From: Candidatus Marinacidobacterales bacterium
GTDB taxonomy: Bacteria > Acidobacteriota > Vicinamibacteria > Marinacidobacterales > SMYC01
Direction of reading: 5' to 3'
DNA length: 64,000 nt
Assembly (NCBI GenBank): GCA_965224085.1
Contig: CBDCYI010000005.1
Location: 160,001 to 224,000 of the forward strand
Shown: positions 1-64,000 of the stretch, in pieces
Layout of the letters: every line of letters begins with the position of its first letter
How positions within the stretch are numbered: position 1 is the first letter of the stretch
Translations under genes and position numbers: made by a program
The notes under the pieces: model-generated
The model's database searches: none
Seen by the model: only the letters and a program-made list of their open reading frames with translations
Told to the model about the DNA's origin: nothing

Positions 1-232
1 TCTCGACGCGGACGAGGGCGTCGACAGCGTCACCGTTACGTTGACGCCCCGCGAGCGTGAAGTGCTTCAGCTGCTCGCCGAGGGTCGCTCGGTCAAAGAG
101 ATTGCCGCGATTCTCGACATCTCGCCGCGCACGGTCGAATTCCACAAATACAACATCATGGAGAAGCTCGGCCTGCGAACGACCGCGGAGCTCACTCAAT
201 ATGCCATCAAGCATGGCGTCGTATCGGTCTGA
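1..232 (+). CDS. NarL/FixJ-family response regulator, C-terminal LuxR HTH (5' partial)
   Basis: LTPREREVLQLLAEGRSVKEIAAILDISPRTVEFHKYNIMEKLG is a classic LuxR HTH; frame is open back to the window edge. Confidence 0.93.
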   Translation, partial: LDADEGVDSVTVTLTPREREVLQLLAEGRSVKEIAAILDISPRTVEFHKYNIMEKLGLRTTAELTQYAIKHGVVSV

Positions 233-317
233 GATATAGCTATCGCCTATTTCCGTACGGCTCGAAGCTCGCGCGTCCAATTGAGCCCGAGGCAGACGTT
301 TCCGCGGACACGTTCGC

Positions 318-359
318 TGTGGAAAACTCCAACAAGTTGTGTGGAAAACCTGTGGAAAG
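318..359. promoter_or_regulatory. Three co-oriented DnaA-box-like 9-mers
   Basis: TGTGGAAAA at 318-326 and 340-348 (reverse complement TTTTCCACA fits TTWTNCACA) and TGTGGAAAG at 351-359 (one mismatch). Confidence 0.55.
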
Positions 360-929
360 CGGCGTCACTTGAGTGACGGCGGAGCGACATTTGGACGTGA
401 GAAAAAATTCAGGATTTCGCCCAGGGCCATAGTGCGGATCGGAAAGACCGGTACTGAAGATATAGAGGCTTCGAAGCAATCCGCTTGGGCGCTGCCTGCC
501 CCGTGAGCCAGGGTGCCCTCGTCGCGTCGAGTCGCCATGTGTGTCTGGACACAGTTGAAACGACGGTGGCGGTTCGCCGACACGGTCAGCCGAACCACGA
601 TACCGCACAAATGCAGACTTTTTCGACCCTCCTTGTTTGCGCATGATGCGCGCAAACACTTCGAGACACTTTCGAAGTCTCCATAAACGTTGGGACATGA
701 TTGACGCTTCGATGACGTAAGCAGAGACGCACCGCTGGCGGTGCTTGAAACATTTTGCGACTTGCTTCAAATAACCTGTAAAGGAAAAAGAGGAGCCGAC
801 ACGTTTTTTCAAATGTGTCCGGAGCGACTTTGTCCGGACGAAGTTGGCGTTTCGCGACAACTGGATCCGAGTGCGAGGCGGCGGCCGTTTTTGCTGGCGG
901 GGGACATTGCTGGTAGTCTGGGTCGAGCG

Positions 930-1166
930 ATGAGCACTGAGAATGACACACAACAGTTGGAGCGCGCGATCGATGAATTGGTCGACGAGTATCGCCACCA
1001 GTGTCTCTGGTTCCTTCGCTCCGATTTCTATCCGAAGACGGTCGACCAGAAGCTGCGTACACTGAAGTACATCGAGCGGTACGGCGATCGCACGGCTTAT
1101 CGCAAGGCGGCTGAGGTCCGACAATGGCTCTTACAGAGTTCCAACGAGACGTCTGCCGGCTGCTAG
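930..1166 (+). CDS. Small putative antitoxin (78 aa) upstream of NTase toxin
   Basis: ATG at 930, MSTENDTQQLERAIDELVDEYRHQCLWFL...IERYGD; overlaps the downstream NTase gene by 43 bp. Confidence 0.65.
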   Translation: MSTENDTQQLERAIDELVDEYRHQCLWFLRSDFYPKTVDQKLRTLKYIERYGDRTAYRKAAEVRQWLLQSSNETSAGC

Positions 1167-1942
1167 CGCAGAATAGAGTCGCCGCCGGCGAGGCCTATCT
1201 TGCCGGGGGCGCTACGCTCAACGAGCTCATCGCGTCGTCTCGGATTTCGCGGGATGTCGACCTTTTCCACGATACCGAGGAGGCTTTGGCGGCCACCTGG
1301 GAGGCGGACCGGCGCCTGCTCGAGACCAGCAGATTTTCCGTCACCGTGCTTCGGGAACGCCCCGCGTTCGTCGAGGCGAGCGTCGAACAGGGTGACGCGT
1401 CTGTGCTGCTTCAATGGGTGAGGGACAGTGCTTACCGTTTTTTTTCCCTCGTCGAGCACGAGGAGCTAGGACTCGTGCTCCATCCGTTCGACCTTGCGAC
1501 GAACAAAGTCCTTGCGCTGGTGGGTCGACTGGAAGTCCGTGACTGGGTCGATGTGATCGAGTGCGACGCCGCGATACAACCTATGGGCTACCTCATGTGG
1601 GCAGCATGCGGCAAGGATCCCGGCTTCAGCCCGGCGGCGATTCTGGAACACGCCGGACGATCGGCGCGCTACTCTGCAGATGAGGTCCTGGAGCTATCCT
1701 TTGCCGGCGACCCGCCCGATCCTGGCGAGCTATCGAAGAGATGGCATCACTTGCTCGACTCCGCCGCGAAAGTGATCGAGCTTCTTCCCGCAGAGGAGGC
1801 TGGCAAATGCGTTCTCACACGGAAAGGTGCTCTCTACCGCGAAGGCGTCTCAGAGCTACGGGAGGCATTACGTCGCGACGAGATCGTGTTCCATGCGGGA
1901 TGCATTCGCGGTGCCTTTCCGCGTGTCCTCGACGACCGATAA
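1124..1942 (+). CDS. AbiEii/AbiGii-like nucleotidyltransferase toxin
   Basis: YLAGGATLN...RISRDVDLF (GG...RxSxDxD) and NKVLALVGRLEVRDWVD (K...R...RD) motifs. Confidence 0.8.
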   Translation: MALTEFQRDVCRLLAQNRVAAGEAYLAGGATLNELIASSRISRDVDLFHDTEEALAATWEADRRLLETSRFSVTVLRERPAFVEASVEQGDASVLLQWVRDSAYRFFSLVEHEELGLVLHPFDLATNKVLALVGRLEVRDWVDVIECDAAIQPMGYLMWAACGKDPGFSPAAILEHAGRSARYSADEVLELSFAGDPPDPGELSKRWHHLLDSAAKVIELLPAEEAGKCVLTRKGALYREGVSELREALRRDEIVFHAGCIRGAFPRVLDDR

Positions 1943-1957
1943 GGCAAGACCGGCGAA

Positions 1958-2362
1958 TCAATACTCCACGCTCAGCCGAAATCGAACTCCGGCCGCTTCC
2001 GCGGCTTCGAGCACCGCGCGCATCGCGTGGAGACCATCGCGGATGGCCGCGGCCTCTCTGACTTCGTCGGGATTCTCATCGAGGAAGTCTTGGATGGCGC
2101 GCACCACCTCGAGGCCGCTCGCGCAGGAAAACCAACGTCCCGTCGAGTCACCAACGGTGGGGGCGTCGAATTTCATGTCCGCGGCAAGCGTTTCCGCTTC
2201 GGCGTGCGAGAATGCGACGAACTCGCCGAGACCGGGAAGACCCATTTCATGCGCCGCTGCGTCCAATGTGTGACGCTCGGCAGCGAGCGCGCGCCCGTCG
2301 ACTTGACGCGGGTCGATCCCGTCGAGCTCGCGCTCCAAAACGACGACATATCCGAGTCCCAA
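1958..2362 (-). CDS. Hypothetical protein
   Basis: 134 aa ORF with GGGAGG RBS before a TTG start and protein-like composition. Confidence 0.7.
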   Translation of the reverse strand: MGLGYVVVLERELDGIDPRQVDGRALAAERHTLDAAAHEMGLPGLGEFVAFSHAEAETLAADMKFDAPTVGDSTGRWFSCASGLEVVRAIQDFLDENPDEVREAAAIRDGLHAMRAVLEAAEAAGVRFRLSVEY

Positions 2363-2381
2363 ATGTTCCTCCCGATGATGG

Positions 2382-2588
2382 CTAGTCCTCTACCGGGGCA
2401 CGGCGTTTGAGCTCCTCCGCCCAGTTGAGAACGAGGTGGAGCCGCGCCGGTCCAGACTCGCTCTCACCTTCGACCATCAGGAAGCGCTGGCCGTCGGGCG
2501 ATACGTCGTAGATTGGTGCAAAGACCCGCCCAGAGACGATCTCACATCGGCCCAGTCTTTTTCCCGATGCGAGCGTCACAACCGGCAA
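2382..2588 (-). pseudogene. Internally deleted Ser/Thr kinase / beta-propeller gene (N- and C-termini fused)
   Basis: VTLASGKRLGRCEIVS resembles the kinase N-terminus (TL..GTRLGPYEI); YDVSPDGQRFLM...LHLVLNWAEELKRRAP resembles the C-terminus of the same family. Confidence 0.75.
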
Positions 2589-2690
2589 ATGATGTCACAT
2601 TCGATCGCGACGTCAAACAGAGCGCTTTACGAATCTGGAGGTTCGTCTTCGCGATGCTCAGGTCGGCAGGATCGAATAGGATAAGCGGGT

Positions 2691-3665
2691 ATGAAACGCT
2701 GGCTGCTGGCTCTATCGCTCGTCCCGCTCGGGGGCTGCGCCGATTCGGGTCCCGCCGGTCCTACGACCGTTAGTCGGGATCTATCCGCGCCGGCCGCATC
2801 TTTCGGCTTCGTTGCTGGTACGAGCTTGAGCTTCGTTTCTGGGGAGACCGGTCAGCCCGTGCCAGGGGCGCGCGTCGTGATTGCGGGCCGCGATTTCGTC
2901 AGTGACGGCGCCGGTCGGGTCTTGCTCTCGGAGCTCGCTTCGAACGGCGCGACGGTGGATATCCAGGCAGACGGCTTTCTCGATAGGAAAACGCTCGTGC
3001 GTCAAAGTGAGGTCACCATCTTCGAGCTCTGGCCTTCCGATAGCCCCACCCGGATGGACGCGGACTATTCGCGCGCTCTCGTTTACGATAGTGCCACGCT
3101 CGAGAGCGCGGGTGCGCCCGAGCCCATGGATCGTCCCAGCCTCGATACTCCTCGTGTGACCTTGATAGCGGACGGCGTCCTTGCAGGCGACGAGCGCGCG
3201 ATGGTCGCCCTCCGGTCCGCTGCTCTCGAGCTCACCGACGCGCTTCGAGGTGCAATCGTTTACAACGTTGGCGACGATCCATCGGCGATGCCCGTTGCGC
3301 TCACGGTCGAGCCCCAGAATCCGCAGATCGTTTCGGAAAACCTCAGGGCCCTGACCCGCTGCTGGCGCTCCCGTCTCGTCATCACGCGGTGCGAGATTGT
3401 TTTCAAATCGGTCGAGGTCGCGCGCTCGGACACTGCGCTACACGAGCTCGGGCACACGTTCGGCCTCAACCACTCTCCGGACCGGCGCGAGATCATGGGG
3501 GTGCGCCGCCTCGCCGCGCCCGAGCGTTTCTCACCACGCGAGCGGCTCGTAATGGCGATGATGTTGAAACGGCTTCCCGGTAACCTATTCCCCGACAACG
3601 ATCGACAGGCGCCTGCCTTACGGGTGTCGCAAAACGTCAGCACGGTGGTATGTCGGCATCCTTGA
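2691..3665 (+). CDS. Lipoprotein metzincin (matrixin-like) metallopeptidase with N-terminal beta-sandwich
   Basis: Lipobox LGGC; HELGHTFGLNH (HExxHxxGxxH) followed by Met-turn EIMG. Confidence 0.85.
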   Translation: MKRWLLALSLVPLGGCADSGPAGPTTVSRDLSAPAASFGFVAGTSLSFVSGETGQPVPGARVVIAGRDFVSDGAGRVLLSELASNGATVDIQADGFLDRKTLVRQSEVTIFELWPSDSPTRMDADYSRALVYDSATLESAGAPEPMDRPSLDTPRVTLIADGVLAGDERAMVALRSAALELTDALRGAIVYNVGDDPSAMPVALTVEPQNPQIVSENLRALTRCWRSRLVITRCEIVFKSVEVARSDTALHELGHTFGLNHSPDRREIMGVRRLAAPERFSPRERLVMAMMLKRLPGNLFPDNDRQAPALRVSQNVSTVVCRHP

Positions 3666-3695
3666 GCCAGGTTTCAAGGGTTCAGGGGACGTTGT

Positions 3696-4410
3696 TCAAT
3701 CCTTCCTTCTTGCTGTGAAGGCTATTCTTCCTTCGAGGAGTTTCTTGTTGCCGTAGGTTCGGCTCGTCTTTGCTTCGAAGCCTTTGACGTCGAGCTTTCT
3801 TAGCGCTTCGGCGCGACGACACAGCTCTACTTCGTGGACTTCGGTTTGACTGTCGGTAGGCTTTGCCTATTTTCCGGAAGGTTGTGATCTTTCTCCTCAG
3901 CAACCTGTGCCTCGAGTGGTCTTCGACCTCCATCATCAGAGCCCAGTCTTTGCCTTCGAAGTGGCGGCGCGCGCTCCAGCTCGGTCCGAGCTCCGGTAGA
4001 TCGAATAGGAAAAGGCCGCCTGGCCGGAGAGCGTCGTACACCCGTCCGAACAACGTATCGAGGTCTCGAGCGCTGTCGGAGCAGTAGCTCAGGACCTCGC
4101 CGATGGCGGTGACGGCGTCGCATTGAGGGAGCTCGGCTCGGTACAAAGACACAACGTGAAAAGGTGCCGAGGGGACGCGCCGGCGCGCGTACTCGATGAG
4201 CTTCGAAGAAACATCGAAGCCCACGACGTTGTAGCCGGCTTGCGCGAGCCCAGCTAAGAAGACGCCGGCACCGCAACCGAGATCCACGACGCCGCCGGAA
4301 TCGACACCGGCATCTCGCAGGATCGTGACCACGCCCATCGCAGCGTCGCTGGCGAAGCCGCCAAAGGCGACTTCCTGGATGTAGGCGAGGTCGGTACCGT
4401 AGTGGGTCAA
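3696..4410 (-). CDS. Class I SAM-dependent methyltransferase, frameshifted near 3845
   Basis: VVDLGCGAG and LRPGGLFLFD motifs; a natural-looking C-terminus (TEVHEVELCRR...RIAFTARRKD*) continues in another frame to the stop at 3696. Confidence 0.85.
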
Positions 4411-4598
4411 GCGTTCCAGATTTCTGCAAGCACCCGCTCGAAGTTGCCGCCCAAAACGAGCTCGATATCCCGATCGCTATAGCCGCGCCGGATGAGACCT
4501 TCCTTCAGATCGAAGACTCGCTTGGGGTGTGCGAGCGCGTCGGGTAGGAGCGGGAGGCTTTTCAGAAACTCGCGTCGGGTTCGCGATTTCGAGGTCAT
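4407..4598 (-). pseudogene. Internally deleted Tat-exported membrane dipeptidase (M19) mini-gene
   Basis: Tat motif TRREFLK fused in frame to HPKRVFDLKEGLIRRGYSDRDIELVLGGNFERV, the M19 C-terminus. Confidence 0.8.
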
Positions 4599-4680
4599 GG
4601 GACGAGATTGTCACCCAATTCGGGCCAGGAGCCAAGCCGATTCGATGGCAACGCGGGGCACGGGTTGATATCCTCATCGC

Positions 4681-7120
4681 GTGTTCTGTCGACGCACGGA
4701 CCCCGGAACTGCTCTCGCCTTCCTCTTCTTGCTCGTGACGCCAGCAATCGGCCAAGAAGCCCCGGAAACGCCCGCTCAACCGGAGGCAGCACCGGTCGCG
4801 ATCCCTTTGGCGGTTGTCGCGCCTCGGGCGGAGGAGCTCGCCGCCAACTTGCGCCGTATCGAAGCGCTCCTCGAACCGAGCGTTGAAGTGGCTGCCATCG
4901 AAGCCGTGGTGTCCGCGCAGGCCGACACCTTCGTCGAGCTTCGGCGTGAGCTCGATGACCTCGACTCCTCCGAGGTCTCGGTGCGCATGCTCGACGACCA
5001 TCGCCTGGCGTGGTCGGAGCAGGACGCGATGCTCGCGGACGGGCTGTCTAGGCTGCAGGAACGGTGGCAGAGTCTTACGCATGAAGGTGAAGAGCTCGAT
5101 GAGACGAAGCGTCGATGGATCGCGACGCGGGAGAGTGCGATCGCCGAGGACGCGCCCACGGAGATGCTCTCGCATATCGATACGCAGCTCGAGAGGATCG
5201 CTGAAGTAGAAGCGAAGCTAGAAGAACGAGGCGTGGCGGTGGCCGCTGTGCTCGCCCGCGTGTCGCGCAGCCGGGAGATTGCGCTCGAAGGCCTCGCGCG
5301 GCTCAGCGACTTCGCCAAAGATATCCGCCAGCGTTTGTGGATCCGGGACGCCCCACCGTTGTGGAAATGGACGGTCTCGACAGAAGGGAGCTCGCTTTCA
5401 GAAGAAGCCGAGAACGCGCACCGCTACTGGCTCGACACGCTCGTCCACTTCGTGAGCGCCCGGCAAGGACCATTCTTGTTTCTAGCCGCTCTCTTCCTCG
5501 GCTTTCTTCTCGTGGGCGAAGTCGCTAAGCGCCGCAGCAGCACTTGGCCCGCCGAGAACCATGAGCTCGACGCCGCGCGATTCGTTGTCTCGCGGCCCAT
5601 CTCGATGGCGGTCGCGTTCACTTTGGCTCTAATGGTTTTTGTTCTGAACAACCCGGCCGGGCCGATTTCCGACCTTATCGTGCTCGTCGCGATAGCACCT
5701 TTCATTCGTCTCGGGACGGGCCTTTTCGCTCCGATAGCCCACTCGGCGCTCTACAGCTTCGGAGTCCTATCGCTCCTGAATCGATTCTGGACGCTGACAC
5801 CGGATGGCTCGTTCCTGCGCCGGCTCTTGCACTTCGTCGTCACCGCGCTCGCCCTTGCCGTTGTCGGCTGGCTGATCGCGCGCTGGCGCTCGGCCGACGA
5901 GACGAAATCGAGTCGTTGGTGGTCGTTCGCCTGGATGCTTCTCGCGACAGCAGGCGTGACGCTCACTGTCTCCTTGATTGCTAACTTCCTCGGATGGACC
6001 AATCTTGCACTCGGGTTGACGGATAGCACGATCCAGGCCGGGTTTTCCGGGATCGCGTGGACGGTTGTTGTCCTGGCACTCAGAGCACTCGTGCCGGTCG
6101 TGGCACGGAGTCAGCTCGGGGTGACGCTACCGAGTCTTTCGCGACACAGCGAGATGTTCACGCGCGCTACGTTTAGAATCGCCGCCGCCTTGGCGTTTGT
6201 CTTCTGGACCCGAAGCGTGCTGCGCTTACTTTCAGCTCCTGGAGCCGGCCACGGAAAAACTTACGACGATGCTCACGGCGTCGGTGTCGTTTGGGGGCCT
6301 CGAAGTTTCGGCGGGTCGCGTGTTGGCGTCCATCTTCATTTTGGCGGCGACGTGGCTTCTGGGACGCACGGCGCGCTTCGTACTTCGTGAAGAGATTTTA
6401 CCCCGCGTACGCTTGCCGGAAGGTGCCGATCACTCGGTCGTCTCGATCATCAACTATCTGATCTGGGGCAGTGGGCTCGTTCTTTCGGCGGCGGCCGCGG
6501 GTCTGAGCGGCACCCAGCTCACCGTCGTCTTCGGCGCGCTCGGTGTCGGCATCGGATTCGGCCTCCAGTCGATCGTCAACAACTTTGTCTCCGGGCTCAT
6601 CTTGATTTTCGAGAGACCGATCAAGGTCGGGGACCGCGTCCAAACGGCCGACTATTTCGGTATCGTCACCGGCAACGGTATCCGGGCGAGTACGATCCGG
6701 ACATTCGATGGCGCGGATGTCGTCGTCCCCAACGGGGATCTCGTTGCCAAGGAGTTCGTGAATTGGACCCGCACCGACCGGACGCGACGAGCTGAGGTAC
6801 TCGTCCGTGTCGCGCTCGGTACCGACCCCAAGCAAGTGCTATCCATCTTACAACGCGTGGCGGAGCGGGAGAAGATTTTGGCAAACCCCAAGCCTACCGC
6901 CTTGATGACGGGTTTCGGCGAAAGCTCGCTCGATTTTCGTTTGCTGGTGTGGACGCGGATCGAAGACTACATGACGGTGGCGAGCGACCTGCACGTTGAA
7001 GTCAATGACGAGCTTAAGCGCGCCGGCATCCGCATCCCGATCCCGCAACGAGATCTTCACCTGCGTGCGGCCGACAGCGAAAAACTGGAGGATGTGGTCG
7101 CGGAACCGACGAAGAGCTAG
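4681..7120 (+). CDS. Large MscS-family (MscK-like) mechanosensitive channel, frameshifted near 6222
   Basis: Periplasmic coiled coil and multiple TMs in 4681..6220, then GALGVGIGFGLQSIVNNFVSGLILIFERPIKVGD and IPIPQRDLHL in the second frame. Confidence 0.88.
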
Positions 7121-7241
7121 CGCGGAAAGCTGCCTTGCGGACGCAAGCCATCCGGCCCGCGGCGGGAGCAAGGTCGCTTGGTGTACTGAGTGGTGGCAAT
7201 CTGAATCTTATCTGCTCAACGAAATATGACGTGGAACTAGA

Positions 7242-7568
7242 ATGGTCAGCATAGTCGTCTTCGTCACGATGCTCCTCGCCGTAACGGTCGCTTCGATTCG
7301 CTCGGCGCATTGGAGACGCCGTCTTCCCTTTGTCGGCGCGGCCGCCCTCGCGTTGGGAATAATGGTGTTCGCCTTTTTCGTTTTCGCGCCGAAGGACTAT
7401 CTCGTGCGGTGGCCTTCTCTATCCTCCTGGTTCCATCCTTTTCAGCTCGTCTGGTACTCCGGTCTTCTGTGCCTCTTCGGCGGCGGGATTCTCCTGGGCT
7501 CGGCGGTCAGGCGAGTGTTTCGACCGCATGGCAGCGTGCGTTCTCGCGACACAGAACTGAGAGGCTAG
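7242..7568 (+). CDS. Small membrane protein (about 3 TM)
   Basis: 108 aa hydrophobic ORF, convergent with the VWA gene. Confidence 0.6.
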   Translation: MVSIVVFVTMLLAVTVASIRSAHWRRRLPFVGAAALALGIMVFAFFVFAPKDYLVRWPSLSSWFHPFQLVWYSGLLCLFGGGILLGSAVRRVFRPHGSVRSRDTELRG

Positions 7569-8581
7569 GGCCGCAACGAGCTCAGCCCGACGAAAGCGCC
7601 GCCGTTGTCGCGGCACAGAAGCCGCATCAGTGTCGCGAAGCGAACGCCCGTGTTCTCCTGAAAGCCGATGCGCGAGAACATGACGGGAAAGCCGATGGAA
7701 TGGATGCGCACGAGTCGATTGCCGTTGCGGTCTTTCTTGTTGATGCGGTCCACCGTGTCGACGACGGATTCCATCGAATCGCCCGTGAACTCGTCGCCGA
7801 AGACGTAGAGGCTTATTTTCTTGTTCGGGGAAGCGAAGGCGCTTATGGCGCGGGTGATCCCTTCCACGGGGCTCGAGTTGCTGAACGGGGCCCATCCGCG
7901 CAGTCGGTCGAGAATGATGCGGCGCCGGCCCGGAGTATCGGGGATCCATTTTCCGGAATAGTTCCGGAACATGTATTGACCCATATCGTTCATGACCTGG
8001 ATGCCTTTGACCTTGGGATAGACGTTCAGGACTTCTTCCATCTTCTTCACGACGAGCGGCCATGCATAGTTGTGCATGCTTCCAGAGGTGTCGATGATAA
8101 AGATGATGTACTCGCTGTCTACGGGTATGCCGCCAATCGTCGCATCGGTTTTGGGGCGACGATAACTTCGTCCGAGAAGCCTCTGCATCTCGGCGGTGAG
8201 CTCTTGCTGGGCGGCGAGAAGGCGCCCTTCGACGATATTGTTGATCTCCGAGAGCTGCTCGGTGGCGGCATATTCTCCTTGGATTTTGGAGAGGTCAGAA
8301 CGGAGGCGCGCGATGGCTTCGCGCTCGGTCGATACTTGCTCGACTTTCGTTTTCAGATCCCTCTCGAGGACATTGGTCTCGCCGCGGATCTCGTAGAGCT
8401 CTTCTTGAAGCTTGGCTACGAGTCCCTCGAGCTCCGTGCGAATGTCCTCTAGGGCTCGAGGCTCACCAATCTTCGTGAGCACGAGAAGCAGAATGATCGC
8501 GCCAAAGCCACAGCAGATGACGTCGAGGAAGGAAAGACTGAAACCGTCGAAGTTCCGGTTTCTTTTTCTAATGGTCTTCAT
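7565..8581 (-). CDS. TM-coiled-coil-VWA protein B (ExbD/MotB-like TM Asp)
   Basis: Start MKTIRKRNR at 8581; TM FSLSFLDVICCGFGAIILLLVL; MIDAS DTSGS. Confidence 0.85.
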   Translation of the reverse strand: MKTIRKRNRNFDGFSLSFLDVICCGFGAIILLLVLTKIGEPRALEDIRTELEGLVAKLQEELYEIRGETNVLERDLKTKVEQVSTEREAIARLRSDLSKIQGEYAATEQLSEINNIVEGRLLAAQQELTAEMQRLLGRSYRRPKTDATIGGIPVDSEYIIFIIDTSGSMHNYAWPLVVKKMEEVLNVYPKVKGIQVMNDMGQYMFRNYSGKWIPDTPGRRRIILDRLRGWAPFSNSSPVEGITRAISAFASPNKKISLYVFGDEFTGDSMESVVDTVDRINKKDRNGNRLVRIHSIGFPVMFSRIGFQENTGVRFATLMRLLCRDNGGAFVGLSSLRP

Positions 8582-9672
8582 GGCCAGTCTTTCGAAGGAC
8601 TGACGAAGGCCCCGCCCGAGAAGAGAGCGAGCTTCCAAAACGCACTCGCCGCCGCGGGGTCGCCTTCCATGGGAAACAAGATGACGTTGATTGGGGTGGA
8701 GTCGCGGAGCTCTTTGACAGCTTCGTTGAAGAGCTTGATACGGTCCCGTCCCGATATCGTTGCACGCCGAGGTAGTCTCTGACCTTGGGTAGGGAGGCCG
8801 TCTGTCAGCAAATAAATATTGTCGGGCGCGGGCCGGAGCGATCGGATCGAAGCAAAAGCCTGATAAAGGTTCGTGCCCCCTTCGGGAACGATCCCTCGCA
8901 CCCGCACGACGGCTTCGTCGAGCGCTTCTCGGTCGCCGCCATCGAGCCACTGGGCGCCTTTGTCGGGAACCACTGAGCTCGACTTGGTATTGAAGGCATA
9001 AATCTGAAAGCGGCTTTCCGTTGGGATCTGCGTGGTGAGCCAATCCACTGTGGCGACGGTTTGCCGCCACTTTTCCGAGTTCTGCCGGATCTCGACCGTT
9101 TGGTTGCGCCGCCTCAAGACATTGACGACGGTTTCATCGATCATGCTCGCCGAGGCGTCCACGAGGATGAGGATGCGGCGGCCGCCGACTTTCAACCCCG
9201 TGAGATATTGACGGTCACCGTCGCCGACGAAGGTCCGCAAGCGATCCCCGGGGGTTTCCTCGCTTTTCGCCGCGGCGGAGAGTCGCTTGACCTCTTCCTC
9301 GAGCGTCTTGAGGTCCGTCTTTAGCTTGTTGACGTGTTCTTTCTTGGCGAGCGTCGAGTCTTCGTAAGTGGCCAGCTCCTCTTGGATGGTGGTCAGCGTC
9401 TCGAGCAGCCGGCGGGAGAGTCCCGAGGCGACGATGTCCTCCTGATCGATTTCCAGGATCGAGTTTCGAAGCTCCACGAGCTTGACGTAGCCTTCGAGGA
9501 CTTCCTCTTCGAGGCGGTTCACCTCGCCGTGAAGGTCGGCGCTCATACGGCCCGAGACGCGGCCGAAACTCGCATTGACGATCATGTAGAAGAGCACGAC
9601 GGCGCCGAAACCGCAGGTCATCGCGTCCAGAAAAGACAGGCTGAAGACGTTCAAGCGGCGGCGGCGAGCCAT
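8578..9672 (-). CDS. TM-coiled-coil-VWA protein A (ExbD/MotB-like TM Asp)
   Basis: MARRRR; TM FSLSFLDAMTCGFGAVVLFYMIV; MIDAS DASAS, GGT, LTDG. Confidence 0.87.
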   Translation of the reverse strand: MARRRRLNVFSLSFLDAMTCGFGAVVLFYMIVNASFGRVSGRMSADLHGEVNRLEEEVLEGYVKLVELRNSILEIDQEDIVASGLSRRLLETLTTIQEELATYEDSTLAKKEHVNKLKTDLKTLEEEVKRLSAAAKSEETPGDRLRTFVGDGDRQYLTGLKVGGRRILILVDASASMIDETVVNVLRRRNQTVEIRQNSEKWRQTVATVDWLTTQIPTESRFQIYAFNTKSSSVVPDKGAQWLDGGDREALDEAVVRVRGIVPEGGTNLYQAFASIRSLRPAPDNIYLLTDGLPTQGQRLPRRATISGRDRIKLFNEAVKELRDSTPINVILFPMEGDPAAASAFWKLALFSGGAFVSPSKDWP

Positions 9673-11090
9673 CAGCGAGCCACCTCGATGAGGTGGAGCT
9701 CGATGCCCGGAGCTCCCAGCTTTAGCCGGTCGCCCTTTTTGAGCACGGCCTGTTCGTGGATTCGTTTGTCGTTCAAGAACGTTCCGAACTTGCTGTGATC
9801 CTCCACGACCACTTGTCCGTCCACGCCGTAGATAATGCAGTGATCGCGCGAGATGCCGCTGGTCTCACCCGCGAGATTGATACCTCGCTTCCCGTCCGGA
9901 ATGGAGACGCCGAGAAAAAAGGGTTCGCTCTTGAGTGCGTAGGCCACGCCGTCGTGCAGAATGTGCGTCGGTGGATCACCCGCGCGCGCGTTCTCCGCGA
10001 TCGGCGCGCCGCTCGTAGCGACGCTCGCGTCAGCTTTAGCGCCGAGCGCTAAGGTCGTTAGAAAAGTGAGCGCGTCGTCTTTGGTGGATGGGGTGGATGG
10101 GGTGGATGGGGTGGATGGAGCGAGCCGTTCATAGAGAAGCGCGCCCGACGCGGCCGCGGTGGCCGGAAGCACGATGATGTTCTCAGAGACGTCGCGGGCG
10201 AGTTTTTCGACGAGGCCGGGTAGCGCGGCAAGCCGGTTCGCGATCAAGAGCATCGCGGGCTCGTCTGGAGGCATCGACATTGCCGCAAGCGACGTGATGG
10301 GCTTGTAATAGGGAAGCGCGGCATCGACGATTTGCTGTCTCGGAAGCTCGATGACACGCCCCTTTCCGGCCGATTCCATCTGGAGCGTTGCGACGTCTTC
10401 GTCGTAGAGCGCGTCGAGCCATCCCGGGAGCGCGTCGTAGAGCTTCTGCTCGCTCTCGGCCGAGTGGAGCGGGTCGAAGCGCGTCTGTCGAACGAAGGAT
10501 TGCGCGACGAGTGTGGCCCACGCGTCTTGGAGCGGAACGAGTCCGACATCCTCGTTGACGACGGTGTTCTCGCGGACGAGCTTCTCGTCGCGGAAGATGC
10601 TGGTTGCCGAAACGCGATGGAGGTGCAGATCGAGGTGGACAAGAGCGCGACCCTCGGTTACGCCCGCGGCGGCCGCGAGTGCTGCGTCCATCATGCACCC
10701 GACGGCGATCCCGATCGCTCGCGCCATCCCGAGGATCAAACCCAGCTGGTCCAAGGAGTACCAGCCGGGGACGGCTAGCACGGCACGATCCCTGTCGGAG
10801 CCTTCGGCTTCGTCCCACAGGTGGCTCAGATGCGCATGAGCTAGATCAGCTCGGCTCAGCTGGCTCGGAAATGGCCGCGAAAGGGGAGTCGTATCGAGAG
10901 CGTCCCAAAACCGTGTATGGGTAAAACGTGGCGTGAGGCGTAATCGCGACCGCGCTTTTCTGCCGGTGAAGATGGCATCGCCGTCGACGACGGCAATGCC
11001 CGGGCTCTCGGGCAGCGCCAGCACTTTCGGTGCGCTGTCACGCACGGCAACAATGCCGGCGTCGTTGAGCTCGAGTGCGAGAGCCGCCAT
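9672..11090 (-). CDS. Degenerate Hsp70/actin-like fold protein with C-terminal FHA domain
   Basis: AVLAVPGWYSLDQ and DAALAAA resemble DnaK VITVPAYF and EPTAAA; FHA ISRDHC...DHSKFGTFLN. Confidence 0.75.
   Translation of the reverse strand: MAALALELNDAGIVAVRDSAPKVLALPESPGIAVVDGDAIFTGRKARSRLRLTPRFTHTRFWDALDTTPLSRPFPSQLSRADLAHAHLSHLWDEAEGSDRDRAVLAVPGWYSLDQLGLILGMARAIGIAVGCMMDAALAAAAGVTEGRALVHLDLHLHRVSATSIFRDEKLVRENTVVNEDVGLVPLQDAWATLVAQSFVRQTRFDPLHSAESEQKLYDALPGWLDALYDEDVATLQMESAGKGRVIELPRQQIVDAALPYYKPITSLAAMSMPPDEPAMLLIANRLAALPGLVEKLARDVSENIIVLPATAAASGALLYERLAPSTPSTPSTPSTKDDALTFLTTLALGAKADASVATSGAPIAENARAGDPPTHILHDGVAYALKSEPFFLGVSIPDGKRGINLAGETSGISRDHCIIYGVDGQVVVEDHSKFGTFLNDKRIHEQAVLKKGDRLKLGAPGIELHLIEVAR
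10083..10118. repeat. 9-bp tandem repeat x4 (GGTGGATGG) encoding PST x4
   Basis: Four exact units read directly. Confidence 0.95.
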
Positions 11091-11098
11091 CCCGCCCT

Positions 11099-11896
11099 TC
11101 AGGGGACTTGCAGATGCTGGATGAGGTGGTCGTCGAGATACGTCTCGGTATCGAGCACCAGGCGCTCTTGATGCAGCTGTAGCTGATGCAGAAGGAACAT
11201 CAACACGATCGAGATGAGCAGCGCTATGAACGTCGAGTTGAACGCGACGCCAAGACTCTGCGTCACGCCGGCGATATCGCCTTCGACCGCTTTGTGCGCT
11301 TGTCCGAGAGCATCGCCGATCCCGCGCACCGTGCCGATGAACCCGATCGACGGGATAGCCCAGGCGATGTAGCGGACCATCGACAGCTCGGACTCGAGTC
11401 GCTCCGATTCGCTGGCACAGACTCCATGCGCCGTCGTCGACACGTCCTGGATGTTCCCTGTCGCGCGAAATCGGTGAAGCGCCGCGAGCAGCGAGCGCGG
11501 CAGCAAGAAACTTTGCTCGCCGGCCGGAAGCGATTGGATTTGCCGTGCATATTCTCGGGCGTCTTCCGGCAGGATCCGCGTCCCTTCACTGACGGGTACG
11601 AGATCCGTTTCCAAAAGGCGATTTTCTTTCACGGCGATGACGCCTTTATACGCCATGATGGCGATAGCCCAGATCATGAGCACGAAACAAGCTTCTTGCT
11701 CGAAATCACGAATGATGACCCAGACCGAGCGCTCTTGAGCATAGGCAGGGTCGATCTCCATCATGGCGCGCTGCTCGCCAAGAACGATCTCGGCCTTTGG
11801 CCGCACGACGAGCACGTAGACGGCATGCACTACGATGAAGGCGATGATGAGAGACAGCGCCTGATAGACGAACTCGACCGGGTAGGACTTCTTCAT
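11099..11896 (-). CDS. MotA/TolQ/ExbB proton channel family protein
   Basis: IPSIGFIGTVRGIG and GVAFNSTFIALL motifs; about 4 TMs. Confidence 0.92.
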   Translation of the reverse strand: MKKSYPVEFVYQALSLIIAFIVVHAVYVLVVRPKAEIVLGEQRAMMEIDPAYAQERSVWVIIRDFEQEACFVLMIWAIAIMAYKGVIAVKENRLLETDLVPVSEGTRILPEDAREYARQIQSLPAGEQSFLLPRSLLAALHRFRATGNIQDVSTTAHGVCASESERLESELSMVRYIAWAIPSIGFIGTVRGIGDALGQAHKAVEGDIAGVTQSLGVAFNSTFIALLISIVLMFLLHQLQLHQERLVLDTETYLDDHLIQHLQVP

Positions 11897-12088
11897 TTAG
11901 ATGTCCACGGGAAAGGAGACGGAGCTGCCTGCGGGAACTCTCTCCGATGGGATGAAATCTTCGTCCTTGGTTTTTTGGCGTTCTTGCACCGGCGGCGCGC
12001 CCGCCGGCTCGATGGTTGCCACAGCACTTCCCACGAAAGCGCCACTCAAGAAGAGCGCGATACTCAGAGAATAGATAATCCACTTCAT
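11897..12088 (-). CDS. Small secreted protein
   Basis: Signal peptide MKWIIYSLSIALFLSGAFVGSAVA; C-terminus DFIPSERVPAGSSVSFPVDI; abuts the MotA-like gene. Confidence 0.75.
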   Translation of the reverse strand: MKWIIYSLSIALFLSGAFVGSAVATIEPAGAPPVQERQKTKDEDFIPSERVPAGSSVSFPVDI

Positions 12089-12092
12089 GGCT

Positions 12093-14531
12093 TTACTCCA
12101 GATATCTCGCGATCCGAAACCCCACATCGGATCGCGCTTTGTTTCCATAATCGCGAAAGCTCAGACGAAGCTGGGTGACGGTTCCGTGTAAGAAGCTCCC
12201 TCCACGGATCACGTGGAACTCACCCTCGGCGGGACCCATCGGGTCCTGCAGAACGTTCCGGCGCCCGGATGCATAGATCGTATACAAGTCGTGAACCCAT
12301 TCCGCAACGTTGCCGCCGAGGTTGTACATGCTGAGAGGGTTGGCGTCGAAGCTTTTCGAGGGAGCGGTCCCGGGGAAGCCGTCGGTATAGCTCGGTACCG
12401 TGGTCAGAACGAGCCCCTTTGCGGTGGCATCCGCAAAGTTCCCCGCGCCCGCTGGAACCGGAAGTGAGTTGCCCCAGGAATATTTGAGCTTCTCGCCCTC
12501 GGGGTATCGAGCAACGAGAGCCCACTCCGCTTCGGTCGGGAGGCGGTAGCCCGTCGTGGGCGCGTTCGCGGGCCCGAGCTTACCGCCCACGTTGACATAG
12601 GCGGGCGGAAGGGATTCCTGCTCGCTCAGCCAATTGCAGTACGCGGCTGCGTCTTGCCACGTCACCTTCACCACCGGGTGGTGATCGATTTCGAGGTTGT
12701 GCCCTTGGACGGCGCCCGATCGGTGGCCGGCGCGAAACTCGCGAAACTCGCGATTCGTGACTTCCGTCGTGGCCACGTAGAACGCGCGCGTGAGCTCCAC
12801 CGTGCGAAGCGCTTCATTGGCACGACGGCCCGGCTCGCGGCGTGATGCTCCCATCTCGAACCGTTTGGGCTTTATGAGGCGAAGCTCTTGACCTTGGGAC
12901 GTCTGGATCACGGGCAAGATCGACGCGGCTTTGATCTCGGCTAGCGTCTTCAATTGGACTTCGATCGTCTGCGGGAAACCTGGCCGCGGTGTGACCTCGG
13001 TGGCGAAGCCCTCATAGAGATCTTTCTTGATCTCGATTCGATGCGGCGCTGCGGGGAGCTTCAAGGTCTGGTGCGCCGGGCCGTGCGCTTCACCATTCAC
13101 GAAGAGATTGGCGTCAGGCGGGTCCACGACGAGCTCGATCTCGCCGATCAGGGGCTCGAGCGTGACGGTGATGGTCTGGCTCCGCGAAGAACTTACCGAT
13201 ATTTCACGGTTGACGGACTCGTAGCCCGCGCGTGACAGCTCCAGCTGATGGTCCTTGTTGGGCGGGAGATCTAGCTCCAGAGGTGTTTGCCCGGCATATT
13301 CGCCATCGACGGTGACGTTCACAGCGCCCGGGACGCTGAGCACAACGAGATTGCCGTCGACGAGCTCGAGCGGCACCGGGCCGACCGTCTTCGCCGTTTT
13401 CGAAACGACGTGCACCCGGCCTCGATAAGGTTTATGGCCGTTGAGAATGACGTCGTAGTTGTGCGTGCCCTCGAGTAGATTGGCGTCGACGGGTGTCGGA
13501 CCGTAGGTTGTGCCGGCGACACGGATCATCGCACCTTTTGGCTCCGAGGTGAACGTGACGGAGCCCCAAGCGGGCTCGAGCGTGGCTTCGAGCTCGACGA
13601 TGGTGCCTTTTCCCTCCATCGTGACCGTCTCGACGAAGTCATGGTGCAGATCGGCTCGAATGACAACCGTGTACTCACCCCGCTCGAGCTCGAGCGGCTC
13701 GAGGGGCGTGACGCCGACTTCTTCGCCGTCGATCAAAACGACAGCTCCTTCCTCTGGTGACGTCGTCAGAACGAGCTGCCCCGACAATTGCTTCAAGAAA
13801 AAGGAGACTTCCTGATTTCGATCGGAACCGACGGTGAACGTCGTCTCTAAATGACGATAGCCTTCTTTCTCGGCAATCATCGTATACGCGCCGGGATGGG
13901 CGAAAAAGCGGTCGCCTATTTGGAGAGCGAAGGGCGGCCCTTCCACACGGTAGGTGTCGGGAGCCGGGTCGAACTCGAAGGCGACCGAACGCGCGCCAAA
14001 AAGCGCCCAGGCCACCGAGCCGAGAAGAAGGACGAGTACCCAGAAGACGATCGCCCCCGCCCGCACGCGAGGCCGTCGTCGACGCGCTTCGGCGATCGGC
14101 GTCGGCGTGAACGCGACCGGGCTAATGGTCTCTCCCGAGCTCTTCGGTGCGGTCGCGGTGGTGTCAGTGGTATTCGTGGGGCCGACGATGATGGGAGGAT
14201 CGGTCTTTTTGTCCTCGATGTTGTTGAGACAAAACTTGAAGTCGCCACCTTGCGCTTCGATCTCGATGCGGGCCCCGCCGATGGCGATGACATCGCGGTC
14301 GCGGAGCCATTGCGACGTCTTCACGGGAGTGCCGTTGACCCTGACGTTTCCGGATGCGGCTTGCACGAAGACCTCGTCGCTCGATAAACCGAGATGAGCG
14401 AGCGGCTCTTCAGTTTGAGGGCCAAAAACGGGGATATCGGCGTCGGGCCCGCCAACGGATAACGGGAAAGCGCTCGCCTCGACGCGACGCCGCGTGCCGT
14501 TCGCCTCACGTATAACGAAGCGCCAGCTCAA
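12093..14531 (-). CDS. FHA-like / TM / PEGA repeats / FGE-sulfatase (SUMF1) domain protein
   Basis: Repeated S.P.GA.V..DG...G.TP PEGA motifs; RLPTEAEW, GNVAEWV, RGGSF, VGFRIA FGE fold without catalytic Cys. Confidence 0.88.
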   Translation of the reverse strand: MSWRFVIREANGTRRRVEASAFPLSVGGPDADIPVFGPQTEEPLAHLGLSSDEVFVQAASGNVRVNGTPVKTSQWLRDRDVIAIGGARIEIEAQGGDFKFCLNNIEDKKTDPPIIVGPTNTTDTTATAPKSSGETISPVAFTPTPIAEARRRRPRVRAGAIVFWVLVLLLGSVAWALFGARSVAFEFDPAPDTYRVEGPPFALQIGDRFFAHPGAYTMIAEKEGYRHLETTFTVGSDRNQEVSFFLKQLSGQLVLTTSPEEGAVVLIDGEEVGVTPLEPLELERGEYTVVIRADLHHDFVETVTMEGKGTIVELEATLEPAWGSVTFTSEPKGAMIRVAGTTYGPTPVDANLLEGTHNYDVILNGHKPYRGRVHVVSKTAKTVGPVPLELVDGNLVVLSVPGAVNVTVDGEYAGQTPLELDLPPNKDHQLELSRAGYESVNREISVSSSRSQTITVTLEPLIGEIELVVDPPDANLFVNGEAHGPAHQTLKLPAAPHRIEIKKDLYEGFATEVTPRPGFPQTIEVQLKTLAEIKAASILPVIQTSQGQELRLIKPKRFEMGASRREPGRRANEALRTVELTRAFYVATTEVTNREFREFRAGHRSGAVQGHNLEIDHHPVVKVTWQDAAAYCNWLSEQESLPPAYVNVGGKLGPANAPTTGYRLPTEAEWALVARYPEGEKLKYSWGNSLPVPAGAGNFADATAKGLVLTTVPSYTDGFPGTAPSKSFDANPLSMYNLGGNVAEWVHDLYTIYASGRRNVLQDPMGPAEGEFHVIRGGSFLHGTVTQLRLSFRDYGNKARSDVGFRIARYLE

Positions 14532-16780
14532 ATCTCCTCCTCGCAGCGCACGAGTAGAGGCTCGGGTGGTGCCGTGGCTTCGACGACGAGCCGGAGCCTT
14601 ACGTCGCGGTAGCCCAGGCGTGTTCCGACCACCGTGTAGGTTCCGGGCCGCAAGATGAGGGAGTGACGGTCGAACTTTCCGAGCGTTCCGACTTTGTAGA
14701 CGACGACCTCGGTCTTTTTGTCGGAGAGCAGATAGACTTGTACGGGCGTCGAATATTCGCGCACGAGCGCATCGAGCCGCTCGATCTGGCCTGCGAGCCG
14801 GGGACCTTTGTCCGCGATTTCCATCGCCCGCTGAAGCGACGCGGAGGCTTCATCGAGCACTTTGGCCTCCGAGAGCCGTGCCGGGTTTTTTATGTGGAAC
14901 GAGAGCTCGGACGAGAGCTCGGCTCGGTCCTCGGCGCGTGCCTTGCCCGCCTGTGCGAAGCGGATGGTCGCATCCACGTCCAACACGGCTTGATAATGTT
15001 GGGCCGCGGAGCGCCACGCTTCGTGGGTCTCGAAGCCGCGTGCTTTCTCGCGATTCTCGGCGATCTTGGCGAGCCGTTCACCTTGTGCGACCGCCAGAAG
15101 CCCGCTCGTGACGTCTGGCGCGTCCGGTTTGATGGCGCGGGCGCGCTCGAAGGCCTCCCGCGAACGCGGGAAGTCTCGTGCGTTCAAGGCCGCCACCGCC
15201 TCGGACATCGCGGCGGTGAACACCTGCTCCGAAGAGTGCTGGTCGATGCGGGCCAAGCCTTGCTGGGCGGCCGTCGTGAGCGGGTCGAGCGACACGGCTT
15301 TGCGGTAGCGCTCGGCGGCGCCGTCCGAATCACCTCTAGCCTCGAGTTCCTCCGCGCGCGTTATGAGCGTGCGAACTTCGTCGAGGACGCGGCTGCGCTC
15401 GAGTCCCTTGCGGGCGGCGCTTCCGCCCGGTTGGACCTGGAGGGCGAGCGCGAACGCCTCGGCGGCTTCAGTGCTTCTTCCTGCCGCGAGCGCCTCGCGT
15501 CCACGGGCGAGCGCTTCTTTGGCGACTCCGCTAGCAAGACCTCGCACGGTGTTCCAGTGCGTGAGCGCCTCTTCATAGCTCGTCTCGGCGCGCGCGAACT
15601 CGCGGCGCCGCATTTGCTCGCCACCGGCCGTCATGGCCTCGACGCCGAGGCGATAATCTGCGCCACCCCAAATCTGCGCTTGTCTCGCCTCGAGCGAATC
15701 GCGTGCGCTCGTAGCGCGTTGTTGTGCTTGCTCCGCCAGCGCCTTGCCTTCGGCGAGGGTTTCTAGGTCGGTGGTCTCGACCGCTGGCACGGCTCGTGCG
15801 GCCGGCTCCGATTCTGTTAAGGGCGGGGCGGTGTCGACGGCAAAGCGCGGGAGCACGAAGAACACGACACCCGCAAGTGCTACGAGCACCGCGAAGGCGG
15901 TGAGCGTCTTGAAGCCCATCCCGCCGCCGGAATCTTCACGTCGCTTCACGCGAGCCGCTGGTGTAGGCGGTTTCGCCGCATCGAACGCGATCGCCTCGAT
16001 CTTCTTCGCCACAAGCGGAGGCGGCGTCAGTTTGACCGCGGGCGTTTCGGTGATCTCTCGCCGAATCTCTTCGAGGCTCGCCTGGATCGACCGCATGTCG
16101 GTTGGGCGGTGGCGCGGATCCCAGTTGGTCGTGGTACTCAAAAGTGCTTCGAGCTTGGAAGGGAGCTTTTCGCCGCTCGTCAAGTCGCGCACGAGCATGC
16201 CGAAGGCGTAGATATCGTCGGTGGGTGATGGCGTTTCGCCGGCGAGCTGCTGCGGGCTCGCTGTTCCTTCCGAGCCGCCGCCTCTGATCTCGAGCACGCC
16301 CGGTTTCCGATCGATAACGCCAGCAATCCCGAAATCGAGAAGCTTCGGTTCGCTCGAAGGGTCGATCAAGATGTTCGAGGCTTTGAGATCGCGGTGCACG
16401 ATCCCCTGAGCGTGCGCATAGGCGAGCGCATCGGCGACGGAGATGAGCGGCGCGAGAACCTCCTTCAGTGGACGCCCGCGCAAACAGCCGATGTTCCCGC
16501 CTTCGACATAAGCCATCGTGATGAAACTGGTACCGGAGCCGCGATGAAAATCGTAGACCGGCACGATGTTTTTGTGGACGAGCTTGCGTGCGTGGCGGCA
16601 CTCGCGTCGCAAAAGCGTGAGCGCATCTTCGGAGGCGCCTTTGGGGATGACTTTCGCCACCACGCGATCCTCGAGCTCACGATCGTCTGCTAGCCACACT
16701 TCGCCCATACCTCCTTTGCCGAGTGGACGGATGAGTTGAAAGCGCTCCCCGAGCAACTGACCGCGAGCCAGACTCGTCAT
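14528..16780 (-). CDS. Membrane Ser/Thr protein kinase with periplasmic TPR-like helices and PEGA-like tail
   Basis: GKGGMG, VAKV, HRDLKASN, DFG; TM then TPR-like repeats; likely start MTSLARG at 16780. Confidence 0.9.
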   Translation of the reverse strand: MTSLARGQLLGERFQLIRPLGKGGMGEVWLADDRELEDRVVAKVIPKGASEDALTLLRRECRHARKLVHKNIVPVYDFHRGSGTSFITMAYVEGGNIGCLRGRPLKEVLAPLISVADALAYAHAQGIVHRDLKASNILIDPSSEPKLLDFGIAGVIDRKPGVLEIRGGGSEGTASPQQLAGETPSPTDDIYAFGMLVRDLTSGEKLPSKLEALLSTTTNWDPRHRPTDMRSIQASLEEIRREITETPAVKLTPPPLVAKKIEAIAFDAAKPPTPAARVKRREDSGGGMGFKTLTAFAVLVALAGVVFFVLPRFAVDTAPPLTESEPAARAVPAVETTDLETLAEGKALAEQAQQRATSARDSLEARQAQIWGGADYRLGVEAMTAGGEQMRRREFARAETSYEEALTHWNTVRGLASGVAKEALARGREALAAGRSTEAAEAFALALQVQPGGSAARKGLERSRVLDEVRTLITRAEELEARGDSDGAAERYRKAVSLDPLTTAAQQGLARIDQHSSEQVFTAAMSEAVAALNARDFPRSREAFERARAIKPDAPDVTSGLLAVAQGERLAKIAENREKARGFETHEAWRSAAQHYQAVLDVDATIRFAQAGKARAEDRAELSSELSFHIKNPARLSEAKVLDEASASLQRAMEIADKGPRLAGQIERLDALVREYSTPVQVYLLSDKKTEVVVYKVGTLGKFDRHSLILRPGTYTVVGTRLGYRDVRLRLVVEATAPPEPLLVRCEEEI

Positions 16781-16799
16781 GGCACGGCCATTCGGACGC

Positions 16800-18041
16800 T
16801 TAGTTCTTGGATGGACCCCCAGACGCCGGAATGGGTGCGGCGTTCGGGTCCAAAGGCAGCCCCGTCTCGGCTGCAAACATTTGACGGAGAATCTCGCGCC
16901 ACGTGTCGTATTGGGTAGAAACGGAACCTGTGAGTCGCAGCACTTCGCCTTCGACGTCAATCAAGATGGGGGCGACTTCCGAGTCGAAGGACGCTGCGAG
17001 CTCGCGAAGCGCCTCCCGATGCATTTTCGCCTCTTCGGACTTTTGGAATCCATCGTTCAGGACCGCCATCCCGCCCAAGATCCCGACTTGTCCGACGCCC
17101 TGACCTGCACGTCCGCCGCGGGTTGCGGCGATAACGCCACCGATGATGGCGGCCCCGCCGAGGATTTTTTCCAAGCGGCCTTGTTTGGTGAGCTTCTCAT
17201 AGGCGAGCCGCTCTTCATAAGCGTAGCTGCGCCAGCTGTCATAAGCGGGATCGATTTGTGCGTGGAAGTCGGCGTAATACTCGTTCAACGTGTCGACGAA
17301 CATGAAGTCGCGCTCGCGGATATCGGCGAGGTGCGACATCATCGGATCCTCATAGGACGGGAGCTTTTCGATCTTGTACTTATTCTTCTTGACTTCGAGA
17401 TAGTGGCCAAAGGCGATGGGCGCGAGGTAGTTTGCGAAACGCAGCTCAGCTACCCGGCGCACTTCCTGTACGTCTTCTTCATCGAGCTTTTGGGCCACTT
17501 TCAGAAGATCGTTCGCGATTTCGTTGTAGAGGCTTTGAAACGGCTCGCGGTCGGTCTCGGTATCTTTGTAGACGATAGGATTGGCCTCGCCTTTGTACCT
17601 ACGGTCGAACCACTTTTTTCCGCGCGCGTCTACGACGATGAGATCGATTTCGAGGTCCTTCCCGTTGGACTTGTGGATAGTCCCACCGATCCGCAGATCG
17701 ACGACATGCGATGCGGGAACGATGCGCACGGCGCCCCAATAGCCGGACATCTCGAGCGTCTGTTTGAGGCGCATCGGAAAATAGCGCGCTTCCGACTTGC
17801 GGACGTCGGCATAGACACCTTTTTCTTCGAGCATGTAGCGCTCGTACTCGTCGTTGGGGAGACCCGGGTCGAAGAGCTGGATGCCGACATCGAGGAGCGA
17901 TTCTTCCGGCACTTCGGACTGCGCCAAGACGAGCTCGACGGGTTTGTCGTCGAGCGCCCACGACGGTGTCGCAAGCGCTAGGCCGAGGATGCCTAGGAGA
18001 AGGGTCGCTCCTGATCCGCGAGTCGGCGCTTTTCTAGTCAT
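16800..18041 (-). CDS. Conserved exported hypothetical protein
   Basis: Signal peptide ending PSWA; glycine-zipper-like ILGGAAIIGGVIAA...GVGQVGILGG; operonic spacing. Confidence 0.8.
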   Translation of the reverse strand: MTRKAPTRGSGATLLLGILGLALATPSWALDDKPVELVLAQSEVPEESLLDVGIQLFDPGLPNDEYERYMLEEKGVYADVRKSEARYFPMRLKQTLEMSGYWGAVRIVPASHVVDLRIGGTIHKSNGKDLEIDLIVVDARGKKWFDRRYKGEANPIVYKDTETDREPFQSLYNEIANDLLKVAQKLDEEDVQEVRRVAELRFANYLAPIAFGHYLEVKKNKYKIEKLPSYEDPMMSHLADIRERDFMFVDTLNEYYADFHAQIDPAYDSWRSYAYEERLAYEKLTKQGRLEKILGGAAIIGGVIAATRGGRAGQGVGQVGILGGMAVLNDGFQKSEEAKMHREALRELAASFDSEVAPILIDVEGEVLRLTGSVSTQYDTWREILRQMFAAETGLPLDPNAAPIPASGGPSKN

Positions 18042-18059
18042 GTCTGTCTCCCCACGCAA

Positions 18060-18848
18060 CTACTTCTTCGTCGCGCTCTTGTAAGCACGATACTCCTCCC
18101 AGAGCTTCTCTCGAAGCACGGGGTCGCTCTCACTCATTGCAGCTTCACGAAGCTGTTTGGCGACGATGTCGTCGTCGCGTCCGTCGCCTACGTCTTCGGG
18201 AACGGGTGGCGCTTGTGTATCGTCCCCGGCGGGCGCGCTCTCGACGCGGGCGCCGCTCTCATTCGTCGGCGGCTCTTCGGGCGCATCGGGCGATCCGCCC
18301 GTGCCACCCGCCATTTGTGCCGAGCGACGCGACTCCAACTCGTCTTCACTCGTACCTTCGCCAGCGTCTTCCCCGCCGCCACCACCGCCCGCGGCGGCTG
18401 CGGCTTCGCGCCGGCCTTCGAGGAGCTCTTGCTCCTTCAAGATCAAACCGTCGAACTCGCGCAAGGATTTGTCGAGCTCGCCGTCCAAACCGGCGCGCTG
18501 TTCATCCGACGTCCGCGCTCCTGGCGGTGAGCCGCCTGCCGTGACCGCCGTTGTACTCGCCGCCTCGCCTGCTTCTTCGCCGGCTGGGCCTTCTTCGCCG
18601 GCTTCGCTGTCACTCTCGTTGCTTTCGGAAGCGGCGCTGGCCTCCGTCGTGGGGGTACTCTCGCTGCCGCTGACCGGTGTCGGAGTGGGAGCTTCGGATG
18701 TTACAGAAGGCTCTGAAGGAGGTTTGGGCGGCTCGGGAACCGATGGCATCGAGGACTGACTTGCGGAACAACCGATCAAGGCGATCGAGGCAACCAAGAG
18801 TGGTATCAGCTTCCACGGCGCCAAGTTTCTTGCCAAGCGTTCCAGCAT
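18060..18848 (-). CDS. Low-complexity lipoprotein with helical C-terminal motif
   Basis: Lipobox LIGC; Pro/Ser/Glu-rich linker; DGRDDDIVAKQLREAAMSESDPVLREKLWEEYRAYK. Confidence 0.78.
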   Translation of the reverse strand: MLERLARNLAPWKLIPLLVASIALIGCSASQSSMPSVPEPPKPPSEPSVTSEAPTPTPVSGSESTPTTEASAASESNESDSEAGEEGPAGEEAGEAASTTAVTAGGSPPGARTSDEQRAGLDGELDKSLREFDGLILKEQELLEGRREAAAAAGGGGGGEDAGEGTSEDELESRRSAQMAGGTGGSPDAPEEPPTNESGARVESAPAGDDTQAPPVPEDVGDGRDDDIVAKQLREAAMSESDPVLREKLWEEYRAYKSATKK

Positions 18849-19089
18849 GGTCATCCGATGGGCGTTAGACATTGGGTCCAGTACCTCCACATGGTAACCC
18901 ATCTGCAAAGTCAGGGCCACAACACCTCTATGGCGCGTAAAGACGCGGAAATCCCCGGATGGCAAGGACTTCCGGTTCCGCCGATCCTGCTGTCAGAGAG
19001 TAAGTTACGCTCAGTCAAGCGACGCGGAGAGGACGAAAACGTCCACTCGAGATGACAGGGCCGCATGCTATTCTTCACAAGCTTCTACC

Positions 19090-20541
19090 ATGATTGAATG
19101 GGTCGCCTCGCATCTCGTTCTCGCAGGCACGGCGTTGGTGGCGGTGTTTGCCGGGGTAGCGGTCGTCCACGCGCTTTTGTTCAAGGATGAAGTCCGCGCG
19201 GCGATCGGGTGGGTGGGTCTCATTCTCCTCGTGCCGCTCTTTGGCTCGGTTCTCTACTACTTGATTGGTATCAATCGCATCCGGCGGAGGGCGGTGGCGC
19301 TTCGCCGGCAAAACAAAGAAAACGCACAAGGCCCGCTCCCCGCGGCCGGCCTCATCCCGGGGGATGTCGCGGCGATCTTGGGGGCTACCGACCAAGCGGT
19401 GGAGCTTGCTCATCTTGTCGGCAACGTGACCTCGCGGCCGCTGCTCGGCGGAAATCTTGTCCAGCCGCTCGTGAATGGCGACGAGGCCTACCCTGCCATG
19501 CTCGAGGCCATTCGGAGCGCCGAGCAGAGCATCGTGCTTCTCACTTATATCTTCGACAACGACTCGGCGGGCCGACAGTTTCTCGACGCGCTCACGGATG
19601 CGACCCATCGCGGGGTTGAAGTCCGTGTCCTCATCGACTCGGTCGGCTCGCGCTACTCGCATCCTCCGATCTCACGGCTTCTGAAACGAAACGGTGTACC
19701 GGTCGCGTCGTTTCTACCTACGTTTTCGACGCGGTTACCGTCGTTCAACTTGCGCAACCACCGCAAGGTCATGGTCGTCGATGGTCGCATCGGTTTCACC
19801 GGTGGGATGAATATTCGTGAGGACTTCGTTCTCGATCCGAAGCCGAAACATCCCGGGATGGACTTGCACTTTCGCGTCGAGGGGCCGGTCGTGCAGCATC
19901 TTCACGAGACCTTTGCCGAGGATTGGGAGTTCACGACGGGGGAGTCACTCGACAGCGCGCGCTGGTTCAAAAAGCTCTTGCCCATCGGCCAAACGATCGC
20001 ACGCGGCATCGTCGACGGCCCCGACGCGGATCTGAACGTTTTGAACTTTACGCTCATGGGCGCCATCGCTTGCGCTACGCGCTCCATCAAGATTGTCACG
20101 CCCTATTTTTTGCCGGACCAAGCGCTCGTCTACGCCCTCAACACGGCCTCGTTGGGCGGTCTCGATGTCGATATCGTTCTGCCCGAGAAGGGCAACTTGA
20201 GACTAGTGAACTGGGCGATGGGGGGGCAGATCGATCAGGTTCTCGAACATGGGTGCCGCATTTGGCTTTCACCGAAGCAGCCTTTCGATCACACCAAGCT
20301 CATGGTAGTGGACGACTATTGGGTCTTGTTCGGGTCGATCAATTGGGACCCGAGAAGCTTGCGCTTGAACTTCGAGTTCAACGTCGAATGCTACGACCGG
20401 GAGCTCGCCGAGCAGATGGGGGACCTCGTGCGGGAGCGGATTGCGAAAGCGCGTCGGCTGACGGCCGAGCAGCATGGGCAGAGAAAACTTCCGGTGCGCC
20501 TTCGAGACGGAGCGGCACGTCTGCTGACACCTTATTTGTAG
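19090..20541 (+). CDS. cls: Cardiolipin synthase (PLD family)
   Basis: Two N-terminal TMs; two HKD motifs HRKVMVVD and HTKLMVVD; RSLRLNFE. Confidence 0.93.
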   Translation: MIEWVASHLVLAGTALVAVFAGVAVVHALLFKDEVRAAIGWVGLILLVPLFGSVLYYLIGINRIRRRAVALRRQNKENAQGPLPAAGLIPGDVAAILGATDQAVELAHLVGNVTSRPLLGGNLVQPLVNGDEAYPAMLEAIRSAEQSIVLLTYIFDNDSAGRQFLDALTDATHRGVEVRVLIDSVGSRYSHPPISRLLKRNGVPVASFLPTFSTRLPSFNLRNHRKVMVVDGRIGFTGGMNIREDFVLDPKPKHPGMDLHFRVEGPVVQHLHETFAEDWEFTTGESLDSARWFKKLLPIGQTIARGIVDGPDADLNVLNFTLMGAIACATRSIKIVTPYFLPDQALVYALNTASLGGLDVDIVLPEKGNLRLVNWAMGGQIDQVLEHGCRIWLSPKQPFDHTKLMVVDDYWVLFGSINWDPRSLRLNFEFNVECYDRELAEQMGDLVRERIAKARRLTAEQHGQRKLPVRLRDGAARLLTPYL

Positions 20542-20673
20542 TGCTCGCTCTCTCTTCAAGCATCGCTGAGCTCGCTCGGCGTGTCGTCGGCCCATTCGGG
20601 GCCGCAGGCTGCTAGAGTGCTATGCTTTCGACCTCACATGAGTCCTGATGACCGGAGTTAGCCGGAAGCAGCT

Positions 20674-21033
20674 TTATTCGCAGCTCGGCGAGACGTGCTT
20701 CAGGGAAGAGATGTTGATTCTGGGCTCGGGGCTGGCTTCGATCAGAAGCCCCTTGATGCGCACTTTGTGACCAAGATGTTTCGGGGCGCTAAACTCGTCG
20801 AGGGTACCTATCAGATGAAAACGCGCTTTGCCTTTGGCGGTGGGATCCAAGTTCTCGTCGATGTCTACCGCCGGGACGGGCTCGGTTGCGTCGGTGAGAA
20901 ACCATTTATCGTCTTCTTCTTGAACGAGGCAGCCCACGGTGCCCATGAGTTGCATGGGTTTGCTCTGGGGAAACGCTATCGCCGCTAAAGCTAGGAGCCC
21001 CAGAAGGACCAGAGCCCTCGAAATCAAAATCAA
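20674..21033 (-). CDS. Small secreted protein with two Cys
   Basis: Signal peptide; VGCL...PSCE; overlaps the PAL-like stop by 4 bp. Confidence 0.75.
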   Translation of the reverse strand: MILISRALVLLGLLALAAIAFPQSKPMQLMGTVGCLVQEEDDKWFLTDATEPVPAVDIDENLDPTAKGKARFHLIGTLDEFSAPKHLGHKVRIKGLLIEASPEPRINISSLKHVSPSCE

Positions 21034-22085
21034 TGCTCGTTCTCCGACGTCGTGCTCACCGGAACGAACTTTTGTAAGCGTTGTCCGTAAGTGTCGCCGA
21101 CATAGACAGCGCCTTTGGAGTCGACGGCCAGGCCGTGGGCCCAGTCGAACTCGCCGGGCCCGCGTCCTTGCGCGCCCCAGCGGGTGACAATCTTGCGGTC
21201 TCTCAGTGAGACTTTGAGGACCTGCTCCGATTCGTGCTCGGTCATGAACATGTGCTTTTCGTCGGGAGCGAGCGCGATGCCCCAGATATAGCCGAGGCCG
21301 TCGAGCTGGCCTTTGTAGTTGCCGTCGGTGTCGAACATCTGGACACGGTGGTTCTCGCGGTCGAGCACGTAGACTTTATCGTTCGAGTCCACGACGACCG
21401 CATGCGGCAAATGGAACTCGCCGGGCTTCGTGCTCGTATCCTCGGGACCACCGCCCCATTGTTTGATGAACTTGCCGTCGGGCGAATATTTTGCCACGCG
21501 GTTGTTGCCGTAGCCGTCGGCAATCAGAATCTCGCCTTTACTCGTGGTCGCGACATCCGCCGGGCGGTCGAGATGGGTCGCGTCGTAGCCCGCCTCGTCT
21601 TTCACGCCGATCTCGACGAGGACCCTCTTCATCTCGGGATCCATCTTGAGGATCCGATGCGCATCCTCATCGACGAGCCAAACGTTCCCATCACGGTCGA
21701 CTTTGATGAAGTGCGGCACGGTGCCCGTGACGCCAATGGCGCCCGAGCGGAGGTACTTGCCGTTCGCGTCGAACACGATGACGGGATGCTTGCCGCGATT
21801 AAAGACATAGATGTGGTCGTTCTCATCTATCGCGACGCCCGAAACGCCTGGCTGGAGATTGGGCGTCCGCGGCGGTGGCGTTTCACCTCTTGCTACCGCC
21901 TGTGCGCGCTTTTTCTCGCGCTCCGCCCGCATTTCAGCGCGAGCGTCCGGCATGGGGAAGTCCTGCGGGTGGCCGAGATACATCCCGTCTGGGATCGTCG
22001 GCCAGTTTTCGACGAGACGATACTCGGGCGCATCTTGGAGCCCGAGAAGCGCCAAAGAGCTCAGCATCAATATTAGTGTCTTCAT
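21030..22085 (-). CDS. Peptidyl-alpha-hydroxyglycine alpha-amidating lyase (PAL)-like NHL beta-propeller
   Basis: PHFIKVD, IADGYGNNRV, FHLPHAVVVD, LDRENHRVQ, WAHGLAVD; signal peptide MKTLILML. Confidence 0.85.
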   Translation of the reverse strand: MKTLILMLSSLALLGLQDAPEYRLVENWPTIPDGMYLGHPQDFPMPDARAEMRAEREKKRAQAVARGETPPPRTPNLQPGVSGVAIDENDHIYVFNRGKHPVIVFDANGKYLRSGAIGVTGTVPHFIKVDRDGNVWLVDEDAHRILKMDPEMKRVLVEIGVKDEAGYDATHLDRPADVATTSKGEILIADGYGNNRVAKYSPDGKFIKQWGGGPEDTSTKPGEFHLPHAVVVDSNDKVYVLDRENHRVQMFDTDGNYKGQLDGLGYIWGIALAPDEKHMFMTEHESEQVLKVSLRDRKIVTRWGAQGRGPGEFDWAHGLAVDSKGAVYVGDTYGQRLQKFVPVSTTSENEH

Positions 22086-22684
22086 CGTCTTTCGAACTCC
22101 TTCCGCCACCACGGATGTCCAAAATTGGTAAAAGGGCCGCCGTCGACGGAGATCTTGGTTTGGACCTTGAAATTGACGGGCGAGACCATCCGCGTCTGAT
22201 ATTGGAGTTGTACCGTGTGCCCATTCGCCGGAAACGGCGGCGTTTGATAATGGATGGTGTAGAAGCCGCCGAAATCGCCACCGATGGGCCCCGTCTTGAG
22301 GATCTCGAAACCTCGGCTATCCTTTTCGAGGCGGACGAAAATCTTCTGCTCCTTCTCGTAGACGATGGTCGCGTCCACGGTGAAGGGACCGTCCGGGCCT
22401 ACCGCTTCGATCTTGCTCGTGTAATAGCGGCCGTCCTCGCTCGGTGCGAAGACTTCTGTGCCCTTGATGGTCCCCGCGGCGCCGAGTGGGCTTTCGGGAA
22501 CGCGCCACTCGAAATCCCATTTGCCGGGGAAGTAGATGTCATAGTCGAAGAGCGGAACTTCGTCGTCCTTTTCGGTAGGCCGGCCGTGATCCGGAATCTG
22601 TCCCTTGGGAAGATCCGGCTTTTCCTGCTGCGGGTGCGCGACGCTCAGAGCGAGCGCGACGACCCAGATGCAAACCTGAAACAT
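22082..22684 (-). CDS. Secreted hypothetical beta-rich protein
   Basis: Signal peptide; 200 aa; tightly coupled to neighbours. Confidence 0.8.
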   Translation of the reverse strand: MFQVCIWVVALALSVAHPQQEKPDLPKGQIPDHGRPTEKDDEVPLFDYDIYFPGKWDFEWRVPESPLGAAGTIKGTEVFAPSEDGRYYTSKIEAVGPDGPFTVDATIVYEKEQKIFVRLEKDSRGFEILKTGPIGGDFGGFYTIHYQTPPFPANGHTVQLQYQTRMVSPVNFKVQTKISVDGGPFTNFGHPWWRKEFERR

Positions 22685-22690
22685 TGCAGG

Positions 22691-24139
22691 CTATTGATTG
22701 TCGTTGTCGGTTGCCGTGTCGAGCTTGGTGAGATCCTGGCTGTCGATCGTGTACTCGGTGAATGCCTGGTACATCTCGTCCCAGCTCTGCTCGCCCCAGT
22801 AGACCTCGAGCTGCGGTCCCGGATTCCAGCGATTGTAGAGCGAGTTGTCGTAGACCCCGATCGCCGTAATCTTGCTGCCCGCCGTGATTTTCAAGGGTTC
22901 GACGAGCTCGTAGTGAATCTGCCAGTTGAAGTCGAACTCCGGAACGTCGAGGATGATGTCTTCCCGTCCGTCGGGCCAGGTAACGATCCACTTCAAGCTC
23001 TTGCCGCGCAAGTGCATGTGCGGCGACAAGCCATAGAGCGTGATGTCCTCGGTGACGGGCGTGATGCCGGTGATCTTCCAATCTTCCGCGTATGCCGGAA
23101 TCGTCGGGATCTTCGGGCGCACGGGCTTGCCGTTCTCGTCGGTCGTGGAGACGATCTCTTCACCGTTCACGATATAGATGTCGTGGCCGAAAGGGTCGGT
23201 CGGGACCGGGTTGCCGCCTTGGCGCGTCAACACTTCGTGTGTCACGGGCTTCGTGTTGAACCATACGCCGAGCTTCGAGCGATCCGTCTCGGGCTTGCCG
23301 GTGGGGTTGTAGTGCATCGTGAAGCGGACATATTTGCCGGCTGTGATGCGCTTGCCGGTCCCGGGGCGATGGCTCTCGACGCCACGTCCCGGCACGAAGG
23401 AGAGGAGCTTGCTCGTACCCTTTAGGTTGAACTGGTTGAAGACTGCTTGCTGGATACGATTCTCGGCATCTTCCGATTTGCGCTCGCGCTCGCGCTTGTT
23501 GGCCTCGCTGCGCGTGAGAGGCTCGCCCTCGAGCGTGACGAGCTTGCCTTCGACCACTTTCGTATCGGGCGGCAAGTCGACGACATAGGCGCCCGCGTGG
23601 TGAACGATTGCGGGGTTACTTGGACGCAGCTCCAGGATCTCCGCGAAGCGATCGACGACCCACGGGACCTTGACGTAGAAATCGAGATACTCTTCTTCAC
23701 CTTCCGCCGGGATCTCGCACTCGACCGGTAACTCGAACACGAAATCGGGGACGCGTCCTACCGTCCACCCGTTGGAGAACTCGGGCATGCTCGGAGGCTC
23801 GCCGTCGCCTCGCGGCGCGCCACCATCGGCCCAAGCGGCGATGATGCCGATCTCCTCCTCGGTGAGCCGGCGCTCGTTACGCATCGGGAAGGAGTGAGCC
23901 GGATCGGCCAGCCACGGGGGCATTTCACCGGTTTCGGTGGTCGATTTGATGGCCTGGGCCCACGGGCGTACTTCCTTATAGTCGCGCAGCGGCATCGGCC
24001 CAATCTCGCCAGGGCGGTGACAGCTCACACAATTCTCGTAGAGAATCGGCGCAACATCTTTGGTGAAGGTGGGGGTCTCCGCCGCCGCCATGGCGGACGC
24101 GAGAACCAACACTATCAGTAAGAACGAGAGGCGTTTCAT
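22691..24139 (-). CDS. Cytochrome c-fused copper type II (PHM/DBH-like) monooxygenase
   Basis: Signal peptide; CVSCH heme site; IVHHA, TMHY, PHMH, DEM copper-ligand motifs. Confidence 0.87.
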   Translation of the reverse strand: MKRLSFLLIVLVLASAMAAAETPTFTKDVAPILYENCVSCHRPGEIGPMPLRDYKEVRPWAQAIKSTTETGEMPPWLADPAHSFPMRNERRLTEEEIGIIAAWADGGAPRGDGEPPSMPEFSNGWTVGRVPDFVFELPVECEIPAEGEEEYLDFYVKVPWVVDRFAEILELRPSNPAIVHHAGAYVVDLPPDTKVVEGKLVTLEGEPLTRSEANKRERERKSEDAENRIQQAVFNQFNLKGTSKLLSFVPGRGVESHRPGTGKRITAGKYVRFTMHYNPTGKPETDRSKLGVWFNTKPVTHEVLTRQGGNPVPTDPFGHDIYIVNGEEIVSTTDENGKPVRPKIPTIPAYAEDWKITGITPVTEDITLYGLSPHMHLRGKSLKWIVTWPDGREDIILDVPEFDFNWQIHYELVEPLKITAGSKITAIGVYDNSLYNRWNPGPQLEVYWGEQSWDEMYQAFTEYTIDSQDLTKLDTATDNDNQ

Positions 24140-24217
24140 CGGCTAGCCCTCCGAGATCAGTGCAATCTACGGGCTGACCGTGGAGATGTCAATTGGGGCC
24201 TAGTATCATTCCAGTGC

Positions 24218-25369
24218 TTGCCGATGACCTTTTTTCAGCATCCTGCTAGTACGAAGGGGGCCGTGCGCGTCATCCTCAGTGTCAGTTTTTTGCTCGCAAG
24301 CTTTTGCGGCTCGAGCGCCTTGGCGCATGATTTGGAGTTCACCTACACCATTGTCCTGCTGCGGGCCGACGGTAAATTCCAAGTGGATGTCACCTGCGAT
24401 CTCGACGCGCTCGCTCTCGGCGTCGCGCCGGGGGTCGACTCGGAGCAAGCGGTGCGGCGGCTGCGTGCCCTCCCAGTCGGAGAGCTCGAGCGCCGGGTCG
24501 AGCAAGTTCGCGATCGACTCGCGGACCTGGTGACGGTGAGCTTCGACGGTGTCGCGATGTCGATCCGCCCGCGTCTTCCGGATTACGGCCACAGCGAGGA
24601 AGCCCCCATCCCGACCATCCTCGGGCTGACCGCACGTTTCCGAGGTGCGATCCCGCCGGATGCCGAACGGATCGGGCTTCGCGTCGACCGTTTGTTCCCG
24701 CCGGTCTATCTGACGGTCATGGACGAAGCGGCGGATATCGTCGCGCACCAAGTCCTGACGCGTGGCGACGACAGCGATCCTTTTGCGCTGATCCCGAGCT
24801 CGAGAACGCCACCATCTAGGCTCACGGTCGCCCGGCGCTATTTTCGCCTCGGGATCTGGCACATCGTCCCCGAAGGCCTCGACCACATCTTGTTTGTTTT
24901 GGGCTTGTTTCTTTTGAGCACGCGGCTGCGTCCGCTGCTCATTCAAGTCACCGCGTTCACCGTCGCGCATACGGCAACGCTGGCCCTCTCGGCGTATGGC
25001 ATCGTGCGCTTGCCGCCCTCGGTGGTCGAGCCACTCATCGCTTTTTCCATCGCTTATGTTGCCATCGAGAACCTCGTAACGCGCGAGCTCAAGCCGTGGC
25101 GTCCCCTTGTCGTGTTTCTTTTTGGGCTTTTGCACGGAATGGGCTTCGCCGGGTTTCTCGGGGAGCTCGGCATCCCCGAGCAACAATTCCTCACCGCGCT
25201 CGTGAGCTTCAACCTCGGTGTAGAAGCCGGCCAACTCAGTGTTGTCACCGCCGCGTTCTTGACGATTGGCTGGTTTCACGACAAGTCGTGGTATCGCGCG
25301 CGAGTGACGATCCCGCTTTCGCTCGGGATCGCGGCGATGGGCCTATACTGGGCAGCCACGAGGCTATGA
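24218..25369 (+). CDS. HupE/UreJ family membrane protein (start uncertain)
   Basis: ALAH; GIWHIVPEGLDHILF, TAFTVAHT, FGLLHGMGFAG, FNLGVEAGQ. Confidence 0.88.
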   Translation: MPMTFFQHPASTKGAVRVILSVSFLLASFCGSSALAHDLEFTYTIVLLRADGKFQVDVTCDLDALALGVAPGVDSEQAVRRLRALPVGELERRVEQVRDRLADLVTVSFDGVAMSIRPRLPDYGHSEEAPIPTILGLTARFRGAIPPDAERIGLRVDRLFPPVYLTVMDEAADIVAHQVLTRGDDSDPFALIPSSRTPPSRLTVARRYFRLGIWHIVPEGLDHILFVLGLFLLSTRLRPLLIQVTAFTVAHTATLALSAYGIVRLPPSVVEPLIAFSIAYVAIENLVTRELKPWRPLVVFLFGLLHGMGFAGFLGELGIPEQQFLTALVSFNLGVEAGQLSVVTAAFLTIGWFHDKSWYRARVTIPLSLGIAAMGLYWAATRL

Positions 25370-26214
25370 GCTACCGCGAGCTGACGCCGTCTGGATTTGG
25401 CTGGGAGCTATCCGAGCTCGATCCGGCGCGAGCGATGGAGGCGTTCCACAGCTCGGGCGGATTCATCTTGATTCGCAACCAGCAAAGGTTGGAGCCGAGA
25501 GAGCTCATGAACGTTGCGACCCTTTTCGGCGAGCTCGAGCTCAACGAGAAATACGACCCGAATTTCCTGCTCCCGGATCATCCGGAGATTCTTCGCCTCG
25601 GTAATCTTCGGGAGAACGGCAAGTATCGCTCCCTCTTCGTCCAAGCCGACCCGCCGCCGCTCCTGTGGCACACGGACGATTCTTTTCGCATCCCACAGCC
25701 ACTCGGATCTTGTCTCTTGTGCGTGAAGACGCCGCCGTCGGGCGGCGAAACGGGCTTCGCGGGCATGGCGGCTGCCTATGACGCGCTGCCGGAAGCAACG
25801 AAGCGCCGCATCGACGGCCTCACGACGACGCACTCCTATCATTATTTAAACGAGATCCTGAGGCGCCGGAACCCGCACCGGCAGCCTTTGAGCGAGGAGC
25901 TCCGGGCGAATCACCCGCCGGTCGAGCGGCCCTTGGTCGCGCGCCATCCGGTGACGGGTCGCAAGTCCCTGTATCTTCCGAAGTGTCACATCGAGTCGAT
26001 CCACGGCCTCTCGCCCGAGGAGGCCGAGTCACTTCTGAGCGAGCTTCTGGAGCACGCGACGGGAGAGGATTTCGCCTTTATGCATCGCTGGGCGCCTGGG
26101 GATATTGTCGTGTGGGACAACCGCTCGGTCTTACACGCGCCATCGCCATTCGACGACACGCGCTACGATCGTCTGCTTTATAGCCTTACGATGAAAGGCG
26201 AACAAGTCTCGTGA
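25366..26214 (+). CDS. TauD/TfdA Fe(II)/2-oxoglutarate dioxygenase
   Basis: WHTDDS, GGETGFA, HPVTGRKSLY, WDNRSVLH; ATGA overlap with the HupE gene. Confidence 0.9.
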   Translation: MSYRELTPSGFGWELSELDPARAMEAFHSSGGFILIRNQQRLEPRELMNVATLFGELELNEKYDPNFLLPDHPEILRLGNLRENGKYRSLFVQADPPPLLWHTDDSFRIPQPLGSCLLCVKTPPSGGETGFAGMAAAYDALPEATKRRIDGLTTTHSYHYLNEILRRRNPHRQPLSEELRANHPPVERPLVARHPVTGRKSLYLPKCHIESIHGLSPEEAESLLSELLEHATGEDFAFMHRWAPGDIVVWDNRSVLHAPSPFDDTRYDRLLYSLTMKGEQVS

Positions 26215-26618
26215 ATGAAGAGCCGTTCATCGCGACGCTCGTTCCCGCCCATCGAGCATCGCACGTGGACGGTGAAGATCACCATGAAGCCGACCTGGGC
26301 CGTCAGGATGACCAGCATGGGAATCGCTACGTGCGCGAGCTGCGCGAGGTCGACGCTCATTGCGGCGACGGCGAGAAACAAATTGAGGCAGAGGAACATC
26401 ATGAGCGCTACGACCCGATCGCGGATCCAAGGACGACCGGTGAGCTCGAGACTGCTGCGAAGCGCGATGCCCACGATCATCGCGCCGATGTAACCCGGAA
26501 GCACGAGAGGGGCGCCCGCGAGCTCGATCGAGCCGAGCCCATAACTCACCCACGCACCCAGCTTGAGGGAGACCGCCCACCACGCTGTGATCTCCAAGGG
26601 TCCGGGCTCTAAGGACAT
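26178..26618 (-). pseudogene. Sodium/glutamate symporter (GltS) remnant with deletions
   Basis: LPGYIGAMIVGIALR...LNLFLAVAAMSVDL...PMLVILTAQV matches the GltS middle; only about 18 N-terminal codons precede it. Confidence 0.75.
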
Positions 26619-26729
26619 ATTTGGCCGTGCACGTTGCCTTCTTCTCTAGGTTATCCTAGCAACTTCGGCTGAGGCCTTTCCGCGCGAACCGTTGGAAGTA
26701 AAACCCCAGTCGACTCCAGGAGGACGCGC

Positions 26730-27884
26730 ATGGTTTTGAATCTCGCACGGTGGATCTTTATCCTTTTGGCGATCGTGCGGCCGCAACGAGGCTTCACTCA
26801 GCCACCGCTCGACGATACGGAGCGCTTGCTCGAGGAATTGACCAATGCGCACGGGGTGAGCGGATTCGAGGGCGAGGTCCGCGAGATCCTTCGTCGCGAG
26901 TGGCGTGAGCTGCTCCCCGATCTTCACACCGACGGTATCGGCAATCTTCTGGGCACGCTCCCCGGCGGTCCCGACGGGCCGCGCGTTCTCGTCATGGCGC
27001 ATATGGACGAAGTCGGCTTTCTTGTCCGCCATATCGATGACGACGGATTCGTCTACATTAATAATGTTGGCGGTTATTTTGCTCAAAGCGTGCTCACGCA
27101 GCGATTGTCGATCCTCACGGCGACGGGACGCGTCGTCGGCTATACCGGGATGAAGTCGGGTCACATCCTCCGCCCCGCGGAGCGAAACCAGATGGTCCCG
27201 CTCGAGCGCATGTTCATCGACGTGGGGGCGCGCAGCCGCGCTGAGGTGCTGGCGATGGGTATCCGACCCGGTCTCCCCGTCGCCTATGAGACCGCGTTCG
27301 AAAAGCTCGGCGACACAGGCCGCTACCTCGCCAAGGCCTGGGACGATCGGGTCGGGCTTGCAGTGTTAACCCAAGCCCTTCGCCAGCTCGGCCCTCATCC
27401 CAATCAAGTACAGGTCGCGGCGACGGTCCAAGAAGAGATTGGCTTGAGAGGGGCCGCGGTCGTCGAAGAGAGCCTGCACCCGGATATCGTCATCAACCTC
27501 GAGATTGGTATTGCTTCCGACTTTCCACTCTTGACCTCACCCACTTTGTCCCAAGAGGCTCTCGGAGACGGCCCTGGGATATTCGTCTTCGACCGAAGCA
27601 TGATCCCGAACAACCAGTTCATCGATTGGATTATCGACGTCGCCCGCCAAAACGCGATCCCAATCCAGTTCGAGTCGGTCTCGGGCTATGGGGAGGATGG
27701 CGCCCAGCTGCAACGCTCGGCCCGAGGCATCCCCGCGGTGAATATTGGTATCCCGACGCGCTACGGACACAGCCAATCGGGCGTGATCGACCGCGCGGAT
27801 TACGACAACACCGTGAAGCTTGTGCGGTGCATGATCGAAGGCCTGTCCGATCAAGCCGTCCAGCAGATTCGAACGTTCGAGTGA
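26730..27884 (+). CDS. M42 family aminopeptidase, exported
   Basis: AHMDEVG, KAWDDRVG, TVQEEIGLRGA, RYGHS. Confidence 0.92.
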   Translation: MVLNLARWIFILLAIVRPQRGFTQPPLDDTERLLEELTNAHGVSGFEGEVREILRREWRELLPDLHTDGIGNLLGTLPGGPDGPRVLVMAHMDEVGFLVRHIDDDGFVYINNVGGYFAQSVLTQRLSILTATGRVVGYTGMKSGHILRPAERNQMVPLERMFIDVGARSRAEVLAMGIRPGLPVAYETAFEKLGDTGRYLAKAWDDRVGLAVLTQALRQLGPHPNQVQVAATVQEEIGLRGAAVVEESLHPDIVINLEIGIASDFPLLTSPTLSQEALGDGPGIFVFDRSMIPNNQFIDWIIDVARQNAIPIQFESVSGYGEDGAQLQRSARGIPAVNIGIPTRYGHSQSGVIDRADYDNTVKLVRCMIEGLSDQAVQQIRTFE

Positions 27885-28137
27885 CGGTCAACCATCGATG
27901 ACTGTGTATGGCGTTGGCGGCCGTAGCCCATCGACTTCACGCATGCGTTTCGCGATAGGAGCAAGCGAGTTTACCTCCCCTGGACGAGGCGTTCAAGTTC
28001 TCACCCGCGGCGTAAGCAATACTCTACGAGGCACAGCCTGAGTCCGGAAAAACGGATGTTATAGTGTGTTCTTGTGCGTCCAGGCTTCCAACACCGCGCC
28101 GTGGTTTCGGTACGGATCCCGTTCCAGGCGAGATCGA

Positions 28138-28302
28138 CTAGTCCCCTGGAACAGAGGTTCGTGGCCTAAAGCTCGAGGTCATTTTGTGGGCTGGCAAGGC
28201 GTGACGACGAAGTCATATTGGGATATTTCGAGGAGAAACAACGCAGCCAGCGCGCAAAAGGGCCCGAGATTTAGGTTACGAATCTCTGTTCCAGGGGACT
28301 AG
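28138..28302. mobile_element. 165-bp hairpin MITE-like element with CTAG ends
   Basis: CTAGTCCCCTGGAACAGAG ... CTCTGTTCCAGGGGACTAG is a perfect 19-bp terminal inverted repeat extending imperfectly to about 56 bp. Confidence 0.85.
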
Positions 28303-28303
28303 C

Positions 28304-30115
28304 GTGACACGTCATCCGGAATGGCTGGTGCCCGGCGCTCTCTTAGTGATGACGGCTTGCGGAGGGGAAACGCCGTCCCTTCACGAGCCGGTTCGCCTGG
28401 CGGATCGAGTCTTCGACCAGGCGGCCCTCACTCCCGTGACCTTCCAGGATGAGACGCGCTTCAGCGTCGCCCCCAACGTTCCGTCCCAAATGCGTTTCGA
28501 GATCCGGGTCCCCATGCGAGGCGTTCTCGAGTTCGGTACGGGGGCTCGGGTTGCCGACGGAGCGGTGCTTCCCGCCCGCGTCGAGTTCCGGGTCGAGCTG
28601 CGTTCCGGAGACGAGCGAGAGATGGTTTTTTCACACACCATTAGGCGCTTCGAGCCCAACGCGTGGTTCGACCACGAAATCGATCTGACGCGGTGGGAAG
28701 GCTCCGTCGTCGATTTGAGCTTCGAAGTGTCGGCACTGGCACCGCGCGGGGACCGTGACGGCACACCCGCGAGTGTGGATGGGCTCACGCCCCTGTGGGC
28801 CAATCCCGTGATCTTCAGTCGCGAGGCCCCACGCGATCGCCCCGACGTGATCCTCGTCTCCATCGATTGCTTGCGCGTCGACCACGTGAGCACCTACGGC
28901 TATGCACGCGAGACCACGCCCTGGATCGATCGCTTCGCGAAGGACGGCGTGGTGTTCGAGACGGCAGTGGCTTCGGCTCCGGAGACGTTGCCTTCGCATA
29001 TGTCCATTTTAACTGGGTTGACACCTCCGCTCCATGGCGCGAGCAAGCGTTCGAGGCTTCCCGCGAGCGTTCCCTATCTTCCCGAGCTTCTCGCATCGAA
29101 CGGATACGAGGTGGACGCCATCGTCACGGGAGCGTTCTTGTCCCAGGCGTTCGGTTTCGAGCGAGGTTTCCACTCCTATCGATTCTTGGACGTGCCCCGC
29201 TCGGAGGCGGCGGTCGACGCAGCGCTACGCCTATTGCATCGCGGTCGCGGACGGAGCCAGTTCTTGTGGTTGCATCTGTTCGAGGCTCATTGGCCCTATC
29301 TTCCTGAGCGCGATCTGATCGAAAAGTTTGGCCCGCGGCCGCGCGACATCACGGCGCTCATGAGCAAAGTTTCGAATCAGGATCTCGCGCCGGACGGACC
29401 GGATGAGATCCAGGCGGTCGTGAACCTCTACGATGCCGAGGTCTTCGCTACCGACCGAGCGGTGGGCCGCTTTCTTGAGAATCTGAAGTCGCGGGGTCTC
29501 TACGAATCCTCGCTTATCATCGTCGTGGCAGACCATGGCGAGGCCTTCTATGAGCACGGATTGTGGCAGCACACGCTGGCGCTCTACGAAGAGATGATTC
29601 GGATACCGCTCGTCGTCAAGTGGCCGGGAGACTCTCCCATCGGGAGAAGCGACGTCCGCGTCCATCAAGTCGACTTGTTCAGCACGATGCTCGACATCGC
29701 GGGCATCAGCCCCCCGCCGAACGAAGGCCGGAACCTGAGGAGCTTTGTGGACGCCTCGAAAACCGAGCCCCGAGTGCTGTGGAGCGAGGCCGGATGGGCC
29801 TCCGCGGGACGTTTCTTCCGCATCCTCTCGTCCCGGGACGACAAGTTTAAGTATATCGTCAGCATGGAGGACGACGAGGAGCGCGGTTGGCCCCCAACGC
29901 GGCTGAGCCGCGAGGAAGTTTATCGGTGGGTCGCGGACCCTGGCGAACGCGAAGAGCTGTCGGAGGGAAACGGTGCCCAGCCCGATGTTTTCCGAGGCCA
30001 CCTGCGAGCGTACTTGAAAGAAACCGCAGCACGCCGCGCACAGACTCCCAAGATGACCATCGAGCTCGACGAGACGACGCTCGAGCAGCTCAGGGCTTTG
30101 GGTTACCTCAAGTAG
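28304..30115 (+). CDS. Sulfatase-fold (alkaline phosphatase superfamily) lipoprotein, Thr-type
   Basis: Lipobox MTAC; SIDCLRVDH, ETLPSHMS, ADHGE, LRALGY. Confidence 0.88.
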   Translation: MTRHPEWLVPGALLVMTACGGETPSLHEPVRLADRVFDQAALTPVTFQDETRFSVAPNVPSQMRFEIRVPMRGVLEFGTGARVADGAVLPARVEFRVELRSGDEREMVFSHTIRRFEPNAWFDHEIDLTRWEGSVVDLSFEVSALAPRGDRDGTPASVDGLTPLWANPVIFSREAPRDRPDVILVSIDCLRVDHVSTYGYARETTPWIDRFAKDGVVFETAVASAPETLPSHMSILTGLTPPLHGASKRSRLPASVPYLPELLASNGYEVDAIVTGAFLSQAFGFERGFHSYRFLDVPRSEAAVDAALRLLHRGRGRSQFLWLHLFEAHWPYLPERDLIEKFGPRPRDITALMSKVSNQDLAPDGPDEIQAVVNLYDAEVFATDRAVGRFLENLKSRGLYESSLIIVVADHGEAFYEHGLWQHTLALYEEMIRIPLVVKWPGDSPIGRSDVRVHQVDLFSTMLDIAGISPPPNEGRNLRSFVDASKTEPRVLWSEAGWASAGRFFRILSSRDDKFKYIVSMEDDEERGWPPTRLSREEVYRWVADPGEREELSEGNGAQPDVFRGHLRAYLKETAARRAQTPKMTIELDETTLEQLRALGYLK

Positions 30116-30482
30116 GGCCGGGCTCGAAGCGAACCCACGCTTGTGGAAGCCGCTGACACCGTTGCAGATTCGCAAGAGCCAGCCAACGACGGATAAAGCC
30201 ACTTGCACAAGGCAACCGTTCATCAGGATGCGTACCGTATCCCTCATCTGGTTCCGGCGGGTCCTATGCGCCGTGATCGAGTATGACTTGGCTCCTCGCT
30301 TCGAGGCGTATGGCCAGTGAAAAATGACGCACGCGGCACGTGAGCCCCCAAGCGAAGCTCAGACCAAATCGCCCACCGAGCGCCATGTACCTCGTCTGCG
30401 GCGGGCATGAGATCAGACCGCCAAGGGGCCGCGGCGGCACGGGTTCTTGGCCGACCAGGGAAAAAGCGATGTACGATGGCGC

Positions 30483-32382
30483 ATGAGATCACTCACACGA
30501 CAGACGGCTCTCCGGCCGCTCTCGCGCTGCCGATGGGCACCGTTTCTGATCGTTACTTCGACGCTGGCTGCGGGAGCGTGCAGCTCTCCAGCAACGAACG
30601 CGCCGGACCCGGTCTTTTCCTTTGTCCGTCGTATCGCGGATGCAGAGGGCGCCTATGACGAGCTGCAGTTTCGGTCGGTTCGCAAGGACGGCCAGCTCAC
30701 CTCTCCGGTGACCATCGAGGGGGAAACACGTTTTTCGTTGACACCCCCTGTGCCTTCGAAGCTCAGTTATCGGGTGGAGATACCCACTGACCCGGTGCTC
30801 GCTCTTTCGGTCGCGGTGTCTCCCATCGGGTCGGATTTCTTCCACGCGGCGATCGAGTTCAACGTCTTCGTGGATACGGGTGAGGGCGACGAGTTGGCGT
30901 TCAGTGAAGTGATATTGCCGGACCAGCCGAACCAGTGGATGAGGAGTCGCGTCGAGCTGGATCGTTTTGCCGGCAAGAGCGCACGGGTTACCTTCGATAC
31001 CAAGCTGTCGGCAAAATATCGTTCTCGCCCGCCCTCATCACGTCAGCAAGCGGTGCTTGCGAGTTGGGGCGATCCCGTCCTCAGAAGTGAGACGACGGAG
31101 CCGGATGGTAGCAACTTGATTCTCGTCTCCATCGATTGCCTTCGAGCGGATCATCTGAGCGCCTATGGCTACGAGCATGCGACCACCCCCAACCTCGACG
31201 CGGTAGCAGATGAGGGCGTTCTCTACGAGAACGCCTATGCCAGCGCTTCGTGGACCCTGCCGGCGCACATGTCGATGCTGACCGGGCTTCTTCCTTCCTT
31301 TCATGGCGCTACAAAGTGGGAGAAGCTCTCGACCTCCGTCCCTTACCTGCCTGAGCTTCTGGCAGGGCAGGGCTATCGCACGGCCGGGATCGTTTCCTGG
31401 GTCTATCTGTCCCAGGTCTACGGCTTCGAGCGAGGCTTCGATTCCTATCGTGTGCTGGACGCGCCCAGGGCCAGTGACATCGTCGACGCCGCTATCGAAG
31501 AGCTGGGTCGCGGGAAGGGACAAAATCTGTTTCTGTTCCTTCACCTCTACGATCCCCACTGGCCTTACATGCCTCCTCGAGAGTTCCACGGTCGCTTCGG
31601 GCCGCGGCCGGGGGACATCTCGGAGCTCATGGATTTCATGGCCGAAGCAAAGACGCCAGACACGGAGGCCAAATCGGAAGAGATCATCCGCCTCTACGAC
31701 GGCGAGATTGCCTTCGCCGACCGGGAGCTCGGTCGTTTCTTTCGGGCGTTGAGACAACGCGGAGTTTACGATGACGCACTCCTCATCCTGACTTCGGATC
31801 ACGGTGAGGCCTTCTATGAGCACGGCCATTGGCAGCACACCCAGACACTTTACGACGAGGTCACGCGCACTCCACTCATCGTCAAATGGCCGGGGGGGAA
31901 GGTGCGCGGCCGCGACCGGAGGCTGGCCAGCCAGGTGGATATCTTCGCCACGCTTGCGAAGGTAGCCGGGATCGAGACCTCCGAAACGGAGAAGACTTAT
32001 TGGGAAGGCCGCTCGCTGCAAGATGCTCCCGAGCGAGATCGAACGCTCTTGTCCGAAGTCACCTGGCGCTCACCCAAGGGCACGCTCATGAAAGCGGCGC
32101 TGCGGGACGCGGCAAAAGTACATCGCCACCCTAGCTGGGCCTACGGGGGACGATCTCGGTGTCTCCGAGCTACAGGAGGAAGAGCTCTACGATCTGCACT
32201 TCGATCCCGAGGAGCACCAAAACCTTCTGGAGCGGGACCCGACACAGGCTGGCCGATTCCTGAGAGAGCTGAAAGCCTTTCTCGAAGCGGCCCGGGCGGC
32301 ACGGGCGCACCGGCGTGGCGAAGCCGTCGAGCTCGACGACGCTACGCTTGAAAAGTTGCGAAGCCTCGGCTACACCCCATGA
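30483..32382 (+). CDS. Sulfatase-fold lipoprotein paralog, frameshifted near 32112
   Basis: AGAC lipobox; SIDCLRADH, WTLPAHMS, SDHGE; C-terminus KYIATL...ELYDLHFDPEE...LRSLGYTP* lies in another frame. Confidence 0.85.
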
Positions 32383-32559
32383 GCGAGTCTACGGCGCGCA
32401 GGCCATGGACGTGAACGACTCTCCTCGTTACCGTCGGCGCGCTCCTCATCGTTGTGGGTGCTCGCGGCCGCTCAGAACGATCGAGCGCCCGGCAATCCGA
32501 GCCGTCGTCGAAGTGACGATGTCTCGCTCCCGAATCCTTCGAGCTATTCTCGAGCTTCG

Positions 32560-34635
32560 ATGAGCGCGCGTGGTCGGTTGGCGTTGGTGCTCGGGCCAGG
32601 GATCGTGGCCGCCGCGGGCGTTGTTGTCGTGGAGGCGCCACGGGTAAGGATCGATTCTGGCTCTGCCGGCTGGAGGCGGCTGGTTCTCGGAGCCGAGCCA
32701 CGAGGTCACATTCCCGAAAGAGCCGTCGTCACTCTGCCCGGTGTGGATCGCAGCTCGGCGCGCCAGCTCGAAATCCGAGTCGCGCGGGACCCGGACGCCC
32801 CCGCAAGGCCCACGCTGGCCGTGTCCATTGACCGCGTCGAAGCGTACCCCATCCGTTTTGGACGTCAACCGACGGCGCTCGTCAATATACCGCCTGCCAC
32901 GACGCCGGGACTCCGCGTCGAGCTCGTCTGGAGAAGGGTTGTCGAGCCACCGCCACGGCCACCACGGCCACCACGGATCGAAGCGCTGATCCTCGAGAAA
33001 CGTCCGACGCCGTGGAGGCTGGCACTCTTGGCACTTTTCTCGACGAGCGCGGCCGTTCTCGTGTTTGTAGAGTGGAAGGGCCCGTCGTTTGGCATCGCGG
33101 CGGGTCTCTTTACTGCGGGGCTCGTCACGTTGGCCTGCCAGCCGGTGCTGACGTTGCTTACGTTACCTGCGTGGGTGTCCGTTTTTCACCTTCTGGTCCC
33201 GGTGACCCTCCTGGGCAGCAGCTTCGTGCTGGTCCGCGTTTTTCTGGACGCGGCAAACCGGCGAGGGTTCTATCGGCTCGCGGCCCTGCTCTGTGCCCTT
33301 TTCTTCGGCGTCTGGGTAAGAATCTACTTCTTGCCTTCAGCCGGCTCCTTCGACACCGAGTACTGGAAAGCCTGGACCCGGCAAGCGAGCACCCACGGCC
33401 TCAGTCAGGTTTACGGATCGGCCGAGACCGTTGCTGAGGGTCAGTTCTTCCCCCAGCTTCGCGGCGAGGAAGAAACGTGGAGAGCACCCTACAGAGGGAG
33501 TGAGTACGGCGTGGACTATCCTCCACTGGCGATGGCGCTCTGGCTCGGCACGTGGCATGCCGTTCGTTGGACGATGCCGTTTCTTGAGTACGGCGAAGCC
33601 GAGAACGTCGCCGTCAAGCTCCCGGCTGTCCTCGGGGACCTGGGAGCCGTCGTGCTACTGCTTTGGGCCTTCCGCAACCAGCCCGATCGCGGGCTCATGT
33701 TGGCCGCGCTCTACTGGGCGCTTCCTGTCTCCTGGCTCAGTAGCGCCGTGCTCGGGTTTCAGGATGGAGCCTACGTCCCGCTCGCCGCCGCCGCCTTGGC
33801 CGTTGCGGGACGAGGACGGGCCGCCCTCGCTGGCACGCTTCTGGCGCTCGCGTGCTGGGTGAAGCCACTGGCCGTGGTCGTGATCCCGATCGCGGCAGCC
33901 GCCGTCGTGGTCAACCGCCGGGGAACGACCGTTTTCAAGCAGCTCTTCGGCTTCTCGGTCGGAGGGCTTGCGGTGACCGTCGTCGCCATCGCTCCGTACT
34001 TGATTCACGGGACGATGGCCCCCATGCTGATCCACATCCTGCGAGCTTTCTCTCCGGGCAATCTGTCGAGCGGCTCTGCCAACCCCTGGTGGGTGGTCAC
34101 GCATCTCATCCATGTGGCCGAAAGTGGCGTCGCGCTCACGTCTCGCGTTGCGTTCCTCAAACTTCAGGACGTCACTTTTCCCGCTGGGCCGATTGGAACC
34201 GGCCTGGTTCTCCTGACCGCGGCCGGCTTGGTTTGGCGGCTTCGCGAGTGGAGTGGGCCACCTGCGAGCCTCCTATCCGGGGCGACCGTGGTTTTCGCTT
34301 TTTGCATGATGTCCGTCGGGGTCTACGAAAACCATGCCCATCTGATGTTTCTGCTCCTCTTGTCCACGGGGCTTTTGAGCTCCCGACATCGAATCCTCGC
34401 TGGGGTCACTTCGGCGAGTTACGTTTCAGCGTTGCTCTTGTTCTCCGGTTTGGGTCGCTTCTACGGTCCGAGGCACGCTTTCCTGGAGCCGGCGGGCCGG
34501 TGGATTACGGGCTGGCGCATGGCAGCTGGGTTCGATCTCACGTTGCTACTCGCTTGCGTCAACACCGTAGGTTTCGTCCTGCTGCTCCTTTCGTTCGCAT
34601 CTCGAGCGCCGAATCCATGCGGCACGGCAAAATGA
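32560..34635 (+). CDS. Polytopic GT-C glycosyltransferase, ALG6/ALG8-like
   Basis: FDTEYWKAW, VDYPPLA, KLPAVLGD, VKP, VYENH; many TMs; likely start MSARG at 32560. Confidence 0.72.
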   Translation: MSARGRLALVLGPGIVAAAGVVVVEAPRVRIDSGSAGWRRLVLGAEPRGHIPERAVVTLPGVDRSSARQLEIRVARDPDAPARPTLAVSIDRVEAYPIRFGRQPTALVNIPPATTPGLRVELVWRRVVEPPPRPPRPPRIEALILEKRPTPWRLALLALFSTSAAVLVFVEWKGPSFGIAAGLFTAGLVTLACQPVLTLLTLPAWVSVFHLLVPVTLLGSSFVLVRVFLDAANRRGFYRLAALLCALFFGVWVRIYFLPSAGSFDTEYWKAWTRQASTHGLSQVYGSAETVAEGQFFPQLRGEEETWRAPYRGSEYGVDYPPLAMALWLGTWHAVRWTMPFLEYGEAENVAVKLPAVLGDLGAVVLLLWAFRNQPDRGLMLAALYWALPVSWLSSAVLGFQDGAYVPLAAAALAVAGRGRAALAGTLLALACWVKPLAVVVIPIAAAAVVVNRRGTTVFKQLFGFSVGGLAVTVVAIAPYLIHGTMAPMLIHILRAFSPGNLSSGSANPWWVVTHLIHVAESGVALTSRVAFLKLQDVTFPAGPIGTGLVLLTAAGLVWRLREWSGPPASLLSGATVVFAFCMMSVGVYENHAHLMFLLLLSTGLLSSRHRILAGVTSASYVSALLLFSGLGRFYGPRHAFLEPAGRWITGWRMAAGFDLTLLLACVNTVGFVLLLLSFASRAPNPCGTAK

Positions 34636-34780
34636 GAGCCGAGTCCCTTCTTGGAGCTCCCACGCTCGAGCTGCAGGAATTCCAGCGCGCACCTGCTGCT
34701 CGGCCTACTCGGAGCGAGCCCGGGCCGAATGGGCGGAAACGCCGGGCGAGTGAGCGAGGAGCGAGAGAGCTTTAAGCACT

Positions 34781-35485
34781 CTACGGCTCGATGGCGACGA
34801 CCGTGACTTCGAAGCCCGCCTCGGTGCTGTCTTCCGACACGGTCACGCGCGCCTCCGAGACCCCGCGATCCAGAATCGCCTGCGCTACGGCTTGAGCGCG
34901 GCGCGCAGGAAGCTCCGGATCTTCGAGTGGCCCTCGATGGCCCTGGACGTTCGCCGAATATTCGGGACGTGCGTCGAGCCACTGCGCGATCGCGTCGAGC
35001 ACCCCGCGTGCGCCGCGGTCGAAGGAATCTTCGCCGCGGCTGAAGACGATCGTCGCGCTCGGTGTCCGTGCTTCGTCGAACGACGTGTGATCCGGAGGCG
35101 TGTCTTCGACGATCTCGAGCGTGTACTCGCCATCGGTCGCCCAGACGCGGCACCAGGTATCACCGCCATCTTCCCTCAGAAAGCTGAAGATGAGGCGGTT
35201 GCCGGCATCCTGGCGGATAGTGCCGTAAAGGCGCTCGCTCTCCGCCTTGAAGTGGTCGATGATGGCCGGGCGTTCGACCTCGTAAGGCAAGTTGTATTCG
35301 AGGTACCAGTACGGGCCGCCGACCCGTTTGCGCCGCCTCACTTCGCCCTTGCTATAGGTGACGATCATCTGCTCGTTCGCTTCTTGCTTCTCGACGACGA
35401 GCTTTGCCTGCGAGACAGGCTCGATTTGAGGATGGCCCTCCATCAGTAATGTCATCAGAACCCACGCGATTTGCATGATCTCCAT
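34781..35485 (-). CDS. OmpA-family C-terminal domain protein
   Basis: IVFSRGED...LDAIAQWL...VQGH...ARRAQAVAQAILDRGV. Confidence 0.75.
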   Translation of the reverse strand: MEIMQIAWVLMTLLMEGHPQIEPVSQAKLVVEKQEANEQMIVTYSKGEVRRRKRVGGPYWYLEYNLPYEVERPAIIDHFKAESERLYGTIRQDAGNRLIFSFLREDGGDTWCRVWATDGEYTLEIVEDTPPDHTSFDEARTPSATIVFSRGEDSFDRGARGVLDAIAQWLDARPEYSANVQGHRGPLEDPELPARRAQAVAQAILDRGVSEARVTVSEDSTEAGFEVTVVAIEP

Positions 35486-35678
35486 CCTAGCGCGCTCAAT
35501 GCGCGCTCACTCCTCATTCGCGCGTTTGGCGCCTCGCTGTCCATCCGAAAACTGCCGCCGACGATCTCGTGAAGGTACGTCTTTTTGGCGCCGTGATTGG
35601 CCTTAAGGGTACATGAAGTCCGTTTGAAACACCCCGACGCGTGGCATAACATAAACGGCTCACAAGGTGCCCCCTAAC

Positions 35679-36425
35679 ATGCGCAGGATCATAACGATGC
35701 CCGCCCATAAAGCGGCCAGGACCAACGCGCGGACCTATCGGGACATCCCGAAAGACTGTTACGACGCGGTGCTAGTCGTGGACGACGCGAGCCCCGACAA
35801 CACCGTCGAGGTCGCGCAAGGACTCGGGCTTCCGACCCGCCGGCACCCCGAAAACCGCGGCTATGGCGCCAATCAGAAGACGTGCTACGACTGGGCGCTC
35901 TCGGAAGGCGCCGACATCGTGGTGCTCCTTCACCCCGATTACCAATATTCGCCTGAATGCGTGCCCGCGCTCACTGAGCCCATCGCTTCCGGCCGGGCGG
36001 ATTTCGTCTTCGGGTCGCGGTTCAAGGATGGCGGTCGCCCCTTGGATGGCGGCATGCCGCTCTATCGTTATATCGGCAACCGCCTCACGACCGGCGTCGA
36101 GAACTTCTTCCTGGGAACCAACTTCAGCGAGCTTCACAGCGGCATGAAGGCCTATTCCCGAAGATTCCTCCAGCTGGTCGGATACGAGGATTTCTCCGAC
36201 GCGTTCGTATTCGATTCACAGCTTCTCATCCGCGCCGTGCTCCTGGACTTCCGCATCGAAGAAGTGGCGATTCCGACGCGCTACACGGACGAGTCGTCTT
36301 CGGTGGGCATCCGGAGCTCGATCAAATACATCCTCGAGACCTTCGGCGCGCTCTGGAGCGCCCGTCGAGACCGGAAACGGGTCGAGCGGGAATTCGAGGA
36401 ACGTACGAATGCCCTCAGCTCCTGA
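35679..36425 (+). CDS. GT2 polyprenol-phosphate glycosyltransferase (DPM1-like)
   Basis: VVDDASPD, NRGYGANQK, LHPDYQY, FGSRF, HSGMKAY. Confidence 0.9.
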   Translation: MRRIITMPAHKAARTNARTYRDIPKDCYDAVLVVDDASPDNTVEVAQGLGLPTRRHPENRGYGANQKTCYDWALSEGADIVVLLHPDYQYSPECVPALTEPIASGRADFVFGSRFKDGGRPLDGGMPLYRYIGNRLTTGVENFFLGTNFSELHSGMKAYSRRFLQLVGYEDFSDAFVFDSQLLIRAVLLDFRIEEVAIPTRYTDESSSVGIRSSIKYILETFGALWSARRDRKRVEREFEERTNALSS

Positions 36426-36557
36426 AGCGCCGCCGTGCCTTTTGTGCGGCCGGCGGCTCGTGCTCGTCTCCCTGAGCGTGCCGAACGGTGCGTCCGTCGA
36501 GAGCAGAGAGCTAGCGCGCACGATCGCACACCTCTTTCTCATCGAAGCGCGGGGCGC

Positions 36558-37787
36558 GTGAAACTCTCGGTCTTCACGCCGCTGCCGCCGGCGCCGACTG
36601 GCATCGCGGATTACAGCGAGCTCTTGCTGCGTGAGCTCGCCAAAGCGAGCGATTGGGAAGTCGAAGCTTACTGCGAAGGCGAGACCTGCAAGCAGCCATT
36701 CCCGGTTAGAGACGCCGCGTCTGCGACCGCGGGCGCTCTGGGGCTCGCAATGTACCACGTCGGCAATAGCGCGCATCACGATTTTCTCTACCGCCATATG
36801 CTCGCGCGGCCCGGCGTGCTCGTGCTCCATGACCTCGTGCTCCACCACGCGCGCCTGAACGGCTATCTCCAGAGTCCCGCCATGCGCGCCTACCGCGCGG
36901 ATTTAGGGAATCGCGACAAACGCGACGAAGCGCTCGCCACGCTCGACGCCTATCGTGAGGAAGTCATGGAGGCCTACCCCAACGAAGGCGACACGATCGC
37001 AGAGATCGCGATCCGCATGGGCGGCGGGCGGCTTCTTTACGCTTACCCTCTTTACGAGCACCTCGTTCGCCGGAGCCCGCTGACACTCGTTCACAGCTCG
37101 ACCGCGCGCGACGAAATTCTAGAGCGCTGCCCTGACGTAAATGTCGCAAAGGTCGCGCGCGTGCGGATGGGCATGCCACTACCGGGCCTGATGAGCCGCG
37201 AGAAGGCTCGCAAGAAGCTCGGGCTCGATGACGGGCTGCTCTTGGCGTCCTTCGGATTAGTCACACCCGAAAAGCGCATCGGGATGGCGCTCAAAGCACT
37301 CGCGCGTCTCCGCGCGAGCGGACTCGACGCGCGTTACGTGCTCGTAGGCGGCACCGTGGACCACTACGACGCGGCCGCGGAAGCGGAAGCGCTCGGTGTG
37401 AAGGACGCCGTTCGTTTCGCCGGCCGCGTCTCGGAAGAAGATTTTTGGCCCCATGTCTTCGCCGCCGATATCTGTTTGAACCTCCGCTATCCTTCCGCGG
37501 GCGAAACCTCGGCGACGCTCCTCCGCCTTCTCGCCTGCGGCCGGCCCGTCATGGTGACAGACCAAATCCACGCCGCAGATTTCCCGAGCTCGGTCGTCGC
37601 GCGCTCACACCTCGAAGGCGACGAAGATGGCCTCTATTGCGATTTGATGGATTTGATCCGCGCTAAAAAGCGCCGCCGCGATCTCTCCTTGAAGTCGCGC
37701 ACTTTTGTCGAGCGCGAGCACAGCCCAGAGGCCATGGTGGCCGACTATCTAGAGGCGCTTTCTGATCTCGGTCGCGATTCGACGTGA
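36558..37787 (+). CDS. GT4 glycosyltransferase
   Basis: TPLPPAPTGIADYS, YHVGNS, LHDLVLHH, FGLVTPEKRI, LRYPSAGETS; GTG start. Confidence 0.88.
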   Translation: MKLSVFTPLPPAPTGIADYSELLLRELAKASDWEVEAYCEGETCKQPFPVRDAASATAGALGLAMYHVGNSAHHDFLYRHMLARPGVLVLHDLVLHHARLNGYLQSPAMRAYRADLGNRDKRDEALATLDAYREEVMEAYPNEGDTIAEIAIRMGGGRLLYAYPLYEHLVRRSPLTLVHSSTARDEILERCPDVNVAKVARVRMGMPLPGLMSREKARKKLGLDDGLLLASFGLVTPEKRIGMALKALARLRASGLDARYVLVGGTVDHYDAAAEAEALGVKDAVRFAGRVSEEDFWPHVFAADICLNLRYPSAGETSATLLRLLACGRPVMVTDQIHAADFPSSVVARSHLEGDEDGLYCDLMDLIRAKKRRRDLSLKSRTFVEREHSPEAMVADYLEALSDLGRDST

Positions 37788-38186
37788 GTTGTCAGTTATC
37801 CGTACCTGGATCCGCCCACGGAGTGCGCGGCCACTGTTTGCAGCGCCGCCGCGTCAGGATAAAACAAATCAAGCCATAGCCGCACCCCGTCAGAGCCTCG
37901 TCCGCAAGCTCAGGAACCGTGTCACACGGACGCGGCGGGCGCATCACGTATGACGGTAAAGTGCATTTCTGCCCTTTCATCCGCGTCGAGGTCGAGGGAT
38001 TTGCGGAAGCAAAAGCCTGTCCGCGATCTGGAAGCGTTATGTCGAGCTTCGCAAGAAGCTCCTAGAGCGCGGGATCTTCCCGGTGTGCCAGCGCTGCTGC
38101 TAAAGTGGAGCTCGATTATTCGGATCAAGAAGTCTTTTCGAAAATGGAAATCGCCGAGATCCCAGTCTAGCGTCCCTTAACTTCCA

Positions 38187-38726
38187 GTGAACAACCACCG
38201 CCTAGAAGGCGGTGGCTTCAAGGGCTGTCAATTGGAAATTGACTGTCGTCGTGAAGAGGCTCGCCATCCTGGGAGTCTATGTACTCCTTTACCATCTCGT
38301 CCGTTATGCTTCCTGAACTCACCGCCAGATATCCTCGGGCCCAGAAGTGCCGGCCCCAAAACTTCTTCCTCAGGTGAGCAAACTCCTGAAGGAGTACTCG
38401 GGAGCTTATTCCTTTTAGCCACTGCACGATCGTACTCAGGTCCTGGTGTGGTCGGTAGGATACGAACACGTGGACGTGGTCGCGTGCAACCTTACCCGAG
38501 ATTATGTGCAGCTCATGTTCCATCGCGATCTGACGAATCAGATCGCGCACACGAACCGCTACTGGACCGATCAAAACCTTTTTACGGTATTTCGGTATCC
38601 AAACGATGTGCGCTTTTAGGTCCGTTTTCGTGTGCGCTCCGTGCCTGTAGTGACGCACGCGACCACAATACCACGATCTTCTCTTCGCCTAAAGGCGAGG
38701 GGTTTCGACCATCCCCGGAAGAGACA
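38187..38726 (-). mobile_element. IS200/IS605-family element, tnpA only
   Basis: Subterminal hairpins CCACCGCCT-AGA-AGGCGGTGG (38195-38215) and TCGCCT-AA-AGGCGA (about 38685-38698); right end TTCAC; TTAG precedes the left end. Confidence 0.8.
38218..38658 (-). CDS. tnpA: Y1 HUH transposase
   Basis: HIVWIPKYRK, DHVH, LKGISS, FWARGY, EYIDSQ. Confidence 0.95.
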   Translation of the reverse strand: MRHYRHGAHTKTDLKAHIVWIPKYRKKVLIGPVAVRVRDLIRQIAMEHELHIISGKVARDHVHVFVSYRPHQDLSTIVQWLKGISSRVLLQEFAHLRKKFWGRHFWARGYLAVSSGSITDEMVKEYIDSQDGEPLHDDSQFPIDSP

Positions 38727-38807
38727 CTAATTCAACAAGATAAGACTCCGACCTTTCCTTGCGGTGGCAGAGGGCAGGCCAGTATAATGCGAGGGAGAGT
38801 TCAATCC

Positions 38808-39227
38808 ATGATCACGAAGAAACTCAAATTCGTTGTTGGAACCGCTGTCATTCTGTGCGCCGTTCTCGCCCTCGCGATTACGGGTATGGAAGAGAGCAAG
38901 GCTTACTATCAGACCGTCCCGGAACTCAAAGCGATGGGCCAAAGGGTCGAAGGACGCCGGGTACGCGTCGCGGGCAATGTAGTCGTCGGATCGATCGAGC
39001 GCCACGGCGAGGGCGTCGTGACGTTCGTGATCGACTACGAAGGTGACACGCTTCCAGTGAAATATATCGGACGGGGCCCGCTTCCGGACACGCTCGTCGA
39101 TCGCGCGCAAGCGGTCGCCGAAGGCATGCTGACCCCCACGGGAGAGTTCGAGGCAACGCTCGTGCAAGCGAAATGCGCATCGAAATACGAGGCCGCCTAC
39201 GAAGAAGGCTCGACCGTGGCCGAATAA
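38808..39227 (+). CDS. ccmE: Heme chaperone CcmE, CxxxY variant
   Basis: YYQTV, RVRVAG, LPDTL, AKCASKY. Confidence 0.9.
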   Translation: MITKKLKFVVGTAVILCAVLALAITGMEESKAYYQTVPELKAMGQRVEGRRVRVAGNVVVGSIERHGEGVVTFVIDYEGDTLPVKYIGRGPLPDTLVDRAQAVAEGMLTPTGEFEATLVQAKCASKYEAAYEEGSTVAE

Positions 39228-39291
39228 CCCGGCCTCGGCTGGAACGATTTCATAGCGACTTCCATTCGGCAACAAGAAGGTTTCGAACGCG

Positions 39292-41325
39292 ATGCATCAT
39301 CTCGGCAATTTTTCACTCATGGCGATCGTGGTGCTCGCCACTTACGCGGTGGTCGCCTCCATCCTCGGCAGCCGTCGTGAGAGCGCGCGCCTCGTCAAAA
39401 GCGGAGAGCGCGCCCTTCTGACATGCTCGGCGCTTTCGACCGCGGCGTGCTTCGCGCTCGTAACGCTTCTTCTCAAGAGTGACTTTCGCTTCGAATATGT
39501 TGCGAGCTATTCGAACCGCGACCTTCCCTTCTTCTACAAGATCTCGTCGCTCTGGGCGGGGAATAACGGCTCGCTTTTATTCTGGAGCTGGCTCATCTTC
39601 GTCTTCACGGCCATCACGATCCTGACGAATCAGAAGAAGAACCGCGAGCTCATGCCTTATGTCGTCGCGACGCTCGGGGTGATCACCCTCTTTTTCACCT
39701 ATTTGAACTATTGGGTCTGTAACCCGTTCGTCGAGCTCGGCGTAGTGACAGCCGCCGGCGCGGAATCTTGGGCTCCAGCCGATGGCCGTGGCCTCAACCC
39801 GCTCTTACAGCACCCCATCATGGCGATCCACCCGCCAATTCTCTATATCGGCTATGTCGGCTTCGTCATCCCCTTCGCGTTTTGCGTTGCCGCACTCGCG
39901 TCCGGCCGTCTCGGCGCCGAATGGATCACGTCGACGCGCCGGTGGACGCTCGTCGCTTGGTTCTTCCTCGGCACCGGCATCATCCTCGGCGGGCGCTGGG
40001 CTTATGTCGAGCTCGGCTGGGGCGGCTATTGGGCATGGGACCCGGTCGAGAACGCCGCGCTCTTACCGTGGCTTACAGGCACCGCCTACTTGCACTCCGT
40101 CATCATCCAGGAGCGCAAGGGCATGCTCAAAATTTGGAACGTTGCGCTCGTTGTCATCACCTATCTTCTCTGCGTCTTCGGAACGTTTCTCACGCGCAGC
40201 GGCGTGGTTTCTTCAGTGCATGCTTTTGCCGAATCTGATTTCGCGCAAATCTTTCTCTTCTTTATCATCGTGGCCGCCGCGGTCTGCACCGGCCTCATCC
40301 TTTACCGGCTAAAAGAGCTCAAGTCCGAGAACGAGCTCGACTCCGTCGTCTCCCGGGAATCGAGCTTCTTGTTCAACAACTTACTTTTCCTCATCGCGTG
40401 CTTCGCCGTGCTATGGGGCACGATGTATCCCGTCTTGTCGGAATGGCTTCACGACGAAAAAGCAACGGTGGGCCCGGCCTATTTCAACAAGGTCAACATT
40501 CCCATCGGCCTCGCGCTTCTCGCACTCACGGGCATCGGGCCACTTCTCGCGTGGCGGAAGTCATCCTTCGAGAGCCTCAGAAGAAACTTTACTTGGCCGT
40601 CCGTTGTCGGCGGCGCTACGTTCGTCGGCCTTCTCGCGCTCGGCATGAGACATCCCGCGGCGCTCATGACCTTTTCTCTTTCGACCTTCGTGACCACGAC
40701 GATCTTGCTAGAGTTTCACAAAGGGGCGCGGGCGCGACAGGCCCATCGAGGCGAAGGCTATGCCAGCGCGCTCGTCGACCTCACGCTCGTGAACACGCGT
40801 CGCTATGGCGGCTACATCGTCCATTTCGGGATCGTGCTGATTTTCATCGGCATTGCCGGCATGGCTTTCGACACGGACATGAAGGCCGATCTCGCCACGG
40901 GCGAGTCGATTCAAATCAAAAGCTACGACGTGAAGCTCGCGGGCTTGAAAGACGGCCGCACGCCGAACTATGAGTGGCTCTCGGCAAAGCTCGAGATCCG
41001 CAAGCACGGCAAGCTCGTCGGCACCTACGAGCCGCAAAAGCACTTCTACTTCGCGAGCCAGCAGCCGACTTCCGAAGTACGCCGGCATGCGAGCTTCGTC
41101 GAGGACGTGTATCTCGTTTTCGCGAGCGTCACCGACGACGACAAGGCCACGGTGCAGGTCTTCGTCAAGCCGCTCGTGCGCTGGGTTTGGATAGGCGCCA
41201 TCGTGATGTTTCTGGGAACCGTCGTGACTCTCGTGCCGGACAAACGCGAGCTCAAGCTCGTGCGCAAGACCGAGGCCGAGAAAAAGGCGGCCGCTCAGAG
41301 TAAGAAGAAATATGAAGTCGCTTAG
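39292..41325 (+). CDS. ccmF: Cytochrome c heme lyase CcmF
   Basis: GLNPLLQHP, IHPP, WGGYWAWDPVEN, SVHAF. Confidence 0.96.
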   Translation: MHHLGNFSLMAIVVLATYAVVASILGSRRESARLVKSGERALLTCSALSTAACFALVTLLLKSDFRFEYVASYSNRDLPFFYKISSLWAGNNGSLLFWSWLIFVFTAITILTNQKKNRELMPYVVATLGVITLFFTYLNYWVCNPFVELGVVTAAGAESWAPADGRGLNPLLQHPIMAIHPPILYIGYVGFVIPFAFCVAALASGRLGAEWITSTRRWTLVAWFFLGTGIILGGRWAYVELGWGGYWAWDPVENAALLPWLTGTAYLHSVIIQERKGMLKIWNVALVVITYLLCVFGTFLTRSGVVSSVHAFAESDFAQIFLFFIIVAAAVCTGLILYRLKELKSENELDSVVSRESSFLFNNLLFLIACFAVLWGTMYPVLSEWLHDEKATVGPAYFNKVNIPIGLALLALTGIGPLLAWRKSSFESLRRNFTWPSVVGGATFVGLLALGMRHPAALMTFSLSTFVTTTILLEFHKGARARQAHRGEGYASALVDLTLVNTRRYGGYIVHFGIVLIFIGIAGMAFDTDMKADLATGESIQIKSYDVKLAGLKDGRTPNYEWLSAKLEIRKHGKLVGTYEPQKHFYFASQQPTSEVRRHASFVEDVYLVFASVTDDDKATVQVFVKPLVRWVWIGAIVMFLGTVVTLVPDKRELKLVRKTEAEKKAAAQSKKKYEVA

Positions 41326-41773
41326 CGCCGTCGCCGTCATTTTACTCTTTGCCCGGGGTGGCTCTGCTCAGGTAGAACGTCCGCACGGTCCGGAGTTTCG
41401 CGCCGCTGGCGATGCGCTCATGTGCCAATGCGGCTGCAATCAGACCATATCGTCCTGCTCGATGGAGCACTGTCATTCAGCGGAGCCTATCCGTGAAGAG
41501 ATCTGGGACAGGATCGGCAAAGGCGACGGCATCCAAGCCATCGTCGAGACGTTCAAAGAGCGCTACGGCCTCGTGATTTTGTCGGCGCCGCCTACGGCGG
41601 GCTTTCACCTAACGGCCTGGATCATGCCGATCCTCGCGTTTATCTTCGGCGCCTTCGTCATCACCCGCGTGCTGCACGCGTGGAGACAGCAGACCGTCGC
41701 CGCCGAAGCCGGTGGGCCCATAAGCGACAAAAACCGCGCCCGCATCGAGAAAGAGCTCCAGGACCTGAGTTGA
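41312..41773 (+). CDS. ccmH: CcmH-like protein
   Basis: LMCQCGC, RYGLVILSAPP, C-terminal TM. Confidence 0.85.
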   Translation: MKSLSAVAVILLFARGGSAQVERPHGPEFRAAGDALMCQCGCNQTISSCSMEHCHSAEPIREEIWDRIGKGDGIQAIVETFKERYGLVILSAPPTAGFHLTAWIMPILAFIFGAFVITRVLHAWRQQTVAAEAGGPISDKNRARIEKELQDLS

Positions 41774-42279
41774 TTCTCGCCCTTCTCGCTGCGCTCGGCA
41801 CCGTCGTCGTCGCCTTCGTGCTCTATCCCGTCTTCGCGAACGCAGCCGCCGAGTCGATTTGGCTCAACGAGACCCAGAGCGAGCTCCGCGACCTCGACGA
41901 GAAAAAAACTCAGATTTTGACCATCATCAAAGACTTGGACTTCGAGAAAGCTTCCGGCAAGCTGTCCGACGCGGATTACGAATCTTCGCGCAACGACTAC
42001 CTCGCTCAAGTCTCGGCAGTGATGACCCGAATCGACGAGCTCGCGCCACAACAAGAGCAAAAGCCCAAAAAGAAAATTTCGGTGAAGGCTAAAAGGACGC
42101 CGCCGAAGAGAAAAGCGGAGACAATTGCTTGCGCGAGCTGTGGCGAAACCAACCCGAAGAGCTCGAAGTTCTGCCTCGATTGTGGGAGCCCTTTCGAAGC
42201 TCGGTGCGCGGCTTGCAGTGAAACACTGCCCCCTAAGGCCAAGTTCTGTAACGCTTGCGGCGAAAAGGTGAGCGCATGA
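41770..42279 (+). CDS. CcmI-N-like protein with double zinc ribbon
   Basis: TM; IKDLDFEKASGKLSDADY; CASCG...FCLDCG...CAAC...FCNACG. Confidence 0.8.
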   Translation: MILALLAALGTVVVAFVLYPVFANAAAESIWLNETQSELRDLDEKKTQILTIIKDLDFEKASGKLSDADYESSRNDYLAQVSAVMTRIDELAPQQEQKPKKKISVKAKRTPPKRKAETIACASCGETNPKSSKFCLDCGSPFEARCAACSETLPPKAKFCNACGEKVSA

Positions 42280-43337
42280 AGGCTCGTGTGCTCACGCTCA
42301 TCATGGTGCTCGCGGCGACCGCGGCAGTGGCGCAGCCACGAGGCGGGATCTTGACCGTGGAGCTCGTGAACGGCACCACCGGAGGACCGGGTTCGGGCGA
42401 GAAGGTGACACTCTATCGCCTCGCCACAGAGATGATGCCGGTGAAGGAGCTCGGCGCCGTCTCGGGCCGCTTCGAGATCACCGATATCGAAGTGGAAGGC
42501 GAGCGGCCGATGCTCCTGCAAGTGACTTCATCGGGTGTCAATTACAACCAACCGGTAAGCTTTGGTCGCGGCTATGAAGCGCGAGCCGAGATCACCGTCT
42601 ACGACGCCTTCGACGAGTGGGACGATACCGTTATCGCGATCACGACGTCGCGATTTCTCTACCGCCGCGAAGGCGACAAGCTTCTCGTCGATAAAGTTTT
42701 CGTCATCGAGAACCGGAGCTCGCCGCCCCGCACCTATCACAACCCGGACGGCACGTTTCGGTTCAACTTGCCTACGGACAACCTGCTCTCGCTCCATTCT
42801 GTCTCGGCGTCGAGCGCGAGTGGGATGCCGGTGCCGCAGCAGGCTTCGCCCATCGCGACAGGCCCCGGCTATGTGACGAAGACGGCGTTCAAGCCGGGTG
42901 AGACGCAAATGTCGATCTCGTACGAGGTGGCTTATGCCGGTGGCCGCTACGCCGTGGACGCGCAAAGCTTCTTCGTGCTGCCGGAGCTTCTTGTCTTCCT
43001 AGCGCCCCCCGACGTGAACGTCGAGGCCGCGGGATGGGAAATTCTCGGGGTCGAGCCGCAAGGGCGTTTTTTCGCCATTCGAAACAACGACGTTGCCCCC
43101 GGCGATCCCATCCGCTTCGAGCTTTCGGGCGGTAGCTCGGTGGCGGAAGATCTCGTGCCTTCTTCCGGCGAGAGCGGAGCGGGCGCGGCACCCCCCGCTA
43201 CGAGCGGTGGCACCGTGACACGGCTAGAAGACCCTACCCGTGCGTCGAAATGGGTCGTGATCATCTTGATGGCAGCGGCCCTCGGCTACGGCCTTCTAGC
43301 CTCGCTTTATCCATCTTCGACGCGACGCGCCGACTGA
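42276..43337 (+). CDS. Exported beta-rich protein with C-terminal TM in ccm operon
   Basis: Signal peptide, C-terminal TM, ATGA overlap. Confidence 0.8.
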   Translation: MKARVLTLIMVLAATAAVAQPRGGILTVELVNGTTGGPGSGEKVTLYRLATEMMPVKELGAVSGRFEITDIEVEGERPMLLQVTSSGVNYNQPVSFGRGYEARAEITVYDAFDEWDDTVIAITTSRFLYRREGDKLLVDKVFVIENRSSPPRTYHNPDGTFRFNLPTDNLLSLHSVSASSASGMPVPQQASPIATGPGYVTKTAFKPGETQMSISYEVAYAGGRYAVDAQSFFVLPELLVFLAPPDVNVEAAGWEILGVEPQGRFFAIRNNDVAPGDPIRFELSGGSSVAEDLVPSSGESGAGAAPPATSGGTVTRLEDPTRASKWVVIILMAAALGYGLLASLYPSSTRRAD

Positions 43338-43344
43338 GGTTTTT

Positions 43345-44073
43345 TTGGGGTTGACGGAAACCTTATCGGGCGCGGCCGTTTTCGCAGCGAGTCGTCTGAC
43401 GAAGCAGTTCGGACGCATCCCCGTTCTGAAGGAAGTCGATCTCGAGCTCACCCGCGGCCGTTGCCACGTGCTGTTCGGTAGAAACGGCGCTGGGAAGTCG
43501 ACGCTTCTCTCGGTGGCGGCGACCTTGATGAACCCGACTTCCGGTGAGCTTTTCTACGACGGCAAGCCGCTCGCCGAACTCACGAGCTCCATGCGGGCCA
43601 AGATCGGGCTCGTGAGCCATCAGAGCTTCGTCTACGCCGATCTGACCGTCCGGGAGAACCTCGAGTTCTACGCTTCGCTCTATGGCACGTCACGCGACGT
43701 CGACGAGCTTCTCGAATGGGCGGACCTCGCGCTACGGTCGGGCTCTCCCGCGCGAAGCCTCTCGCGCGGGATGCAGCAGCGGCTCGCGATTACGCGCGCG
43801 CTCGCGCACGAGCCAAAGCTGCTCTTGTTCGACGAGCCGTTCACAGGTCTCGACGCGGTCGCCTCCGAGCGGCTCAGCAATCTTCTGAACGACATCAAGG
43901 GCCGGGATGTCACCGTGCTCCTCGCCACGCACGACATCGAGCGCGGCGTCGCTCTTGCCGATCGCGTCTTGCTCATGGACGGAGGTCGTATCGTGTTCGA
44001 TAAAACCGACGCGACCGATATTATCGACGAGCTTCGCCGCCTCCTTCTCGAGACGAGCTCGCTCGGGAACTGA
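43345..44073 (+). CDS. ccmA: Heme exporter ATP-binding protein CcmA
   Basis: GRNGAGKST, LSRGMQQR, LLFDEPF; directly upstream of ccmB. Confidence 0.9.
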   Translation: MGLTETLSGAAVFAASRLTKQFGRIPVLKEVDLELTRGRCHVLFGRNGAGKSTLLSVAATLMNPTSGELFYDGKPLAELTSSMRAKIGLVSHQSFVYADLTVRENLEFYASLYGTSRDVDELLEWADLALRSGSPARSLSRGMQQRLAITRALAHEPKLLLFDEPFTGLDAVASERLSNLLNDIKGRDVTVLLATHDIERGVALADRVLLMDGGRIVFDKTDATDIIDELRRLLLETSSLGN

Positions 44074-44074
44074 C

Positions 44075-44770
44075 GTGAGTCCTTATCCGCGCGTCGTGCT
44101 CGCCATCCTTCGGAAAGATGTGCGCAAAGAGCTACGCACCAAAGAGATCGTTTCCTCGATGTTCGTCTTCGCGGTGCTCGTGCTGGTCGTTTTCAATTTC
44201 ACTCTCGCGCTCGACGAGACGCGGGCACTCGAACTCGGCCCCGGCATTCTCTGGACTGCGTTCATCTTCGCTTCGACGCTCGGGCTCAACCGGAGCTTCG
44301 CGGCGGAGCGCGAGAATCAGAGCCTCTCCGGTCTCATGCTAGCGCCGGTCGATAGGAGCGCGATCTATTTCGGGAAGCTTCTCTCGAACCTTCTCTTCAT
44401 ACTCGTGATGGAGAGCTTTGTTCTTCCGCTCTTCGTCGTCTTCTTCAATTTGAACGTGCGTGCGACCCTTCCAGGCTCGGACCTGGCCTGGTTCGGCCTC
44501 GTTCTCGTGCTCGGAACGGTAGGCTATACAGCGCTCGGCACTATCCTCGCAGCGGTCGCCGCCAATACGACGATGCGCGACGTGCTGCTGCCAATGCTTC
44601 TGTTCAGCTTCGCGATTCCCATCGTCATCGCGGCGGCCGAGGCCACACGGCTTCTCTTCGATGTCGATCCTTTATCAGGCCCGGGCACATGGGTGGCGCT
44701 TCTCGCCGGCTGCACGACGTCCTATCTCGCGGTATCGTGGATGGTTTTCGAATACGTGCTCGAAGACTGA
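44075..44770 (+). CDS. ccmB: Heme exporter permease CcmB
   Basis: KDVRKELRTKE, PGILW, LNRSFAAEREN, FGKLLSN, LLPMLLF. Confidence 0.92.
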   Translation: MSPYPRVVLAILRKDVRKELRTKEIVSSMFVFAVLVLVVFNFTLALDETRALELGPGILWTAFIFASTLGLNRSFAAERENQSLSGLMLAPVDRSAIYFGKLLSNLLFILVMESFVLPLFVVFFNLNVRATLPGSDLAWFGLVLVLGTVGYTALGTILAAVAANTTMRDVLLPMLLFSFAIPIVIAAAEATRLLFDVDPLSGPGTWVALLAGCTTSYLAVSWMVFEYVLED

Positions 44771-44916
44771 GCCCACTTGCACCCAACTGTCGCTCTTCTA
44801 ACGACCCTGCTGGCGCAAGCCCCGGACGGCCGAGGCCTCGCTGTGACCGCGCACGAAGTCGAAGAGCTTCCACGCATCGACGGCGTGCTGAGCGAGCCTA
44901 TCTGGCAGCGCGCTGC

Positions 44917-46285
44917 GGATGTGTCCCGAGGTCCGTGGAAAAAGAACAGCGCACCTCGACTCCGTCATCAGGGTATCAGATCAAGCGGCAACCTCCGCGT
45001 GTTCGAGAACCTCGCTCAGACGTTGGTAGCCGTCGATGCGTCGCAGTTGAATCTGGCCAGAGGCGATAAGCCCAAACAGCAAAGCGACCGCGGACTCCTC
45101 GCTGGAGAACGACGCTTGGGTTTTCGTCCGGCGTCGAAACTCGCGGTTGAGATTCTCCAGAGCATTGGTCGTGCGAATCGATTTCCACATGGCACGAGGG
45201 AATTCGTAGAAGGTCAGCAGCTGATTGCCGGCCTCCTCTAGGCTTCGGACGACGGCCGGCGCGAGAGGCGTCCACTTGGCGACGAGCTTGTCATAGGCTT
45301 TGCGAGCATCGATACCGTTTTTGCTGTAGACGATCCGGTTGTAGTCACGCCGGAGCTCACGGCGTGCGTGCGCCGGACAATGTTCGAGCAAGTTGGCGCG
45401 CTTGTGCTCGGTACATCGCTGCAACCGGCACTCCGGCCACTTCTCGAGCGCCTTCGTCAGCCCCTTGTGGCCGTCGCTGATCACCAGCTTGGGAGCCCGT
45501 AGTCCTCGGGCCTGGAGTCCTTCCAGCGCGGAGCCCCAATGCGTCGAGGATTCGCTCACTGCCAGACGCAACGACAACAGCCGTTTCTGGCCGTCTGGCG
45601 CGACCCCGAGCGCTGCCAGCACAGGCACGCTGATCACACGCTTCGCCATCCGCACCTTCAGGTGGAAGCCGTCCAGGTAAACGATCGCGTAGACTTCATC
45701 GCTAAGGTCACGGCTCTGCCATTCTTCGAAGCGCTCTTTTAGTCGGCTAACTACGCGAGACACCGCGCTTTTCGATAAGTGCTCTTCACCAAGCAGCGGT
45801 TTCAGCGCCCTGCGGATCCGAAGGCTGTTCGCGCCCGACAAGTACGTCCCCAAGATCACCTCGTCGACCTCACGAGTACGGCGCGCGTACCGGGGCAACA
45901 GCTCGCTTTTGAACTCCGTCGTCTCTCCCGTTTCCTCGTCTCGCACACGGGCTCGTGGCACTCGCAGCTCGCGTGTTCCCACCGATGTCGTCACGCGGCG
46001 GGTCTCGGCGCCGTTGCGATAACCACGGCGTCCTTCCGAACGCTCGTAGCTAACACAACCCAGCGCTTGGTCCACTTCCTCCTCGAGCACAACCTCGATC
46101 GCCTCCAGTACCCGCTTGCGCAACCGAAGCTGGACGAACTCCCGGTACTCGCTTACAGACTCCTTGGATATGGTGGTAGGCTTCTTCATGGCGTAATCCT
46201 CCTCCTCGCCTTTTCAGGCGCGGTTTTGATTTTGGTTAACCGGAGGTTACGCCATTCTTATTTCCACGGAACCCGGGACAGATCC
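44917..46285 (-). mobile_element. IS256-family element, intact, 9-bp TSD GCGCGCTGC
   Basis: IRs GGATGTGTCCCGAGGTCCGTGGAAA / GGATCTGTCCCGGGTTCCGTGGAAA; TSD at 44908-44916 and 46286-46294. Confidence 0.95.
44981..46189 (-). CDS. IS256 family transposase
   Basis: GYRNG, YLDG, ISDGHKGL, QRCTEH, RTTNALENLNREFRRR. Confidence 0.96.
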   Translation of the reverse strand: MKKPTTISKESVSEYREFVQLRLRKRVLEAIEVVLEEEVDQALGCVSYERSEGRRGYRNGAETRRVTTSVGTRELRVPRARVRDEETGETTEFKSELLPRYARRTREVDEVILGTYLSGANSLRIRRALKPLLGEEHLSKSAVSRVVSRLKERFEEWQSRDLSDEVYAIVYLDGFHLKVRMAKRVISVPVLAALGVAPDGQKRLLSLRLAVSESSTHWGSALEGLQARGLRAPKLVISDGHKGLTKALEKWPECRLQRCTEHKRANLLEHCPAHARRELRRDYNRIVYSKNGIDARKAYDKLVAKWTPLAPAVVRSLEEAGNQLLTFYEFPRAMWKSIRTTNALENLNREFRRRTKTQASFSSEESAVALLFGLIASGQIQLRRIDGYQRLSEVLEHAEVAA

Positions 46286-46511
46286 GCGCGCTGCCGTCGT
46301 CACCGACTTCGTACAAACCGAGCCGCGCGCGGGTGAGCCTTCTGAGCAGCGCACCGCAGTACGCATCATCTATACCCGTGACGTGCTTCTGATCGGTGCC
46401 CGAGCGCATCGTCGGAACAGAGCATCGTCGTGACGGGCTTCTCGAAGCCGAGGACAGTTTCGAGATCGATCCGGGCTACGAAATTCCGCAGCTTCCCGCC
46501 TGAGCCTCGTC

Positions 46512-46714
46512 TCAACCAGTACCGTCGGAATCCGTCGCTACTCCATTAGGTGACGTTGTCTGTCTTCACGAAGTCCAGGCAGCTAGCCGATCCGGGCCCA
46601 GAGCCGCGAAGGACGACCCAGAAATGCCCGATCGGTGTGATCGAGCGTCGGCCGGGGGCCGTCCCTTGTGAGCGCTGTCACTCGCTGCCGGAGCAGCAAG
46701 TTTTCGATCACGAG
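46512..46714 (-). pseudogene. Integrase-core transposase N-terminal remnant
   Basis: LVIENLLLRQRVTALTRDGPRPTLDHTDRAF...VKTDNVT*WSSDGFRRYW with stops and a frameshift. Confidence 0.65.
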
Positions 46715-46723
46715 ACAGTTGAG

Positions 46724-47672
46724 CTATCGCAAGTTCTTGTTGTACTCCATATCCATCCACATGGCGAACAACAGGGCCTGCATGGCGGTGACGATCAAGA
46801 ACCCGGAGAAGATGACGGCAGGGGCCGCGATGGATCCCAACGTGAACCGCAGGTAGAAGCAGTACAGGCCGAGAGCGACGCCAAACGCCAAAAGGAATAA
46901 ACCGAACGAAAGGAAGAAAATCAAAGGGTGAAAGTCGCGAATGATGTACTTCTCCTTGAGCCGCCAAGCGAAGGACTTGACGAGGAGCCAAGAGATTTCG
47001 GTATCACCTTGGGAACGCGCATTCCGGACTGCTCCCCGATCCCGTAAACGGGGCGCACCGCCACATCCGTCACGCGTCGGCTGTAAATATTGAGGAGCAC
47101 GAGAAAATGGTTGGGAAATCCGTAACCGGTGTAGAGCTTTTCCAGGGGAAGATCGGCCAGGGCCTCACCGGAGATCACCGTGTAGCCCGACTGGGAGTCG
47201 GCCACGTGCAGTAGCCGGATGCGATCTTCGTCAACAAGGAAAGAACGGCGTTTCCAAAATATCGCACCTTGGGGATGATCCTCCAAGCTTCCCCGCTGAA
47301 GAGGCGATTGCCCTTGCTATAGTCCACCTCGCCACGGGCCACCGGGCGAAGGAGGTTCGAGAGATCCGCTGGATCCATCTGAGCATCACCCCCCATGACC
47401 CCGATCATATCCATTCCGTCCTCGAGGGCCCGGCGGTATCCGGTTATGATTGCGGCTCCCACTCCCCGATTCTTTGAGTGCTCCAGAAGAAAGACACGGC
47501 CGTTCATCGAAGCTTCGTGTGAGCGAACTTTCTCCTTGGTGGCATCTCGGCTGGCATCGTCGACCACGTAAATCCGATCGACCGCGTCCGGCATCGTCTC
47601 GATGACCCGGCTGATCAGCTTTTCCTCGTTGTAAGCAGGAACCACGATCCCCACTTTGCGATTTTCAAACAT
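46724..47672 (-). CDS. GT2 glycosyltransferase with two frameshifts (about 47205 and 46995)
   Basis: VPAYNEE, VDDAS, MGGDAQMDP, KGNRL; HVADSQSGYT; RLKEKYIIRDFHPL and C-terminal TMs in successive frames. Confidence 0.85.
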
Positions 47673-47839
47673 GACCTACCACCCCATGCCGGGCCTTCCG
47701 CGCGCGCGCCTCGGCGCCGAAGTCAAGCGAGCCGCCAAGCGAGAAGGACACCGGGAGCCTCGAACGCTGCCGACGGAAAGAGGCTCAAAGCACCGCGAAA
47801 TGGATACGTCCTCGCCGTCGAGCGCCTCGTTTTCATGCA

Positions 47840-49615
47840 TCACAGGGTCTTTTCCAGGACGAAATCTCCCATGATCAACGCATCCAGACCCGTGCCGTAG
47901 AAGCAGCGCAGCGCGTCCCGCGGGGTGCAAACGATGGGCTCGTCCTTCACGTTGAAAGACGTGTTGAGCACTCCCGGCACTTCCGTGATGCGGCGAAAGC
48001 AATCGATGAGCTCCCAGTAGCGAGGGTTGGTTTTTCGGCTCACCGTCTGGGGTCTCGTGGTCCGATCGATCCAGTGCATGGCGCTCGGAATGCTCTCCCG
48101 TTTGTTTTCCGCGACCTCGAAAGCCATGTTCATGAAGGGCGAGGGAGCGGGCTTTTTCACGTACTCGGGAAACGACTCCTCCAGAATGGACAGTGCGAAA
48201 GGACGCCAGCTCTCGCGAAACTTTACCCGATCGTTTACCAGGTCTTTCATGTCCGGCCTCCGGGGATCGGCCAGAATCGAGCGAGCCCCAAGAGCCCGCG
48301 GCCCGCACTCCATCCTTCCTTGGAACCAGCCCACAATCTTGCCCTCCGCAATCATCCGCGCTCCTTCCTCGGCGGCGCACCCAGAGAGGCGGTGAGGAAC
48401 TCGATTCGCCTTCAAAAGCGCCTCGATCTTCTCGTTGCTGTAATCCGGCCCCCAGTACAGGTGGTCCATGGTGAAACGGCAGTCGTCCCCTCGCTCCATG
48501 GCCGCCACCATGGCCGCCCCCAAAGAGACGCCCCCGTCATAGGCAATGGGCTGGATGAAAATCTCCCGGGCTATCCCTCGCCGGTGAATCTCGCCGTTCA
48601 TCTTGCAATTGAGAGCGACTCCGCCCGCCAGGCAGAGACGATCGGTGCCGGCCAGGCGGATGGCCAACGAGGCGAGATGAACGCCCGCCTCCTCGAGACG
48701 ATTCTGAACGGCGTAAGCTATTTCGCGGTGGCGGTCGTTGAGCGGGTCGCCCTTCGCGCGCGGCAGGCCTAGCTGGTCGACGAGCACGTCGCTGAAGAAC
48801 TTTCCATAGCTCCGCTTTCCGTAGAAGAGATAGTCGGCGTTCACCCGGATGCCGTCGTCGGTGATCATGAGGATTCGCTTCACGAGCTCCTCTATCTCCG
48901 GATTCGGCTTCCCGAACGGAGCCAACCCCATGAGCTTTACCTCGCCCTCGTTGGGGTTCCATCCCAGGAACTCGGTGAAGGCCGAGTAGAACCAGCCAAG
49001 CGAATGGGGAATGTTGATTTCCTTGAGGAGGCGAATTCGCTTCCCCTCGCCGCGGAAGATGGTCGTAGTGTTCTCCTCACCATGGCCGTCGAAAACCAAA
49101 ATCGCGCTTTCATCGAACCCTGAGCAGTAATGAGCGCTGGCGGCGTGAGCGAGATGATGCTTGATGAACGAGACGGGCGGGATCCGTCCGTCCTTGAAGC
49201 CGGCGTCGCCGAGACCGAGAACGATCTTTTCCATGAGGGCCTTGGGCTGAAAGCTCACCAGGCTCCTGATTCCGCTGAGGACGGCCGAGCCGAGCTGCGG
49301 CCTTCCCGGAGAAGCATGAGGAGCGCGGGGGTGTCGCCACGCCCTATGCTTCAAGAAAGACTTGGCGAGGAAAAGGGGAAAGCGCCACCGATAGGCATTG
49401 GCATCCCAGCCAAAGGCAATACAGTCGATATCGTCGAGCCCGAGCTTCGCACGCTTGAGACAGTAGCGAATGGAATGGCTCGGCAAATAGCCGAGGGCCT
49501 GCTTGACCCGAACGAAACGTTCCTCCTCCACGAAGGCGACGAGCTCGCCGTCCTTGAGCACACAGGCCGAAGGGTGTCCCCCCACGTCGACGGCAATGAT
49601 CCCGAGGATGTTCAT
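47840..49615 (-). CDS. Carbamoyltransferase (NodU/CmcH family)
   Basis: EEERF, HHLAHAAS, GGVALNC, GPRALGARS, KFRESWRPFA, LNTSFN. Confidence 0.94.
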   Translation of the reverse strand: MNILGIIAVDVGGHPSACVLKDGELVAFVEEERFVRVKQALGYLPSHSIRYCLKRAKLGLDDIDCIAFGWDANAYRWRFPLFLAKSFLKHRAWRHPRAPHASPGRPQLGSAVLSGIRSLVSFQPKALMEKIVLGLGDAGFKDGRIPPVSFIKHHLAHAASAHYCSGFDESAILVFDGHGEENTTTIFRGEGKRIRLLKEINIPHSLGWFYSAFTEFLGWNPNEGEVKLMGLAPFGKPNPEIEELVKRILMITDDGIRVNADYLFYGKRSYGKFFSDVLVDQLGLPRAKGDPLNDRHREIAYAVQNRLEEAGVHLASLAIRLAGTDRLCLAGGVALNCKMNGEIHRRGIAREIFIQPIAYDGGVSLGAAMVAAMERGDDCRFTMDHLYWGPDYSNEKIEALLKANRVPHRLSGCAAEEGARMIAEGKIVGWFQGRMECGPRALGARSILADPRRPDMKDLVNDRVKFRESWRPFALSILEESFPEYVKKPAPSPFMNMAFEVAENKRESIPSAMHWIDRTTRPQTVSRKTNPRYWELIDCFRRITEVPGVLNTSFNVKDEPIVCTPRDALRCFYGTGLDALIMGDFVLEKTL

Positions 49616-49750
49616 GAGCGATGGGATTATACACGTCTCGCCTCGGGCCGCCTCGATGCCTCGATGGAGCGGCTCGCAGCTTCGGTCTCGAGGTGATAAG
49701 GTGTCGGGCCGCTAATAAGTACGAGAGCCACTTGAAGCTGAGGCTCACTC

Positions 49751-50692
49751 ATGGCCAACGAAATCTTGATGTCCGTCGACGTGGACGAATGGTACCAGTG
49801 TCGCTGGGCAACGGGCTCCGAGTTCGCCCTTTGGCCTGACACTCAGACCTTTTTTCGGGAGTATTACGGCAGCGACAAGCCCTCAGGAGAGATACTCCCC
49901 CTTGTGGAGAGAATACTGGAGCTTTTCGCCGAGAATGAGATCCGGGCCACTTTCTTCTTCACCGGGGAGATCGCCTCCTTTTACCCCGACTTGGTGAAGA
50001 GAGTCGCCGCCGAAGGTCATGAGATCGCCTCGCACAACCTGATTCACAAAGACTACCACCAGGTGGCTCTCTACGAGTTCACCGAGCACTTGAAAAAAGC
50101 GAACGGCTTGCTAGAAGACCAGAGTGGGCAAGCCATTTCGGGCTATCGCGCTCCGAACTCCGCCGTCCACCCGGACATGATACGCTGCTTGCTGGAGCAG
50201 GGCCTGCGCTACGACTCCTCGGTCACGCCCACGCGGCCCTTCATGGGCAAGTTCGGCGAATTCACCAAGGCTTCTGTGAATCCCTATCCCCTGGGGGAAA
50301 ACAGCTTCGTCGAGCGGGGGAGCTCGGGCTTATGGGAGTTTCCCCTGCCCGTTTTCCCTTGGGGAAAGCTGCCGGCCGGCTCCGGCATCATGACTCGGAT
50401 CGCCGGATACCGATACACGGTTACCGCCTTGGACCGAGCCCTCGAAACCGGCGACACGGTCTACTACTTCCATCCTTATGAGATCGGCCCCAGACCCCAG
50501 CTCGACGGGATCGATCTCCGCACCAGGATCTTCCTGCGCAATCTGGGGGAGAGTTATTTCCGGAGCCTGAAACGGCTCATCGAGCGCTACCGCGGCCGTT
50601 TCGTCTGCGGGTGTGACCTGCTACGCCGCATTCAACGTTCTGCCGGGAGCCCGGGCGCCCAGCCTCCCGTTCTCAATAGACCTCGGATCTAG
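49751..50692 (+). CDS. Polysaccharide deacetylase (CE4, DUF3473-type)
   Basis: SVDVDEWY, ATFF, GHEIASH..H, GYRAP, YDSS, YFHPYE. Confidence 0.9.
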   Translation: MANEILMSVDVDEWYQCRWATGSEFALWPDTQTFFREYYGSDKPSGEILPLVERILELFAENEIRATFFFTGEIASFYPDLVKRVAAEGHEIASHNLIHKDYHQVALYEFTEHLKKANGLLEDQSGQAISGYRAPNSAVHPDMIRCLLEQGLRYDSSVTPTRPFMGKFGEFTKASVNPYPLGENSFVERGSSGLWEFPLPVFPWGKLPAGSGIMTRIAGYRYTVTALDRALETGDTVYYFHPYEIGPRPQLDGIDLRTRIFLRNLGESYFRSLKRLIERYRGRFVCGCDLLRRIQRSAGSPGAQPPVLNRPRI

Positions 50693-51050
50693 GCGCTTCA
50701 CACCGACATCGCGATCGGGTACTGGCGGTGTTCAAGGTCCTCGACTTACAACAAGACCGCGGCTACGTCTTCGACTCGCTGGAGTCCGTTTTGCGCGACA
50801 AGGTTTACGAACGAGCGGACATTTATATAGGCCGCGTCGGTTTGTCCTGAATCCATCGTTGGTTCGAAGACGGCCCCAAGGAAAGCGTCAACGAACCGGT
50901 CGAATCTGACGCGATGAGGGAATTGTTCGGGTCTTATGGTCTGAGGCAATAACGCACACACCTAGCCTGCCTATTGCGGTCGCACCGCAACGATCAACGA
51001 ATCCCTGCGGCTCGACGCTCTATGACGCCAAATCGGTACTTTAGCTTTTG

Positions 51051-53432
51051 CTATCGAATGTAGCCTAGCGCCCTCAGCTGACGCTCTAGCTCAGGGTCGA
51101 GGGGCGCTTTGGTCCTCTCGATAGGAGCGCGAAGGTACCAGAGCCTCGCCTGTGCCCCGGTTGCTTTCAGCAGCTCGGTTGCTTCCTCCAATGAAACGTG
51201 AGTGCCAACCGGATCTGCTTGAAAGGGCATCCTCCCGGGGTGAGCTCCATTACCTCCCAACTCGATCTCTTCCGTGCTCAAGGGCTGACCCTCCACCGAC
51301 AAGCGAAAGCTGACCGGGGCTCCGACCGGCTCGGTGCCAAGTGCTAAATGCCGGCGGAACTCGCCGGCCCGGAACCGGTAATCAAGTCTCTTACTATCTG
51401 GGGAAAGCTCCAACGTCTCTTCGAGAGCAATCGAGAACCTCCGGACACTGGCAAACGTGGCGTCGGTCCATGCCTCTACATGAACCCAGCTCTCAGGATA
51501 GGGATGAGAGACGGAGAGGTGATAGCCGTGTTGTCCGGTTTGCACGTAATTCAATAGATCTTCCCTCAACTCCCGAGCCGACATCGGGTGAGAAGAAAGA
51601 ATGTTTCGTTGCTCTTCCGGATCCTGTTCCAAATCAAATAGCAGCTCTTCGGGTTGGGGGATCAATCGGTAGATGTACTTGAAGCGCCTATCTCGAGCCG
51701 CGTACAGCACATCCTTCGAAGAGAGCTGCTCGGCGTAGAGTCTCTGACGCTGCGGGCTGTCTCCTCCATCGAAAAAGGGCTGCCAGCTCGAGCCCTGGAA
51801 GCTTTCCGGCTGGGGGATACCGGCATAGGCGAGAAGGGTAGGAGCGATGTCGATGTTGCCGGCCGGCTGATCGACCCTCAAACCTTTGTGACGAGACCCG
51901 GGGAGCTTGAGGATCCAGGGGATATGAATGGCCGGCTCGAACAATGTGTGTCCGTGACGGTAGTAGCCATGTTCACCGAACTCTTCTCCATGGTCGGCAG
52001 TCAACACGATGACGGTGTCGTCGTATAGGCCGAGTCGCATGAGGGCCGCGAGGAGATTTCCGACCTCACGATCGTTGTACGCGATCTCGTTGTCGTAGAG
52101 ATCCTTCTCCTGATCTAAACCTTGCCTATCCGGGCTTAGGAACAGATCATCAAACGGCGGGCGCGGCAAATAATCATAGTGGACGTCCAAGGAGTGCAGA
52201 TAAAGGAAAAATCGGCGGTTCCGGTTCTGGTCCAACCACGGCACCACTCCACGAGTGATGTCGGCGGCGTCCGGTTGAAGCAGGATCATGTTCTTACCAG
52301 GGGGTGGTTCCACCAAAGCAACCACTCGATCGAATCCGCGGGTGAGACCGAAAGAGCGGGCATGCACCATGGGATTAGCCAGCCAGGCGGACGTGGCATA
52401 ACCCCGCGCGCGGAAAAGCTCCGCCAAGGTAGGCACTAGGGAGTCCAAGACATCGTCCAGGGTCCGGGCTCCATGGTAGGGGGGATAGAGCGAGGTGAAG
52501 AGACAGCCGGTGGAAGGCTTGGTCCAGGAGGCGCAGGAGTAAGCCGCCTCGAAGATAACACTGTCCTCGGCAAGCTTGTCTATCTCAGGCGTCGTGGGTC
52601 GAGAGTAGCCGTAGGCTCCCACGTGGTCGGCGCGGAGACAATCGACGACGTAGAGGATCACGTTGGGGCGAGACTCCTCTTCTACGATTCCGACGAGCTC
52701 CGGATTGGCAATGGACACGGTGGCAACCGCTCCGTCTAGTGACATCTGGAGGTCGACGTATTTACCCTTGAGGTGGCTCAAGTCGACCTGCCGCTCCACC
52801 CAACCTCGCTCCCGTTGCCACCGCTCCTCGTAGAGGGTTCGCGTGCCTTCGGATTGACGTTGGAGCAAACGAAGTTGCACCGGAGCGCGGGGAGGACGTA
52901 CCGCCAATGCAAAGCGAAAGCTTCCCTGACGCGGCACGATGGCGCGAAACCCGAAAGAAGCCGGAGCAGAGACCACCAAGCTCATGCGTTGATCTCCGGC
53001 GATTTCCACGGGGCGAGTTGTGGGAGGGCCACCGCGATAGACTTTGATACCCCAAGGCTCGTGCGCAAGCCCGGCTTGGCTCTCTTGCGGTTCTATCAGG
53101 CGCAGCGAGCTGCTCAAGGACACCTTCGGTTCCGTACGGCAACCTACAAAGAGTAAGAGAACCGCGGCAAGTAGACCCAGCGCACGATCCCTCTCCCCCT
53201 TTGGGGGGGAGGGTGGGTGTGGGAGAGACTTCCCTGGATCGAGGGAGTCTTTTGGAGCATGGGTTACGCAAAGCCTTCGGGAGCATTTGGCCTTGGCCTT
53301 TCGCTTAATAGTAGCTTTCGCTGTCGGGGGCTTCAGAGCTAGGAGATCAAAGCGCGGAGCCACAGGGGAAGCCGGTGGTTGCTTCCTGACTACAGCCTGG
53401 AAACCGTCGCACCGTCTAGAGACGATAGACAT
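51051..53432 (-). CDS. Third sulfatase-fold lipoprotein (start uncertain)
   Basis: FVGC lipobox; VDCLRADH, WTKPST, ADHGEE, LRALGY. Confidence 0.85.
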   Translation of the reverse strand: MSIVSRRCDGFQAVVRKQPPASPVAPRFDLLALKPPTAKATIKRKAKAKCSRRLCVTHAPKDSLDPGKSLPHPPSPPKGERDRALGLLAAVLLLFVGCRTEPKVSLSSSLRLIEPQESQAGLAHEPWGIKVYRGGPPTTRPVEIAGDQRMSLVVSAPASFGFRAIVPRQGSFRFALAVRPPRAPVQLRLLQRQSEGTRTLYEERWQRERGWVERQVDLSHLKGKYVDLQMSLDGAVATVSIANPELVGIVEEESRPNVILYVVDCLRADHVGAYGYSRPTTPEIDKLAEDSVIFEAAYSCASWTKPSTGCLFTSLYPPYHGARTLDDVLDSLVPTLAELFRARGYATSAWLANPMVHARSFGLTRGFDRVVALVEPPPGKNMILLQPDAADITRGVVPWLDQNRNRRFFLYLHSLDVHYDYLPRPPFDDLFLSPDRQGLDQEKDLYDNEIAYNDREVGNLLAALMRLGLYDDTVIVLTADHGEEFGEHGYYRHGHTLFEPAIHIPWILKLPGSRHKGLRVDQPAGNIDIAPTLLAYAGIPQPESFQGSSWQPFFDGGDSPQRQRLYAEQLSSKDVLYAARDRRFKYIYRLIPQPEELLFDLEQDPEEQRNILSSHPMSARELREDLLNYVQTGQHGYHLSVSHPYPESWVHVEAWTDATFASVRRFSIALEETLELSPDSKRLDYRFRAGEFRRHLALGTEPVGAPVSFRLSVEGQPLSTEEIELGGNGAHPGRMPFQADPVGTHVSLEEATELLKATGAQARLWYLRAPIERTKAPLDPELERQLRALGYIR
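53189..53227. repeat. REP-like palindromic element
   Basis: CCCTCTCCCCC-TTT-GGGGGGGAGGG-TGGGTGTGGG hairpin of the CCCTCTCCC...GGGAGAGGG type. Confidence 0.6.
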
Positions 53433-53679
53433 AATGTATTGAACTGCCGTACCTTGAGAGCGTGGATTATGCTTTCAAGGGTCACGAAGCGTCAAGCCCA
53501 TTTGAAACTCTCCACGGCTCACGAATACACGACGTTGTTCTTCGATACGGGGTGCTTCCGTCATCAACTGTTAGTCAAGCCGCCAGAAGCTCGTCCACGA
53601 TCGGGGCGGTCGGCAGCCGGCGCGGCACGGCGCACGTGATCGCGCAAATGCTTACCAATAAGGATGGCGCCGGACATAC

Positions 53680-53797
53680 GAATATCTGGCGGAAAGTGAC
53701 TCGACGGGTGGCGAGTCCGGCCTGCATTCCCGGAGTCCGGGTCTCACGCGCGAACTTCAGAGCGCGATGCGGGCGGACGAAGCTGTAGTAGCAGCGT
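53680..53797 (-). pseudogene. Transposase C-terminal remnant (IS1-related)
   Basis: LRCYYSFVRPHRALKFARETRTPGMQAGLATRRVTFRQIF. Confidence 0.65.
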
Positions 53798-54014
53798 AAT
53801 GCCGATTACAGGATTATGCCGCGTAGGCTGACACTTGCTGCCCAAATGGACTCACCATCGGGAGACTCTCATGCTCTCGGTGCTTCACCACGCACTAGCT
53901 GTGCTTTGATTCTCAACGCAATGGACAGCACGGCGATTCCTTGTTCCAGAGTTACGCGTGGCTTATGACCGTGAACGGCAGCTTGGAGGAAATCGTTCAT
54001 ACTGGACACGATTC

Positions 54015-55349
54015 CCGTGGAAATAAGAATGGCGTAACCTCCGGTTAAGAAAAACCAAACCACGCCTGTAACGGCGAGGAGGAGGATTACGCCATGAAGA
54101 AGCCTACCACCATATCGAAGGAGTCCGTAAGCGAGTACCGGGAGTTCGTCCAACTTCGGCTGCGTAAGCGGGTACTGGAGGCGATCGAGGTTGTGCTCGA
54201 GGAAGAAGTCGACCAAGCGCTGGGGTGTCGTAGCTACGAGCGTGCGGAAGACCGCCGTGGGTATCGCAACGGAGCCGAAACCCGTCGCGTGACGACGTCG
54301 GTGGGAACACGCGAGCTCCGGGTGCCACGAGCCCGCGTGCGAGACGAGGAAACGGGAGAAACGACAGAGTTCAGGAGCGAGCTGTTGCCCCGGTATGCAC
54401 GCCGGACTCGTGAGGTCGACGAGGCGATCTTGGGGACGTACTTGTCGGGCGCGAATAGCCGCCGGATCCGCAAAGCGCTGAAACCGCTGCTCGGTGAGGA
54501 GCACCTATCGAAGAGCGCGGTGTCTCGCGTGGTTAGTCGTCTGAAGGAGTGCTTCGAAGAATGGCAGAACCGTGATCTCAGCGAGGAGGTCTATGCGATC
54601 GTTTACCTGGACGGCTTCCACCTGAAAGTGCGGATGGCGAAGCGTGTGATCAGCGTACCCGTACTGGCCGCGCTCGGGGTCACGCCAGACGGGCAGAAAC
54701 GTCTGTTGTCATTGCGTCTGGCGGTGAGCGAAGCCTCGACGCATTGGGGCTCCATGCTGGAGGGACTCCAGGCTCAAGGACTCCGGGCTCCCAAGCTAGT
54801 GATTAGCGATGGCCACAAGGGGCTGACGAAAGCGCTCGAGAAGTGGCCGGGGTGCCGGGTGCAGCGATGTACCGAGCACAAGCGCGCCAACTTGCTCGAA
54901 CATTGCCCGGCGCACGCACGCCGTGAACTCCGGCGTGACTACAACCGGATCGTCTACGCCAAGAACGGGATCGATGCTCGCAAAGCCTATGGCGAACTCG
55001 TCGCCAAGTGGACGCCTCTCACACCGGCCGTCGTCCGAAGCCTAGAGGAGGCCGGTAATCAGCTGCTGACCTTCTACGAATTCCCTCGTGTCATGTGGAA
55101 ATCGATTCGCACGACCAATGCTCTGGAGAATCTCAACCGCGAGTTTCGACGTCGGACGAAAACCCAAGCGTCGTTCTCCAGCGAGGAGTCCGCGGTCGCT
55201 TTGCTGTTTGGGCTTATCGCCTCTGGCCAGATTCAACTACGGCGCATCGACGGCTACCAAGGTCTGAGCGAGGTTCTCAAACACGCGGAGGTTGCCGCCT
55301 GATCTGATACCCTGATGACGGAGTGGAGGGCGCCGTTCCGATACTGTTC
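54015..55349 (+). mobile_element. Second IS256 copy with eroded ends
   Basis: Matches copy 1 from CCGTGGAAATAAG to GCGCCGTTC; outer IR parts absent; no clear TSD. Confidence 0.85.
54094..55302 (+). CDS. IS256 family transposase
   Basis: 402 aa; roughly 20 or more substitutions versus copy 1 by eye. Confidence 0.96.
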   Translation: MKKPTTISKESVSEYREFVQLRLRKRVLEAIEVVLEEEVDQALGCRSYERAEDRRGYRNGAETRRVTTSVGTRELRVPRARVRDEETGETTEFRSELLPRYARRTREVDEAILGTYLSGANSRRIRKALKPLLGEEHLSKSAVSRVVSRLKECFEEWQNRDLSEEVYAIVYLDGFHLKVRMAKRVISVPVLAALGVTPDGQKRLLSLRLAVSEASTHWGSMLEGLQAQGLRAPKLVISDGHKGLTKALEKWPGCRVQRCTEHKRANLLEHCPAHARRELRRDYNRIVYAKNGIDARKAYGELVAKWTPLTPAVVRSLEEAGNQLLTFYEFPRVMWKSIRTTNALENLNREFRRRTKTQASFSSEESAVALLFGLIASGQIQLRRIDGYQGLSEVLKHAEVAA

Positions 55350-55917
55350 ATGGGTAGCAACTCACCAAAAAGCCAATAAAGATAATCGACCTCGTGAATC
55401 AAGGTCAGGATGACTCCGCCTCCCAGCTCGCGCCGCGCCGCGTAACTCTCCCGATAGTCCTCCCAAGGATGCCAGGTGGGTAGAAACTCACCGGTATCGA
55501 CCCGCCCGCTGAGAATGCGACCTGCCGACCCTTGCTCAAGCCAATGCTTGATAGCGATCAGGTTGGGGTGAAAACGAAGCTGACACCCCACCATTGCCAC
55601 CAAGTTCTTACTGCGAACCGTCTCGAGGAGATTGTCCGTTCCGGCAAGAGCCTGCGAAACCGGTTTTTCGACGTCCACGTGCTCGGAAGTGGGGTTACTT
55701 ACCACGACAGCGTCGTATCCGGCTCTCAGTGCGTCATCCAGCTCCACGTGAACGGAGACACCGGAAAGATCGATTGGTTTATGGAGCGCCTTGTTTCGAA
55801 CGCGAAGAGCGCCCAGATGCCGACAGCCCAACTGTCTGAGATTGGCGAGGTGCCTAATGCCGATGGATCCGAGGCCGACAACCAATACTCGGAAGTCACG
55901 CAGAGTCTCAGTATTCC

Positions 55918-56166
55918 TCATGCTGAAGAAAAAAACTCAGCCCATTCCAGACTAAGAGGCTGATCGATGTCAATCACGAACTGCTCTTCCATAACGTAGG
56001 GGAGTATACGCTCCCCGGTCATCGATTTTTTTGACAGGATCGTCTGGACGCGTGTGACATCAACGTAACCATTCTGCCAGTACGCGACGGGAAGCTTCTG
56101 TCGAGGTTGATTGTATGGTTCTCGAACGTCCAGGTCTATTAGGGGCTTGAGGAACGGGGAAGACAG
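55918..56166 (-). pseudogene. Acylneuraminate cytidylyltransferase (NeuA-like) C-terminal fragment
   Basis: EPYNQPRQKLPVAYWQNGYVDV...MTGERILP...IDIDQPLSLEWAE; truncated at TGTTACG 56168; not in the ORF track. Confidence 0.8.
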
Positions 56167-56275
56167 TTGTTACGTTGCAGTACCAATGACGGGCAGGAAG
56201 GGTTTCGTTACAGCGTGAATGTCAGAGGAGCGGGCGTGTGACGCGTTGATCTCTGGCGGCCTCAAGTGAGAGAGT

Positions 56276-56317
56276 AAGCCCACAGCTTCTGGCGGTGACC
56301 AGGAGCTGTGGGCTTTT
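56276..56317 (+). terminator. Hairpin plus T-tract upstream of transposon ORF1
   Basis: AAGCCCACAGCTTCTGG / CCAGGAGCTGTGGGCTT 17-bp stem ending in TTTT. Confidence 0.6.
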
Positions 56318-57153
56318 CGCATCTAAACCCTGTTTCGCAAACAACAGATGCGATGCCACGAAAGGCAATGCAGTGTGCCACGAAGCGAGCCGAAAAAGCC
56401 AGTATGAAAACGCTGCGCAGCGGCCATTTTTGAGTACCCCCTATTTAGCGGACGAGACGGCCAGGATGTCTCCGTCGGGTCGCATCGATCAATGCCCTTG
56501 GGCATCGGAAGGCGAGTCATGCAAGATTCGCAAACATGATCGGCGTCAACGAAAGAGCGGACCTTCGATAGGGCTGCGGGTCTTGCGCTGCTTGACCCAT
56601 GGACATGATTTCACGGTTTACCCGCCGGGTTACGTTCCGTATGGGCGGCAAGTTCTCGTGCCCGTGGATCTTGGTGGCCATCTACTGAAACAGCTCGAGC
56701 AAGCAGACGGTAGCTTTCGGGGGTGTGAGTTTCGAAGCCGCGGTGGACGCAAGTAACAAAAGGCTTTGGCTTAAAGAACCTCTGGGAGAGTGCCAGCCAG
56801 CGAACTACACCACTCAGCGTCAACGGGTAGAGCGAGCCGGTGGCGTTTTGGGATTAGCCGCTAGGGTTTCGGAGCCGGAGGCTGAGCAGATCCGCGAGCT
56901 TTTGGGTATCGATGGTGTGGAGCATGACCAAGCTCGCCGCATGTATATCGCGGCCCGTGGTCTTCACCAACGCGGAGAGGCGGTGCACAGCGTGCTCCAG
57001 CGGTTACCGGTGAACGAAGGGCTATGGGTTCGTTTGCTGGGCGCTGGGTTTGTGGGTGGTGTCTGGGCGACACCGTGGCTATGGCAGCCGCGGTTGAATC
57101 GTAGGCTCTCTCCGCTTTCTCGCATCGTCCGAGCTGGCCGGCATCCTCCGTAA
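56295..57153 (+). CDS. Transposon ORF1, Cys/His zinc-finger-like, frameshifted near 56730 (start uncertain)
   Basis: CPW...CKI...RCLTH...FTVYPPGYVPYGR continues as FEAAVDAS...RHPP*. Confidence 0.6.
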
Positions 57154-57238
57154 CCCACCCATGAATTGCTCTCTCGATTGCCTTATCGACAATTCACTAC
57201 GCTGTTGAAAATTTATTGAGGCCAGGGAGCAAAAAGCA

Positions 57239-58621
57239 ATGCCACCAGAGTTCAGATTTCCGCTTTCTCCAATAGCTTTATTTCGATACCAGGCGGTCTG
57301 TGCGGTTGAGGCGCGCATTGACGGCGGCGTGAGCTTGATTCACGCTGTCACCGATGTTGCGCAGCGACCTCTCAGGGACCTGTTCGGTCAAACTCGGCGA
57401 GTTTCCGAGCGAAGTCTTTACCGTTGGGTGAAAGCTTACCGAGCAGGAGGGGTTGAGGCACTCGAGAATGAGCCACGACCAAAAATAGCCGACTCCACTG
57501 TTTTGCCCCGGGAGTTCGTCGATTTCATCCGCGTCGAAAAACAAAGAGACACCCTCGCTTCGATTCCCGAGCTGCTCAGACGCGCGCAACGCAAAGGCAT
57601 TGTCGCGGACGATGAATCCATCTCTCGCGTCAGTCTTTGGAGAGCTTGTCGTCGCATGGAGCTTCCTACCGCGCGCCGCAAAAAGGCGGGCGACGACAAA
57701 CGTCGCTTTTCCTATCCCAACCGCATGCTCATGGTGCTCGCCGACGGAAAGCACTTTCGCGCCGGAGTCAATCGTTGCAAGCGCGTCGCCTTGAACTTCC
57801 TCGACGATGCTTGCCGCTTCGGACTCAACTCCATCGTCGGCACCTCGGAGAACGCCGAGCTCTTCCTGCAAGGGCTTTACCAGACCATTCTCAAATACGG
57901 CTTGATGAGCGCCCTCTACCTCGACCGCGGACCCGGATTCATCTCCGCCGACACCCTGCAGGTCGTCGCCCGACTTGGGATTCGGCTGATTCACGGAACC
58001 GCCGCCTATCCCGAAGGACACGGCAAGATCGAGCGCTTCCACCGTACCTTGCTTCAACACTGCGTTCGTGGACTCGACCGAAATCCCGAGATCAACCCCG
58101 AGCCTGCATCGCTATCGCTCAGACTGACTCATTGGACGCGTGATATTTACAACCACACATCACACGAGACCCTTAAGTGCACTCCCGCCGAGAGGTGGTC
58201 ACTCGACTCCCGACCGCTCGACTTTCCCAAGGATCTTCACTGGGTAGAGAACCAGTTCATCCTCAGCTTCGAGCGACGTGTTTCCAAGGACAACATCATC
58301 TCCTATGAAGCAACTCCCTTCGAATTACCTCGAGGCTATGCCGGGCAGCGTCTCATCATTTTTCGAAATTTGCTCACTTCAGATGTTTCCATCATTCACG
58401 ACGGCCGACGCGTCATCCTCCAGCCCGTCGACCCCGTGCGAAACGCCTACGCCAAACGAGGCGCTCGTTCCATAGATAGCCCAAAACCCTCCGCCCCTGT
58501 CCCCACAACTGCCGCAGAGATGGCTTTTGATTCTTCCTTCAAACCCTCGTCGACGACGAGGGCAACTTTCCCGATTCCAAGGACGCGGGGCACCGAACCG
58601 CTCTGTCTTCATCGCCACTAG
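57239..58621 (+). CDS. DDE integrase/transposase with Mu-like C-terminal domain
   Basis: HTH RSLYRW; ADGKH, FLDD, YLDRG, GKIERF; RRVSKDNIISY; probable frameshift near 58546. Confidence 0.88.
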   Translation: MPPEFRFPLSPIALFRYQAVCAVEARIDGGVSLIHAVTDVAQRPLRDLFGQTRRVSERSLYRWVKAYRAGGVEALENEPRPKIADSTVLPREFVDFIRVEKQRDTLASIPELLRRAQRKGIVADDESISRVSLWRACRRMELPTARRKKAGDDKRRFSYPNRMLMVLADGKHFRAGVNRCKRVALNFLDDACRFGLNSIVGTSENAELFLQGLYQTILKYGLMSALYLDRGPGFISADTLQVVARLGIRLIHGTAAYPEGHGKIERFHRTLLQHCVRGLDRNPEINPEPASLSLRLTHWTRDIYNHTSHETLKCTPAERWSLDSRPLDFPKDLHWVENQFILSFERRVSKDNIISYEATPFELPRGYAGQRLIIFRNLLTSDVSIIHDGRRVILQPVDPVRNAYAKRGARSIDSPKPSAPVPTTAAEMAFDSSFKPSSTTRATFPIPRTRGTEPLCLHRH

Positions 58622-58842
58622 CAGCATGCGGACATCGGTGGTACGGCTTCGACACCGATCGTCGCCAAGATGTATCATCCTCGCGATATTACCCGCGGGC
58701 TGGTCATGACCGTCGCGGGCTTACTCTCTGACGATCTACGGAGCCTTCCAATACGCGTGGCTGCGGAGATCGTGGGCGGTTAGTTCCTTGCGCGAGTGCG
58801 CCAGCCCTGCGCCGGTGCGTACTCTCGCCAAAGCACTAGTTC

Positions 58843-60526
58843 GTTCCTGTCCAGAAACACCATAACTTGTGGTGTACGAGAGGCCTATCGAAGATGTGGG
58901 TATTATACGTTTTCAGCCGGCACCTCGTAGGCTCGGAAGCGAATGAAAATCTTGGACGAAACGAGAGGCGAATCGTCAGCAATCCATGGCTATAAACGCA
59001 GTAAGAGTAATCATTATTATCGTAATAGGTGCCTTGCCATTACCAACAGGTTGCAGGTGATGATGGAACTCCATACGTAGGATTTGAAAGAAGGCAATGA
59101 GCGCCATGTGCATCGGTCGAGACCAAAGACTCGTTTCAAGAACGAAATGACGCCTTCGATTCCGCAGCGAAATCGCCGTAGGCGTTGATAGACCCAGGAA
59201 CTCTTGACCATATCGGTCACCGCGAAGTGAGCCTTGGTAAAGGCAACATCTTCAACTCCCTTGCCTTTGATGGCTTCCAAGTTTGCCTTTGAAGAAAACG
59301 CGCCATCGTAGGCAACCTGGCGCGGGGCCCGTTCGTAGAGTTCGACTTGACGGTCGATCATGGTTTCCGCGAGAGTTGAATCGGACGGATTCCCATCCAA
59401 GATCACGCAATCCAAAATCATCGAGGACGAGCCACCAGTCAAACACACCTTGTGACCGTAGAGAGTCTCGCGCCGGTCTTTGCGAATAATGTCGGTGTGT
59501 TCTTCGAAGATCGAAACGACCTTTTCCTCCGCAGGCACACGCTCTTCATCAATCACTCTACGCCGAGTTTGGTTGATGACTTTTTCGGTGAGGACGAGAA
59601 AGTGCTTAAAATCCGTGGCGATCTTCTCCGCACTCGCTCGCTTCACCGGCTCGGTCAAGCCGGACTCGTCCAACTGGTCTGCAACGCGTTGAGCGGAGCG
59701 ATAGGTTTCTTCCGACACCTTCAGTAGATCTCGATAGACGCGACGCCTTTGTTCCTTATCCTTCGCGTTTAGAACTCCCAGTCGACGTCTCTTCGCTCGA
59801 CGCGTTCGATTGCCGAAGACCACTACTGTACCCAGCAGTTCGCGAGTTCGGCACATGAGGCGAGTGAGAACTCGGACGCAGTCATAAAGAAGCTCGGAGT
59901 CCGTAGGAGAATGAATATTCGACTCCACTACCGTGCAGTCCACTCGTACTTTTCTTCCTTTTTCGATCGCGGTCTTCTCGGCAACACTCACCAACTCTCG
60001 GTTGATTTTCTCCAGCGTTTCGAACTTCACGGCTTTGATGTTTGCTGCTAGGGTCGACTTCGACGGGCTCGGCTCTATGATGCCGAGCTGGCAAAACGTC
60101 CGATAGCTTCGAGAGTCTGCCAAGTGAAACGCCAGCTCCCGATAGGTGAACTGATTCAGCTGCTTGACCAACAACGCCCGGAGAACCTGCTCCGCGCTCA
60201 TTCCCCCACGACCAACATCGCTCCCTGCCGATGGGGTGACCGACCTCAGGTCTTGCAGTACCAGCTCATTGAGCTTAGGATGGGCATCGAGCAGCGATGA
60301 TATCGTTTCGAGCTCGCGTGCGTGCTCCAGCTCCAGCCAGGGCTCGCGAAGGCTTGGTTGTGGGTTGATCGTTTTTCGCATTTAGGGCTGGTCTCCTTTG
60401 GAGTTAAGTCGTTTAGAATCTGCGTTTTTGTCGACTCGATACTAAACGACACTCCCTCAGAAGGCTAGCCCTAAATTTGCGATTACCCCTTTTTTCTCAA
60501 CCTCTTACACCTGTCAGGACGGGTAC
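58843..60526 (-). mobile_element. ISNCY-family element with 6-bp TSD TAGTTC
   Basis: IRs GTTCCTGTCCAGA / GTACCCGTCCTGA; TAGTTC at 58837-58842 and 60527-60532. Confidence 0.88.
59017..60381 (-). CDS. ISNCY (IS5-related) DDE transposase
   Basis: RVDCTVVESNIH.PTDS, KVVSIFE.HTDII, YGHK, AYDGAF, FRCGIEGVIS.LKR. Confidence 0.92.
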   Translation of the reverse strand: MRKTINPQPSLREPWLELEHARELETISSLLDAHPKLNELVLQDLRSVTPSAGSDVGRGGMSAEQVLRALLVKQLNQFTYRELAFHLADSRSYRTFCQLGIIEPSPSKSTLAANIKAVKFETLEKINRELVSVAEKTAIEKGRKVRVDCTVVESNIHSPTDSELLYDCVRVLTRLMCRTRELLGTVVVFGNRTRRAKRRRLGVLNAKDKEQRRRVYRDLLKVSEETYRSAQRVADQLDESGLTEPVKRASAEKIATDFKHFLVLTEKVINQTRRRVIDEERVPAEEKVVSIFEEHTDIIRKDRRETLYGHKVCLTGGSSSMILDCVILDGNPSDSTLAETMIDRQVELYERAPRQVAYDGAFSSKANLEAIKGKGVEDVAFTKAHFAVTDMVKSSWVYQRLRRFRCGIEGVISFLKRVFGLDRCTWRSLPSFKSYVWSSIITCNLLVMARHLLR

Positions 60527-60655
60527 TAGTTCGTCTCCTGGAGGATTCATGGCTATCAAAGACCGAGAAGGAAAAGGCCGCGCAAGCGAAGGTGGCACAG
60601 AAGAAGAAGCTCGAGCGAGCGCATTGCAGGACCGAGGCGTCAAGGCGGGGGCGTC

Positions 60656-62224
60656 ATGAGTCGCGCGGCCCGAGTACTACGAGCACTCCTCCTTCTCGGC
60701 GCCGCACCCGTCGTGGGCCCCGTAACGGCCACCGAGCAATCCGGGCCGGAGCTCGCCCGAGCGTACAGGGAGGCCAACGAAGCTTCACTCGTTCGTGACT
60801 TCGCGGAGATGCTCAGCTATCCGAACCGGGCTCATACGCTCGAGATCCATGGGACAGCGGTCTATATCCGCGACCAGATGCGTGCCGTGGGGGTCGATAC
60901 CGGGCTCCTCGAAATCGACGGTGTGTCCCCGCTAATCCTGGGAGAGCTGAAGGTCCCCGGGGCGACACGCACGCTGGGCATCTACGTACACTATGACGGG
61001 CAACCGGCCGACCCCACGAACTGGACACACGACCCGTTCGATCCAACGCTTTACTCGGCTGCTATGGAGGCGGGAGGCGAGCCGATTCCGCTGCCGGAAG
61101 ACGGTCAGGCAGTCGATCCCGAGTGGCGGCTCTACGCCCGCTCCGCGGGCGACGACAAAGCTCCGATCGCAGCGATCCTCCCCGTGTTGCGGTCGTTCAG
61201 AGAGGGCGGTCTGGCACCGACGTCGAGCCTGGTGTTCATGTTCGATGGAGAAGAGGAGGCGGGCTCCAGGAACCTGCGGACGTATATGGAGATGGCGTCA
61301 GAGACGCTCGACGATATCGACATCTGGCTCTTCTTCGACGGCCCGGCCCACCCCAGCGGCCGGCCGCAGATCACCTTCGGAGTCCGTGGCTCCGTCGGCA
61401 TGGAAGTGACGGTGTACGGCGCGACCCGGAACCTCCACTCCGGTCACTACGGCAACTGGGCCCCCGACACCGGGAACGTCCTGGCTCATCTGCTGGCGTC
61501 GATGAAAGACGAGAACGGCAACGTCCTCATCGAGGGATGGTACGACACTGTCGAGCCGATCGGTGAGGAAGAGCGGGCGGCGCTACAGGCGATGCCGGAC
61601 TGGGATACCGAGCTCCGCAGGGAGCTCGGCCTCGTGAAGACTGAGGGCGCGCCACAGTCACTCCCAGAGCGTCTCCTCCATCCGGCGCTCAACGTGCGCG
61701 GCATAACGAGCGGCAATACCGGCTCACTCGCCCGCAACGTGATTCCCAACACGGCCGTTGCCTCGCTCGGGATCCGGATGGTGAAGGGCAATACGTCGGA
61801 GTATATGCGCCAGTGCGTTCTGGATCACATCGAACGGCAGGGCTTCTACGTCGTCGAGGAAGACCCGGACATGGAGACGCGGCTGCGCTATCCACGGATT
61901 GCCAAGGTCACGGGCGGACGAGGTGGGTCGATCGCTGCGCGCACGTCGATGGCGGATCCTTTCGCCCAGAACGTGATGGAGGCCGCCTCGGCAGCTGCCG
62001 ACGGCGCGTTCGGCGAAGGTTCCCTGGTGCTCGCGCCGGGTATGGGCGGTACGCTTCCGCTCTATCTGTTCACGGAGGTCGCGGGCAAGCCGGCGATCGT
62101 CGTGCCGGTCGCCAACCACGACAACAACCAGCACGCGCCCGACGAGAATCTGCGCATCGCGAACCTCTGGTACGCGATCGACCTTTATGCGGCCTTGATG
62201 ACCATGCCGAACACGGTCTTTTAG
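60656..62224 (+). CDS. M20/M25/M40 metallopeptidase, exported
   Basis: HYDGQP, RSAGDDK, GEEEAGS, HSGHYG, NQHAPDEN. Confidence 0.92.
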   Translation: MSRAARVLRALLLLGAAPVVGPVTATEQSGPELARAYREANEASLVRDFAEMLSYPNRAHTLEIHGTAVYIRDQMRAVGVDTGLLEIDGVSPLILGELKVPGATRTLGIYVHYDGQPADPTNWTHDPFDPTLYSAAMEAGGEPIPLPEDGQAVDPEWRLYARSAGDDKAPIAAILPVLRSFREGGLAPTSSLVFMFDGEEEAGSRNLRTYMEMASETLDDIDIWLFFDGPAHPSGRPQITFGVRGSVGMEVTVYGATRNLHSGHYGNWAPDTGNVLAHLLASMKDENGNVLIEGWYDTVEPIGEEERAALQAMPDWDTELRRELGLVKTEGAPQSLPERLLHPALNVRGITSGNTGSLARNVIPNTAVASLGIRMVKGNTSEYMRQCVLDHIERQGFYVVEEDPDMETRLRYPRIAKVTGGRGGSIAARTSMADPFAQNVMEAASAAADGAFGEGSLVLAPGMGGTLPLYLFTEVAGKPAIVVPVANHDNNQHAPDENLRIANLWYAIDLYAALMTMPNTVF

Positions 62225-62482
62225 CTGCCCGAGCGGCCGTCGGAGCTAGCCTGCCCACGGACTGTTAGTGCGTGAGGACACCGTGCGATGCGATCCGCCA
62301 CGCGTTGCCCGCCTTGGTCCACAGAACCTCAATACAGGGGAATGATCGCCCGCAGTTCGAAGTCGAAAAGCTGCGGCGTAGAAGTGAACGGATCGGAGTA
62401 CTTCTGCGTGACGAGGGACCGCCGACTTAAGCATCAGCTTGCCGGTTCGATCAGCAGCAACTCCCTCTGAGTCGGGATGAGC

Positions 62483-63565
62483 TGCCCTGGTGCACAACTC
62501 CGATAGAGGCCGAGAGCTCGCTTGGCCCCGGTTTCCCATCATCCGATCATCTTGCTATCAGGCATCCCGATGGCCGTCATGGCGTTCAGAATCTTGCACC
62601 CGATCCTTGCCTCAACTCTCTGTGCCGCCAACCCTCTCGCTCGCATCGCCGAGCCAACGATCGCCTTGTAGCGATGGAACGTTGTCTCGACTTTGCTCCG
62701 TTTGCTGTAGCCCGATTCTGTGTGCCACTTTCGTTTGCCAAGCCGAGCTCGTGCTGAAATGTTTCGATTGCGCTGTCGGCTGCTCGCCGGCCCCGATGCA
62801 AGGTGGGCGCCTTTTCGTGGCGGGTACCAGCACCTCGGTGAGCGATGAGCGCGGTGACTCTCGAGCGCTTCATAGACGCCGCTGGCGTCGTATGCGGTGT
62901 CAGCTCTGGCCGATGAGATGGGAGTGTCGATCTGTCCGACAAGCGATGCAACCCGCGATGAATCGTGGGCTCTTTTGCTCGTCAGCTCGCCGGCGACGAC
63001 TTCGCCAGTCTGCTCGTCGACACACAGATGGAGCTTTGCGATAATCCCTGCTCTTCGGTGGTCTACGCAGCTGGCCAACATGGACAGCGAGACCGCTGCT
63101 GTCGATCAAGATGTGCAACGGCGTCTTCTGCTTACCTCGGTAGAAGGGGTCCTTGCCCAGCTTCGCCTTGCGCCTCGAGAGCGTGGTGTGATCGGGCACA
63201 TCATTGTCCAGCTTCAACACAGCGAACAACGATCGCAGCAATCCCTCGCTCTGCCTGGATGACAGATGAAACAACATGCCCAGGGTGATAGCCGTCTCGA
63301 TGGCGTGATTGGAGTACTTGCGTTGACGGCCCGGTTTCCTCCTCCTCGGTCGGGGCGCGTCCCAGCCCACAAGCTTGCCGTCGGTGAGCGAGATCCACAC
63401 GGTCAGGCTGCCGCGGTCGCGTAGACTCGCCTCATATTCTCGCCAATTCCTCACCCGATAGGCCTTCTTCACATACTTCTGCTGAGTGCGTTTGAAAACG
63501 CTCATGGGGACCTCGGTTCCGCGACACGACAATTATGGGCCGATCGCGAGTTGTGCACCAAGGCA
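62483..63565 (-). mobile_element. IS5-family (IS903-like) element
   Basis: IRs TGCCCTGGTGCACAACTC / GAGTTGTGCACCAAGGCA; no TSD seen. Confidence 0.85.
62539..63505 (-). pseudogene. IS5 transposase with two frameshifts
   Basis: YRVRNWREYEASLRDRGSLTVW, PDHTTLSRR, IDSSG; KLHLCVD; ADTAYD; SGYSKRSKVET. Confidence 0.88.
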
Positions 63566-63593
63566 GGCCCCGCCTACTATCGGGGGCTTCTGT

Positions 63594-64000
63594 TTAGGGG
63601 GTGGGTGATACTCGGCTGGAAGCGAGATGAACGTGCTCGACAAGGGCCGCGACTTGGTCCACGTTGGTCTGCGGCAAGATGCCGTGGCCGAGATTGAAGA
63701 TGTGGCCCGGCCGCCCCGCGGCCTCAGCGAGCACGGCGTCCGCTTTCGCGAAGAGCACGTCCTGCGGTGCCAGAAGCGCCAGAGGGTCCAAATTGCCTTG
63801 GACGGCGACGTCATGGCCGAGCGCTTCCCAGGTTCGCCCGAGATCGACACGCCAATCCAGGCCGACGACGTCCGCGCTTTCGCACATCGAGCTCAAGATG
63901 CCCGCCGCTCCCGTGCCGAAATGGATGCGAGGCACGCCGCACCCGGCGAGCGCATCGAGGATCCTACGGGTATGCGGAAGTACGAGCTCGCGATAATCTC
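63594..64000 (-). CDS. hemE: Uroporphyrinogen decarboxylase (5' partial)
   Basis: VVGLDW, VQGNLDP, HIFNLGHGILP. Confidence 0.95.
   Translation of the reverse strand, partial: DYRELVLPHTRRILDALAGCGVPRIHFGTGAAGILSSMCESADVVGLDWRVDLGRTWEALGHDVAVQGNLDPLALLAPQDVLFAKADAVLAEAAGRPGHIFNLGHGILPQTNVDQVAALVEHVHLASSRVSPTP

Follow-up and report, generated by a model that had tools for sequence, protein, structure and literature searches.

A haem-fused PHM/DBH-type copper enzyme encoded with a PAL-type propeller in an acidobacterial operon: a putative periplasmic hydroxylase/lyase module

In animals, PAM acts through PHM and then PAL, which convert a peptidyl-Gly into an amide plus glyoxylate with ascorbate as reductant, and textbooks present the PHM-type copper monooxygenases as ascorbate-dependent enzymes of animals. 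For bacteria, two reports describe oxidative N-C cleavage that proceeds by way of a hydroxylated intermediate. In methylguanidine demethylation by MdgH/MdgL, a lyase devoted to this step cleaves the hydroxylase product; MicC and MovX are single-enzyme bacterial amidation systems (PMC12508155, PMC12912966). The authors of the MdgL work knew PAL as the sole comparable lyase (PMC12508155). A PAL homologue from Exiguobacterium cleaves PHM-made hydroxyglycine peptides in vitro (PMC9155641), and another report describes the natural role of bacterial PALs as unclear and their homologues as already in use as biocatalysts (PMC10900485). The gene pair presented here, A and C, resembles MdgH/MdgL, MicC and MovX in its putative chemistry and differs from them in kind, since those are Fe/2-oxoglutarate or multinuclear iron enzymes that are cytoplasmic and share no homology with A or C. 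In a search of the main texts of openly accessible journal articles we came across neither a haem-fused PHM-like enzyme from bacteria nor an account of this cluster.

The four-gene operon and its divergent permease

The window, a 64,000-nucleotide stretch of a Candidatus Marinacidobacterales genome, carries four translationally coupled genes on the minus strand (A-B-C-D, 20674-24139). Gene A (22691-24139, 482 aa ORF) ends in a TAG stop that is followed after 6 nt by the ATG of gene B (22082-22684, 200 aa ORF). The TGA stop of B overlaps the ATG of gene C (ATGA), with AAGGAG 11 nt upstream, and this ATG at 22085 is the probable start within the 360 aa ORF of C (21030-22112); the TGA stop of C in turn overlaps the TTG start of gene D (20674-21033, 119 aa ORF). 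Inspection of the translations revealed signal-peptide-like N-termini on all four products, and together with the tight junctions this bears out the original prediction of four coupled genes with signal peptides. Upstream of A, within the 78-bp divergent spacer, lies a sigma-70-like promoter match (TTGACA-17-TAGATT, 24164-24192, minus strand) that agrees with the consensus at 10/12 positions; the search gave 3 matches against 1.2 expected in shuffles, and the match is one to the consensus only.

On the far side of that spacer, a HupE/UreJ_2-type permease is encoded divergently from A on the plus strand (24218-25369), with a strong match to Pfam PF13795 (1.3e-49, 168.4 bits, cut-off 24.5). Its N-terminal periplasmic domain of about 170 residues matched no known family in Pfam. 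A homologue of this permease was found by clustering in 56 of the 88 C-centred sources, and the gene still adjoins C where A sits elsewhere. The divergent permease belongs to the conserved module, from which the operon as first described had omitted it.

The products of genes B and D were analyzed at the level of family and fold. For B, the match to Pfam DUF1579 was below threshold (E 0.0043, 17.4 bits, cut-off 25.2), and its Atlas clusters are labelled DUF1579 or THAP4-like. The predicted model (pLDDT 84.6) is a ten-stranded beta-barrel that resembles the nitrobindin/DUF1579 type, for which Foldseek returned the OssO/OlmO spirocyclases, nitrobindin and THAP4 at E 9e-7 to 3e-4 (TM 0.68-0.75 on target). 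Unlike the nitrobindin/THAP4 haem barrels, B is predicted to be secreted, is the partner of a copper enzyme and does not conserve the haem-ligating His; its family alignment contains no invariant His, Cys or Met. The small secreted protein D matched no Pfam family, and in the Atlas it falls only into unnamed acidobacterial clusters. An alignment of 26 sequences shows as conserved features a GC near the N-terminus, an AT(D/E)P motif, an LIG..EF motif and a Cys as second-last residue. It had been proposed that B and D might carry copper. Such a role is unlikely, because neither protein has a conserved set of His, Met or Cys ligands. The earlier observation that neither ends in Gly holds, since the last residue of B is R and that of D, which follows the conserved Cys, is variable, and no Gly-ending precursor peptide is encoded among the ORF translations of the cluster.

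The constant presence of a metal-permease family gene in the module, the conserved His that would start the mature permease N-terminus and the small cytochrome c gene that recurs upstream in soil-type clusters could all be taken to mean that the system serves metal handling or electron transfer only, acting on no organic substrate and working instead in the uptake or detoxification of copper or in respiration. We regard this explanation as very improbable: a PHM fold that carries a 3-His and a 2-His-plus-Met site, as predicted for A below, is the signature of O2-activating monooxygenases, the copper motifs that it would lead one to look for in B and D (His, Met or Cys pairs) are not conserved, and it leaves the PAL-type zinc lyase unaccounted for.

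A cytochrome c domain fused to a PHM/DBH-type copper core

By its motifs and predicted fold, gene A encodes an exported PHM/DBH-type two-copper enzyme, a putative hydroxylase, with a fused mono-haem cytochrome c domain. The latter occupies residues 21-120 (23780-24079, minus strand) and contains the haem motif CVSCH (24017-24031) and an axial Met within an MPPW motif. In an alignment of 50 family members C37, C40, H41 and M73 are invariant, and the presence of both CxxCH and a distal Met corresponds to the features of class I-type c cytochromes. When searched alone, the domain matched Pfam Cytochrome_CBB3 with E 3.7e-5 at 24.4 bits, below the cut-off of 27, while the family profile of A also matched the haem region of hydrazine synthase alpha and PDB entry 4rlr.

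The two-domain copper core follows at residues 124-471 (22727-23770, minus strand), with H180, H181 and H276 as candidate CuH-type ligands and H374, H376 and M456 as candidate CuM-type ligands. Across the 50 family members H180, H276, H374 and H376 never vary, and conservation reaches 90% or more at H181 and M456. The claim that A combines CVSCH with the full PHM copper-ligand set is thus upheld across the family.

The structural model of A (pLDDT 89.1) was compared with solved structures. Foldseek ranks 1-31 were exclusively PHM or DBH (E 1e-12 to 6e-9), and VIA-align gave Z 21.2 for DBH and Z 15.7-20.7 for 25 PHM entries, with the next fold at 8.2; residues 124-471 of the model align onto PHM 46-330. 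The original prediction had called for a structural alignment with PHM, and the expected fold was recovered. The likeness to PHM and DBH comprises two beta-sandwich domains, the 3-His and 2-His-plus-Met sites and an extracytoplasmic location, over a structural match of about 250-276 residues in which identity is only 13-17%. The family profile search also reached DBH (5.3e-9) and PHM (5.6e-8) and brought the HH, HY and HxH motifs into register: the CuH motifs of A fall on PHM 'vHHm' and 'qvHY', which hold the PHM CuH ligands H107, H108 and H172, numbers consistent with the mutants named in the titles of the matched PDB structures, and the CuM residues H374/H376 fall on PHM 'HTH'. The equivalence of M456 with PHM M314 is one of position in the fold-level match, not of residue-level alignment.

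Used as a single phmmer query, A retrieved no solved relative; in Pfam it scored 17.6 bits with PF03712, under the cut-off of 23, and did not match PF01082. Two paralogues of A in the same genome do exceed the Pfam Cu2_monoox_C cut-off, with 28.9 and 24.1 bits. At E 0.001 or better, the haem-fused family of A comprises 15,427 representative clusters at 50% identity.

Several features set A apart from its animal counterparts. Unlike DBH, it carries the N-terminal haem c in place of the DBH region that precedes the catalytic core (residues before about 181) and of the reliance on ascorbate, and the fused haem suggests an electron donor other than ascorbate. It also has an invariant Arg, R378, after the second CuM His; members of the clade linked to C have some 40 residues inserted at around 305-345; and the substrate contacts differ from those of PHM. 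In PHM, the peptidyl-glycine is held by R240, N316 and Y318, with R240 and Y318 as the carboxylate contacts. The profile alignment, together with the spacing from M456, places S372, Q458 and F460 of A at these positions, respectively. Neither carboxylate contact is conserved; only at the N316 position is the residue similar, an amide side chain (Q458) found in 96% of the clade linked to C. A accordingly does not carry the glycine-holding residue set of a strict PHM (EC 1.14.17.3).

A PAL-type propeller and its one-sided link to gene A

On the evidence of its sequence, gene C encodes a PAL-type six-bladed NHL propeller with the PAL active-site set, and hence a putative lyase. The Pfam NHL match was 5.8e-34, and rat PAL (3fvz) was the best of 52 solved matches, at 5.8e-37 over a single 240-residue stretch (residues 111-350). 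The candidate zinc triad H134, H237 and H326, together with Y201, R252 and R106, is invariant in 28 family members. The zinc and catalytic residues of PAL, H585, H690, H786, Y654, R706 and R533, all have aligned equivalents in C (numbering along chain 5wm0_A). The motifs PH, DGY, PH, DREN and AH, previously read as PAL-like, do align with H585, Y654, H690, R706 and H786, and comparison of the translation with the alignment showed that the 'P-H' position is His on blades 2, 4 and 6 only, as in PAL. C differs from rat PAL in being a free-standing secreted protein with no hydroxylase fusion and in two substitutions, D787 to Gly and M784 to Trp, the former at a ligand of the PAL structural calcium site, whose other ligands are backbone atoms. 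Some homologues of C are named peptidylamidoglycolate lyase by JGI.

The association of A and C was surveyed from both sides. Around C, in 80 metagenome loci many of which lie on short contigs, we found A in 34, B in 47, D in 41 and the permease in 31; where at least 4 kb was available on both sides (n=12), A, B and D were each present in 11 loci and the permease in 10. Thirty-seven loci with A and C together displayed 10 order/strand patterns with a median gap of 1450 bp, and a second A-like and PAL-like pair lies 1 kb apart elsewhere in the genome of the window. Around A, a PAL-like gene was present in only 5/80 loci and D in 16/80. Unlike PHM and DBH, A is accompanied by the barrel partner B, which adjoined it in 25/80.

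Whole genomes gave the same picture. Among 41 relatives, intact C and A occur together in two (G000 and G007) and 38 have neither; in the other (G004), A is absent and C contains one in-frame TAG. In a 200-genome sample of the phylum, C was found in 4 genomes, all of them with A, A in 7, and C alone in 0. Over both samples, then, 6/6 genomes in which this C subfamily is intact also encode a clade-A gene. Sets of A-B(-D) without C occur in loci L013-L015, in Blastocatellia A-A-B loci and in the second copy carried by the genome of the window, on contig C11. A genome-wide search at E 1e-25 gave no PAL-like match in G056 and G090, both of which carry a clade-A gene, and in another two genomes (G172 and G148) C lies with the permease at one locus and A-B-D at another, a further genome (G136) being too fragmented to tell. 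The A-C link is real but one-sided: every sampled genome with an intact C has A, and A often occurs without C. The co-occurrence of PHM-like and NHL genes in relatives, whose absence would have refuted the original prediction, is found in part, supported by the ten gene orders, the 6/6 genomes and the stop codon in C of the one genome that lacks A, and weakened by the many A genes without C and the two genomes with separate loci.

This asymmetry leaves room for a different reading, possible but rather doubtful in our judgement, in which two modules merely share a neighbourhood. A, B and D would form a self-sufficient haem-fed copper hydroxylase that carries out a DBH-like C-H hydroxylation of a non-glycine small molecule held by B, and C and the permease would be an unrelated propeller enzyme dependent on zinc or another metal, often clustered with them through shared regulation or metal supply and not through a common substrate. 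The 75/80 A-centred loci without C, the copy on contig C11, the two genomes with A and no PAL-like gene and the two with separate loci are all in line with it, as are the non-conservation of PHM R240 and Y318 and a fold match of A to DBH as good as that to PHM. It fits poorly with the finding that intact C without a clade-A gene occurred in 0 sampled genomes, with the in-frame stop in C where A is deleted and with the ten gene orders in which at most 4 kb separates A from C. Moreover, the PAL active-site set has, to our knowledge, a single known chemistry, the cleavage of a hydroxylase product.

Proposed reaction and substrate

From the folds, ligand sets, gene coupling and co-occurrence, which we observed, we infer catalytic steps, an electron path and a type of substrate. 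The operon and the permease would constitute a periplasmic haem-driven hydroxylase/lyase module of Vicinamibacteria-type Acidobacteriota, which carries out a two-step oxidative N-C cleavage as animal PAM does; we give this reading about an even chance. In the first step, the haem c of A would pass electrons, for which respiratory-chain cytochromes in the periplasm are the probable source, to the PHM-type uncoupled copper pair. There O2 would be activated and the carbon beside an amide nitrogen hydroxylated; in the simplest case this would be the alpha-carbon at a glycine-type end. In the second step, C, as a zinc lyase, would split the carbinolamide into an amide and glyoxylate or a similar aldehyde. 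B, a barrel of the ligand-binding type, and D, as fixed partners of A, probably hold or present the substrate, and the permease probably supplies metal. The lyase may be regarded as a dependent accessory of A, which can presumably work without it, because the C subfamily is found only where a clade-A gene exists and A also occurs without C. The split PAM-like pathway originally envisaged stands as far as the folds, the active-site sets and the A-C link are concerned, and it is weakened by the one-sidedness of that link and by the PHM carboxylate contacts that A does not keep.

A bacterial branch that carries its own cytochrome c would exemplify a different route by which electrons reach uncoupled coppers, and the conserved A-C pairing gives a concrete hypothesis for the natural role of bacterial PALs and bears on the origin of PAM. 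In its most far-reaching form, which we offer tentatively and consider on balance unlikely, the module would be a complete ascorbate-independent bacterial PAM, in which a respiratory-fed haem c drives the copper pair to alpha-hydroxylate glycine-terminated amides in the periplasm and the PAL-type lyase releases amide and glyoxylate. It would then provide the natural context of bacterial PALs and the source of at least the PAL half of eukaryotic PAM, and the haem-fused family would be a class of periplasmic enzymes for C-H oxidation that is as yet unexplored. If true, peptide chemistry would gain an amidation system that is bacterial throughout and needs no ascorbate.

A narrower proposal is dedicated biosynthetic amidation, in which one specific secreted Gly-extended peptide, RiPP-like or a signal peptide, receives a C-terminal amide as hormones do from PAM. 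Putative counterparts of both PAM halves are represented and exported, and the Exiguobacterium PAL takes peptide substrates (PMC9155641). We nevertheless hold this proposal to be quite unlikely, given the absence of the PHM carboxylate contacts from A and the lack of any gene product ending in Gly in or beside the conserved cluster. The known cases of bacterial peptide amidation also rely on other enzyme types, alpha-KG and MNIO enzymes (PMC12912966). The recurrent neighbours of the module comprise an amidohydrolase, a ROK kinase, a small cytochrome c and a PQQ dehydrogenase, with no RiPP-type maturase among them.

Operon organization and a predicted haem-fused two-copper hydroxylase

The four coupled genes lie on the minus strand of the window as the open reading frames A (22691-24139, 482 aa), B (22082-22684, 200 aa), C (21030-22112, 360 aa) and D (20674-21033, 119 aa). 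Read from the sequence, the A/B junction consists of the TAG stop of A, six bases and the ATG of B, while at the B/C junction the TGA stop of B overlaps the ATG of C as ATGA, with an AAGGAG located 11 nt upstream of that ATG. Given this overlap and the AAGGAG, C probably starts at 22085 and encodes a protein beginning MKTLILMLSS. The TTG start of D likewise overlaps the TGA stop of C. No terminator-like sites were found on the minus strand within the operon, and the sequence TTGACA-17-TAGATT upstream of A is a candidate promoter by its match to the consensus only. Judging the translations by eye, the N-termini of all four proteins resemble signal peptides. With the reading frames and junctions read directly, the description of the four genes in the original prediction proved correct. 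Divergent from A, and 78 bp from it, lies a permease gene of the HupE/UreJ_2 type (24218-25369, plus strand; 1.3e-49). Base composition around the operon gave no sign of an island, and neither Rfam at gathering thresholds nor tRNA scans produced a match in the window. The sequencing runs listed as containing this stretch are DNA-type runs from 5 studies, with no RNA run among them for the operon.

Protein A gives only sub-threshold scores in Pfam (Cytochrome_CBB3, 19.1 bits; Cu2_monoox_C, 17.6 bits) and no match in NCBIfam, and phmmer with A alone found no relative among solved structures (best E 0.8). Its family comprises 4257 proteins at E <=0.001 among 8000 candidates scored, which carry names such as 'cytochrome c' or 'hypothetical'. 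An exhaustive search, clustered at 50% identity, yields 15,427 representatives, 1942 of them at E <=1e-30. An alignment of 50 diverse members shows C37, C40 and H41 (CxxCH), M73 (MPPW), H180, H276, H374 and H376 to be invariant, and H181 and M456 to be at least 90% conserved.

This alignment yielded a confident AlphaFold model of A (pLDDT 89.1, pTM 0.87). In a Foldseek comparison with the PDB, ranks 1-31 were occupied throughout by rat PHM, the hydroxylase half of the animal peptide-amidating enzyme PAM, or by human DBH, its relative in fold (E 1e-12 to 6e-9). VIA-align gave Z 21.2 for DBH and 15.7-20.7 across 25 PHM entries, aligning model residues 124-471 with PHM 46-330 at about 3-4 Å rmsd over 239-276 residues; the best fold other than PHM and DBH, PNGase F, reached Z 8.2 only. 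By sequence, the family profile matches DBH at 5.3e-9 and PHM at 5.6e-8, with the profile motifs 'vvHHv', 'qmHY' and 'pHmHlRGk' facing 'tvHHm', 'qvHY' and 'vHTHHLGk' of PHM. We take these PHM motifs to hold the CuH ligands H107, H108 and H172 and the CuM His ligands H242 and H244, a numbering consistent with the mutant names in PDB titles. An Arg following the second CuM His (R378 of A) is invariant in the whole family. Taken alone, the N-terminal 100 residues give a cytochrome c score just below the Pfam cut-off, and the profile further matches PDB entry 4rlr and hydrazine synthase alpha, the latter in its haem region. From its sequence and model, A is predicted to be exported and to join a c-type cytochrome to a two-copper core of the PHM/DBH type, a domain fusion which suggests that its haem replaces ascorbate as the electron donor.

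The lyase-like propeller and the secreted partners

C scores 5.8e-34 against Pfam NHL, and the best of its 52 solved matches is the PAL domain, the lyase half, of rat PAM (3fvz, 5.8e-37), in a single 240-residue alignment. Counting positions along 5wm0_A, PAL residues H585, Y654, H690, R706 and H786 align with H134, Y201, H237, R252 and H326 of C, and R533 aligns with R106; the catalytic roles of the matched residues are presumably those assigned for the PAL structure. These six positions of C are invariant in 28 family members, including a paralogue elsewhere in the source genome. C differs from rat PAL in having Trp in place of M784 and Gly in place of D787, the latter a calcium ligand of PAL. 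The 'DREN' motif, which had been counted among the PAL signatures, is a generic NHL consensus that aligns in the fly Thin protein too. The feature specific to PAL is that only blades 2, 4 and 6 carry a His at the 'P-H' position, a pattern that C matches exactly. In JGI automatic annotation some C homologues are named peptidylamidoglycolate lyase, the majority being called YncE or 6-bladed propeller.

B obtains a weak DUF1579 score in Pfam, and its nearest Atlas clusters bear DUF1579 or THAP4-like barrel labels. At E 9e-7 to 3e-4, its model (pLDDT 84.6) resembles the OssO/OlmO spirocyclases as well as nitrobindin and the haem barrel of THAP4. These matches, together with the lack of any invariant His, Cys or Met among 18 homologues, suggest that B is a ligand-binding-type barrel and not a haem or copper protein. 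An A-B fusion was sought in P0127 and P0155, two of many long A homologues, and found in neither. D belongs to no family, Pfam being empty even at E 5, and its 26 homologues keep a Cys near each end and have no conserved His or Met. The suggestion that B and D might be substrate or copper carriers is unlikely for copper: conserved His, Met and paired-Cys copper motifs are absent from both proteins, and on this ground a role as copper chaperone was rejected for either. D was also rejected as a Gly-extended substrate, since its final residue, past the conserved Cys, varies among the 26 homologues (E, A, P, V or T).

Linkage of the hydroxylase and lyase genes

Within a set of 41 relatives, a C orthologue (E <=1e-60) is present in the source genome (G000), G007 and G004, and an A orthologue (E <=1e-120) in G000 and G007, adjoining C in both. 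G004 has a stop codon within C and no A, and the remaining 38 of the 41 have neither gene. An even sample of 200 genomes across the phylum contains the C subfamily (E <=1e-70) in four genomes, all of which carry a gene of clade A, the clade of the window's own A; this clade is present in seven genomes, C without A in none, and neither in 193. The chance that all four C genomes fall among the seven A genomes is 35 in 64,684,950, a value that overstates the evidence because three of the four C genomes share one family.

The full cluster was seen only in G225 and G007, G136 being too fragmented to judge. G172 has C and the permease on one contig and A-B-D on another, and in G148, a single contig, the distance from C to a permease gene is 5.7 kb, every clade-A gene being hundreds of kb away. 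G056 and G090 carry a clade-A gene, and a PAL-like match at E <=1e-25 was found nowhere in either genome; the source genome itself has a second A copy, arranged as D-A-B with no C. These split loci, C-less A genomes and the D-A-B copy therefore delineate two sub-modules, A+B+D and C+permease, which are usually fused, and C+permease seems to depend on A+B+D, not the reverse.

The second core copy of the source genome (L010, G000:C11:1530000-1541000, at about 4767-7115 on the minus strand) is 53% identical in A, 58% in B and 44% in D, and no PAL-like gene or permease was found in L010. A third, more distant PAL-like/A-like pair is located on the plus strand of L009 (G000:C9), at 4320-5324 and 6312-7535. 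Its PAL-like NHL gene (41% identical) retains the PAL residues and is followed, 1 kb downstream, by the A-like gene, which is 34% identical and above the Pfam Cu2_monoox_C cut-off; a small opposite-strand ORF separates the pair and a 194-aa unknown ORF follows it.

Neighbours were clustered using codon-usage-scored gene calls in place of the longest ORFs, since this GC-rich DNA contains long antisense ORFs. Among the best 80 of 414 C-centred metagenome loci, many on contigs of just 2-5 kb, 34 contain A, 47 B, 41 D and 31 the permease. For the 12 C loci flanked by 4 kb or more on either side, these numbers become 11 for A (10 at >=40% identity), 11 for B, 11 for D and 10 for the permease. The one locus of the 12 that lacks A is L094, the closest relative (C 91% identical). 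There (L094:6833-8439, equal to G004:C13:38417-39493) A is absent, B is reduced to its last 45 residues and C is interrupted by a single in-frame TAG in the position that corresponds to E224; the module is decaying in this relative.

The 37 loci with both A (>=40% identity) and C display 10 order and strand patterns, with a median A-C gap of 1450 bp and a maximum of 4031 bp. The commonest are B- C+ HupE- D+ A+, the soil type, and A+ B+ C+ D+, that of the window, and both place the permease beside A in divergent orientation. A gene for a small mono-haem cytochrome c (Pfam 4.8e-11), absent from the window, is located just upstream of B/C at L017:3106-3552 and in seven other soil-type loci, and is accompanied in soil-type clusters by an amidohydrolase and a ROK kinase. 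This cytochrome is a possible electron donor to the haem of A.

A survey centred on A used the best 80 of 593 genome loci from a search with a 12-sequence A alignment, with partners called by tblastn at E <=1e-5, and recovered B in 25 loci, D in 16 and C in only five; it is B that regularly accompanies A. Entire clades have an A-B or A-A-B arrangement or A on its own, frequently alongside a PQQ dehydrogenase (13 loci). In the Blastocatellia loci L025, L026, L029, L031, L032, L034 and L045, two A paralogues in tandem precede B and a dehydrogenase of the PQQ-propeller kind that has a cytochrome c domain of its own, which looks like another use of the same hydroxylase-barrel pair. Since A sits in a huge paralogue family, A-centred surveys dilute the A-C signal; surveys from this PAL subfamily recover A nearly every time. 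The original prediction of a PAM-like pathway is partly supported, by homology to both PAM halves and by a real, dependent linkage, but the coupling is looser than an operon-bound pathway would imply.

Proposed chemistry and the divergent permease

We consider it an even chance that the module carries out a periplasmic two-step oxidative N-C cleavage. Electrons would pass from the haem c of A to its copper pair for an O2-dependent hydroxylation by A in the periplasm, and C would then perform the dealkylation. The one-sided dependence of C on A is as PAM chemistry would predict. The carbinolamide formed by a hydroxylase can decompose unaided, as peptidyl-hydroxyglycine does at alkaline pH, so that a lyase would be a dispensable accelerator, while in the absence of a hydroxylase the lyase would have nothing to act on.

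In PHM, R240, N316 and Y318 grip the glycine, two of them as carboxylate contacts. Unlike PHM, A keeps neither carboxylate contact, R240 and Y318 being replaced by Ser and Phe. At the third position (PHM N316), 96% of the C-linked clade carry Gln, against Ile or Asn in unlinked paralogues, and the C-linked clade of A has its own conserved R252, R264, K269, Y270 and Y457 together with an insertion of about 40 residues. Considering the hydrophobic type of the B barrel and the lack of a gene for a Gly-ended precursor, our guess is that a small N-acylglycine-like or peptide-breakdown substrate is likelier than hormone-style maturation.

Experiments have identified PAL-like activity in several bacterial proteins, for which a patent and the Exiguobacterium PAL are cited, and passages of the same report call their natural functions unclear (PMC10900485). 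Exiguobacterium PAL acts in vitro on peptides that rat PHM has hydroxylated (PMC9155641), and the authors of another study knew of no comparable dedicated lyase other than PAL (PMC12508155). Bacterial amidation by unrelated iron enzymes has also been described (PMC12912966), and the passages found in reviews of PAM (PMC6529398) and PHM (PMC12164859) do not mention bacterial homologues. The full-text literature searched, a scope that stops short of subscription journals, the patent and supplements, contained no description of a haem-fused bacterial PHM-like enzyme or of this cluster.

Downstream of the permease, the ATG of a gene for a TauD/TfdA-family Fe/2-oxoglutarate dioxygenase (25366-26214, plus strand; Pfam 2.3e-54) overlaps the permease stop as ATGA. 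Neither the remaining 87 C-centred sources nor the 80 A-centred loci gave a homologue of this gene, its coupling to the permease being seen in the window only. The permease has an extra N-terminal periplasmic domain (24326-24832, plus strand) that matches no Pfam family even at E 5 and has homologues in L018, L021 and L022. Its predicted mature start bears a conserved His (A-H-D/E-L-E) that recalls amino-terminal-His copper sites, and we speculate that the permease might supply copper or zinc.
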